A stretch of DNA of 64,000 nt from Eledone cirrhosa (Eukaryota), in contig OZ024740.1 in NCBI GenBank assembly GCA_964016885.1, positions 241,118,001 through 241,182,000 of the forward strand, in the 5' to 3' direction. This document shows positions 1 through 64,000 of the stretch, one piece after another. Both the position numbers and the translations under genes were made by a program. Under the pieces are notes generated by a model. It was not told the origin of the DNA, ran no database searches, and saw only the letters and a program-made list of their open reading frames with translations. Numbering within the stretch: position 1 is the first letter of the stretch; every line of letters starts with the position of its first letter.

Positions 1-746
1 GAAATAAAAAGTTTTACAATAATATTAGTGGCAAAATTTTTGTTGGTAAAAAATCGAGTTCCACATTCATAGGCTCTGGGTTCCACATTCAGAGGTCGTC
101 GTCAGACCGGGGTGATGATTTGATCCTGGTTTGAACACCAATTGGGCCATAACCATACACCTATTTCATCATTCGGCGACACGCCTCATGTGTCATGCAT
201 AATGTGAATGGACCCATGGGCCCATGAGCACAGATCTTGAGCAGCAGCGGACGGTCTTGTCGTCCCGCTCATCCTTGATCTTGACCAACCCGTCTATCTT
301 CTCCTTGAATCTTGTCCTTGAGTTCAAGTCCGGCAGTCCAGATGAATGCGTGCCACAGCTTTCTGGTACAGGAAGGGGGAGCAGGAGGACTGGAGGGATG
401 ACGGGACAGAGGGAGGGAGGACCGGTGGTTGAGGGAGGTGCTGTAGTCGGTGGTCAGAGTCGACATCTTGTCCCGGTCGTCTTCTCCATCTTCGTCTGGT
501 GTTGTGGGACCAGAAGTGCATTCTTGGAGGAGACCTGCAGCTGCATCGGCCAATTCTTCTTGCAATGGTCATTCTGACGGAGCAGAACTGCTCAGCCAAC
601 CAACCCCAACCAGAACCAACCGCTCAGGGGCAACGCACAATGAGAGCATGACAATTATTATGCACTACTCAAGAAGATACTGGGGCATAGCACAGGAAAA
701 AAAAAAAAAATTTTGCCACTAATATTATTGTAAAACTTTTTATTTC
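1..746. repeat. Inverted repeat (1-36 / 711-746) enclosing a GC-rich segment; left arm may be cut by the window edge
   Basis: gaaataaaaagttttacaataatattagtggcaaaa is the exact reverse complement of 711-746. Confidence 0.85.
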
Positions 747-875
747 TTGTCTAATTCTTTAAAGTTTTATCTTAGTTTCTTGTCCTATTCTTTTAAAGTT
801 TTATCTTAGTTTCTTGTCCTATTCTTTTAAAGTTTTATTTTAGTTTCTTGTCCTGTATTTTTAAAGGTTTATATT
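744..875 (+). repeat. ~34-bp minisatellite, about 4 copies
   Basis: Repeated tagtttcttgtcctattcttttaaagttttatct. Confidence 0.85.
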
Positions 876-1192
876 CCAACAATATTACTTTCTTTTGCTG
901 TACGCATTTTTCTATCTGGTCTACTATTTTTTAAGGCAATGCAAGGAACAACTATCTAATAATTAAATGATCATAGTGAATTACTGACAAGTGATTGACA
1001 TTTTAAAGTTCTTTTGAGTATAATTGCAATCTAGTTGAGGCAACTGGCTTAATGACAAAGCTAGTAAATCATGAATGCATTTGAGATGATTAGTGCATAA
1101 TAGTGAATTGGTGAAACTTGTGCATTTCAATGGTGTTACAACAATAGATGTAAGTTATATAGTAGTAATACTTTATCATTTTACCTTTTTAG

Positions 1193-1553
1193 AATGGACA
1201 AAAACCCATGTAAAGAAATGACTTTGACTGCAGTGATTCTCTCCAATTTACTTACAAAGCAAAACGTGGTCAAATACCTTAACATCTCTGATAAAATGCC
1301 CATTGAATCACTGAAAATCGGATGCATGGAATTCCTCATAAAATGCACCTATGAATCGGAAGCCATCACATATATCAATGGATATAGGGAGTTGTTCACA
1401 CTGGAAGACCATCACTTCATTTGTGACTTCATCAGTTATCTCCACGATTATCTCAGACACCCAATGCCATTGATGAGAGGTGATCCAATGTGTGAGCATG
1501 TAACTAATCTTATAGAAGTTGTTATCGATCACCTGGCTTTTAGTGACATTTGA
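1193..1553 (+). CDS. Terminal exon or short ORF with BACK-like (BTB-associated) helical pattern
   Basis: Preceded by a pyrimidine tract and AG (ttttacctttttag). LTKQNVVKYLNISDKMPIESLKIGCMEFL resembles the 'L..eNv..ll..Ad...l..Lk..cl.fi' BACK pattern. Similarity judged by eye only. Confidence 0.4.
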
Positions 1554-1733
1554 CTGATTTGACTGATAATGATGTATTTTTAAAAAGTATGTGTACATTC
1601 TTGTTACTATTTTAAGGCAATGCAAGCAACAACTATTTAATAAAATTTAAATTTAAAAATGACCATTGTGCATTACTAGTATGATGACATTTTATTAAGT
1701 CACAAAATTAGTCAGTCAGCCATAGAACAAGGA

Positions 1734-2087
1734 TCAGGTGGCAAAAACATTGGCAAAAATTTGTGTCAATTTAAGATTTCCAACATTGTTCAAATGAATC
1801 ATATCTGGTTTGAAGTCAGATTTGTCAAATTTTGACCAATTTTCAATGTTGTGAAGATTGGGCAAGTTCAATTTTTGAATCATTTCTTTCATGCAGTAAT
1901 TAAACTTTTCCAAACGAGAATTTCTCTTGCCCAAGTCATTTTTATTTTCAATTACACTTTGTGGACGTGGAATGACACCACTGTAGAAAATGGGTGTACA
2001 GTGGTGCTTTTCCGCTATTTTCTGTAGCCTTGCAAAGAGACTCTTCCCCTGTTTTTCCGGTTTTGTGCCTCGAATGGGCACTTTGTC
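1734..2087 (-). CDS. SGNH-fold protein, exon 3 (DKVPIRG...FYSGVIPR...PDMIHLNNVG...FAT*)
   Basis: Acceptor TTAAG|GAC after a 57-nt intron, in frame with ORF 1734..2081. Contains the S-G-x-x-P-R strand and block V D-x-x-H (DMIHLN.G). Confidence 0.8.
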   Translation of the reverse strand, partial: DKVPIRGTKPEKQGKSLFARLQKIAEKHHCTPIFYSGVIPRPQSVIENKNDLGKRNSRLEKFNYCMKEMIQKLNLPNLHNIENWSKFDKSDFKPDMIHLNNVGNLKLTQIFANVFAT

Positions 2088-2144
2088 CTTAATTTACAAA
2101 TAAATGATTAATAAAAAATACTTGGGCAAAAATTATTGTATTAC

Positions 2145-2294
2145 TTTGCACAGCTTTGTAGTGCCAACGGTGCGACGAGGATTCAGATCATTAGAGCCGA
2201 CATGAACCACCAATACTTTCACAAAAGGACAACAGATAACAATGTTGGCGATTAACATTACCTGGCCCTGAGGGGCCCCAGGTATACAAAATAT
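2145..2294 (-). CDS. SGNH-fold protein, exon 2 (IFCIPGA...VLVVHVGSNDL...KLCK)
   Basis: Acceptor ACTTAG|ATA, exactly 150 nt open, donor AAA|GTAATA. Contains block II (PGA) and block III (HVGSND) of SGNH hydrolases. Confidence 0.78.
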
Positions 2295-2352
2295 CTAAGT
2301 ATTTTTGTTGGTATGATAAGTAAATACATTTGAATTATTAATATTTTTATAC

Positions 2353-2532
2353 CTTCTGGTCATTCGATTTCGCCACATTTCTAATTATGGGTTTGTAAAA
2401 ACTGGCATGAATGTGAATTTGATCAGTCCAATTGCCCGATTTTAGTGAAAAGTTTTGATTCGAAATGGAAATACTCCATTTCCGTGCCATGGAAAAAATG
2501 AATAAGCCGATCAAAAAGCCGCGAAACATCAT
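2353..2532 (-). CDS. SGNH-fold protein, exon 1 (60 codons)
   Basis: ATG at 2532; ends ...IIRNVAKSNDQK at phase-0 donor AAG|GTATAA; a 58-nt intron follows. Confidence 0.6.
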
Positions 2533-3578
2533 TTTTAATTAAGCGAAATTAGTGGATGCAAATCTCAGAAAATATTGTACACTATTCGCACCTATCGGTA
2601 CAAAAAAATCGCACGACTGTTAATAATACTAGAAGTGCAAACTAACTGTTGAATACCTGGTATATGAAGAGCAACCAATACGATGGGTCGGGGATCGGTC
2701 TTGAAGAAGAATGAAGAATGAAGTGAAATTTTGGTCTGGTTGTTGTCATCGGTGTTTCGCAGAGATGCCGGCACGAACAAAGGTGTCAGTGACACAAAGT
2801 TGTCCGCTTGAACAAAGGTGTCGGTCCGACAAAGGTGTCAGTCAGACAGACAGTCAGACAGTGTCACAGTCGGTGCGACAAAGTGATCGATGCGATTAAA
2901 AAAAATTTAACTCACATGTTTACCTATATTTTCGCAAACTATTGATAGATTGGTACAAAAAATAGCTTTGATAATAAACATAAATTGTTAACGAAGTATT
3001 TAAAAAGCATTTTAGCAGTGAAAAGTGAAGTAATGTTTCACACTGACGCAAGTAGGGCCGTTCGGAAATTACGTAGTCAATTAGGAGGAGGGGATTCGGC
3101 GATTTGACTACATTTGACTAACGTAATCACAATCACAAGAGTTCCGCCGAAAAAAATTCGTCATTTCTGGATTACCTCCCCTAGCGTCACGCTTACTACT
3201 CACTCACTTGAACACAAGATTTATCAGCAAACTTTGATTATAAACTTTTTCCCGCTGGACCAATTTCTAGATTTTTAAGCCAAAAGATGCGTAGTGATCT
3301 ACTGTTCATGCTCATATAAGTTTTATCTCAGTTAAATAAAGTAGAGCCGCGCTGTACTGTCGTAAAAAGACGATTGCCAACGAAAACAAGACCACAACAA
3401 TATTACTAAACGGACTACCGTCCGTTTAGGATTACATTCTGACTAGCTCTACACCTCGCCACTGACGTGAACTTAAGCATCGAGTGCTCACCTTGGTGAA
3501 CCTACAGTAACTTCACGTTACACTGCCTGGATATATATGTGTGTATGTATATATATCTATATATATATATATATGTCA

Positions 3579-3790
3579 GGTCACCAGTTGGTGCTACTGG
3601 TAACATGTATCCCAGTACAACCTGTCTCATGGTCGGGTTGTTGGCGACTAAACTGGCAACCCCACCAATGTTTCTTGGTGAGGAGGGTGACTTTGGACAT
3701 CCTGCAGGACTAAAAACAAAACCTGTCAAAGGGCAAAGGAGCTCTTAAGAGTCAATGGCCATCCAAAATCACCGGGAGAGATGACCCCTT
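3579..3790 (+). repeat. Dispersed repeat; a diverged copy lies in opposite orientation at ~6400-6550
   Basis: taacatgtatcccagtacaacctgtctcatggtc...ggtgaggagggtgactttggacatcctgc matches the reverse complement of 6442-6547. Confidence 0.7.
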
Positions 3791-4198
3791 AGCCTTTGTC
3801 AAGGCAGAATTCTAGGAGAAGGAAAACTCTGATATAACACCTGCAACCCTGATGGTATCCAATGATGTTGATTTGTTCTTCTTTTTGGTAAATATCATCT
3901 TGGTTAAGAGAGTGGGGCTGGCTTTGTGCAGTGCCTTTGCTCACTATAAAAGCTTCACGGCACAGGCATTGCTTTATATCTGGAGATCTCTCTGCACTTG
4001 TCATCATATGGTACCATGGGCCCAGCACTATGTGTCAATAATTGTCACTAGTGTAGTGTTTGTCCCAGAGTTTTCAAGTCGCTGGCTGGACTAAAAAGTC
4101 ACACTCGTTCAGCCCATCGGTAGGGGTTCTCCTACATGGATATAAAGATATAAAGTAGTGGCCGTACTCGAAAACGAGTTGGCAGCCACCATATATAT

Positions 4199-4333
<135 letters not shown>

Positions 4334-4704
4334 TATATTAGAAAAGGGAAGTGAGGTTCTATACAAAACAGTGGATGTAGAGAAAAGATGAAGTTGGAAA
4401 TAGCACGGGAGATATATTTAAGGGTCTGTTTTTCTTTTTTGATTCGTCAAAGTGACATTATTGAAAAAATAATGTTATTAAAAACAACTACAGTTCTCAT
4501 TCCACCCAACCTTTCAACAAGCAGAATGGAAGAACAATTATTCAAACATTCAATTTTGATTTTGATTTTAATTTTAGACCTTTCGTTTTTGACTCCTATC
4601 AACCCTTTTTAATTTTTTACACTCTACATCTGACAAGATGGATTTTAATACATCGAAACAGGTAATTTCTTCATATACTTTATATACTTCATAAAAAATC
4701 TTTG

Positions 4705-4890
4705 TGGATTGGCAGTATCAGTAGAGGGTCGGACGCCATGCTTTCTAGCATAGAGTTACGTCCCTTTACAGACTGAGTTCAAATCCCTCCAAGGTTAACT
4801 TTGCCTTTCATCCTTACGGGGTCGATAAAATAAAGTACCAGTAATGTACTGGGTATTTGCTGGCCTTGTGCCAAAAGTAGAAACAATTAT
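4705..4890 (+). mobile_element. tRNA-derived SINE (main family)
   Basis: A-box TGGCAGTA..., B-box GTTCAAATCC, family 3' end ggccttgtgccaaaagtagaaacaatta. Confidence 0.88.
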
Positions 4891-4985
4891 TTTTTCAATA
4901 ATGTCACTTTAAAGAATCAAAAAAGAAAAACAGACCCTTAAATATATCCCCAGTGCTATTTCCAACTTCATCTCTCTCTCTCTTG

Positions 4986-5072
<87 letters not shown>

Positions 5073-5101
5073 ACATATGTATATATATATATATACATAT
5101 G

Positions 5102-5292
5102 TATAACGAAGGAAGTGTGGTAAGGAACCAGGTGGACCATAACACACCAGAGTACTCGATACTTAGGGTGGTAGAGGGGGTAATAGGAAAAGAGTCAGCA
5201 TCTCGACGGCTAAGCACCGGCAGTTTCGACAGCTAGATCCGAACTGAGCTGTCGAAACGGCCGGAGCTCAGCCGTCTGGGTCCTGACTCTTC
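5102..5292 (-). repeat. PLE-type terminal repeat with fold-back; family also at 36220-36336, 54470-54670, 62316-62483
   Basis: Shared aacgaaggaa(a/g)tgtggtaaggaaccaggtggaccataac... sequence and a palindrome built on gtcgaaacggc; in a (TA)n context. Confidence 0.65.
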
Positions 5293-5742
5293 CCCCCCCC
5301 CCACACACACACAGACAAATAAAATGGAAATGAAATTAATCTAAGATACATACATACAATATAGAGAAGTTTAAACTGGACCAGCTAGAACTGTGTGGAT
5401 AGAATAACACCCAAGGTAATTATAATCATATGCGTTATTCGATACGGAAAGCTGAACTTAATTTCATACTTAAATTGTGCTCAAGAAACAATTTCAAAAA
5501 ACAAAACAATATTCGTTAACTTTAAGCAAAATTAACCAATGCAGTAAACAAAGTATATTTTCTCTCACACTGACACGTAGATGTAAAATCAATGTTAAGC
5601 AGTGTATATTTGAAAAAATATATAGTTAAAACGATAAATAACGATTCAGATGAAGAGATAATATTCATGAATTTCTTACTAAGCAAATTCGCGTTTAATT
5701 ACACAACACAATGTTTATCATGGGGACTCACACGCGCACACA

Positions 5743-5873
<131 letters not shown>

Positions 5874-5952
5874 ACCGTTTATGTTGCCTGGTTTTAACTA
5901 ATGTGAGAAGGCATATATTGGAATCTGGCCTTCTTTTTTCATATACTTAAAA

Positions 5953-6053
5953 AGGGTGTCTCCTCAAAAATGTATACACACTTTGATTACTTGAACAGGC
6001 AATATTTATTAGAATGCTGTTGAAGTGTGTATACATTTTTTAGGATATCCTGT
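5953..6053. mobile_element. Small Tc1/mariner-type MITE
   Basis: Imperfect TIRs agggtgtctcctcaaaaatgtatacacactt / aagtgtgtatacattttttaggatatcctgta. Confidence 0.6.
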
Positions 6054-6731
6054 ACACACACACACATATATTTATAAATATGATGGCTGCAAACTCTGCT
6101 AAGAGTATTGCAAACGCTTGTCAGATTACAGAAATTGGTACACTTTTAGGCTACGGCCAGGCACACAAACCTGTAACATATCCTGACCAAGCAAAGCCTG
6201 TACTTTGAAGGTTTTTTAAGTGGGGAAAGGCCTTGCACTCGACTAACCCCACTCTCTGAGCATCGAAAACACTACCTGAAAAGGAGAACTGGTCAACATC
6301 ATCGGATGCTTTCGAAGCCGCAGGCTTTTTACAGAGTTTCCCTCTCTTAGAAAGATGTTGTGACAACAACTAGGGTCCTTTCACTCCCAGGTGAAAAAAA
6401 AAGTACTATTTGGATGGCCGTTGACTCTACTTAGCTCCTCCGCAGGGTGTCCAAATATTACCCTCCTCACCAAGCAAGATTGGTGGGATTGCCGGTTTAG
6501 TCGCCGACGACCAGACTATGAAACAGGTTGTACTGGGTTACATGTTACACACACACAAACACACTATCGAACGAAAGAGAAATTGCTTCGAAATCACTAG
6601 ACGTATCTGAGGAACTTGTGAATTCAGAGTCAGGTTCGATCCACAAACAGATCGCACCTCGAGCTGTTCACCGGAGAAACAATTGTAATACGTAATAAAT
6701 TGTGTCCAATGCATCACTGATTTTTCGTTTT

Positions 6732-6773
<42 letters not shown>

Positions 6774-9533
6774 TAAAAGCTACAACCGTTACTCGTAATC
6801 GAGTATACTATGGTTTTTAGGCACCAATGCAGTCGCGAGAAGACAGAAACCCTCTCAGCCTTCCTTCCCTTGATCCCAGGTAACATCCAGGCTGTGGCAG
6901 CTGGAAGGAGAGAGGATTGCACTAACACAGGGCTAATAACTTTTTTTATAGTCTCCGAAATTGGTTTTTGAATGCAGTAATAAATCCTTAGACTATAGAT
7001 TAGATCAAGCTGACAGTGTTTGGAGACAGAAAAACCACTTGAACATTAATTGCCAGGCAATTCAGGTTATGTGGGTGACCTGAAGCATCAGCAATTATTT
7101 TTAAGGTTCTTAGTATACCGATCTTTCAACACTTTTCTGGTGATCCACCATGTTTTGTTTGGTTTCCATCTGACAAGGAGATGGAATTTAAAGTAGTCTT
7201 TTGTAGATACTGATCTCATAGTGATAAATAGCTAGTGACTAAATTTCAAAATTTGAAGTACAAATGTAAATTTAATTCGTTATAATCGTAACTAGCTCTT
7301 CCCTGGATATAGAGCTATCTCATATTCTCTCTTTCCCTCCCTGATACACATACATATATAAATGCACACACACACACACACACACATATATATGCCTGTC
7401 TGATGTGTGTGTGTGCGTGCGTGTGTGTATGTGTGCTTGAATGTGTGTGTGTGATTGTGTGTGTGTGTGTGTGTGTGTTTGTATGTCTGTATGTGTACAC
7501 ATATTAAAATAATACACGTACGGGACTTAAAACTGATTTCTTAAAGTCTCGTATAGGTAATGCTTGCGATATATTTGTAGCGTCGGACATTCTGTCATTG
7601 TTTCTGATACGGTAATTGTCAACAAGTGTATTTCGACAGTTGCCAAGACATCCTCTTAATTGACTTACTATATTTGAAATGAATAGAAAATATAGCCAGG
7701 ATTTTATCGATTTTTTCTTTCTTTGTAAGACAGCTGCTGTCTATGCCTGCTCTCAGTGCATTCGACGAAGTTCATTATTTTGTAGACACGCACATTCATT
7801 GGAAGCAAATTCTAACAAAAGAACAGTCATTTCAAGCAAAGTTGTAGAACATATTGAAATTAATATGGAACCAAGTAGCTCAATTGTGTTTTAATTTTAC
7901 TAAAGAACTAAGTAGCAACTGCATATTATTGGATGACTTTAACTAAAAAAAGAACAATATAATATTCATTTTTGTTGTTTTTCTTAAGAAAACAAAATAT
8001 CCCATGATATTACTATAAGACAATACTTGTGAGCTATAATGTCATTAGACATATCTTTATGGTTGCCATGATAATGTGTTGCTGCTGTTGTTGTTTACCC
8101 CCTCCCCCAGGCAAGCGCTGACTGAGGAAGACTATTATAAATTCGTTCCATTTGTACACAAAGTTGAATGACTGCGTATCGGTTCCTTCGCTGGCTTTTG
8201 ACTGTGTAGTTAGTAAGCTTGCTTCACAACTAGGTGGTTTTGGATTCCATCCCAGAGTGCGGCACATTGGGCAAGTGTTTTGTGCCATAGCCTCGGGTTA
8301 ACCAATACCTTCTCAGTGGAATTTGGTATAAAGAAACCACGCGGAATATCGTAATATATACATTATTTTCAAGTTGTGTTGTATGGATTATGGCTTTAAA
8401 CTTCCTGGTACATGGCATCACAACGATAGTTTATCTGGTTTTAAGGGCTTATGTTTTGTTTAAGTGGTTCTGTTTTAGGAGTTTATATTTCGGGAACGCA
8501 AAGAAAGAGTGGAGGACGCCCTAATACGTTATGGGGTTGTAGTGGCTACAGATAATAGCTTTATTGTGTAGAAACTACGTAATATGACGTCTGCAGCTTG
8601 ATAATGTTTCTCTTTTCCACACTGGTGTTTGCTGTGGGTCTATAGAATATAAGGACGCAAGTCGATGGTTGGTTTACACATACCTACCTACCTACCTACA
8701 TACATACATAGATACATACATACATATATAAATACATACATACATATTTATATACGATGGGCTTCTACAAAAAATCCATCCAGGTGTATTGCTCAACTTA
8801 TAAAAGAAAACACCTGTCCAAAGTGCTGCTCAATTGCATTGAATATAAATGTATATTTAGCTTCGATATTTAATAAATTCTATAGTTAAACCAGAGAGCT
8901 ATAGCTGAAGAATGTGCTGTAACCAATGGCGCAATTGTGATATGAAATAGATAAATGTGATAAATAATGGAGAGAGAGTGCTTTGTAATATCATGATGAA
9001 AAAAAAAACAAACAAAAAAAAAACTTGAAAAAGGAAACACAAAAGAAAGAGAAAAGAATAAAAGGGAGAATAGGAAACTCTACACTCTTGGCTGGACGGT
9101 AGATTACAGCTGTGCCCTGCAGACAAGATAGCGAAAGCTTTTCCGCAGTGAACAGAACGTTGCTCACTGCATCAGCCAGTTAACCCATTAGCATTTAAAC
9201 TGGTTATGTCTGGCCAGAATTCTCTTACTTCTTTCTGTTCAAACCGGCCTTAATTGTTGCTCATACTTACGTTAAGGTATTGATCTCAAAATAAATAACA
9301 TAAAAATCTCGTAGATTCGATATTATGTGAGATAATTATGTAAAATAAAGCCTTTGCCACAAAAATACAACAGTATATATAAAGTAACGTAAATACTAAA
9401 GGCTTAAAGGGTTAATGTCCTGTCACCTGTATTGACGAGTAGTGATATGAATGAGGTATAGCCAGCTAATAACATTTAATTAGTGGTATCTTTTTTCTAC
9501 GATTGTAGTATGGTTGTATTATTTGTATCATTT

Positions 9534-9725
9534 AGGGCGGTGAATTGGCAGTATCGGTAGAGTGTCGGACGCCATGCTTTGACGTATAGAGTTTCGGCCC
9601 TTGCCATTCTGAGTTCAAATCCCGCCGAGGTTAACTTTGCCTTTCATCCTTATGGAGTCGATAAAATAAAGTACCAGTAATCTACTGGTTAATTGCTGGC
9701 CTTGTGCCAAAAGTAGAAACAATTA
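9534..9725 (+). mobile_element. SINE, main family, with TSD attatttgtatcattta
   Basis: Full-length copy flanked by a direct repeat. Confidence 0.92.
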
Positions 9726-9774
9726 TTTGTATCATTTAGACTTGTAGTGTTAGTTGCTCATTATCTGAATGCAA

Positions 9775-9962
9775 TAATTGTTTCTACTTTAGGCACAAGG
9801 CCAGCAATTACCCAGTGCATTACTGGTACTTTATTTTATCGACCCCGTAAGTATGAAAGGCAAAGTCAACCTCGGCGGAATTTGAACTCAGATCGTAAAG
9901 GGACGTAACTATGCTGGAAAGCATGGCGTCCGACCCTCTACCGATACTGCTAATCCACCGCC
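9775..9962 (-). mobile_element. SINE, main family, with TSD tcattatctgaatgcaataat
   Basis: Full-length reverse copy with a ~21-bp TSD. Confidence 0.92.
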
Positions 9963-10742
9963 ATTCATTATCTGAATGCAATAATACAGCCTAATGAGCT
10001 ACATCACTTCAGACATCGTTATCGAACGGCATCAAAGATTGCTTGTCTGTTTTTGATTTTCTCTTAATCACATATGTGATTGTGCGCGTGTGTATCTGTA
10101 TTTGCGCGTGCATCTGTATTATTGTGTATGTATATTTTTGCCGGTCGCTTGCCTTTGTCTTCCTTTCTCATTTATCTATCACCTTCAGTTGAACTGACAC
10201 TCACCACATCCCTTCCATTTCAACTGACCTTGATCTTGCTACAAACGTTGTCTCACATCTCTACCGCCCTTTTAATTACTCTTTACTTCCTCCTCATACA
10301 CTACTCCTCATACTGCATCAATTTTCATTGACTTTTCCTTGACACATTCTATAACCCCCCCCCCCCCCCGTTTCACATCATTCCATTACTTTATTCAATT
10401 TCTTATTTGCAATTATGTTACCAAGGTGATACTACTTTTATAATAAATTCTCTACCTGAAATGCTAGACTCTTCCACTTCTCGTGGCAAATCAACTGAAT
10501 GGACTCCTTTGTGAACTTCCATATGGATCAGTATTTTGCCGATGCAGTATACCGAATTCCGGAGTTTACCATGTATGTAGTAGCAGCATATGATTTATAC
10601 AAAGAAGAACGCTCTAAACGGTTGAACTCACTACTAGTTTCTAGTAACTACCTTTCAGGTAAATTCACCCAAAGGCCGCCTCCAGTGAGAGAATCAGAGT
10701 GGCATATTCGTAACGTTGAATATTTTAGTCTGGTATATTGAA

Positions 10743-10860
10743 GGCACATGGCTGAGTGGTAAGACAATTGGATTCGCAATCGTGAGGTTGTGAGTTCGAT
10801 TCCTGGACCGACTGATGCGTTATGTCCTTGGGCAAGACACTTTATTTCACGTTGCTCCTT
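10743..10860 (+). mobile_element. Second tRNA-derived SINE family (related copies at ~8200-8340 + and ~27480-27642 -)
   Basis: ggcacatggctgagtggtaag...gagttcgattcc...tgtccttgggcaagacactttatttcacgttgc: A/B boxes plus a CORE-like tract. Confidence 0.75.
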
Positions 10861-12278
10861 CTACCTGGAGTTGCAACCGATAGATAGTATTAGCAATTGG
10901 AAAGACCAACGGAAACATTGTTTCCTCGATCCGATTTGACGAAAGTCGATTGACTGTCGATATTTTCCAAATTCACACGTACAATATATACGTAGATATG
11001 TATATATGAACCAGCATCTGGTGGAATCGTAGGGGCACCATAGGGACATATGGCCTTTCTTGGGTATTTTTATAACCTAGTTGAATCCCCCACTCCACTT
11101 CAGGTTTGAACACAGTCGACTTTTCTCCTGAGAAGGAATGAGAGTTGTAGAGAGGACGTGAAAAGGTGATATAGAGGAAGAATCGACACCAGTACTGGAC
11201 TGACACCTTTTTTTTATCGACCTCAAAAGAATGAAAGGCAAAGTTAACCTCAGTAGGATTTGAACTCCGAGCACAGATAGCGGAACAAATACTACAAACA
11301 CTTCTATCCGATGGTCTAATGATTCTGCAAATTCACCACCATATATATAGAATGATAGATAAATAGATACAAAGGTGCATGGAAGAGTGAGAAAAAGTAA
11401 TTGAAAATTAATATAGTGTATTGAATTATTGTATCGAAATATTGTCATTATTGCGTTGTAAACCATCTTAGAGTTACTTCATAGTTATTGTGACAACGTG
11501 AAGCAGAGTTACTATTGATACTTTTATTAATATTTTGAGACCACAGGAGATATTCCCTGATAACTTATTTCCAAAGGTTTTACAGGCCAGATTTACAATT
11601 GATGTTTTGATGGCTTTCAATAACCCATTTTCCGGTTACGCAAAATATAGCGCGTAAATATATGATGCAGCGCATGGAACATACTTCTCCAATACTATAA
11701 TTTACTTAGATACTTTGAAGTAGCTGTATACTGCTTCCATGATAACCTATTAATTTTCTTCCTCTATCTTTCTCCTATAACCATACTATGTCTTACCCTT
11801 AGAATTCGCACAAAGCATTTTTAACCACCAATTCTGGGAGGTATTTTCGTTTCTTTGGAATATATTCTCGGCATGTGTTTTTAACATCTAATCTGCAAAG
11901 GTTCCAAACGAGATAGAGTATAGGATCTGCAATTTCACTTCAAACCAACTAATATATGAATTACCAATACAACACCTATAGGAAATAGAAAGAAAACTTC
12001 GAGATGTTAGTACTCTCCCAAAGTTTAGATTAACGGTTGATGCTACTGGTGTCACTTTGCTCTTCCATAACTCGGAGAGTTGGTATTTTATAATAAATCA
12101 ATACAACAAACTCTATTTCATAAACTTCAAATTTACCGACTCTTTAAAAGAGTTTCGATTTCCGGTGTTGATGCCCCAGAGAAAGATATTAACATAATAT
12201 ATTCACAACTTCTGTCACCGTGATTCTATGCCAAAAATAAATATTCGTTAGTTAATCCCACAGAACATATCATCACAC

Positions 12279-12397
<119 letters not shown>

Positions 12398-12614
12398 CAG
12401 ACAGGCACACACACACACACGCATATATATACACAGACAGGTACACACACACACACGCACACATATATATATATATATACAGACAGACACATACACACAC
12501 ACACACACACATATATATATACAGACAGGCACACACACACACACGCACACATATATATATATATATATATATATACAGACAGACACATACACACACACAC
12601 ACACGCATATATAT

Positions 12615-12810
12615 ACGTTATTCCGGGTTGAATCGGAGGTAACCACAGTAAGTAAGGTACTCAATACATTGCAGAGTATAAAAGTTTTAATATAGATGAG
12701 ATTCTACAGGACTAGAACTGTTTCATTCTTTAGAAATCATCAGGAATCAGCAGATTTCTGATGATTTCTAAAGAATGAAACAGTTCTAGTCCTGTAGAAT
12801 CTCATCTATA
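12615..12810. mobile_element. PLE-derived mini-element ending in a palindrome with two opposed hammerhead motifs
   Basis: Palindrome at 12691-12810; the same element occurs reversed at 17199-17395. Confidence 0.8.
12752..12802 (+). ncRNA. Type I hammerhead ribozyme (mirror copy at 12700-12748 on the minus strand)
   Basis: agattt-CTGATGA-tttc taaa gaat-GAAA-cag ttctagtc ctg-TA-gaatct. Stems I and III pair; stem II is weak. GUA cleavage predicted after 12796. Confidence 0.7.
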
Positions 12811-12827
12811 TATACATATATATACAG

Positions 12828-12937
<110 letters not shown>

Positions 12938-13266
12938 GCATATATATATATATATATATTTCTGTACAACTACCGTAACTCCTTGGGGAGACGTAGGGGT
13001 GCCGTGCTGTTTGCTCTGATCAGAGCAAACAGCACGGACACTTTATCTCAAAATTATTTTTGAAAAGCATTTAGAAATGCGCAACCGGTAAAAACTTAAA
13101 AACTTAAAACCACAACTGAATACTAACCCATACAATCACTAATACTCTTTTATTCCTAATTAAACCATTTTTCAACTGTGAACAATTTGTCAGCATTTTC
13201 TATTCCGTTTACCAATATATAATAACTTGTGTGTTACACCTCTATTCTTTTAACTATATATATATA

Positions 13267-16192
<2,926 letters not shown>

Positions 16193-16245
16193 TCTAGGCT
16201 TTATATAGTCTGTATGGAGTGTTTATAAAGATGCTATAGTCTATA

Positions 16246-16391
16246 CTAGCAGAATGACCCGGCGTTGCTCGGGATTTGCTCTAGGGTTCTTATATATTTG
16301 ATATATATTTATCCTTATGGAGCCTCGTGAAATAAATACGTTTGTTTATATTTTGTTATTGTGTATGCAAAAATATCTCTACACGAATATA

Positions 16392-16489
<98 letters not shown>

Positions 16490-16602
16490 GGAGATTAAAG
16501 TTTAAGCAAAGAATCGCTGCTTTCACCCTTAACGGGATCTTCTGAACCTAAAAAATCAATCTGTGAACACATAAGTAAATATTTCAAAAAACGTTACACA
16601 CA

Positions 16603-16677
<75 letters not shown>

Positions 16678-17160
16678 TATATATATATATATATAAGTTA
16701 AAACAATGAAATAAAAAATCAAGTCATTAGAGATATACTTCACTGCTTTACAATCGTTTCTAGGTGATGATAATACATTGTAGCTATACTCCGTTATTGA
16801 TCTATGAAAGATTAGTTACAAAATATCAGATAAAGAGAATATTTACTTACATGCATATCACCAGCTGTTTTATATATATATATATAGACACACACTATAT
16901 ATATACATACACACACACACAGCGTCATAATTTCGCAATGCAGACAGTCAGACGTACAGACAGTATAGTATAGTATAGTACAGTATAGTATAGTATAGTA
17001 TTACTGTTGAAAATATATAGTACTAGCAGAATGGCGGGCGTTGCTCGGGATTTGCTCTAGGGTTCTTATATATTTGATATATATTTATCCTTATCGAGCC
17101 TCGTGAAATAAATACGTTTGTTTATAATTTGTTATTATGTATGCAAAAATATCTGTAGAC

Positions 17161-17202
<42 letters not shown>

Positions 17203-17393
17203 TTAATATAGATGAGATTCTACAGGACTAGAACTGTTTCATTCTTTAGAAATCATCAGGAATTCCTGATGATTTCTAAAGAATGAAACAGTTCTAGTCC
17301 TGTAGAATCTCATCTATATTAAAACTTTTATACTCTGCTATGTATTGAGTACCTTACTTACTGTGGTTACCTCCGATTCAACCCGGAATAACG

Positions 17394-17427
<34 letters not shown>

Positions 17428-17539
17428 TAACAGATTAAAGCTTAAGCAAAACATCGCTGCTTTCACCCTTAAAGGAATCTTCTGAACCTAAAAAAATCAA
17501 TCTGTGAACGCAGAAGTAAATATTTAAAAAAAGGTTACA

Positions 17540-17585
<46 letters not shown>

Positions 17586-17594
17586 TATATATAT

Positions 17595-17667
<73 letters not shown>

Positions 17668-17957
17668 GCGCCATAATGTCGGAATGCAGACAGCCAGAGA
17701 TACAGACAGATATTATAAGGGTGCAACGTTATATCTATGTATCTATCTAAAAAGAAAGACTAAGAATTATAGAGAGAGATCGCTAAATCGCCTAATGCGG
17801 TCCCTTGGGCATTGAAAATTCGAATCTTTTTTTGCTCAAAACACTTACAGGACCATAAGTATTACATGTGTAAAGTTTAAAAACAATCGGTTGGGTGATT
17901 CTCGAGTTTTAGGGAGACAGACAGACAGACAGACATTCTCTGTTTAAGATATATAGA
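16246..17957 (-). mobile_element. Tandem non-autonomous Helitrons (3' ends at 16246 and 17023)
   Basis: Minus-strand 3' hairpin cccgagcaacgccggg followed by CTAG; 5' TCTATAT and (GTCT)n at 17915-17957. Confidence 0.78.
17199..17326. ncRNA. Perfect 128-bp palindrome encoding a hammerhead motif on each strand
   Basis: Two 64-nt arms are exact reverse complements centred on ggaattcc. Each strand reads attc-CTGATGA-...-GAAA-cag..ctg-TA-gaat. Confidence 0.75.
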
Positions 17958-19074
17958 TAAAGACTCTAAAATATAGTCTTTCTGTCAGTTAATCAAAGGA
18001 AATAGCCCAGTGCATTACTGGTGCTTTATTTTATCGACCCCGTAAGGATGAAAGGCAAAGTTAACCTCAGGGAGATTTGAACTCAGAACGTAAAGGGCCA
18101 TAACTCTATGCTGCAAAGCATGGTGTCTGATGCTCTACCGATACTGCCATATACGTTTGACAGCAAGGCTCTGAATTGTTTACTGTATAGAGATTATAAT
18201 CTAGAGGTTGGTGTAAAAAAGTGAAGTTCAGTAATGGCTGATCTCTCCTAAATGAGAAACCACGAGAAAGACAAGTCTATCGGGATTGATGAAATTCTAC
18301 TAAACAATAACATTTAAAACATTTTATTGTTTATTTCATACTTTTTCTGTAACGCATGCTTTTAACGTTAATGTTATTTCGTAAAGTAACTCAGTATGTT
18401 AACCTATATAGACTTTTATAACCAAGATATGCTTTTGGTAACGGGATAAAATATTTTTACATATACTCAGTTAATCGACTCCTACACAGCTCGATTTGGC
18501 AGAGTCGTTAGAGCGTTGGACATTTGTTCCGAGTCTCTGCATTGTAGGTTAAAACTTTGCCTTTCACCATTTTGACGTCGATAAAGAAAGGACCAACCCA
18601 GTTCTGGTGTAGCCCTCTCTCCTTCCAGCTTTCACATACTGGATATTTCATTGGATTGAAAGAAGGAAGGGCAAGTGTGTATTTGTGTCTGCTCGTGACT
18701 ACATGGTCACCTAAAACCCTTAGCAAAAGCTTGGTATACACACTACCAAGTCATACTCTATTGCGAATGACGTCTGTAGTTCTAGATTTAAATTGCTTGG
18801 AGCTTTCCGATAATTCTCGCTTATCAGAAATATTTAAAAAAGAGATATTGATTTAAAAAAAAAAAGACATTACATATTCATAATTCTCGTATGATATATA
18901 TTTGTTAAGATGTTAAGTTTGCTTTTAGTAATACAAAGAAATTCCCGTCAATTATAATGATATTGTGATAAAGAATTAGTAGCGATAATTTGCTCTCCTT
19001 TACGTCATGGATACATTAAAACTGACCGTTATCTACACAACTCTAGTAAAAGATGGGATTCACATATTGAAAAT

Positions 19075-19264
19075 AATTGTTTCTACTTTTGGCACAAGGC
19101 CAGCAATTACCCAGTGCATTACTGGTACTTTATTTTATCGACCCCGTAAGGATGAAAGGCAAAGTTAACCTCGGCGGGATTTGAACTCAGAATGGCAAGG
19201 GACGTAACTCTATGCGTCAAAGCATGGCGTCGGACCCTCTACCGATACTGCCAATCCACCGCCC
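19075..19264 (-). mobile_element. SINE, main family, with TSD atattgaaaataat; ~31 nt from the SLC45 donor
   Basis: Full-length copy with TSD. Other copies: 18003-18150(-), 26884-27068(-), 28235-28425(-), 41838-42022(-), 43722-43910(-), 44145-44290(+), 45394-45581(-), 50930-51037(-), 60564-60751(-), 14970-15030(+). Confidence 0.92.
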
Positions 19265-19295
19265 TATATTGAAAATAATAATATATAATACTCAC

Positions 19296-19471
19296 TTGTC
19301 CTGTCGTATGGTAATGTGCCACCAGGAGATAAGGCATCGTAAATAATGTAGAATACATGATTCCGGCCGAGGGAGACATCAAAATTACCATTATCGGGTG
19401 TCTGGATAACGCTAAGATAACCATGCCCAAACTATATGCAAGTTGTCCACAAACATAAACGGTACGAGCTT
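19296..19471 (-). CDS. SLC45A: SLC45 transporter, next coding exon (KARTVYVCGQLAYSLGM...STLFTMPYLLVAHYHTTGQ)
   Basis: Acceptor TTACAG|AA completes the upstream phase-1 codon (A+AA=Lys). The exon is 176 bp and ends at phase-0 donor |GTGAGT. The peptide matches late SLC45 TM segments (YSTLFTMPYLLVAHYH). Confidence 0.92.
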
Positions 19472-19514
19472 CTGTAATAATAACAATAATAGTATAAGTA
19501 GTAGCAGAAGTAAT

Positions 19515-22500
19515 AATGCTTTCTTTATTAACCACAAGGGTTGACATAAAGTATAACATTAAGGACAGGACAGGACAATACAGGACGGTACAAATGGGCA
19601 TTTCTGCATGCAAAGAAAAAATAATAACAAAGGAGATTAAAAGAAAAATGAAACAAAGGAAAATTCCCCAATAGGGAAGATTCTTCCGAGGATCATTCTG
19701 ACCACCAGGGCAAGATCCCTCTTCCAGTTTTCCACCTCCAATCTACAGGCGCATACTCAGAGCAGGAACATTCAGTCGGGCCATGCTTGCCTCTCTCATC
19801 CATCTTTCAACAAATTGCTAGGAAGGGAGCACTTCCCTCTCCACCCTGATTTTCCTTTTCAAATGAAATTTTTAAAAGATAATCAGAGCATCGCTGATTA
19901 TCAGCCCTTTCAAACGCATCCACCACACGACCTCTTTCGCCATGGCCACCAGACAGATAAAAACTGTCTGCCCTTCCCGGCTAAAGGAAAGTGGCAGGGC
20001 AATCCTCATGATGGACTCAGCTGATATCCGGATCCTTCCTACACGTGACAGCAGGTTTTCGACATAAACCCACAAGTCAGCAATGCTCGGACACTGGACG
20101 AGTGCATGCACGACGGTTTCGTCGCCCTGCGCGCATCTCGGACAGGCCCGGCTGACGGCACTTCCATGCCTGTAGAGTTTATCCCGAACTGGCAAAGCTA
20201 CCCGGTAGCACTGCCAGGCCAGAGATTTCTGGAAAGTGAAGTGCCTCGGGCCGAAAGTTCTCCCGAAGAGATTGGCTAGTTGATTTTCGTCGACGCCCAG
20301 AGTCTCCTCAAAGACATTGTCGCACTTCCTACCACTAACCCTCTATAGAACGCCAAGGTGAGAGTTTCCACCGATCGCATCGCTCAATTGGTCGAGGGCT
20401 GTAAGCGCTTGAAAACCTTCCAAGATCCAAGTACTCCCTCTTGGTCTTCGCTTGACCCTGGACTGCAGCTCCGTCAAGGAAACTAGCTGGGGAAACATGC
20501 ATCTAGCAAACGGTGACCACACCTGTTCACCGTCGAGGAATAGGTGGAGATGCCGTAGCTTGAGCATATGTTTGCGCATCATCAGCCACAACATGCCCAG
20601 CCCTCCACATAGCGGGTATTGACTACAGATGGACCGCCTGACTATCGGAGCGCATCCCTTCCACAAAAAGCGAAAGAGCAAACGCCCCAGCGGAATCAGG
20701 CGAGGCTTTGGACGGTCAGGCGGTAGTAGATGACGGACGCGATGTACGCGTTTGTCACCTCTCGGCGCATTTCTGCGTGAGAGAGGCCACCGTGTTCGTC
20801 ACCTCGTCCCAGAATTTTCTCGTCTGGAGGTCCGGACCGAACGAGACCCTAGCAATTTAACCGGTTCGTCCGTCAAACGCCCGACGACGCTGTTGAACGG
20901 AATGGACCTGCCTTTCCAGGTGCCGAGCCGCAGGCCCACCGACTTTTCCTGGTTAATCATTGCTCCTGTCACCACCTCGTATTCGCTTAGTGTAGTGCCA
21001 ATCGCCTCGATATGTTTGGCGCTCGACATCACTACGGTGACGTCGTCGGCATATGCTGACACGGTTCTCCCGCATCCTAGTTCGCGCGGGACTCCCCTCA
21101 ATGTCTCCAGTTTGTGCAGTAATGGCTCGAGAGTCAATACGTACAACAAAGACGAGGGGGGGGGGGATATTCTTGGCGGACCGAGTGCATGATATTGAAT
21201 GGTTCTGAAAGGTGACCGTTCACTCTCACCACAGAGCAGTTGTCGCTGTGCATGGCAGCGATCCAGCCTCTAAGACGGGCCCAAAGCCGCCCGCAGGACC
21301 GCTGCGAGATAACGATGGTCGACCCTATCGAAAGCTTTCGACTGATATAAATTGATCAATGCCCCACCTGCGCCAGATCGTTAGCTACCCTTTCCGCCTT
21401 TCCACGATGTATTTCATGGGTGGAGCTTGTCATGGATGGATCTGTCTTGAATGGCGCATGTATCTGTACCTCTCCCACCAGACCACCGACGACAAGCGCC
21501 TACCTCTTTGCTAAAACCTTGCCCAAAATCTTGAACTCTGCGTTTTCTATGTTGTTTCCCGTATCGTTTCCTTTCTCAGAAGCATCACCGCTCTTCGGCT
21601 CACAGAGCTGGGAATTCTCCTGTTCTGTTGCCAGTTGCAGTAGACCTCCGCCAAGAGCTCACCGAACAAATCTGGCATGTGTACGTAAAGCTCGTAGAGT
21701 AGACCATCTAAACTAGGTGATTCAGCCATCGTACAGTCAGTCACTGTCTCGCATACTTCAGCAGCTGTTATCACCTTTTCGCAATACTCTGCCTCAGTGG
21801 CCGAGAGCCGCGGCAGACCATCGAGAGAGACGCTAAAGTCCATCCTGCGATCCGACCCACCGCTGCCCCTGAACAGCTGAGCGAAATGTTGCTTAAAAGC
21901 CACACACGCATTTGCCCGGGTATGAATAACATGCGCCCGTCGAGGTCCTCCAAATACCGGAACGTGGCTTTGTTGCATCGACACGCCTCCGCTACTCAGG
22001 CCCATCCAACGGCTTTCGTCCCCTCGTATCTGAGAGCACGCACCCTAGCTCTGACAACGCATCCTTCGTGCTTTGCGTTGAAGAATTGGTCGAGGGCCAA
22101 TTTCGCCACAAGCACGTCGGTCGCGATACCTTTATTAAGCGCCTCGTTTAATTTTCTAACGAGTTCTCTCTCTGTTCTATTTTTCTCTATTGCGAACGAC
22201 TTACTAAACATAATGGATTCTATTCTATTCACTCTTTTCAGGGCGAACCACCATTTGTTGTTGGCGACTGGTCTCGTTAACGCCCGCTTAACTAGTTCTC
22301 TGATTCGGTCTCTGTAGACTTTGCGTACCGTGAGCGACGCGTTTAACTTCCATTTTAGCTTCCCTGTTTATAAAGCCTATCTACGTCGATCACACAGATC
22401 ACGAATTATTGTCCATGTCGTCGACTATCTTGAATTGTGGACAACCTATGCTAGACCTATCTATTTCCCTATAAAATACTCTATCTAGATACGATCTGGA

Positions 22501-23985
22501 TGACCCGATGCAGTTTGACCATGTCCACATTGGCACATTGGGGAAATCCAGACGGTACCTGTCAGACAGTTGAAAACGTGTGAGCAGGATTGCGAGGCTT
22601 TTACATTCTTCTACCCTATCCGCTAGTCCCACACAGTCCCAGCGTGAATCCAAGATCCCGTTTTTCAGTCGCCTACTAACACTAAAGAGCGCGACGTTCC
22701 AAGAAAGGTCACCAGGAACCGGAAGAAGTAATGCCATCCTGCCCCTGTCAGTTTGTTGACGGTCACTGGTCTGAAAGCGTGTCCTTCCAGACTTCTCCGG
22801 AACAACACGCCCCCCCCCGATCTGGGACGGGTTGGAGATGTATACACCTCGTAGCCGCCGAAAATGGGTGCGAATGCCCGTGCCTCGGAGATTCTGGTCT
22901 CGCTGATAGCCACCACATCTATGTTCAGCGACCCGAGATCGTTGAGCAGGTGGCCCTGCTTCCAAGACTACCACAGGCCACCTGCATTTATACTGCCTAT
23001 CCTGAGAGAACGCATGTTGGATAAGATAGGAGGAAAACAAATGAGAGGGGAAAAATAAAAAAACTTTACCTTTGTTTTTTTTTAGGAAGTGGGTGGGTGA
23101 TCTATCCCTCCGACCAGTGGTGGAGTTCTCCACGAGAATGTCAGAGTATATTCTTTTGGTGAGGTTCCCTCGATAGTCACCAATTGCCGCGGGGAACTTT
23201 TTCTTTAGTTTTGGTGTTAGTCTTCTGAGAGATTTCAATTATTTTTTTATGTGCGTGGGAGGTGCAATTTTGTTGGTTTGAATGTAACTTGTTTCTGTGA
23301 AGTTGGTGTTGTGCTGTATGTAATTTAGGAGTTTTATTGTCTGCGTCTATAGCTGTGTATTGTATTGTGTCTGCTTTTGGGATGTTACTTTTTGTGTTTT
23401 CTGTGGTGTTCCGGGAGGTGACGATAGGTTTGATGATAATGATGGTAGTGGTGACGGTGTCAGTGGTGTGGGTGGTGGTAGTGATGGTGTTGGTGGTTGT
23501 GGAGGTGTGGCTGTTGAGGGTGATGGTGATGGGGGGCGTTGAGGTCTTGATTTTTTTGTTCTTTTCCTCCTCAGTTTTTTTTTCTGAGGTCGAAGGTAGG
23601 GAGTTCTTTCTTTTCTTTTTTGCTCCTACAGTTTTCCACCCTTCAGCGTCATCACACACTCTGTCCGATTTCGTGATATCGAGAAGGGGAATGCTCTCTA
23701 TTGGCCTTGTTGGCGCTGTTGGTGGTGGAGATGGTGTTTTGTCGTTGGTGTCGCCGGGTGCTGGTAGTTTTTCCGCCACTGCGGCCTCGGGTGTCTTGGC
23801 CACTCCAGTCACTGGCACGGCGTAGGGAGAAGAGGGGAGCGCGTGTCCGCCTTGGTGAGTTTGGTGCAGAAGGCCTTTAGGTGCATTTTGTCACCGCACC
23901 CGTTACACCTCTGGCGTCTACCTTCAATCACGGGCAGATGGCTGCCGCCCGCCAGGTCGATCATTTCGGGGATGGCACCAGTAAT
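19515..23985 (-). mobile_element. 5'-truncated, frameshifted Tx1/L1-clade LINE (ORF1 C-terminus + APE-RT ORF2)
   Basis: ORF1 knuckle CNGCGDKMHLKAFC; APE fragments (VAISET, LVLVGD, SRSYLDRV); RT (SPSLDGL, LEPLL, SAYADD); FLWKG...GGLG; C-terminal CPRC...ETVVHAL..CP; AATAAA at 19524-19529. Confidence 0.92.
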
Positions 23986-25612
23986 GCAATGCATTTATTA
24001 CTACTTTCAGGGCGCATTCATTCATATTGCTAATAATAGCAACGAAAACAATAATAATTCTCATTATCGTTTATTTATCTATCCCTATTCTATATCATGA
24101 ACGACAAACAGAATTGTGAAGGCCGATTTTAATTTAATTATAATCTGATTTGGATATAGGTTTACAATTTCAATGAAATATATTTTTCATTTTCATTGAA
24201 AATAATCGTACAAATAATTGTTAAAGTGGTTAAAAGTATCCAAGGAAACAGAAATGGTGGCCATACAGCGCTTTCATCTTGAATTTCATGTTCCTCATTA
24301 GCGTCCATTGTTGTATATAAGGAATTGCATGTTGTTTGAAAATTTAATCAATGAAAATTTCGATTATATGAATCAGATATTGATGGAATTCAAAACTTGG
24401 CATTACTCGTAGGTGTCCTTTTTATGTGTTGGCACTCATCCTAGATATCAAAAACGTTTGGTTTGACTGAAATTCAAGCCATGTTCCTATAATCCCACTA
24501 ATTTGACAGAGTAATCTCAGTTTCTTATAAGCAAACGATATCAAAGTGGTTATATTTTATTTGAAAATATGGTGTTAGTGATGAAGAAAATTGGAACATA
24601 ATATATTCATAAATTGGGTCGTAACCTATTTAATCGATCACAATAAATTTTTCGTATTTTATCACGAAGCGATAAAAAACGAGATTCGAACCTGAAACGT
24701 ATATTGATGAAAGTGATCAATCCGACACACTACCTCTTCTGAGATCCAATGCAATTAATCTATATTAATAATCTGCTGGTCATGAAGAGTGTTGTGATGA
24801 TGCATTTTTGAATTCTTTAATGTAATGAAATAAGTGCGACTGTTACGTTTTAAAAATACTTCAACTATGGATCCAAGTTAAAGACAAAATCGGAATCTTT
24901 AACATAATGAAATAAGTTTGTGTGCCATGCTTTAAACAACCTTAACTATGGAACGAAATTCCTAAATTCCTTTCATCCGTTAACAACAATTAAACTCGTC
25001 GTTTCGTGTTTTGCATTGAGAGTGTGTGTCTAGCACAGTTTCATGAAAGATTTGCATTTACAACATTTACTGAAATGCATTCGATACCGTATCACACTTT
25101 CGGATACTGGAGATACCTCATTTAATAAAACAGCTCCAAATGCTGTTCATCAATCATATCATGTCAAAAGGAAAAACAACCATATTTTTACAAGGTAAAA
25201 AAAGATGATTAAAATTAGCCATATACACATAAGAAAAGGAATTTTCCAGAAAGACACCTTGTCACCCCCTACGCATCTACTCAGCTGTGGTCTCATTAAG
25301 AAATCTACTGAATGAAACTACCACTAAGTATGACTAATATGGTTAAAATATAACCCATTTTCGTTATATGGATAATTTAAAAAAGTATTTACTAGGTATA
25401 ATACCCACCTGTAGAAAGAGAACCATTTTCTTTGTTTTATTATATTCCTTATTACGTTATTCAGTTTCTTTTTTCTTGGTTCTAAATATTTTTCTAGTCC
25501 CATAGTTGTTATTTTAAAATAGGTTCTATTTGCATTAAGTCCCGTTCTTCTTTTGTGCGCAGTGAGAATATCTGTATAAACTTTATAACGGTAGTTTCAC
25601 ACCAATGTAAGT

Positions 25613-25939
25613 AGAGAAAGTCCCCAACATACGAACGAGTTACGTTCCAAGAGGCCGTTCGTTAGATGATTTGTTTGTAAGTTGATCGACTAACACAGTA
25701 AGTACCAGTAAACCCATATATGTTACATTGATACTGCAGGTTTTCCATATTAGTGACATATATATACACAGTATATAGAGGTATATATAACATGCAATAA
25801 TGAATTTAAATCCTGTAAAGCTAATGACAATAAACTGTTAAAGAAAAAGTATTTCTACAATTCTTTTTTTTCTTAGTGAGACTGTTCGAATCGACGGAAG
25901 TTCGTAAGTAGGATGTTCGTAAAGTGGGGACTTACTGTA
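25613..25939. mobile_element. Tigger/pogo-like MITE
   Basis: TIRs (ag)aaagtccccaacatacgaac / gttcgtaaagtggggacttactg followed by TA. Confidence 0.65.
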
Positions 25940-26673
25940 GTATCCTAATTTTTCTGTTTAAGATCTTTAACTCACTTCCAGTTTATTATCTTGAAGCTAT
26001 AGCATGTGGTTGGGATGGCTAATGCGTTTCTACCTATCAAACTTATTTCTAGTATTGAGTTTAATTCGGCTCTTCTGTTGATCTTATTTCAATTCTTTTT
26101 TCTTCGTTTCTGTTGTATCATTTACATCTGAATATGTATGTTTCTAATCTAATTCTCTGTGTACGAATACAATTTAATGTTCTGAATTATAGAAGCTTTG
26201 TTACATTTTTCTTGTCTCGTACTCATTTTTATATTAGCCGAATTCACAGCTTATCATCCCATAACTTATTTGATACCAAGTGTAGACTAGTCAACCGATA
26301 CAATGAAACAATTGACCACAATATGTCAGGCTGTCTAGTCCTTGCAATATCTCAGTGCATTCGTTATTACGATCGAGTCGACAGCAATGTCTGCTGACCA
26401 ATATGCTGACGGTTAAGAAAACGGATAAGAAGTGATATAAAACATGTGCCAAACATGCTACATGACAACAATCTGGCAGCACTCACCTGAAATGCATCTG
26501 TTCCGATTAACAAAGGGAAAGAAGAGAATCATCCATATAGAATTATCAAGGAATGGAAAAACAGTGTATGCATAAAAGTAAGTTAATTTTTCATGAGGAT
26601 TGAACAAATTTAGCGTTTCGGATATTTGTCCTTTTTCTTTAGAGAGAGAGTGAGAGAGAGAGAGATGGCGCGC

Positions 26674-26751
<78 letters not shown>

Positions 26752-28436
26752 GAGTTAGAGAGAGAGAATATAGAGCCTTTATGTTCGCCGCAAAATTGAG
26801 GACGAAAAGTTGAAAGAAATGAAGGATCGGGGTGGAGGCATAGACGAGTGGAGAGAAAGAGAAAGTGTGAGAAGATATTAATAATTATTTCTACTTTTAG
26901 GCACAAGACCAGCAATTACCCAGTGCATTACTGGTACTTTATTTTATCGACCCCGTAAGGATGAAAGGCAAAGTCAACCTCGGTGGGATTTGAACTCAGA
27001 TCGTAAAGGGACGTAACTATGCTGGAAAGCATGGCGTCCGACCCTCTACCGATACTGCCAATCCACCGAGAAGATATTAATAATGTAGGAACTACATATG
27101 AGAAAATGTAGTAATGGTATACAAAATAGAAAGCGTAATGGACAATACTAGTCCTACCTGGATCTTCGGTCTCTCCACAACAAAGAAAAATAGACTACAA
27201 GGACCACAAAATAGTGGACTGCACATCTTAACTAGTGGTACACAGTCCACACTCACAGACCACCTATGCAGCGTAACAAACATACTAAAACTGAAAGACT
27301 GTATAAAAAAAGGCCCCACACGGTCACGAATGACGATGGTTTTGCACCTAGAAAGTTTCCCTCCGAGGCACAAGCCTGGACAAGGTTTGTTTTGTGGGAG
27401 ACCAGCAGCTTCCCATGTATACCAGCATCCCCTTTCCACGCCACCGATGTTGTTCAAGGGGAAGGCTATGGCCGATACAGCTTGGCACCAGTGACGTCGC
27501 AACTCATTTCTACAGCTGTGTGCACTGAAGCAACGTGAAATAAAGTGTCTTGCTCAAGGACACAACGCATCACCCGGTCCGAGAATCGAACTCACAACCT
27601 CTCAATTGCAAGCCGAATGCTCTAATCACTAAGCCATGCGCCATCACATATAGCCATATAGCCACGCGAGAAACTCAGTTTGTTGCTGCAAACAAGCCTC
27701 AACCTCGACAATTTCTGTCATCATATGAAAAATCACATCAAATCATCCAAACATATATATAAAACTTCAGATCGCTACTATAACAACACCCACAGAACAC
27801 TATCTCAAACTCACAAAAATAGTTGCAACATTAATAAACTAAATGATGATTCAGTTTTTGGTGTTTTCATTATTGGATGTTTTCTTGTTCCTTGGATGAT
27901 TTGAGAAATTACAAAAATACGCAGGATTACGCAAAAAAGGTGTAAGATTTGATAGAGATACGAAATGACAATAACAATTGTTGTAACCGAAAGCTCGTTT
28001 GGAATAGCCAATTTTGATTTTCAATTGTAACCATTTCCCCCTTATCAGCAGTTAGAACGGCAAGAACGCCATGTACATATATTTCTCCGCTCATCCATCA
28101 AGTTGAGGCTTTGTGCTTTTGTAATAAAGGAATATATCATAAGTAAAATTGAGCGGTATAGTCCAAGAGGCAAGAATCAGAAGTCTTAACGGAAGTCAAT
28201 TGAAAACATTGAACAGCATTAATGTATTATTTGTAATTGTTTCTACTTTTGGAACAAGTCCAGCAATTATCCCAATGAATTACTGGTACTTTATTTTATC
28301 GACCTCGTAAGGATGAAAGGCAAAGTTAACCTCGGCGGGATTTGAACTTAGACCGTAAAGGTCCCTAACTCTATCCTGCAAAACATGGCGTCCGACCCAC
28401 TACCGATACTGCCAATCTACCGCCCTTTATTTATAA

Positions 28437-29873
28437 CTAGCTGGCTCGTCCGGCTGGCGCTCCGCTAGGTATACAGGCATTTTATCTTTTTAGGAATCCC
28501 CCTTCCACTCCAGTGCAAAGATACCGCACGCCCTCTCAAGTCTGCGAGGTGTGTGTGTGAGTCGGGGGGGGGGGGGGGGGGGGGTAACGTGCTCTGATGT
28601 TGGGTTTGAATAGTTTTTAGGATTCCCCTGTTCAGCAGCCAGTATGTTAAAGAAAATTGATAGTTACAACAATAAAGGCTGAACAGAGAACACATTTTTT
28701 AACAAACAATAATTTGTACAACCATAATGGAAATTCCAAGTAACAGAAAATATTTAAATGACATTGTTAGAGCCTCAGAGTATACAATATTTTTTGTTCG
28801 GCCCTCCGGAGCAAAGATGAAGAGATTGTTTGGCGAGCTCACCCTAGACCATCCTACATACAATTGACCACGAGAGAAGCACTGATCTCATAGCTCGTCT
28901 CACGGAGAAGCTCTGTAGACGTTGACCTCTGGACACTCCTGTCAGGAGCAGGTAAGTTGTAGTGACTTAGAGGCCTACCACCAATCTCCAGGACACTGTT
29001 TTCAAGACAAATGAGTGCCTCATTGAAAACGACATCGTATGTTACGTCTGGATTGTGTCTGCGTGTGTGGTGGAGGATGTCCTCAGCTAGACTTTCAGGG
29101 TGGTTGCTCCACATTGCGGGAGGGTCGGCGAGATCGCAGTTGTGCAGCATAATAGCAAAAAGTTTTCACAGCTGAGAAAGGACTTTAGCAGTTGCTGTTT
29201 CTTGCAGGGTGAGGTGCCAATGTCTGTCATCGTGTAACATACCACGCATCTGGCAAGCCAAACGGTAAGTGGAACATTGATGGCCATTGATGGTTCTCAG
29301 ATCTTGGAAAGACTGTTGTCCTCTAACCTCGAACAGTAACAATGACGGTAAGCCGTCTGTGCTTTCGTGAAATAAATAGGTTTTTGTTTTTGTGTATGCA
29401 AAAATATCTGTACACGAATATATATATTAAAATAACAGATTAAAGTTTAAGAAAAGGCTTTCACCCTCAACGGGATCTTCTGAAACAAAAAAAAAATCAA
29501 TCTGTGAACGCAGAAGTAAATATTTCGAAAAACGTTATCTAATGCAGACAGCCAGACACAAAGAGACATATTATAAGGGCGCTACGTTATAGCAATATAT
29601 CTATCCAAAAAGACAGACTAAGAAAAAGAGGGGAATGTTGTGCGACACGACATCATAAGAAAAAGTGAGGAATGTCGTATAACCGGAAGTGTTGACATTT
29701 GAAATTTTAAAGAAATGTATATTTAAATAATGTCTTTAATCTTTTAACAAAATTCAGTAGACAAAACTACCCTCACTTTACTTGGAAAATCTATGGTGCA
29801 AATTTGGTGCTGTTTGGTCCAGCCGTTTGGCAAAAAGTTTGTCAGCTGTCAGCTGTCAGCTTTATATTATAGA
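28437..29873 (-). mobile_element. Internally deleted Helitron with Rep/Helicase remnants
   Basis: 5' TC and 3' CTAG inserted between A and T. Minus-strand peptides SFQDLRTINGHQCSTYRLAC..DDRHW..LFAIMLHNC..DPPAMW..LAEDIL and CFSRGQLYVGWSRV...TKNIVYSEAL are typical of Helitron Rep/Hel. Confidence 0.9.
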
Positions 29874-30378
29874 TAAAGATTTCTAAGCAGCAGAAAAATA
29901 TGTCTACTTTCACTGTCCAAATTGTTTATACATGTTAGAAATAAAACAAAATCATTGCAATCTCTGGTGATTGAGATACCAGAAATGTGTTCCTTTTACT
30001 AGGAAATGAAAGACATTGATTAGTAGGGATGGAAATAATCCAGGCAATCAATATCAAATTTCATGGATTTTGTTTATTAAAGAATTCATTCATTGAAACG
30101 GGTTTTAATTTACATGCTTACTTTGCTTGTCAAGTTAATTCCACGCTTAAGTAGTTGCAATTGTATAACTTTGGATTGGTTAAATGACTGAATAGCAGAT
30201 GGAATCATTTTTAGCAGCAAAATAAGCACGCACAAAAAAAGCCTAGTTATATACACTCTGTACATTTCATATTACTTGAGATAACATTTAGGAAGTAAAA
30301 CAACATAAAATATGATTTATAAAATCAGGCTGATAGAAATCATTCTAATATAGATTTAAATTTTATTTATAATTTTAA

Positions 30379-30478
<100 letters not shown>

Positions 30479-30675
30479 GACGTAAAATAAGAAAATTTTA
30501 AAAATTAGTAAGTAAGTTGATTTTTAATTTTTAAAATTTTCTTATTTTACGTCTTTCATATAATTGTTCTGCATCCCCCTGCAGAGAACCACAAAGCTAC
30601 TAAGAGATAACATATATATTTGCTAGCATAGGTGAACATCTGTACACATATGTTGGTAAATGTACTAATTCTCTC

Positions 30676-30796
<121 letters not shown>

Positions 30797-30867
30797 ATAC
30801 TTTGGGAGGGTCATGCTGCCAATAAAAACACGCGTACCTGTTGGTTTTCACTTCAATTTATTATAAA

Positions 30868-31845
30868 CTAGCAGCAGTAGCCAGCGTTGCCTGGGTAGGT
30901 AAAATAATATCTGCTTTGATGAAAAGGTGTTCATCTTAGCGACTGCTTCTCGATGACTCATCTATGGCCACACGCAGACCATGCGGAGGGAGGGTGGTGA
31001 TGACATCTATCACTGAGAAACGTGGGTGACTGACGAAGGGGCATGCTGGGGGAGGGAGGTAATGACCTCTAAAACTAAGCCAAATTTCCTCACGCGACTT
31101 CATTGGAAACCGTGGAATTCTCAAATACACAACAAAAGCTCAGACGACGTCAGTGGCCATCGTTTTGCCTTTGACCATCTATAAGATGTACAATTATAAG
31201 TTCTATCGTAGTATAAAAGTTGAACCAAATAAATTGATTTATGTGTGAGGTGGAGCCGAAGCTTCGAATTTGAACGAAATCGGTTGAAAAATGTGGGAGC
31301 TAGAGACGAAAAGGCGGAAATTTGAGCGAAAAGGTGGTATTTTTGAATATTTAAGCGGCTGCCACGCCATTCCTGAACAAAAAATCCAAAATGTAAAGCC
31401 ACTTTAAGACGTGAAATAATCAGATCTAGCGCAGTGTAAAATTTGAACAAAGTAGGTTGATTAATGTGGGAGCTAGAGCCGAAAAAGTGGAAATTTGAAT
31501 CTAAAAGTGGTATTTTTGAATATTTAAGCGGCTGCCACGCCATCTCGGAACAACAAATGCAAAATATAAAGCCATTACAGGATGTGCAATGATAAATTCT
31601 ATTTTGCTTTAAAATTTGAGCCAAAAATCTTATTTTTCGATACCTAAAAAAAGGTGATCCCCCCTATCGATTTTTATCTGCTGAATGACCTCGGAATAAA
31701 AAAACGATACGCTGATATATAGAAAACACTCCCCGATGACTAATTTATGAGCCTGTAAAGTTTCATGAAAATCGGTCGTAAGATGTAGGCCCCTATAGGT
31801 AATACACAGACACACAGACACACATACTTAATTTGATATATATAC
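30868..31845 (-). mobile_element. Non-autonomous Helitron-like element
   Basis: CTAG plus ccaggcaacgctgg hairpin at the 3' end; ~180-bp internal duplication; typical 5' region. Confidence 0.7.
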
Positions 31846-31849
31846 AGAT

Positions 31850-32660
31850 GTCCGGTTGGCTGGTTGGTTCGATAACCGGATGGTTTTTTATATTTCGTCA
31901 CACATTCTGTGACCTCCTCAGTGACTGGGCTTTTATTTTATGTCCCTCTTTTGTTCTGTCCTACACCATATTGTTTTTGTGTTGTGTGCTGTTTGCTTAG
32001 TTTGCGCATGCGTTACATTAGGGTGGGTGTGTGCGTTTGTATTTATTTATTTATGTGTTTATTTACTTGTCACTAGTTGTTTGTTTGTTTTATCTGTGTG
32101 TGTCTGATTTCTTTTGTTAGTTTGGTTCTTGCGTGTGTCTCTGTCTTCATTTTGTCCTGAATTACTAGTTGTGATGTTACTATTCCGCTCATGTTTTCTA
32201 TTTATTTTGGTTGGAGTTCATTTATGTTTGTTGCCTCTGTGATTTGTCTGAGCATTGCATCTTTTCTGTGTGTGGATATACTTTTTATCTCTATGTTCTC
32301 TAATGTGCCCCTATATTCTATCTTGGCATGTTGGTGGAGTTTTTCCCATCCTGGAATTCTCGCCAGTTTTTATTTCTCCTTTCTCCTATGCTATGGGCTG
32401 CTTCACCTATGTATGTTATGTTCTTATTCCTACATTGGGTCTCAGTACATCTTATTCTGTATACTACGTTCCTAGTTTTGCAGTTAGTTTGCGGGCTTAG
32501 CTTGCAGACTATGCATTTCCTATCAGTGCAGGAGGTTCTTTGAAATAGTATAGTAACGTACTGTGTTTTTATTGGCATCATGACCCTCCCAAAGTATAAC
32601 AATATCTGTTTCAACGCATGTTTTCAGATAAGAAATCTTGCAACACAAATTCAAAGACTA
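31850..32660 (-). mobile_element. Penelope-like element 3' fragment (GIY-YIG + terminal repeat)
   Basis: NVVYRIRC...CRNKNITYIGE...SIGER; homologous to 55650-56457. Confidence 0.85.
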
Positions 32661-32757
32661 TAATATATATATATGTATGTATATATATATACATATATAT
32701 ATGTATATATGCATACACATACATACATGCATACACACACACACGCACACACACATA

Positions 32758-32793
<36 letters not shown>

Positions 32794-32832
32794 AAGTATG
32801 TACGTCAATACTCATCTTTTTCCATTTCTAAC

Positions 32833-32914
<82 letters not shown>

Positions 32915-33644
32915 ATATATATGTATAAATATGTGTATATATATATATATAATATATGTGTATATATATATAATATCATTTTTAACATTCACGTGACCTC
33001 TACCGACCAATCAAAATTGTTTTGACCACAAGAATTTTTGTAACACAAATTGGCGCGAAACTCATTTTAATACCTCTGGAGCCACTTTTTTCACATAAAA
33101 CAGGTAGAATTTCCAAAACTAATCAGATTAGAGCAAACGTCACGGGCGCTCTATCTCAAAATTATTTTCGAAAAGCATTAGAAATGCGCAACCGGTAAAA
33201 ACTTAAAACTAAAACTGAATACTAACCAATACTTATTACTAATTTTTACTTATTCCTAATTAAACTATTTTTCACTGGGAACAATTTGTCAGCATTTTAT
33301 TTTCCTTTTACCAATATATATATATATATACATATAAATATATATGTGTGTGTGTGTATTAGAAATAGAAGCTTTCGCCGTATTTTTAGACTAAAGAGAA
33401 CGAAGGACAACCTTTCTAAATATGTATGTAAAAACTAATAATTTTTCTTCCCCATTTTATTACTATGCGTATAAATAAGCAATCTAACTGCACTTCGCGC
33501 ATCCGCCGTTGAAAAAGCATATAATACTTAAACCGGTACCACTATTAAATGCGGAAATACCCACTTTAAAAATAGATGCTTTGATATAATACTGAAAAAA
33601 ATCCCTCCAGCATTTTCTACTGAATGTTTTCCTTTTTACTATTT

Positions 33645-33683
<39 letters not shown>

Positions 33684-33688
<5 letters not shown>

Positions 33689-34868
33689 GACGTAAAATAA
33701 GAAAATTATAAAAATTAACTTACTTACTAAAATTTCACTCCAACTAATTAGTTTCTGAAAGGGAATAAACATGGTTTCCGAATGGAACGACATGGAGAAA
33801 TCCTTTCGTCATCAGGGAAGTCTATTCTCAGCTAAGTTCCCAGGCAATGCGTGGACACAGGGAACTTATACAAAAATAATTCAGTGGATGGAAAAAAGCA
33901 AAGCGTGGACTAAGTTCCAAGACATTGAAAAAATCACTGCCTACTTGGTCGGTGGCAAATTCAAAAGAATCAATCATGTGACATCGAGGTTAATCAGTGA
34001 GGAGGGGAGTGTTAAGAAGACAGCAGCCGAACCATGTTCCCTGTGTCCACGCATTGCCTGGGAACTTAGCTAAGAATAGACTTCCCTGATGACGAAAGGA
34101 TTTCTCCATGTTGTTCCATTCGGAAACCATGTTTATTCCCTTTCAGAAACTAATTAGTTGGAGTGAAATTTTAGTAAGTAAGTTAATTTTTATAATTTTC
34201 TTATTTTACGTCTTTCATATTATTGTTCTGCATCCGCTTGCATTGAACCACAAAGTTACTAAGACAAAACCTATATATTTGCTAGCATAGGTATGAATCT
34301 GTATATATATGTTGGTAGATATACTAATTCTTTATAATTATCTCCAAATTATTTTGTTGAGTAAAAATTTGCCAAAACTGCTGCTATAGTTCATAGTAAT
34401 GGTTCGGCTGCTGTCTCCTTAACACCCCACTCCTCACTGATTAACCTCGATGTCACGTGATTGATTCTTTTGAATTTGCCACCGACCAAGTAGGCAGTGA
34501 TTTTTTTCAGTGTCTTGGAATTTAGTTCCCGCTTGCTTTTTTCCATCCACTGAATTATTTTTGTATAAGTTCCCTGTGTCCACGCATTGCCTGGGAACTT
34601 AGCTGAGAATAGACTTCCCTGATGAGGAAAGGATTTCTCCATGTTGTTCCATTCGGAAACCATGGTTATTCCCTTTCAGAAACTAATTAGTTGGAGTGAA
34701 ATTTTAGTAAGTAAGTTAATTTTTATAATTTTCTTATTTTACGTCTTTCATATAATTGTTCTGCATCCCCTTGCATTGAACCACAAAGTTACTTAGACAA
34801 AACCTATATATTTGCTAGAATAGGTATGCATCTGTATATATATGTTGCTAGATATACTAATTCTTTAT
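33684..34868. mobile_element. PLE-type pseudo-LTR cluster with inverted and direct copies; family also at 30473-30670 and 41220-41650
   Basis: 33684-33865 is the reverse complement of 34036-34220; 34391-34750 is the reverse complement of 33684-34035. Degenerate CTGATGA..GAAACCATGGT motif; (TA)n flanks. Confidence 0.75.
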
Positions 34869-34973
34869 ATATATATATATATATTTATTAAAATAACAGA
34901 TTAAAGTTTATGCAAAGGATATATTTATCCTCATCGAGCCCTCTTTGCATTTAATTTTCAAATTTATTATTAT

Positions 34974-35023
<50 letters not shown>

Positions 35024-35495
35024 GCCATGCTGGAAGATATTGGGGGCTGTCTGCAAACAATACAACAGTCTTTTTGCGGACAATTCCCAAGTCAAATTTT
35101 CAATTGTCACTTTTCTACTTTTCAACTTGCTATTCTCTCTTCCCTATCTTCTACAATAAGTATGTGTTCTACCTACCCCTGTTTAGTAATTATGTCAAAG
35201 TTATCTAATGAGATCGTTCTGTCTTGCATCATAAGTGGATAATGGAGCTGGGCCATTGAAATATGTATAATGATTTCACGGAATTATCATTTACAGCATA
35301 TCTTCCAGTATGACCATTTGTTGTCGTTTTAAATACTTTACTCCGTTTCTTGCGGCGCCAACCACTGGTTACCACATCTACGATGGGCAACGTCCATGAG
35401 GTCGAATGCTATATTAATTCGTTACATTCGTTACATCATGATTTGCCTACCAGAACCACCGGTTCTACACTTTCCTGATGAAAATAACTTAAATC

Positions 35496-35580
<85 letters not shown>

Positions 35581-36163
35581 TATATGAAAATTAAGCAGCA
35601 ACATGTGCTTACGACGTATTTGACTACATAGAATTAGTCTTTTAGTTGGGAATTTAAAAAAATCCCTCTGAATGGAAAAAAAGGATGAGTATCGACGTAC
35701 ATGGGACACGAACACATATCTTTGGTTTGTGACCATTACACGAACACGCCACCCATGCTGCCTTCCATTCAATTAGAAGCTATATAATCATAGCAGGTAT
35801 ATATATATATAGATTTACATATACATAAACTAGACAGAGCCATAGATATATATATGTGTTTTTGGCAACCATTCATGGTTTGGCTCAATGACGAATTAAT
35901 TAATTAAATAATCAACAATCAGAGCAATATACAAGAAAGTAGTCCATAGAATCATTTGATAAAATATATACAGTATTTCCTCTCCCATTCAGCATAATCA
36001 ACCACACAAAAGATCAATTAAACAAGGCTATAAGATTAAAAGGCACCTATGAAGAAACAATAAATAAATAAACGATAGCTATTTTATTCGTGGCGATCAA
36101 CAGCCACAGAATATTTACACAGTATTTCTAATAGCCCGTGGAAATCGATTGGACGTACTTTCT

Positions 36164-36221
<58 letters not shown>

Positions 36222-36334
36222 AACGAGTAGCACCCCGGGCGTCCTACTCATTCCTATTACCCACTCTACTACCCTAAGTATTGAGTACTTTGGTGCGTTA
36301 TGGTCCACCTGGTTCCTTACCACATTTCCTTCGT

Positions 36335-36369
<35 letters not shown>

Positions 36370-37016
36370 GATCGAGTATCGAAAAATCGGCGCACGAGTT
36401 CACGATAAACGAGATTCGATATGAGCGGCAGAGGGCTCAATAATTCAGATGAATCAGAGCTATAACTATCGTTAAAATACCGTCACATATAGAACAAGTC
36501 TACAATCAACCATACGATTTAAAATCGATAGAGGAAGATTCGGGACAAACAGATAAAAAATATCAATAAAACAATACGTCAATAATTTAAATGAATGTAA
36601 AATCATACCCGGACCCACTAGACAGGTGTTAAATCTAGCTTCATGGGTTTCTGTAAATCCTTAGACTGTACTCTATCAGCTCACATATAAATATAAAAGC
36701 CTACTAGAGTAAGCGGAACGGAGGTTTACTTTCTCAACGAGTTTTTTCCTGGCGGCAGAGGAGCCAACTACCAGTGAAAAACGCACATGGCATTAGACAA
36801 GGGAGGTGACCCCTATATCCGCGAAAACAATTCGAGTGAATGTGGAAATACACATATCGAATTAGAGTGCTCAATAGACATGTTAAAATAAAACAAAAGC
36901 TATTCATCACTCAATAGAATCGACAAAAAATGAGCAATAAAATTAACTGGTGGATAGCTATGTCCAGAGCTAAATATATTAGAAAGATCGAGTATCGAAA
37001 AATCGGCGCACGAGTT

Positions 37017-37505
<489 letters not shown>

Positions 37506-37509
37506 TATT

Positions 37510-37840
37510 TCGTTTCTGAATTTGTTTAGCAAGATTCTTTATCTGAAAACGAGTGTTGAAACCGATATTGTTATACTTTGGGAGGGTCATGTTGCCAATA
37601 AGAAACACACGCACCAGTTGCTTTCACTCCAATTTATTATAAATTAAATTTATAAATTTAAGAATTCATAAATTTCCGGTTGGTTGGTTCCACAACCTTC
37701 CGGTTGTGGAACCAGCCAACCAGCCAACCGGAAATTCATAAATTCTTAAATTTATAAATTTAATTTATAATAAATTGGAGTGAAAGCAACTGGTGTGTGT
37801 TTCTTATTGGCAACATGACTCTCCCAAAGTATAACAACAT
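37510..37840. repeat. Palindromic solo terminal repeat of the GIY-YIG PLE family
   Basis: Arms ~37567-37697 and ~37702-37838 are inverted; the sequence matches 56262-56457. Confidence 0.82.
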
Positions 37841-37913
37841 GTATATATATATATATACATATATATATACACACACACACATATATATATATAAATCTGC
37901 TATGATTATAGAG

Positions 37914-37955
<42 letters not shown>

Positions 37956-38156
37956 TTTATATGTAATAATCTCCCGTTAGGTTGAGTTACAATTTTGGCT
38001 GTATTGGGCTGCGCTTTCTAGCAAAAGGCCACCAGCCGTAAGCAACTAATCACATTCTTTCTAACTTGACCGCTGCTACGTCACAATTCTTAGCCATTTT
38101 TGAATGTCTTCTTGGCGCGATCACTTTGGAAAATTAATTGTCTAAATTTGAGCTAA

Positions 38157-38230
38157 CTCCTGAAGAGTCCGGTGCTCCAGATGTCCAATGTTATCGGATA
38201 TCTTAAAATGCGGACGGAACCATGGTAGAG
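38157..38230 (+). ncRNA. Hammerhead motif with one core substitution (GAAA>GGAA)
   Basis: ctc-CTGAAGA-gtccg...cggac-GGAA-ccatgg-TA-gag; stems I and II pair and stem III is palindromic. Confidence 0.6.
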
Positions 38231-38508
38231 GTAACTAAATATGTTCACTTTTCTCCTAGTTTATTTTACACCTAATTCTGTTTAGTTAACTGTATATCTG
38301 GTCGATTTATACACGCTGTCGAAATACTCAATAAATACTCCGTCGCAACCGCCACGAAGGGCTGCTTTCGGTTATTTGTCGGAGATTTCTTCATAGAAGC
38401 CTTTATTCTTATAGCTTGGTCTAATCGATTTTTTATATGGTTAATTATGCTAATTGGGAGAGGAAACGGTATATATTTTATCTGGTGATTCCATAGACAT
38501 GTTTTATG

Positions 38509-38576
<68 letters not shown>

Positions 38577-38663
38577 CTGATGGTAGCTAAGATGCTTCCA
38601 TAGGCGGTATACCGGTTGAGCACTCTATTCTCTTACAGAGCGGAGTATGATATAATATAAAAG

Positions 38664-40584
38664 GAAAAATCAGTGATGCATCAGAACTCAATTTATTGTG
38701 TGTTAAAATTGTTTCGCCGGCGGACAGCTCGAGGCACGATCATTGTGTGCATCTGTCTGATTCTTGATCCGCAGGTTTGACGGACACGTCTAATGATTTC
38801 GGAGCAAATTCTTTCAAGGACCGGAGTAAGAGGCATACTACTAGGCTGGCGGACCTGGTGTGGGACTTGAAAGACAAAGGCACCCCGTATACCCTTGACT
38901 GGAGTATCGTTCGGCATGCGAATGCATACTCGGCTGGAAATAGAAAGTGTAGGCTATGCCTATCCGACGCCATGGAGATAGTCAGACTGAAGGATGATGC
39001 TGTCAACCTGAAATCGGAAATAATCATGACGTGCAGACATCAGAGAGGGCGCACACTCTTCGCATACATGCTTAGAATACAGCACGTTAAACCATGTAAC
39101 GGCCTTAGATCTTGTTTTGTTCTTTCGTGTGTGTGTAGTAGCGTGAATGTGTTTTGGGTTTGGTGTCCGTCTCGTGTTTTGCCCGCCCTTTTTTTCGTCC
39201 CCTATGTTGCCTCTATCTATATGCCTACTGTGGGCGTCAGGGTTACGCCTTTCGCTTACTAAGGTATTCCGTTTTGTATTGTCGGCTCTATTGTTAGTCT
39301 CGTTACTGTTATGTGGTGCTGATGTTGGGGCTATACCATTGATACGGGGTCGGGTGTTCCCTCTACTGGGTTCCACGGCCGTACATGTCCTTACCCTGTC
39401 ACTAGTTCTAGTTTCGGCGACGCATGTGGTGTGCATGCCGGGTTTTTGTCTACGTGTACTGGCTGGTCTGTCGCCCGTGTGTGTCCTCGTCTGTCCTATT
39501 GTCAGTCCTGCGTCCTTATGGTGATCTATGCTGCTACTCGAGTTCTTGGAAGCTAGTTCCGGGTCATTCCGTCTACCTATGGAAGTGTTACTGCTATTGC
39601 CGTATCCGCATGCCTCGGCGCTTGGCTTTTCTCTGTCTGTGGTGTACACTATGCTTTCTGTGTAACCGGCCCTGCGCAGTGTCTCATTATAATAGTCGGC
39701 GTGCTGGTTGAACACGTCTGCGTTGGCCAACAGGGTGGATACGCGTTTTGATACCCCTTTAACTATTGCTTCTATGACTGACTTGGGGTGGTTCGATTTC
39801 CTGTTCACATATTGCAGGTTCTCATTGGGCTTGTGATAAGGTCGATGAATGCCCGTATTCATTTCCAGGGTAACGTCCAGGAAATTCACCGTCTTAGTGC
39901 TAGGATCTATCATCATGGATAAGCCGTGTTGCTTAAAAAAAGTGCGATATGCGCTTTCTCATACGCTCCAGCTGGCTAGGGTTTAGGGAACGGAAGGTAA
40001 AAAGTGCGTCGTCTCTGTATATTCCTCCGCCGATCCCTGTGATCTCCTCCGCTAATCTTTGGAGGAGATAGATCCCCGCCAGATCTGTCACCTGCTCAGA
40101 GTCGCTCGACCCCATAGTAACATCGAAACTGTCGGGTCTGTCCCTCCTCTCCCATAACTTGTCTTCGAAGCTAATTAGCGTCTTTCTTGCTACTATTAAG
40201 TGGCTTGCCTCCTTCCTAGTGAGGTTGGACTTGGCCATAGTGCTCATGAGGGCCTTGTTCACTATTACAGGTGATACTGATGCGTATTAATTCGCTATGA
40301 CTAATTGAATAAAATTTAAAATGGTCAGGCGAGCGATACATGTTGGTCAAAATTATGGTGACGTAGCCAACCAGCGGGTAATAACAAGACGCGCGAAGAG
40401 GATGAAGTTTTTTGACGCTAACACCCCAGTGAAAGAATTTGCTCCGAAATCATTAGACGTGTCCGTCGAACCTGCGGATCCAGAATCAGACAGATCTACA
40501 CAATGATCGTGTCTCGAGCTGTCCGCGCCGGCAAAACAATTGTAACACACAATAAATTGAGTTCAGATGCATCACTGATTTTTC

Positions 40585-40590
<6 letters not shown>
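38664..40590. mobile_element. Rearranged Naiad-like Penelope element: endonuclease tail on +, RT/thumb on -, inverted ~150-bp terminal repeats
   Basis: RT FDVTMGS...GIYLL...GIYRDD and VNFLDVTL...YHKPNE..YVNRKSNHP...WFN on minus. T.L...VW.LK...W.I...Y....CRLCL...NLKSE...CRH on plus. 38664-38813 is inverted relative to 40431-40584. Confidence 0.85.
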
Positions 40591-40682
<92 letters not shown>

Positions 40683-41646
40683 TATTGAAGTTTCCGTTGA
40701 AAATTGAAAAAGTCATAGGAGTGAAGAGTGCTCTATGTAAGTACCAGAGCAAAATTTAATGTATAATAAACAATACAATATAATTACCTCATTACCAGAG
40801 GTTTCCCGAATACGACGAATACGAAAAACGTCCTCATTCGTTCGTCGGACAAGGCAATTTAAAACATAGTGAAATATTTGAAAAGTCTCCTCAAGAAATT
40901 CAAAAAATATATTAATAAAAGTAATGCAAGAGATATATAAAAAAATAAGGAAATATAGTTAGGGTATGTGTATATGTATGTATATACACTCACAAATGTA
41001 CATATGTGTGTATGTACAAATGCATGTGTATGGTGAAAATGTGTGCATAAGTACATATATGAGGGTAAGTATATTTGTGTATATGTGACCACAAATACGT
41101 ATATAATATGAGTTGAAAAAGAAATTGTATGATAATATAGTTGGCACGTATCCATATATATATATACATATAAAGAATTAGTATATCTACCAACATATAT
41201 ATATACAGATGTATACCTATGCAAGCAAATATATAGGTTTTGTCTTATTAACTTTGTGGTTCAATGCAAGGGGATGCAGATCAACAAAATTACTACTATA
41301 GTTCATAGTAACAGTTTGGCTACTGTCTTTTTAACACCCCACTCCTCACTGATTAACCTCGATGTCACGTGATTGATTCTTTTGAATTTGCCACCGAACA
41401 AGAAGGCAGTGATTTTTTTCAGTGTCTTGGAATTTAGTCCCCGCTTGCTCTTTTCCATCCACTGAATATTTTTGTATAAGTTCCCTGTGTCCGCTCATCG
41501 CCAGGTATCTTAGCTGAGAATGACTCCCTGATGACGAAAAGGTTTCTCAATGATCTCCATGTATATTCCTTTTCAGAAACTAATTAGTTGGAGTGAAATT
41601 TAAGTAAGTAAGCTAATTACTATAATTTTCTTATTTTACGTTTTTC

Positions 41647-41717
<71 letters not shown>

Positions 41718-42025
41718 GGTAAACATTGATGCAATTCAATTCAAGCACTCAACGTACATTTTCCACATAGGAGTGACGGAGTAAATATCGAATAAGGAAA
41801 AGCGAAGTAGTTTCAGATGTTCAAGTCCTTTAATAATAATTGTTTCTACTTTTGGCACAAGGCCAGCAATTATCCAGTGCATTACTGGTACTTTATTTTA
41901 TCGACCCCGTAAGGATGAAAGGCAAAGTTAACCTCGGCGGGATTTGAACTCAAACCATAAAGGGGCGTAACTCTTTGCTGCAAAGCATAGCGTCAGACCC
42001 TCTACCGATACTGCCAATCCACAAT

Positions 42026-42099
42026 GCTGTGATATATATTTCAATGGCGACACTGACCACACTGTTCTGTGTGCGAGTGTCGTGACATCATCAGACAGC
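42026..42099 (-). ncRNA. Type I hammerhead ribozyme (host-gene strand)
   Basis: gctgt-CTGATGA-long stem II-GAAA-tatata-TC-acagc; 5-bp stem I and palindromic stem III. Confidence 0.75.
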
Positions 42100-42973
42100 T
42101 TGTTACGTAATCGCATTTGAACAGAAGCCCCCCTCAATTCAATCTATGCAAGGACAGATTGACAATCATATGAATCATTTTGCATATATGTACTCTGTGT
42201 TTTTGCATTTTTTCTTCTATGTCTGTTTTTCTTTGGTATTGTTCCATGTGATGGAAATTCTGATTGTACCAGATTGACTAATGCCTTGAATGCTGTAGCT
42301 TACCCTCCGTTCTAATGTACGGCACTGTCGTTCAATATGTGGATAGAGTAACTGTGACACTAGAACCCCCTCAGAATTTCTTACTTAAACATCTCTCTCC
42401 ATATTATTTACTCACTTCAATCTATATTTTTTTACTCACCTCAATCCGAATTCTCATTTGAAAACAATTTCTAACTTTTAATTACTAATTGTTAATTTTT
42501 TCATTGTTTAATTTATAATTTCTGATACTTGATTTAGGACTTTAATTTTATTTCCAACTCTCACTCTTAACTTACAATGTAAAACCATGATACTTAGAAT
42601 TAAGTTTATTTTCCCTTTGAGTTGATGGTCAGTCGTACTGTCCACGCTAGGTGAGAGGTAGTATTATGACCTGTAAAAACTAACACTCTCCCATCCCCTC
42701 TGGCTTTCGACTGACTACCACAGTTGAGATGGGTAGCAGTAAACTATGGTACGGGCCATTGTGTCACTGAGAGGGTGAACTGACTAAGCGAATTTCGTTG
42801 AAATCTGCGGTAGCTAATGGTCAACTTCCTTCGGACATGCGCACGCGCAGACCGGTGGGGGTGAATTGGTACTCACATGGGAACGGGTGATAAACCCAAA
42901 AGCACGCATTTCATCCGTTCCCATGTCGATTCAATTTGGATTGCCTCGGAAACATAACCTTATTATGTAACAA

Positions 42974-43047
42974 GCTGTCTGATGATGTCACGACACTCGC
43001 ACACAGAACAGTGTGGCCAGTGTCGCCATTGAAATATATATCACAGC
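42974..43047 (+). ncRNA. Type I hammerhead ribozyme
   Basis: gctgtCTGATGAtgtcacgacac...gtgtcgccattGAAAtatataTCacagc. Confidence 0.75.
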
Positions 43048-44297
43048 ATTATTATTAAAGGACTTGAACATCTGAAACTACTTCGCTTTTCCTTATTCGA
43101 TATTTACTCCGTCACTCCTATGTGGAAAAAGTACGTTGAGTGCTTGAATTGATTTGCATCAATATTTACCCTAATAACTTAGCTCCAATTAGTTGAGCGC
43201 TTTACGATGTAACCGATATGGTGGAGAAGAGAGGAACCAACCATGAGCTACCCCGGAACTTCTATTAAGAATTGTTTCGCGAAATCTAAAGATAGCAATG
43301 GTGTTACATTGCTGTAACGGTTGGAATTTAAAAATAAGAAGGGAGTTAATAACATGAGGGAGGTAACTTAGGAAATATAAAAAAATTTCAATAGATAAAA
43401 ACCTTATGTTATTTAAATCATTATGCAATTAATCATTTATTAATTAATAATGTTATTATTAATTTTAACATTCTGTATGTAATAAGCTTGATATATTCAC
43501 TTTCTGTCTTACCTTATGTATGCTTTTATTAATATTCTGTACATTTTGCTCCATATACCCTTACTATAACACCTTTCGATACTATGATATCTTTTTACTG
43601 TAATATGTATTTGCTTGATATCTTTTTGCACTCGTATTAACTTTATGCATAACTTTCTCTATAATATGCTTATTATAACCGCTTTACAACAGCTCCCAAT
43701 ATTTTGCTATCTGTTCACTATAATTGTTTCTACTTTTGGCACAAGGCCAGCAATTACCCAGTAGATTACTGGTACTTTATTTTATCGACCCCATAATGAT
43801 GAAAGGCAAAGTTAACCTCGGGGGAATTTGTACTCAGAATGGCAAGGGCCGTAACTCTATACGTCAAAGCATGGTGTCCAACACACCACCGATACTGCCA
43901 ATCCACTGCCCTAAATCTTTTCACTATAATATCATTTTGTTACTATTGCTTTTCAATATGATGTCATTGACACTGTTCATAATATTGTATCTTAATGAAT
44001 GTTCTAGAGACTAGGATTGTAATTACTTGTTTAAACATTGTGTAATCTCCGATAAATCCAGACAGTTGTCTGGAAGAAACGATCGTTCGGCAATTCCATA
44101 TTTATAATTATATATAACTCATATATAAGTATAAATACTATTATTTTCCAGCATAGTTACGTCCCTTTACGATCTGAGTTCAAATCCCGCCGAGGTTGAC
44201 TTTGCCTTTCATCCTTACGGGGTCGATAAAATAAAGTACCAGTAATGCACTGGGTAATTGCTGGCCTTGTGCCTAAAGTAGAAACAATTATTATTAG

Positions 44298-44328
<31 letters not shown>

Positions 44329-44459
44329 GTGAGGTTTTTTTTACAAAATGAAAATTAACCGAGGTGTCCTACACGAGTGAAAGTATAAAGAAAAAGAGAT
44401 GAAATCGAAAATGCAACTGGTGTCTTATTTTTTAAAAAAAAATATATATTTATTTGGTC

Positions 44460-44497
44460 CCTTTACCGGTTTCGCAGTTCTTCTGCTTTTCAAAAGG
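44460..44497 (-). ncRNA. Minimal hammerhead, U3:A8 core variant
   Basis: cctt-TTGAAAA-gcag aagaa ctgc-GAAA-ccgg-TA-aagg. Confidence 0.55.
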
Positions 44498-44579
44498 TGA
44501 GTTGAGATGGAGGGTCTGTGGTTTTTCTCACATCTGTGAGAATAATAATAGTATATATACTTATATATGAGTTATATAC

Positions 44580-44618
<39 letters not shown>

Positions 44619-44676
44619 CCGGTTTCACAGTTCTTATGCTTTTCAAAAGTAAAATTGAGATGGAGGGTTTGTGTGT

Positions 44677-44738
<62 letters not shown>

Positions 44739-45682
44739 GAGAGTGAAATTAGAGTTTAACAGAAGTTTATTCGTAAACACGTATTTCGTTGTTGGAACAG
44801 CTCAAAGTCAATTGCTACTAGATGACAGAATCTAAATCATCTATTATGTAACTATGAGGTTCGACTCCGATACAATTAGCTCAACAGATGCACGCACAAA
44901 ATGTATTCGTTCTAGTCTGTCTCAAGAAGTTGTTGGCTCTTACATACACTACTTTATGATATCAAATATCAAAATAATGGAATAAATAAAGAATAAAAAA
45001 GGAGATTAAAATATAAAGTTACAAGTTGTAACCAAGTCGTAAAGATGAAATATAAAAAAGTTAAAAGTAAAATACAAATAACATAATAACTGATGTACTT
45101 CAATGGGAATTAAAAACACATTGAAATCTATAGACAGCAAGTCTGGCTCATATATATAGAGAGATGACAATAAATTTCAGTTAGATGAAAGTATCATATA
45201 TGAATGACTCCAAAGATATTGATAAGCGTTTGATTTGCTACACTTTCCTCTGCTAGGTATTTCGTAAATAAGTGCCACGAACCAATGTCGGATGTAGAAG
45301 AATGCAGATAAACTACATGAAAATACTGGAAAGGAGAAAGGAAACCAACCAAGGAAAAAGGACGAAATCAAAAGGAAAAAGAAAGGGGAAGATAATTGTT
45401 TCTACTTTAGGCACAAGGCCAGCAATTACCCAGTGCATTACTGGTACTTTATTTTATCGACCCCGTAAGGATGAAAGGCAAAGTCAACCTCGGCGGGATT
45501 TGAACTCAGATCGTAAAGGGACGTAACTATGCTGGAAATCATGGCGTCCGACCCTCCACCGATACTGCCAATCCACCGCCCGAAAGGGGAAGATAATGTT
45601 AGTGTTTAGAGTCATGAAGAACGGTATATCATGCATGTTCTAGAATAGTAAGTTTAACATTTGTAATAGAATTCATGAAAAG

Positions 45683-45753
<71 letters not shown>

Positions 45754-45992
45754 GTAAGTATGCATGTATACGTACATACATATATGTATACAGACGTACA
45801 GTAGCATGCACATATATATATATATATACATATATACATACATATGCATACAGGTACACATACATATATGCACGTATCAGTTTAGCGGCGCTAACGTCGC
45901 TTTGTTCGTTTGTAAACAAACTGAACAGCCTGAATTTATGCCATACGGTGTTAAGGCAACCACGTCACCTTTTTGTTCAACACTGACACAGG

Positions 45993-46037
45993 AACGATGT
46001 ACTAGTTTCAAGCTTGTTAGCTATCATCAGCACCGTT
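45993..46037 (-). ncRNA. Type I hammerhead ribozyme, unit 1
   Basis: aacggtg-CTGATGA-t agct aaca agct t-GAAA-ctag-TA-catcgtt; 7-bp stem I (one G:U) and palindromic ACTAGT stem III. Confidence 0.85.
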
Positions 46038-46458
46038 TACCCATCTGCCAGATAGTTGAACGTTCGAAAGTATATACTTTCCTTATGAAAATTAACGGCT
46101 GAGCAGCCTAATTTGCATATTGAGTGAGTTAAATCGGTCAGGCATACCGAAAACGATAAATTGAAACAAAATGAAAACGAAATTTCATTTCTCACTCTTA
46201 GTATGGCACTTACTTAAATGTAAGTATGCATGTATACGTACATACATATATGTATACAGACGTACAGTAGCATGCACATATATATATATATATACATATA
46301 TACATACATATGCATACAGGTACACATACATATATGCACGTATCAGTTTAGCGGCGCTAACGTCGCTTTGTTCGTTTGTAAACAAACTGAACAGCCTGAA
46401 TTTATGCCATACGGTGTTAAGGCAACCACGTCACCTTTTTGTTCAACACTGACACAGG

Positions 46459-46503
46459 AACGATGTACTAGTTTCAAGCTTGTTAGCTATCATCAGCACC
46501 GTT
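46459..46503 (-). ncRNA. Type I hammerhead ribozyme, unit 2
   Basis: Identical to unit 1, offset +466. Confidence 0.85.
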
Positions 46504-46924
46504 TACCCATCTGCCAGATAGTTGAACGTTCGAAAGTATATACTTTCCTTATGAAAATTAACGGCTGAGCAGCCTAATTTGCATATTGAGTGAGTTAAAT
46601 CGGTCAGGCATACCGAAAACGATAAATTGAAACAAAATGAAAACGAAATTTCATTTCTCACTCTTAGTATGGCACTTACTTAAATGTAAGTATGCATGTA
46701 TACGTACATACATATATGTATACAGACGTACAGTAGCATGCACATATATATATATATATACATATATACATACATATGCATACAGGTACACATACATATA
46801 TGCACGTATCAGTTTAGCGGCGCTAACGTCGCTTTGTTCGTTTGTAAACAAACTGAACAGCCTGAATTTATGCCATACGGTGTTAAGGCAACCACGTCAC
46901 CTTTTTGTTCAACACTGACACAGG

Positions 46925-46969
46925 AACGATGTACTAGTTTCAAGCTTGTTAGCTATCATCAGCACCGTT
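46925..46969 (-). ncRNA. Type I hammerhead ribozyme, unit 3
   Basis: Identical to unit 1, offset +932. Confidence 0.85.
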
Positions 46970-47633
46970 TACCCATCTGCCAGATAGTTGAACGTTCGAA
47001 AGTATATACTTTCCTTATGAAAATTAACGGCTGAGCAGCCTAATTTGCATATTGAGTGAGTTAAATCGGTCAGGCATACCGAAAACGATAAATTGAAACA
47101 AAATGAAAACGAAATTTCATTTCTCACTCTTAGTATGGCACTTACTTAAATGTAAGTATGCATGTATACGTACATACATATATGTATACAGACGTACAGT
47201 AGCATGCACATATATATATATATATACATATATACATACATATGCATACAGGTACACATACATATATGCACGTATCAGTTTAGCGGCGCTAACGTCGCTT
47301 TGTTCGTTTGTAAACAAACTGAACAGCCTGAATTTATGCCATACGGTGTTAAGGCAACCACGTCACCTTTTTGTTCAACACCGTATGGCATAAATTCAGG
47401 CTGTTCAGTTTGTTTACAAACGAACAAAGCGACGTTAGCGCCGCTAAACTGATACGTGCATATATGTATGTGTACCTGTATGCATATGTATGTATATATG
47501 TATATATATATATATATGTGCATGCTACTGTACGTCTGTATACATATATGTATGTACGTATACATGCATACTTACATTTAAGTAAGTGCCATACTAAGAG
47601 TGAGAAATGAAATTTCGTTTTCATTTTGTTTCA

Positions 47634-47679
<46 letters not shown>

Positions 47680-47683
<4 letters not shown>

Positions 47684-49715
47684 CTGTGGTTGTCTGTCTG
47701 TCTATCGATTTTTGGCACACATCTCCTCTTAGAATCTCTGACGGAATTGCACTGAAATTGCTATACTTGTACATTGAGCCCTAGCGAAGACATCGGAAAA
47801 AAATATTTCAAATTGACCCGCCCTATGTGACGAAATCGAATCTAATGTATCGATTTTTGAGCGTAAGTGACGAGTTATTTCCCTTTGTTCTGTTTACATT
47901 GAGCGTCTTACGTTTTACGCTGGCTTTCTCAGCGTTTAAAATGACATTAACACAATACACGAACAGTTGTCGAGCCAGCAAAATTTTGACCTGCAAAATT
48001 CATCAGTTCGAACACTAAGCTTCCGTTTTGCTTCATTTCCATTTAAAAGCCTTTTAAAACAATATTTTTACTTGAAAACAAGTCTATTTAAAGACTACGT
48101 AAAACAAGCAAATATTTCGTAAAAAAAAAGCAAAAATTATATAAGTTTATTTAAAATATATGTATCTGTAAATTTCGTTAGGCGTGCAGACAGACAGTCG
48201 TGCAGAGAGGTGATATACGCGTGCAGACAGACAGTCGTGCAGAGAGGTGATATACGCGTGCAGACAGATAGTCGTGCAGAGAGGTGATATAGGCGTGCAG
48301 ACAGACATAACTGATAATTTGGTTACGCTAATGTTTTTCTCTGCGTTGCAGTGTTTACATTTTCGATCTTTGTTAATAAATAACCAGTGCAGTTTTTATC
48401 CCCAGCATCCTCTTTTGTTATAACATTCGGGTTATCGTTATGTTTTCTTAACTTCATAAGGCATATTGTTGGTTGAGGGAATATTAATCAAAAACACCAC
48501 ATGCAAGTCTGCACAGTAGACACTACAGTTTTTAAGCCAAAAAAGAAACTTAACATTGTAACTTTAACACAGCTACTGAGCGACCCGAGCAACGCCGGGC
48601 TTTACTGCTAGTATATATATAAAGCTGTGGTTGTCTGTCTGTCTATCGATTTTTGGCACACATCTCCTCTTAGAATCTCTGACGGAATTGCACCGAAATT
48701 GCTATACTTGTACATTGAGCCCTAGCGAAGACATCGGAAAAAATATTTCAAATTGACCCACCCTATGTGACGAAATCGAATCTAATGTATCGACTTTTGA
48801 GCGTAAGTGACGAGTTATTTCCCTTTGTTCTATATATATAAAGCTGTGGTTGTCTGTCTGTCTATCGATTTTTGGCACACATCTCCTCTTAGAATCTCTG
48901 ACGGAATTGCACCGAAATTGCTATACTTGTACATTGAGCCCTAGCGAAGACATCGGAAAAAAAATATTTCAAATTGACCCACCCTATGTGACGAAATCGA
49001 ATCTAATGTATCGATTTTTGAGTGTAAGTGACGAGTTATTTCCCTTTGTTCTATATATATAAAGCTGTGGTTGTCTGTCTGTCTATCGATTTTTGGCACA
49101 CATCTCCTCTTAGAATCTCTGACGGAATTGCACCGAAATTGCTATACTTGTACATTGAGCCCTAGCGAAGACATCGGAAAAAGAATATTTCAAATTGACC
49201 CACCCTATGTGACGAAATCAAATCTAATGTATCGATTTTTGAGCGTAAGTGACGAGTTATTTCCCTTTGTTATTTCCCTTGTACATTGAGCGTCTTACGT
49301 TCTGTTTACATTTTCTGCGTGCAAAAATTAAAAAGATTACGCTGGCTTTCTCAGCGTTTAAAATGACATGAACACAATACACGAACAGTTGTCGAGCCAG
49401 CAAAATTTTGACCTGCAGAATTCATCAGTTCGAACACTAAGCTTCCGTTTTGCTTCATTTCCATTTAAAAGCCTTTTAAAACAATATTTTTACTTGAAAA
49501 CAAGTCTATTTAAAGACTACGTAAAACAAGCAAATATTTCGTAAAAAAAAGCAAAAATTATATAAGTTTATTTAAAATATATGTATCTATAAAATTTCGT
49601 TAGGCGTGCAGACAGACAGTCGTGCAGATAGACTTTAAGCCCAAAAAGAAACTTAACATTGTAACTTTAACACAGCTACTGAGCGACCCCGAGCAACGCC
49701 GGGCTTTACTGCTAG
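47680..49715 (+). mobile_element. Head-to-tail non-autonomous Helitrons with reiterated ~221-bp 5' modules
   Basis: 3' cccgagcaacgccggg..CTAG ends at 48611 and 49715; 5' module aagctgtggttgtctgtctg at 47681, 48622, 48841 and 49062. A related subfamily starts at ~49720. Confidence 0.85.
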
Positions 49716-51137
49716 TATATATATAAAACTGAGGTTGTCTGTCTGTCTGTCTGTCTGTCTGTCAACTAAAACAGTCGGCACACATCTCCTCCTAAACCGT
49801 ACGTTCAAATTTCGGTGAAATTGCTACACTTATAGATGAAGGTCCGGCGGAGACATCGGTCAAAAACATTTTCAAATCGACCCACGCCAAGTGCAAAACT
49901 CGAATTTGTAATGTATTGATTTTTCAGTTCAAATGTATAAATAGAGATGAGAGACGAGTTATTTCCCTTTTATGGCGTCATTTGTTTATCTATTTACGTT
50001 ACGAATAAACGTGCAAAGGTACAAAATTACGCGAACAGTTTTCGGGCCCGCAAAATTTTAACCTGCAAAATTCATGAGTTCGAAGTTTCAACATTAAGCT
50101 TCCATTTTGTTTCATTTGCATTAAAAAGTCTTTTAAAACAATATTTCAGTGCATCAGCCTCGGCATCACCCGAGGCAAAGCTGCGAGTGTGCTGGCTTGC
50201 CTCACAAATCATTAGAGAGGTTGCCCAGTACTCGCGACGTTGCTGTCTTTTGCTCGGGTGTTGGCTCCGTTGTTCACCCCTTCCTTTACATTTTCTTTAA
50301 TATTGTAGCATTGAAGGAATATATCTTTCATTGTATCATCCTTTGTAGTGTTACCGAGGCATTTGTAATGTTATTTATGTATATATCTAAAACATATTTG
50401 TTATGTTATTCTACTGTAAATTTATTTATATGCACTGTTTATATTTTCATTCTCACTACCCTAAAAAATCTATGAAACTACATACATGTTGCAACTCTCT
50501 CTCTAAGAGAGAGAGGGTATGAGTGAAAGAGAGAGAGAGGGTATGAGAAAAAAGGGAGAGGGGTTGAGAAAGAAAGAAAGTTTAAGCAAAGAATCGCTGC
50601 TTTCAACATTAACGGGATCTTCTAATAAATTCAATCTGTGAACGCAGAATTAAATATTTCGAGAAACGTTGCAGCCGAAGGAAAACAGGAAGACAATATT
50701 TTGGTTCGTGAAGACGTTCCCTGGTAATGAACGGAAAAAAAAGCGAGGATAATACGTTGTTATGTGGACCGAAAAGAACAATTTCATGCAAAGACGAGAC
50801 CAAGTTTATGGTGTAAACGGAGTCGTTAGACTAATATTCTATTTAAAATAACCGAATGATTTCCAGCCCCGGAGTCTAAGAATGATGTAAATAAAATTGT
50901 AAACGAAAATGACAGAAGTTATTAAAATAGTTATTTCTACTTTTGGTACAAGGCCAGCAATTACTCAGTACATTACTGGTACTTTATTTTATCGATCCCG
51001 TAATGATGAAAGGCAAAGTTAACCTCGACGGGATTTTAACTTTGCCTTAAAATAGTAAAAGTAAATAGTGAAGATTTAGGCCAGTACATACGTATGCGCC
51101 GATGGACATACACATACATATACATACGCACACACAA

Positions 51138-51261
<124 letters not shown>

Positions 51262-51269
51262 GTGTGTGT

Positions 51270-51700
51270 GTAAACCTTATGCATTCCTACAGTATTTTCA
51301 CCAAACTTAAGACATAGGTTACTTATGTACTCCGGATGGTCATGGGCACTTTCATTTTTACAGATATTGATTATAGGGCCTCCCGGCAGATAACCCCTTT
51401 AACCACTTTCTTGGAGTCGACTGAAGCACTGCAGTGCAATGCAACAAAACGTCATAACTTCTGGAGTTCGCAACCGATTTTCACAAAACTTGACACATGG
51501 GCTACGTTTGTTCTACAGATGAATGTGAACTCTCAGAATTGGCACATATTGAGTAGGGGATCCTTGGGGGCAGGAACCACCTTTTGGAAAGAGCCAATGA
51601 TTTTGTAAAAGTATAGTTTTCGAAGTAGCAGTGAAGTATTGACATAATGGTATACATAACTGCTATTTAATACCCGAGCAACGCCGGGTACCTCTGCTAG
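51270..51700 (+). mobile_element. Non-autonomous Helitron-like element
   Basis: Ends acccgagcaacgccgggt..CTAG|T. Confidence 0.75.
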
Positions 51701-51703
51701 TAT

Positions 51704-54387
51704 ATTATAAAATAACAGGAGGCTGGACTGGTGTAAATCCTTGAAAAGTTTATTATACTATGATCATTTCAATGACCGGGTTCAGTATGAATCCCGTGAC
51801 ATCATCAGGTATTAAAAATATAACAATGGAATATAACAGATAACATCCATGGGGCTGAAAATCAGAGACAAGACCTCAACGCTGTCATTTCTCTTTGACC
51901 GGGAGGTAGTAGCACATTATAAGCTTGCGCCCCCTCACCAGATGGTCATAAGTAGACTTAATAATCAACACTTGAGGGCGGCCGACCGAGGTAGAAGCTG
52001 CTAAATGGTCAGTCGTGCTCTTGCCTCTGATTTTCAGCCCCATGGATTTTATCTGTTATATTCTTTTGTTATATTCTGAATACCTGATGATGTCACCGGA
52101 TTCATACTGAACCCGGTCATTGAAATGATCATAGTATAATAATCCTTTCAAGGATTTACACCAGTCCAGCCTCCTGTTATTTTATAATAATTAACTCCGT
52201 ACTCGCACCACCAACTACACAAACGAAGACGGATGAGTTGTATTACGTTGAGTGCTCTCCATAATATTACATCGAGGTTGACCATACGCAATGACCAATT
52301 CTATCCAGTGGTGAACCAACAAACCTAAATAAATAATGCTCCAGAATTGTCGAGCGCTCTCAGATGTAATAATGAACAGCGGCACTAACGCCAGTGTACA
52401 GCTATCGCCAGAATGGGACTGACTAATCTACTTACCATTCGGATGTTGGCTGCTTTGAGCCACCTGGTCCACTGCTGCTTCCCTGTCGGGAATATTCAGA
52501 CTCCAACAGACCTCATAGATTCCTAAAAAAATGTCTACGTATTCTACTAAAACTTGTAGCGTATTGACTGAATTCTCTATCATATACTTCAGGGCCTTTG
52601 GGATTCACATTGAATATTAAGACTCGAATATACACTAAGTATCACCTGATACCATTCCTTCTCTTCCATCCTCTATATCTATATGTATAACCTTGTATTA
52701 TCCAACTGCCCCTTGATCTATATTGTATTTCCCCTGTGTGTTTATTTCTTCGATGTGTTCTTATATACTTCCGTTTTACTCCATGCATCACCACCCTAGT
52801 TATGACTGCATTTTATTTATGTATTTTTATTTATGTATTTTGCTTATTATTCTTTTTATTTATGTATTTATTTACTCGCTTTACTCTCATTATATACTAT
52901 TCATTGTGCTCATTAACACACGACCCGAGAATATTCCTCTCTGTATCCTTATATCTGTTTATCTTTATTCACTCCCCCTACCCACCCAAGAACCACACTA
53001 CATATAACCCGGACTAACTGGGGACTAAATATAGTCTATTTGCGCATTTCATCGGGTTTTACCGCTTTCAACCTCACATCACAGGTGTGAATAAATAATA
53101 ATGGTTTGGTAACACGCGTGATTCGACGGATGTGGCGGTTTTCCCGACTGCACACCAGGCGCTCGGGTAGATCAAGCTTCCTTGAGTGCTTGGAAAAATA
53201 AATTTCCCCTTCTTTCAGGTAAACGAAATTACTCGGAACGGATGCTTCGCCCTAGGGCCCTGTCAGACTTCGAACCCACCGCGTCGTCGGCTCTGACCGC
53301 CAAATAGTATCTTTAAATTCTAGGCTTAATCATAACTATTAGCTGTATCATGCCTCCTTCTGCTAGCACTTAACTAAATCCCCCTCCTGTGTGAATTACT
53401 AGTAATCGTTTGGTATATACGATGGCCCAGCCGGCGGTGGCGGACTCCCCTCTAACACACCCGACACCTAAGACAGTTACATTCCTGGAGTGCTCGAAAA
53501 AATTAATTTCCTTTTCTTTCGCTAGACGATATTACACGGAACGGCTGACACGTAGTCAAGGAGGGCTGGCCGGGGTTCTGCAGTCGTCGCTGGTTATTGA
53601 CCGCTAAGCAAGGGCTTAATCTTTACTCTATATCCTACCCTGAAAATTTATCGTGACTATCTATAATACACTTAAACTTTTCCATAAAAGTCTCCTTCTG
53701 TAAATTCTTTAACTAAATCTCACAACCCAAGCCCTAAACCTTATTTTTCTAATTTCATCCTATAACTCTAAACATAAGTTTAACGTTTCTAATTGTTAAT
53801 CAAAATGTCTGTCCATACATGATAGCACATAGACGCCCACTATATATGTCTTTGTTGAAGATATATATTCTTTAAAAAAACATTTTTCGCGGCAATTTCG
53901 AGCATGTATGATCAGCTTGATTGAGGCATGACCTCAACGCTGACATTTCTCTTTGACGGTGAGGTAGTAGCACATTATAAGCTTGCGCCCCCTCACCAGA
54001 TGGTCATAAGTATACTTAATAATCAACACTTGAGGGCGGCCGACCGGGGTAGAAGCTGCTAAATGGTCGGTCGTCCTCTTGTCTCTGATTTTCAGCCCAA
54101 TGGATTTTATCTGTTATATTCCTTTCTTATATTTTGAATACCTGATGATGTCACCGGGTTCAGTATGAATCCAGTCATTGAAATGATCATAGCATAATAA
54201 ACCTTTTAACGATTTACACCAGTCCAACCTCCTGTTATTTTATAATAATTAACCCCGTACTCGCACCACCAACTAAACAAACGAAGACGGGTGAGTTGCA
54301 TTACGTTGAGTGAGTGCTCTCCATAATATTACATCGAGGTTGACCATACGGAATGACCAGTTCTATCCAGTGGTGAACCAACTAACC

Positions 54388-54391
<4 letters not shown>
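51704..54391 (+). mobile_element. Non-coding PLE-type element: inverted partial repeat plus two ~460-bp direct repeats, three hammerheads in total
   Basis: 51872-52330 matches 53930-54391; 51704-51872 is the reverse complement of 52020-52188; ends in (TA)n. Confidence 0.85.
52080..52137 (+). ncRNA. Type I hammerhead ribozyme (copies at 51755-51812 - and 54138-54195 +)
   Basis: atac-CTGATGA-tgtcaccgg...ccggtcatt-GAAA-tgatca-TA-gtat; palindromic stem III. Confidence 0.75.
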
Positions 54392-54469
<78 letters not shown>

Positions 54470-55518
54470 AAAAGATTCAGGATCCCGACGGCTGAGCCCC
54501 GGCCGTTTCGACAGCTATATCCAAACAGCTCGGATTTAGATGTCGAAACGGCCGGAGCTCAACCGTCGGAGTCCTGAATCTTTTCATATTACACACTCTA
54601 CTACCCCAAGTATCGAGTACTCTGGTGCGTTATGGTCCATCTGGTATCTTACTACACCCTCTTTGTTATATGTATATAAAGGGAGAGATAAGATATATAG
54701 AGAGAGCAAAAGAGGGGGAGAGAAAAAAAATATATAAAGATAGTGAGAGATAAAGAAAATGAGAAAGACTAATTAATTAAGAGAGTCCATGGATTATGCA
54801 TGTCAATGTGTATTGATAAGGTTAAGTAGTTTAGAAAGAGATATGTATGCTTATATTTGAATGTATACACACACACGCTCATTCTTCCATGAGTAAGTAA
54901 ATGTATTATAAAGTGTAGAGGGTATTAAGTAATCTACATACGCTTACACAATTACATACATGTGTATACACTTGTAAACGCATATACTTGTCCACATATA
55001 TCATTGCAAACTGAAGGGTATACATTACTTGGAAGCTACCAGAATATAATATGAGTTCAAACTATATTAAACTCACCAATATAAGGTAATGCATTATAAG
55101 AAGGTCCCTGGTGCACGTTACCAGGGGGAGAAAGGTGCGAAGTTGGATAAAGTGTGGAAGAATGTGGAAGTGTACTAGTTGTAACAGTCAGAATCATTTG
55201 AAAAGAGCTTTGGGATAATTGAAATTCGCCACCGGTTTCAGTGGAACTACAATCATATGCAGGCTGTATTGCACAGACTTGCTTCAGAGAACGAAGGCCT
55301 CAGTTTTCGCAGAACTGATTTTCATTCCATCCGTACAACACTGCCGCAAACCTATCCATTGCGTGCCGGAGATCACATTCCGACTAGTTAATTAATATCA
55401 TTGCGTCTGCAAATTTCCGTCGACTGATTCTGCACCCTCCAGCTTTGATACCTCTTCCAGCTCGGTTGCGCATGTCAATCTTGTTCATGAAAATTATGAA
55501 CAAAAGTGACAGTATGCA

Positions 55519-55650
55519 CTATTGGTTTATCTGGATGTAAATACTGGGGCATTCGTATAGGGATCTAAAGGCCGCAAGAAGCTCCCCATCGATCCCGCAC
55601 TTCTGTAGAACCTTTCCCAAGTCCCGTGAAATGCGGTGGTATACCTTTCT
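55519..55650 (-). pseudogene. Degenerate RTE-like LINE RT fragment
   Basis: LRKVYHRISRDLGKVLQKCGIDGELLAAFRSLY resembles 'DLEKAYDRV.R..LW..L...G....L...I.SLY'. Confidence 0.5.
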
Positions 55651-56457
55651 GAGGTTCAGGAAACAAGCATACAAACTAGAAACATAGTATATAGCATAAG
55701 ATGTGCCGAAGGACAATGTAAATATAACAATATAGTGTACATAGGTGTGACAGTTCGTAGTATAGGAGAACGATTAAATGAACACTGGCGAGAGCTTCAA
55801 GATAGAAAAGAATCATCAATACTCCACCAACATGCTAAAATAGAACATAAGGGCAAATTAGAGAACATAGAAATAAAAATAAAATCTACACACAGAAAAG
55901 ACGCAATGTTTAGACAAATCACAGAGGTAATAAACATAAATGAACTCCAAGCAAAATTAAATAGAAAACATGAATGGAATAGCAACATCACAACTTACAA
56001 TTAAGGACAACATGAAAACACACACACGTAGAACAAACAACCAACTAGTAACATGTAAATAAACAAATAAATAAACAAATAAAAACACACGCAGACCCCC
56101 GGATCTAACACATGCGCAAACTAAGCACATAACACACACAAAAACAATATGGCGTAGGACAGAACAAAGTAGAGGCACAAAACAAAGAAAAGAATCCCCA
56201 GTCACTGAAGAGGTCACAGAATGTGGGACGAAAGAACTTTGACAATATATGAACAACCGTCCGGTTGTGGAACCAACCAACCAACCAACCGGAAATTTAT
56301 AAATTTTTTAATTTATAATTTAATTTATAATACATTGGAGTGAAACCAACTGGTGCGTGTGTTTCTTATTGGCAACATGACCCTCCCAAAGTATAACAAT
56401 ATCGGTTTCAACACACGTTTTCAGATAAAGAATCTTGCTAAACAAATTCAGAAACGA
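55650..56457 (+). mobile_element. Penelope-like 3' fragment: GIY-YIG endonuclease plus terminal repeat
   Basis: NIVYSIRC...C...YIGVTVRSIGERLNEH...S.LHQH...RQITE..I......LN.K.EW; HHR-like core CTGAAGA..GAAA at ~56205. Confidence 0.88.
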
Positions 56458-56511
56458 TATATATATATATATTAAAGGTTTCGCTCAGACATAGTTGTAT
56501 ACATATAAGTA

Positions 56512-56865
56512 TGTGAATTTCGTGTATCTAATGATATACAAAACATTTGCTAAGCCGGAGTGAAAATATTAATCCTATTTTCAAGCAGAGCTGGCTTGTA
56601 CATCATATGCAAATTAAGCTAATAAACCCATCTATATAGGTGAAAAAACTATATACTTTCGCCTATTTCAAATTCCACCAGGGAGCAGGGAAAGGACTGT
56701 CCTGATGACACCAGAGCCAGAAACGCATTTATTGTTGTCCCCCGCTGCTTCTGCTGGAATCCGCTAGGCGGCACTAACCGTCACCTTTTTAATATTTAGA
56801 ACTAGAAGGCTTTCCAAATGTTTATTCGTAAACATACTGTATATCATTAGATATACGAAATTCAC
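56512..56865 (+). mobile_element. Short element with ~28-bp inverted ends, an octamer+TATA module and a hammerhead core
   Basis: gtgaatttcgtgtatctaatgatataca is inverted at 56838-56865; ATGCAAAT at 56607, TATATACTTTCG at 56650, CTGATGA at 56702, GAAA at 56720. Confidence 0.6.
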
Positions 56866-58266
56866 ACACACACACACACGCACGCACGCGCGCACACACA
56901 CACAAATAAACAAACACACACACGCACACACACGCATACACACACACACATACACACACACGAACACACATATATGTTCTGACCTACGTTTAAACTATTG
57001 TTATATTTTGTCACAACAGTATTTTGAAGTCGCAGTGATGCTATTCTATTTCTCTCTTGAGTCTGATACAATGTGATACGTAATTTCTCGTAGTGAACAG
57101 ATTGGACAGACATATGGACAATTATATAGACAGATAAGATACTTCGAAGCAAATATTTATTATAGTAAATCACAATGAACTTAATTTTATCTTAGATAAT
57201 GTTTGTTAAATCTAAGTAAACACGACCATTATTTTTTCGTTCTCACCATGTAACAATCGTCATTTATAAATAATTTCTTTTACTATTGCACGATATTTTC
57301 TAAAATGTAAACAATCTTTTTTTCAGGTATAATCAAAATATATAAAATTTCAGAAGTATAATGATTATCATATATAGTATTTATTTATGAAATAATTAAA
57401 AATTAGATTCATTGTGACAATTTGTCTTCATGCTGGGCTTCAGAAAAAGTTCCAACAGTCAGAGAAGAAATTTTCTTGCTTATTACACTGTCGATTTTTT
57501 ATTTAAAGAACAAGAGAAGAGGAAATAAGGGTTTTTGACGTTCAGGTTTTATCTTTAAGGACTTAGTGATTAAGTGAATGGAAATGACTACAATCATAAA
57601 TGAAAGCGAAATATTGGGCTTGGTTACGTCATCTGGAGTAGAGCAAACTCCGAAGATGGAAATAGGAAGACACTACTATGACATACCAAGAATTGATTGG
57701 TATATATCGCTTACCTGTATATCATATTTATCATTGAAATAGACTTGGAGGCAAGCACTGTAAAGCAAGAAGCAAGTTACACTCATAAATATCGTTCGAA
57801 CAATATGTATATTATAACTACCCATGTATTTCTTTTATGAAAACTTATAGAGTCTTGCTACTTAGCTGTAAAGAAAATATTACTCGGAGTGGGGACCAAC
57901 ATAAAGCAAAGTGTACATTTTCGGCAAACTGAATTTGTGAGATGCTTTTGAATTTTACTTGAAGCTATTTGACTTTACTTCTGCCCTAATAATACGTAGA
58001 AAATATAAATGTAAGAATTTACAAACTTGGTGTGTCAAAAGCTCAGTGCATATTTTTCTGTGATAAACAGCAACGAATATTTGGTATACAGTTAAAATCG
58101 TATATTGCTAATGACCTACCTACAAACCGATCGACAGAATTGCAGATATTTTCTTCTTTAAAATAATTTTTTTTTCGTTTAAAAATATTCAAAAATTACT
58201 AATATATTCAATTCACTGATGATTAGTAAAGCTATTTCCGAAATTAACACAAAAAATATTACTTAC

Positions 58267-59737
58267 TGAATTTTTTTATCAACTTCTCAAAGACGTAAGA
58301 ATACACAGCACAAGATAGAGAATATAATGACATTGCAAATGATCCAAGGCGTACTCCTTTATCATATCGTTCATGTTTTATGCTACCTTTGGGAGCACTT
58401 GGGTCACCATGATATACTGCTTGGCCCACAAAATCTGTGAAATACAAGGAGTAGCAAACCAAGGACATCCAACAGAACAAATTGGTCAAACAGAGTATTG
58501 TTAATGACCTAGGCATATGTATTATTGAACGAAGATAAGTTTTCAATGTGACATCTGTTGATATTTGTACAGCTTCGTTTTGTTTGATATCTATATTTGC
58601 ATCAACAGGTTGTTTTATTGGTTCATAATTCTTCATTTCCTTATCTTCACTTTTTTCAGTCTCTGTTTTCTCATTGGAATGTGTCTGATAATCATTTTGA
58701 AATGGTTTCTTTTCAGTTTCAGAAGTTCCAAGAGAATCATACGATGGAATATGATCAGTTTCTTTTTCATCGCTGGTATCACTTTCATTATCGAATTTCT
58801 CATATTTCGATTTCCCTACTTTTTTCTTTTTCTTCTGATAAGTTTCGACATCAATATCAAGGTCTTCTAGGCGTATTTCCTTGCTACTGGTTGCCGTTAG
58901 TAAAACACATGGAATGAAAATGCCCAAAACAACCATGAAGACAGTCCTAACATGTCCTTCGAACGCGCTTCCTAATGCATTCGTATTCCAGTCTATACCT
59001 CCCATGACGTATCCAACACTGCCCCCGAGTCCGGCCATAACAGTGAAAGTTGTAATGCCAGTATTGTGTTCTTCGGGAATAGTAACATCAAGTAAGTATG
59101 AGCGAGAAGGTGATTGACATGCGTCGCAATTAAAATCTAATAATATAACACCGATTATAGTTAAGATTATTCCTCGGTAAGCTATATGATGTTTTGGAAA
59201 TGAACCTATAGACACTACCGTTGAATTAATTGCATAGTCCGTATACAATAACGTTCCATTTAAGTTATCTCTGTAATCACTGTTAGGTAGTTGGTCACCA
59301 GCTAATATTCCAAAGTATTCGCCATTCGGAATCAAGACCAAACCAAAGATTATGCCGGCTGACATCATAAGAATAAACGGTCGTCTTCTACCAAGACGAG
59401 AATTACATCTGTCACTCATAGATCCAAAAAGTGGCACCAAAAAGAAACCCAAAAGAGGACTGAGGCACCACACCCACGTCATATACGTAACTGGGACGCC
59501 CAATTTTAGAAGAACCGGACTTACAAAAGCAGTTTCGGCAGCATAGCAAAGTTCTATTCCGCATACAGCGGCTGTTATCTGGAACATTTCCAATCGTGAT
59601 TTCTTCTCTCGTACTTTAGTATATCCCGGAGGTAATTTGGAAATATTTGCAAGATTGATTCCAATATACTGGACGTATATGTTCTCTTTAACATTTTTTA
59701 GTGCTTGAAGTGTTGATAAAAATAAAGCCCGTGACAT
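58267..59737 (-). CDS. SLC45A: SLC45-family proton/sugar symporter (MFS; SLC45A/MATP/lovit-like), large first coding exon
   Basis: Motifs AAVCGIELCYAAETAFVSP, RLGRRRPF (sucrose-symporter signature), LLDFNCDACQSPSRSYLLD and CWMSLVCYSLYFTDFVGQAVYHGDP. Acceptor TTTTTAG| puts the exon start at 59753 and the ATG (MSRAL) at 59737. Phase-1 donor A|GTAAGT after 58267. Paralogue-level orthology is not resolvable by eye. Confidence 0.93.
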
Positions 59738-61851
59738 AATGAGCAATGAAGACCTAAAAAATAAAGAATAGATAGTATAAGAATTTAAATAAAAGAAATT
59801 TCTCATTATACAAAAATTCATATATGAACAAGTAAATTACATATATATATATGTAATACTAACCATATATATCCGAATTGCTAGAAACAAAAAACAATTT
59901 GACATTAGTTTATTTAAAAGATCTTGAAAACTAACAAACTTGACTCAAGACGATTTTACTGTATAAATAAAATGCTTATTTTATTAACTTACAATGTTGA
60001 TTTCAACGCATGACATGCGCATGCATTAGAAAGAGCTGGGCTAAATCAGGCTGACTAGTCCAAGAAACACTGAATCAAAACGAAATCGTCAATTGTATTC
60101 TTAAAACCCAGTTATTGAATTCACTTTATCACTAAGAAAATACTCCAATAACAGCAGCAGAATACAAAAGAGAAAAGAGAAACGACAGATTTAGAATCTT
60201 GGTTGACGTGAATTAACTTTAATGAGGCCGCTAACCGCTCCTGATAAACACACGAGTATTACATAGATCCATGTGGATTGGCAGAATCGCTAGACCGTCG
60301 GACAAAATGGTGACACCATTTAGTTTTTGGTCTTTCTAAAGAACATCGATTATGATTTGAAAGAGATTTGATTGCTATTTCTAGCACGCCCCCTTAATGT
60401 ATTAATTCTGTAGCTGTTGCCAATGGGTTTAGATTCGTTTTTAAATTGGGTGTTGTTTTTAAACCAATTCCATCATTCCGACTCAATTATCTATGAAGAT
60501 TTTAAAGTCAATATTTAAATTTAGTTTAAATAGCCAACATTAACGTAGCTTTGTTTTAATATTAATTGTTTCTACTTTAGGCACAAGGCCAGCAATTACC
60601 CAGTGCATTACTGGTACTTTATTTTATCGACCCCGTAAGGATGAAAGGCAAAGTCAACCTCGGCGGGATTTGAACTCAGATCGTAAAGGGACGTAACTAT
60701 GCTGGAAAGCATGGCGTCCGACCCTCTACCGATACTGCCAATCCACCGCCCTTTAATCCCTGCCATCCCCTGTTTTAATATTAATGTTTCTTAGATATGA
60801 TTCATTAATTCTTAATGCAACAGAGCCATTTCTAGCTATAAATATATATCAGAAATCATTCGTTACTTTTATTTGAATAAAACAGGTATTAGGATTCCGG
60901 ATATTCGTCCATATTCTTATACAGATTCTTATGATCGAATGTAATCAATTTCAGTGTCAAATATTAATAAATGAAAAATTCTCCCTAGACAGCTGATGAT
61001 TTGATAATGACACCCAGATTAGCAACCCTGGCTACAAAATCAAAACAAAATCATTTCGAAAAGTAGCATTAATAGATTGCATCGATTAAAAGGAACGAGA
61101 CTGGGGTAAAATAGCCTGAAATCAATATATTGGTAGAGAGTAATCATAGCGGATTCATAAACCCACTTATAAAAGTGGTAAGACTTTTAGAGATTGTTAA
61201 GGTGATATTAAAAACAATATTATTACTGAATATTTACTCTTTATACTTCACAATTATCTTTGAAAAAATTTATTGAAGCTGTCAAACAATATAATGTCTT
61301 CAGGAAGACATTGCAAATTACCATAAATATTACGTTTAATTACAATTAGTTCTGTGATTATTTTGGCTGTCACTGCCTTTCGCGCGAAACAATATCTATG
61401 ACAGTAATGTTGACTTGAATGCAATTCTGCAGCGTTGGTCTTTCAGATTAGAACGCTCGAGCCTTAATCAAACAAATCCATCGTTAGTAAAAGATGTGAT
61501 AACAAATTCAGTACATTTAGGAATCACCGAGTAAGTAAATCTGTCATAAATAATTATAGTTTCCAGCACAATTTCTTAGATATCATGAAGAGACGGTCAG
61601 ATTTGCATGAGATTCGAAAAATAAATTACACTATATTTATCGTAGAAAGATATATATATATAAATTAATAAAATAATGAATAAACAAAGAAACAGTTCCT
61701 TATATTAAAAAATTCATAATTTTACGATCGTTTCTAGGATATATATGTTAGTGTTGGTATGCATATCCTATAGATCTATGTAAAATTTTTACAAACTATC
61801 AGAGGGAATATACATACCTACACATATATATGCTGTCTTCAGAAATAATGA

Positions 61852-61961
<110 letters not shown>

Positions 61962-62478
61962 TCAGCCAACTAACAGAGAACGAAGGACAATCACAGACAG
62001 ATATATGAACTCTCCTCTCTAAATATGTATGTAAAAACTAATAATTTTTCTTCCACTTTTTATTATTCGTATAAATATGTGGCATAACTAATAACTACAT
62101 TATGCATATCCGCAGTTGAAAAAGCGCATAAAATGGTGAAACCGGTATTATTAAATGCGGAAATATCCATTTTATAAATGAATGGTTTGATATTATACTG
62201 AAAGAATCTCTTCAGCATTTTCTACAGAAACATTATTTTTCCTCTCTATTATTTGTTTTTATATATATCAACTCGTGTGTTACTTTTCTACATTCCATAT
62301 ATATATATATATATATAACGAAGGAAATGTGGTAAGGAACCAGGTGGACCATAACGCACCAAAGTACTCAATACTTAGGGTAGTAGAGTGGGTAATAGGA
62401 ACAAGTAAGACCCCGACGGCTGAGCTCAAGCCGTTTCGACGAAACGGCTTGAGCTCAGCCGTCGGGGTCTTACTTGTT

Positions 62479-62515
<37 letters not shown>

Positions 62516-63440
62516 AGATAGATAGATCATTAATTACATTTTTAAAATGTAGAGGAAAATTGACGATGGGCCTTATTACCGAGACGTCTGAATCTATACG
62601 TTGATAATGAAAATTCATTGGTGACACAAAGAGGCTTTCTTACATATTTTAGATATTTATGAATAATAAAAGGCTAAATCAACTTCAGCAACACATAAAA
62701 TCAATAACATGTACCTTAAAATAAATACGAAAATTCACATTAAAATCACTGAGTACAGGACTAGTTCTGTTTCTTTCAATGAAGAAAATGTCGGACACAT
62801 ACGCACCCGTGCATGTGTCTGTTAATGTCTCATAATATTATATAGGGCAGTTATCCTTCTCCATATAATAACCGCCAAGTACGTTATTCATTATTCTCCG
62901 TGCTTTAAGCGCAGGAGCCAGAAATATATTCTTCACCGCGGTGAAATGTATCTACAATGATAAATTATAATTTCGGATATAAACCCCAAGGTCGTAAACT
63001 TTGGGGGAAATATTTAGTCTATTTCTATTTTCTCGACTCCATCCCAAAAGAAAGGCAAACACTTTGCCCCAGATGGATTTGTATGTCATCTTATATCAGC
63101 AGCTTCCTCGACACAAAGTACACTCAGTATACACATCTGGAGTCTAAATGAGTCGGGATGTGAATCCAGATTAACCTTTATATATTATACTGTATTGTGT
63201 TAAGTCTAAGGTCACTTTTCACCGATGGTAGATGTGGGTTACAAATCAGCTCCATCTATTTTATGTACTATTTTGGAAATGCATTTGGTGTTGAATTGGT
63301 GGGAATGTATTTGCTATGCCGAGCTGCAAGGAATTGGGAGGGGGAGGGCGGCAATAAAACAGCTGGGTTGGATATGGAGATCGATTGTAATGTATAAAAG
63401 CATGATGTTTAAAGGATTGCGTTTGCAAGCAAGAGGAAAA

Positions 63441-64000
63441 GGATTCCTTGACCAAACATACCAACAAACCTCAGGACTGCCCATGGGATCAAGCTGTCGG
63501 GTGTGCTAGCGATCTCTTACATGGACAACCTCGAGCGCAAGGCACTCAACGCCTGCCACCCCAACGCCGTCGCCTTTTTCTCAAGGTACGTGGACGATAT
63601 CCACATCCTCACATCTTCCCAAGACATGGCGAACAGAATCTATGAGACGTTCAACAACACGGACGAGAACATTGACTTCAGCGTTGAACACCCCAACTAA
63701 GACGGGTCACTTGCCCTCCTCGACTTCCGAATCAACATCACGGAACAGGGAGGGATCCACTGCAACTTCTACCGAAAGACAGCCTGCAGGGACCTGTTCG
63801 TCCACTACAAGTCCGCCCTCCCTAACAGTGCCAAAAGAGATACATCACGAACGAGATCGCGCGAATCAAAAACAGATGCAGCGATCCCGCGAGTGGTGTC
63901 ACTCATACCAAGCGATTCCTCGAGGTGCTGGAGACGAACGGGTACCCTACCTCGCTCACAGACAGAGTAGGAAACACCAGACGCAAGAGACAGAGAAGCA
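63441..64000 (+). mobile_element. Penelope-like RT fragment with a frameshift and a stop, running off the window
   Basis: YQQTSGLPMGS / LAISYMDNLE / FSRYVDD / IDFSVE / LLDFRI / FYRK...VHYKSALP. Confidence 0.9.

Follow-up and report, generated by a model that had tools for sequence, protein, structure and literature searches.

Short hammerhead repeats of Eledone cirrhosa carry a promoter-like module resembling that of host small-RNA genes

Two hammerhead repeats and their relatives

The window, that is the whole stretch of 64,000 nucleotides analysed here (64 kb; Eledone cirrhosa contig OZ024740.1, positions 241,118,001 to 241,182,000), contains an array of short ribozyme-bearing repeats, termed family A, and a decayed copy of a second such repeat, termed family B. 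Their features are as follows; coordinates refer to the window.

45749..47381, minus strand: family A array, non-LTR retrozyme-like, 3.5 identical 466-bp units with (TA)n flanks (from the sequence and tandem-repeat analysis)
47377..47639, plus strand: inverted, 5'-truncated partial A copy, head-to-head with the array (Penelope-type insertion anatomy)
46108..46119, minus strand: 12-mer TATGCAAATTAG, an extended octamer, as in the host U6, MRP and tRNA-Sec promoters; again at +466 and +932
46099..46102, minus strand: TCAG, PSE-like core, 26 nt ahead of TATA (the position in host Pol II snRNA genes)
46066..46081, minus strand: palindrome with TATA box (first T at 46076); RNA hairpin
46046, minus strand: predicted transcription start, TATA+30, C/AG (here and below, the slash precedes the start base)
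45993..46037, minus strand: minimal type I hammerhead, predicted cut after GTA (46000)
56475..56545, minus strand: inverted family B piece ahead of the direct copy, read from the sequence; ends approximate
56550..56865, plus strand: decayed family B copy (unit of about 330-340 bp, about 80% identity among copies); ends approximate
56606..56617, plus strand: 12-mer of the B copy, TATGCAAATTAA, one mismatch
56650..56657, plus strand: TATA box in a hairpin loop; predicted start 56680
56696..56738, plus strand: hammerhead of the B copy, decayed; intact core but broken stems II and III

Elsewhere, the window holds a 525-aa open frame with an MFS transporter match (PF07690; 58259-59836, minus strand) and a zf-RVT fragment (19872-20342, minus strand).

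In family A, the octamer ATGCAAAT (46111-46118) is followed on the minus strand after 34 nt by the TATA block TATATACTTTCG (46065-46076) and after a further 34 nt by the ribozyme core CTGATGA (46024-46030); the octamer recurs likewise in the two upstream units (46577-46584 and 47043-47050). The family B copy on the plus strand reads ATGCAAAT (56607-56614), 35 nt, TATATACTTTCG (56650-56661), 40 nt, CTGATGA (56702-56708). Re-reading of the sequence reproduced every coordinate and spacer that the first-pass annotation had given for both repeats, as well as the 16-bp palindrome holding the TATA at 46066-46081. Across the window TATATACTTTCG occurs four times, always within the module, and ATGCAAAT eleven times, the octamer being part of a 12-mer, TATGCWAATKAG. 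The identity of the two repeats over the 12 letters of the TATA block is partly luck, because 27 of 30 family B copies have T instead of C there (counted by eye).

The family A array has a period of 466 with 3.5 copies at 100% matches, and each of its three complete units carries the module. Its hammerhead comprises a 7-bp stem I, the CTGATGA core, a stem II with a U-U closing pair and a palindromic 6-nt stem III. Rfam model HH9 scores it at 18.5 bits (E 0.036; gathering cut-off 52), and at gathering score Rfam returned no match in the window, this hammerhead included; weak Rfam snoRNA matches in the window were discarded. Stem I pairing is preserved in the commonest variants seen across 28 distinct A copies, and the third core base is variable. 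No ORF of 150 aa or more occurs across the array and GC content is about 0.35; the unit thus has the anatomy of a non-LTR retrozyme, i.e. short tandem units, noncoding and of low GC, each with a type I hammerhead.

The module recurs far above chance expectation. Its full pattern has 11,828 matches across the genome (3.0 Gb) against none for a reversed-pattern control, and among 100 pattern matches listed, 99 belong to family A and one to family C. The 12-mer occurs 39,144 times (942 in the control), is followed by CTGANGA 79-108 nt on in 8,530 cases (control: 1; this distance window leaves out family A) and is accompanied by TATAWAW at U6 spacing in 502 cases (control: 33). At least seven hammerhead repeat families have the 12-mer, families C to H having been found by searching for it, and short ribozyme repeats with host-type motifs ahead of the ribozyme amount to about 20,000 genome copies. 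Other repeats begin with the 12-mer or a one-mismatch form of it and show no hammerhead in the stretch read.

The idea that all hammerheads of this genome carry the module was ruled out. A sample of 600 kb, made up of 60 pieces of 10 kb chosen at round coordinates, contained 27 hammerhead-like motifs in 10 clusters as compared to none in shuffles, and the 12-mer accompanied four of the 27 (two of the 10 clusters), its background being 2.3% of windows. Hammerheads beside 20 GIY-YIG loci of Penelope type lack the 12-mer at module distance; of the GIY-YIG ORFs tested, four of six have an RT, and apart from apparent nested insertions the repeats share no homology with the 20 loci, among which no partner element was identified. 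We regard the module as the mark of a group of short retrozymes rather than of hammerheads generally. Within the window, a terminal repeat that contains a hammerhead but no 12-mer is present three times at 51700-54400, once inverted; the same hammerhead flanks an RT+GIY-YIG ORF elsewhere in the genome, which marks this segment as a Penelope-like remnant. Further hammerhead-like families without the module, several as inverted pairs, lie at 12721-12780, 17237-17288, 33775-34659, 31893-31921 and 56205-56233.

The two repeats had been described as otherwise unrelated, with little other similarity. This has to be revised: a 16-copy profile of family B, whose units are circularly permuted with a period of 330-340 bp, can be aligned with family A (E 2e-8) along about 170 nt that begin upstream of the octamer and extend to GAAA, and family H, whose promoter block resembles that of B, matches family A at 67% over 210 columns. 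Owing to this profile alignment and the bridging family H, families A and B can be assigned to one lineage as distant relatives. Family C is a close relative of family B (profile E 1e-47). Family F is a young 466-bp relative of family A in arrays of about 30 units, with its TATA changed to CATATAAC inside an 11-bp hairpin; it is 65% alike to A over 350 columns, the 12-mer is intact in both, and its stem I differs from that of A yet pairs fully. Outside the 12-mer and AT-rich tracts, family D cannot be aligned with A, B, C or F, yet it holds its TATA 47 nt from the octamer in 10 of 12 scored copies; the module is therefore common to at least two lineages.

Host small-RNA promoters and the geometry of the repeats

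Upstream of the host genes for U6 (three promoter types), U6atac (one mismatch), RNase MRP and tRNA-Sec (two), the octamer lies at -76 to -79 within TATGSWAATKAG, and these seven Pol III promoter types have a TATA at -30/-31, giving octamer-to-TATA distances of 46, 47, 48, 47, 47, 48 and 48, respectively. The earlier proposal that the module consists of elements of external-promoter small-RNA genes thus holds, as its TATA and its 12-mer, which we take to be a POU-class binding consensus, are shared with U6, U6atac, MRP and tRNA-Sec. Dispersed copies of U6 (14) and U6atac (11) lack the 12-mer upstream, as do six U6 cluster copies with a different upstream region; these tandem-cluster copies keep the TATA and have an unrelated, SINE-like region where the 12-mer would be.

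At the octamer position, none of 24 Pol II variants (U1, U2, U3, U4, U4atac, U5, U11, U12) has the 12-mer. Instead they show AATTA near -89, YCAK at -54 to -58 (22/24) and usually a TATA-like box near -30, with TCAGT at -55 to -58 in U1, U2, U4 and U5. The distance from core to TATA in host Pol II snRNA genes is 25-28 in 21 of 22 cases, where the core was searched at -60 to -53 only and TATA was set to -30 where no match was found. RNase P and 7SK, which lack a 12-mer at -77, have TCAGT 32 and 33 nt ahead of TATA. TCAG(T) therefore behaves as a PSE core, since its distance to TATA separates Pol II genes (25-28) from Pol III genes (32-33). A PSE-like core is absent from U4atac and one U2 variant, and 12-mer and core are both absent at these positions from SRP (four shown) and vault (two) genes. 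Two predictions made on the way failed: 7SK has no 12-mer at -77 and carries the TCAGT instead, and U4atac lacks a TCAG at -56. A Pol II minus Pol III matrix score was set aside, its Pol III matrix comprising seven sequences and its leave-out rule being flawed.

Start bases differ as well: Pol II genes begin with Y/A at 8 of 11 Rfam-defined starts, the 12-mer Pol III genes with T/G in seven of seven. Host Pol III genes terminate in T5+. Besides their TATA-like box around -30, most Pol II snRNA genes have a 3' element like AAAWYAGAMT 10-20 nt past the gene; in unit A, inspection by eye for a 3' box of the host type gave a single 9/11 match, which is near chance. One tandem cluster holds two vault RNA variants, which have a TATA at about -31 and end in T5-T6. 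External Pol III promoters of two kinds coexist in this genome, one with TCAGT (RNase P, 7SK) and one with the 12-mer (U6, U6atac, MRP, tRNA-Sec). As a by-product, these comparisons provide a first sketch of the snRNA promoter code here (12-mer or TCAGT plus TATA, with spacing separating Pol II from Pol III), which is useful for guide-RNA expression.

The repeats fall into two geometries. The octamer-to-TATA distance is 42 in family A, 43 in family B and 42-43 throughout A, B, C, F and H; families D and E, older hammerhead families, have 47-48, i.e. exact U6 geometry. B-type subfamilies vary the spacer and keep 43 nt in 68 of 100 among the matches listed, 91 lying within 42-44 (by eye). TCAG precedes TATA by 26 nt in family A and 27 nt in family B, which is a modest match to the host core (5.3 bits in A, mean 3.6 in B; host leave-one-out 2.7-14.4). 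In family B it occupies the best-scoring position in 14 of 14 copies; the score is negative in families C and F and in the window's B copy, from which the core is missing. TATA+30 falls on Y/AG in 23/25 A, 12/24 B, 3/3 H, 4/5 C and 7/8 F scored copies (F anchored by hand; unscored: three A, one B, one H, one C, no F), and on Y/G in 6/12 copies of D and 4/9 of E. The agreement of A, B, C, F and H in spacing and start base does not amount to separate observations, given that these families are related. The module predicts starts at 46046 (A) and 56680 (B), in line with the earlier expectation that transcription would begin just before stem I.

Judged by host classes, families A and B have the 12-mer but lie outside the U6 class, which is characterised by an octamer-to-TATA distance of 46-48 and a T/G start. 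The host Pol II arrangement, TCAG(T) 25-28 nt before a TATA-like box with a Y/A start, is present in A and most B copies, albeit at a weak score; the repeats do not have its upstream part, carrying the 12-mer at about -73 and not AATTA near -89 without a proximal octamer. This combination of a U6-type 12-mer with a U1-type core has no exact host model, because near +1 the 12-mer occurs only in host Pol III genes. The comparison of the spacer with the PSE of host genes, which the first-pass annotation had suggested, yielded a TCAG core in A and most B copies, but at a distance of 26-27 and not the 32-33 of RNase P and 7SK.

A probable built-in promoter and the alternatives

Taken together, the sequence comparisons make it probable that the promoter-like module is functional. 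We lean, with some reserve, towards regarding the repeats as non-LTR retrozymes with an internalised promoter of the host snRNA type, which in families A and B would probably be read by Pol II. Since host small-RNA motifs lie inside the repeat, the repeats likely take a built-in promoter along when copied.

A real promoter read by Pol III according to the U6/H1 model, as first proposed, or by both polymerases as in H1, appears unlikely to us, though it deserves serious attention. It would account for the proximal 12-mer, found in seven host Pol III promoter types and in none of the 24 Pol II variants, and for families D and E, which combine exact U6 spacing with mostly Y/G starts; moreover, T runs do not exceed T4 in the window's A unit and in most B copies, which is compatible with Pol III, and promoters of type 3, H1 among them, are loaded by both polymerases (PMC11340601). 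However, the spacing of 42-43 in A and B is outside the host range (46-48 in 7/7), TCAG stands 26-27 nt from TATA as compared to 32-33 in RNase P and 7SK, the start is Y/AG, and sense-strand runs of T5+ occur in 18 of 18 distinct F units and six of nine distinct A units. In the two flagged families the 12-mer and TATA are host-like; spacing, TCAG position and start base follow the host's snRNA genes of the Pol II class, and T5+ runs occur in related young units. In family D, 7 of 13 copies place a T5-T10 run directly behind the ribozyme, though the units (about 340 bp) are circularly permuted, which a simple Pol III model leaves unexplained; with U6 geometry and yet a T-run, this family indicates that geometry does not map simply onto polymerase. 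A depletion of T-runs on the sense strand, as for Pol III read-through, was ruled out by F, D and part of A.

It seems improbable that the motifs are kept as RNA features, i.e. as hairpins or protein sites in a circular RNA, with transcription coming by read-through from neighbouring promoters. TATA does lie at a hairpin tip in most families, with differing stems, eight of 16 copies give local folds with z between -2.7 and -6.6 (the values being weak in the remaining eight, A included), and the RNA predicted for A and F pairs both the 12-mer and TATA, the former in circular folds; a monomer fold z of -7.8 was set aside, as it probably reflects mostly the TA tract. This would, however, leave unexplained the letter-for-letter match to host DNA promoters on the right strand at a fixed TATA distance, as well as the two spacing classes mirroring host Pol II and Pol III genes, and in host promoters these motifs come with no strong hairpin (z 1.1 to -2.0). 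In the predicted folds, the varied stems around TATA are a sign of a joint DNA and RNA constraint. More improbable still is a relic, left from the capture by an ancestor of sequence upstream of a small-RNA gene and now carried passively. Such an origin suits the common ancestry of A, B, C, F and H, and within young family A the motifs are barely more constant than the spacer (column agreement 0.99-1.0 vs 0.96), and the copies compared had been chosen by those very motifs. Against passive carriage, the 12-mer is intact in A and F despite about 65% overall likeness, the unrelated family D keeps 12-mer and TATA at host spacing, and B-type subfamilies alter the spacer yet hold 43 nt.

The promoter-bearing retrozymes that we favour may have internalised both flavours of host snRNA promoter, an extension that is possible but doubtful. 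In this reading, D and E would have U6 geometry and be read by Pol III, while the expanding families A, B, C, F and H would carry a U6-type POU site on a Pol II-spaced core, a 4-5 bp polymerase switch allowing read-through of long multimers. In flies, Pol II and Pol III promoters differ by 4 bp in spacing. If this extension were true, the roughly 39,000 dispersed 12-mer sites would form a network of mobile snRNA-type promoters, on which the choice of polymerase by spacing could be studied as in a natural test set.

Proposed copying of the units and comparison with known systems

For the favoured retrozymes with an internal promoter, a course of events can be proposed in which a POU-type factor would bind the 12-mer and SNAPc-like and TBP complexes would bind TCAG and TATA. 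Initiation would fall 30 nt past the first T of TATA, 9 nt ahead of stem I, and the polymerase would read across successive units, from which the hammerheads would excise monomers that circularise; cleavage would probably occur as dimers because stem III is palindromic. TATA at the tip of an RNA hairpin could satisfy DNA and RNA constraints together. A Penelope-like reverse transcriptase might then prime at a TA-rich target, run round the circle and write multimers back. As each monomer would contain the promoter of the next unit, every unit of the multimer would have a promoter before its ribozyme.

Among 18 independent family A insertions, seven are head-to-head inversions (by eye), and insertions lie at TA-rich sites. 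The 14 outer 3' ends of inverted insertions fall on three unit positions, 306-307 (the edge of the TA tract), 370-374 and 424-429, and 5' ends are scattered (by eye); array 5' ends of family A show no concentration at either the predicted start or the predicted cut site. Units of one array can have a private variant in common. This anatomy is compatible with a Penelope-like enzyme whose copying is target-primed and follows either a circle or a multimer (PMC8557442; 10.64898/2026.07.22.740005). In multi-unit arrays copying continues past the cut site, as needed for inclusion of the promoter when priming occurs within the unit. The module lies inside a tandem, circularly permuted hammerhead unit, an arrangement that agrees with the earlier suggestion that the promoter would be copied with the RNA. 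Penelope-like elements have hammerheads, partial tandems, inverted 5'-truncated copies and microsatellite targets (PMC8557442); the repeats resemble them in hammerheads, tandems, inverted 5'-truncated copies and TA-rich targets, but have no ORF, and hammerheads beside GIY-YIG ORFs are without the 12-mer.

Non-LTR retrozymes have been defined without an endogenous promoter (Cervera and de la Pena 2020, PMC7229834), and the main texts of that paper and of Li, Clavereau and Pollet 2026 (10.64898/2026.07.22.740005), in their accessible portions, do not treat one. The present repeats share with non-LTR retrozymes the tandem type I hammerhead units and low GC, a circular RNA and Penelope-driven copying being presumed for the latter (PMC7229834; 10.64898/2026.07.22.740005), whereas the 466-bp unit exceeds the quoted range of 150-450 bp. 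In these two sources the cause of the abundant transcription of animal retrozymes is left open, with newt and schistosome satellites as sole leads. Promoters of plant LTR retrozymes are reportedly treated in PMC9695139 and PMC12029980, the passages of PMC2837043 examined contain nothing on promoters, and in the literature searched, which mostly excluded subscription papers, there was no account of a promoter module in mollusc or other invertebrate retrozymes. Compact vertebrate H1 promoters combine an octamer near the PSE and TATA with dual polymerase loading (PMC11340601), and insect promoters have a conserved PSEA-TATA spacing (PMC1761439). These, however, belong to host genes, and the module described here to mobile units.

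The newt satellite 2 promoter is said to include an octamer, as Coats, Zhang and Epstein reportedly found in 1994, and that of the schistosome SM-alpha satellite is, reportedly after work by Ferbeyre in 1998, of tRNA type. SM-alpha, a hammerhead satellite, has its own Pol III promoter, and the snRNA promoter inside newt satellite 2 is used by Pol II (PMC2220036). Unlike in SM-alpha, the elements here are upstream-type snRNA motifs. The general idea that a repeat propagates its own promoter thus has a precedent in newt satellite 2, but one that is read by Pol II and not Pol III. With a putative promoter matched element by element to host snRNA-class genes, animal retrozyme transcription becomes testable with a 110-bp cassette, and a route is seen by which a tandem or circular retroelement can keep an upstream-type promoter that ordinary SINEs lose when copied. 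Like newt satellite 2, the repeats are tandem hammerhead units with a, here predicted, internal snRNA-type promoter; they differ from it in residing in an invertebrate genome, in comprising at least seven families, in having a TATA box and the 12-mer beside a PSE-like core, and in forming two geometry classes, one mirroring the Pol II genes of the host and the other its Pol III genes.
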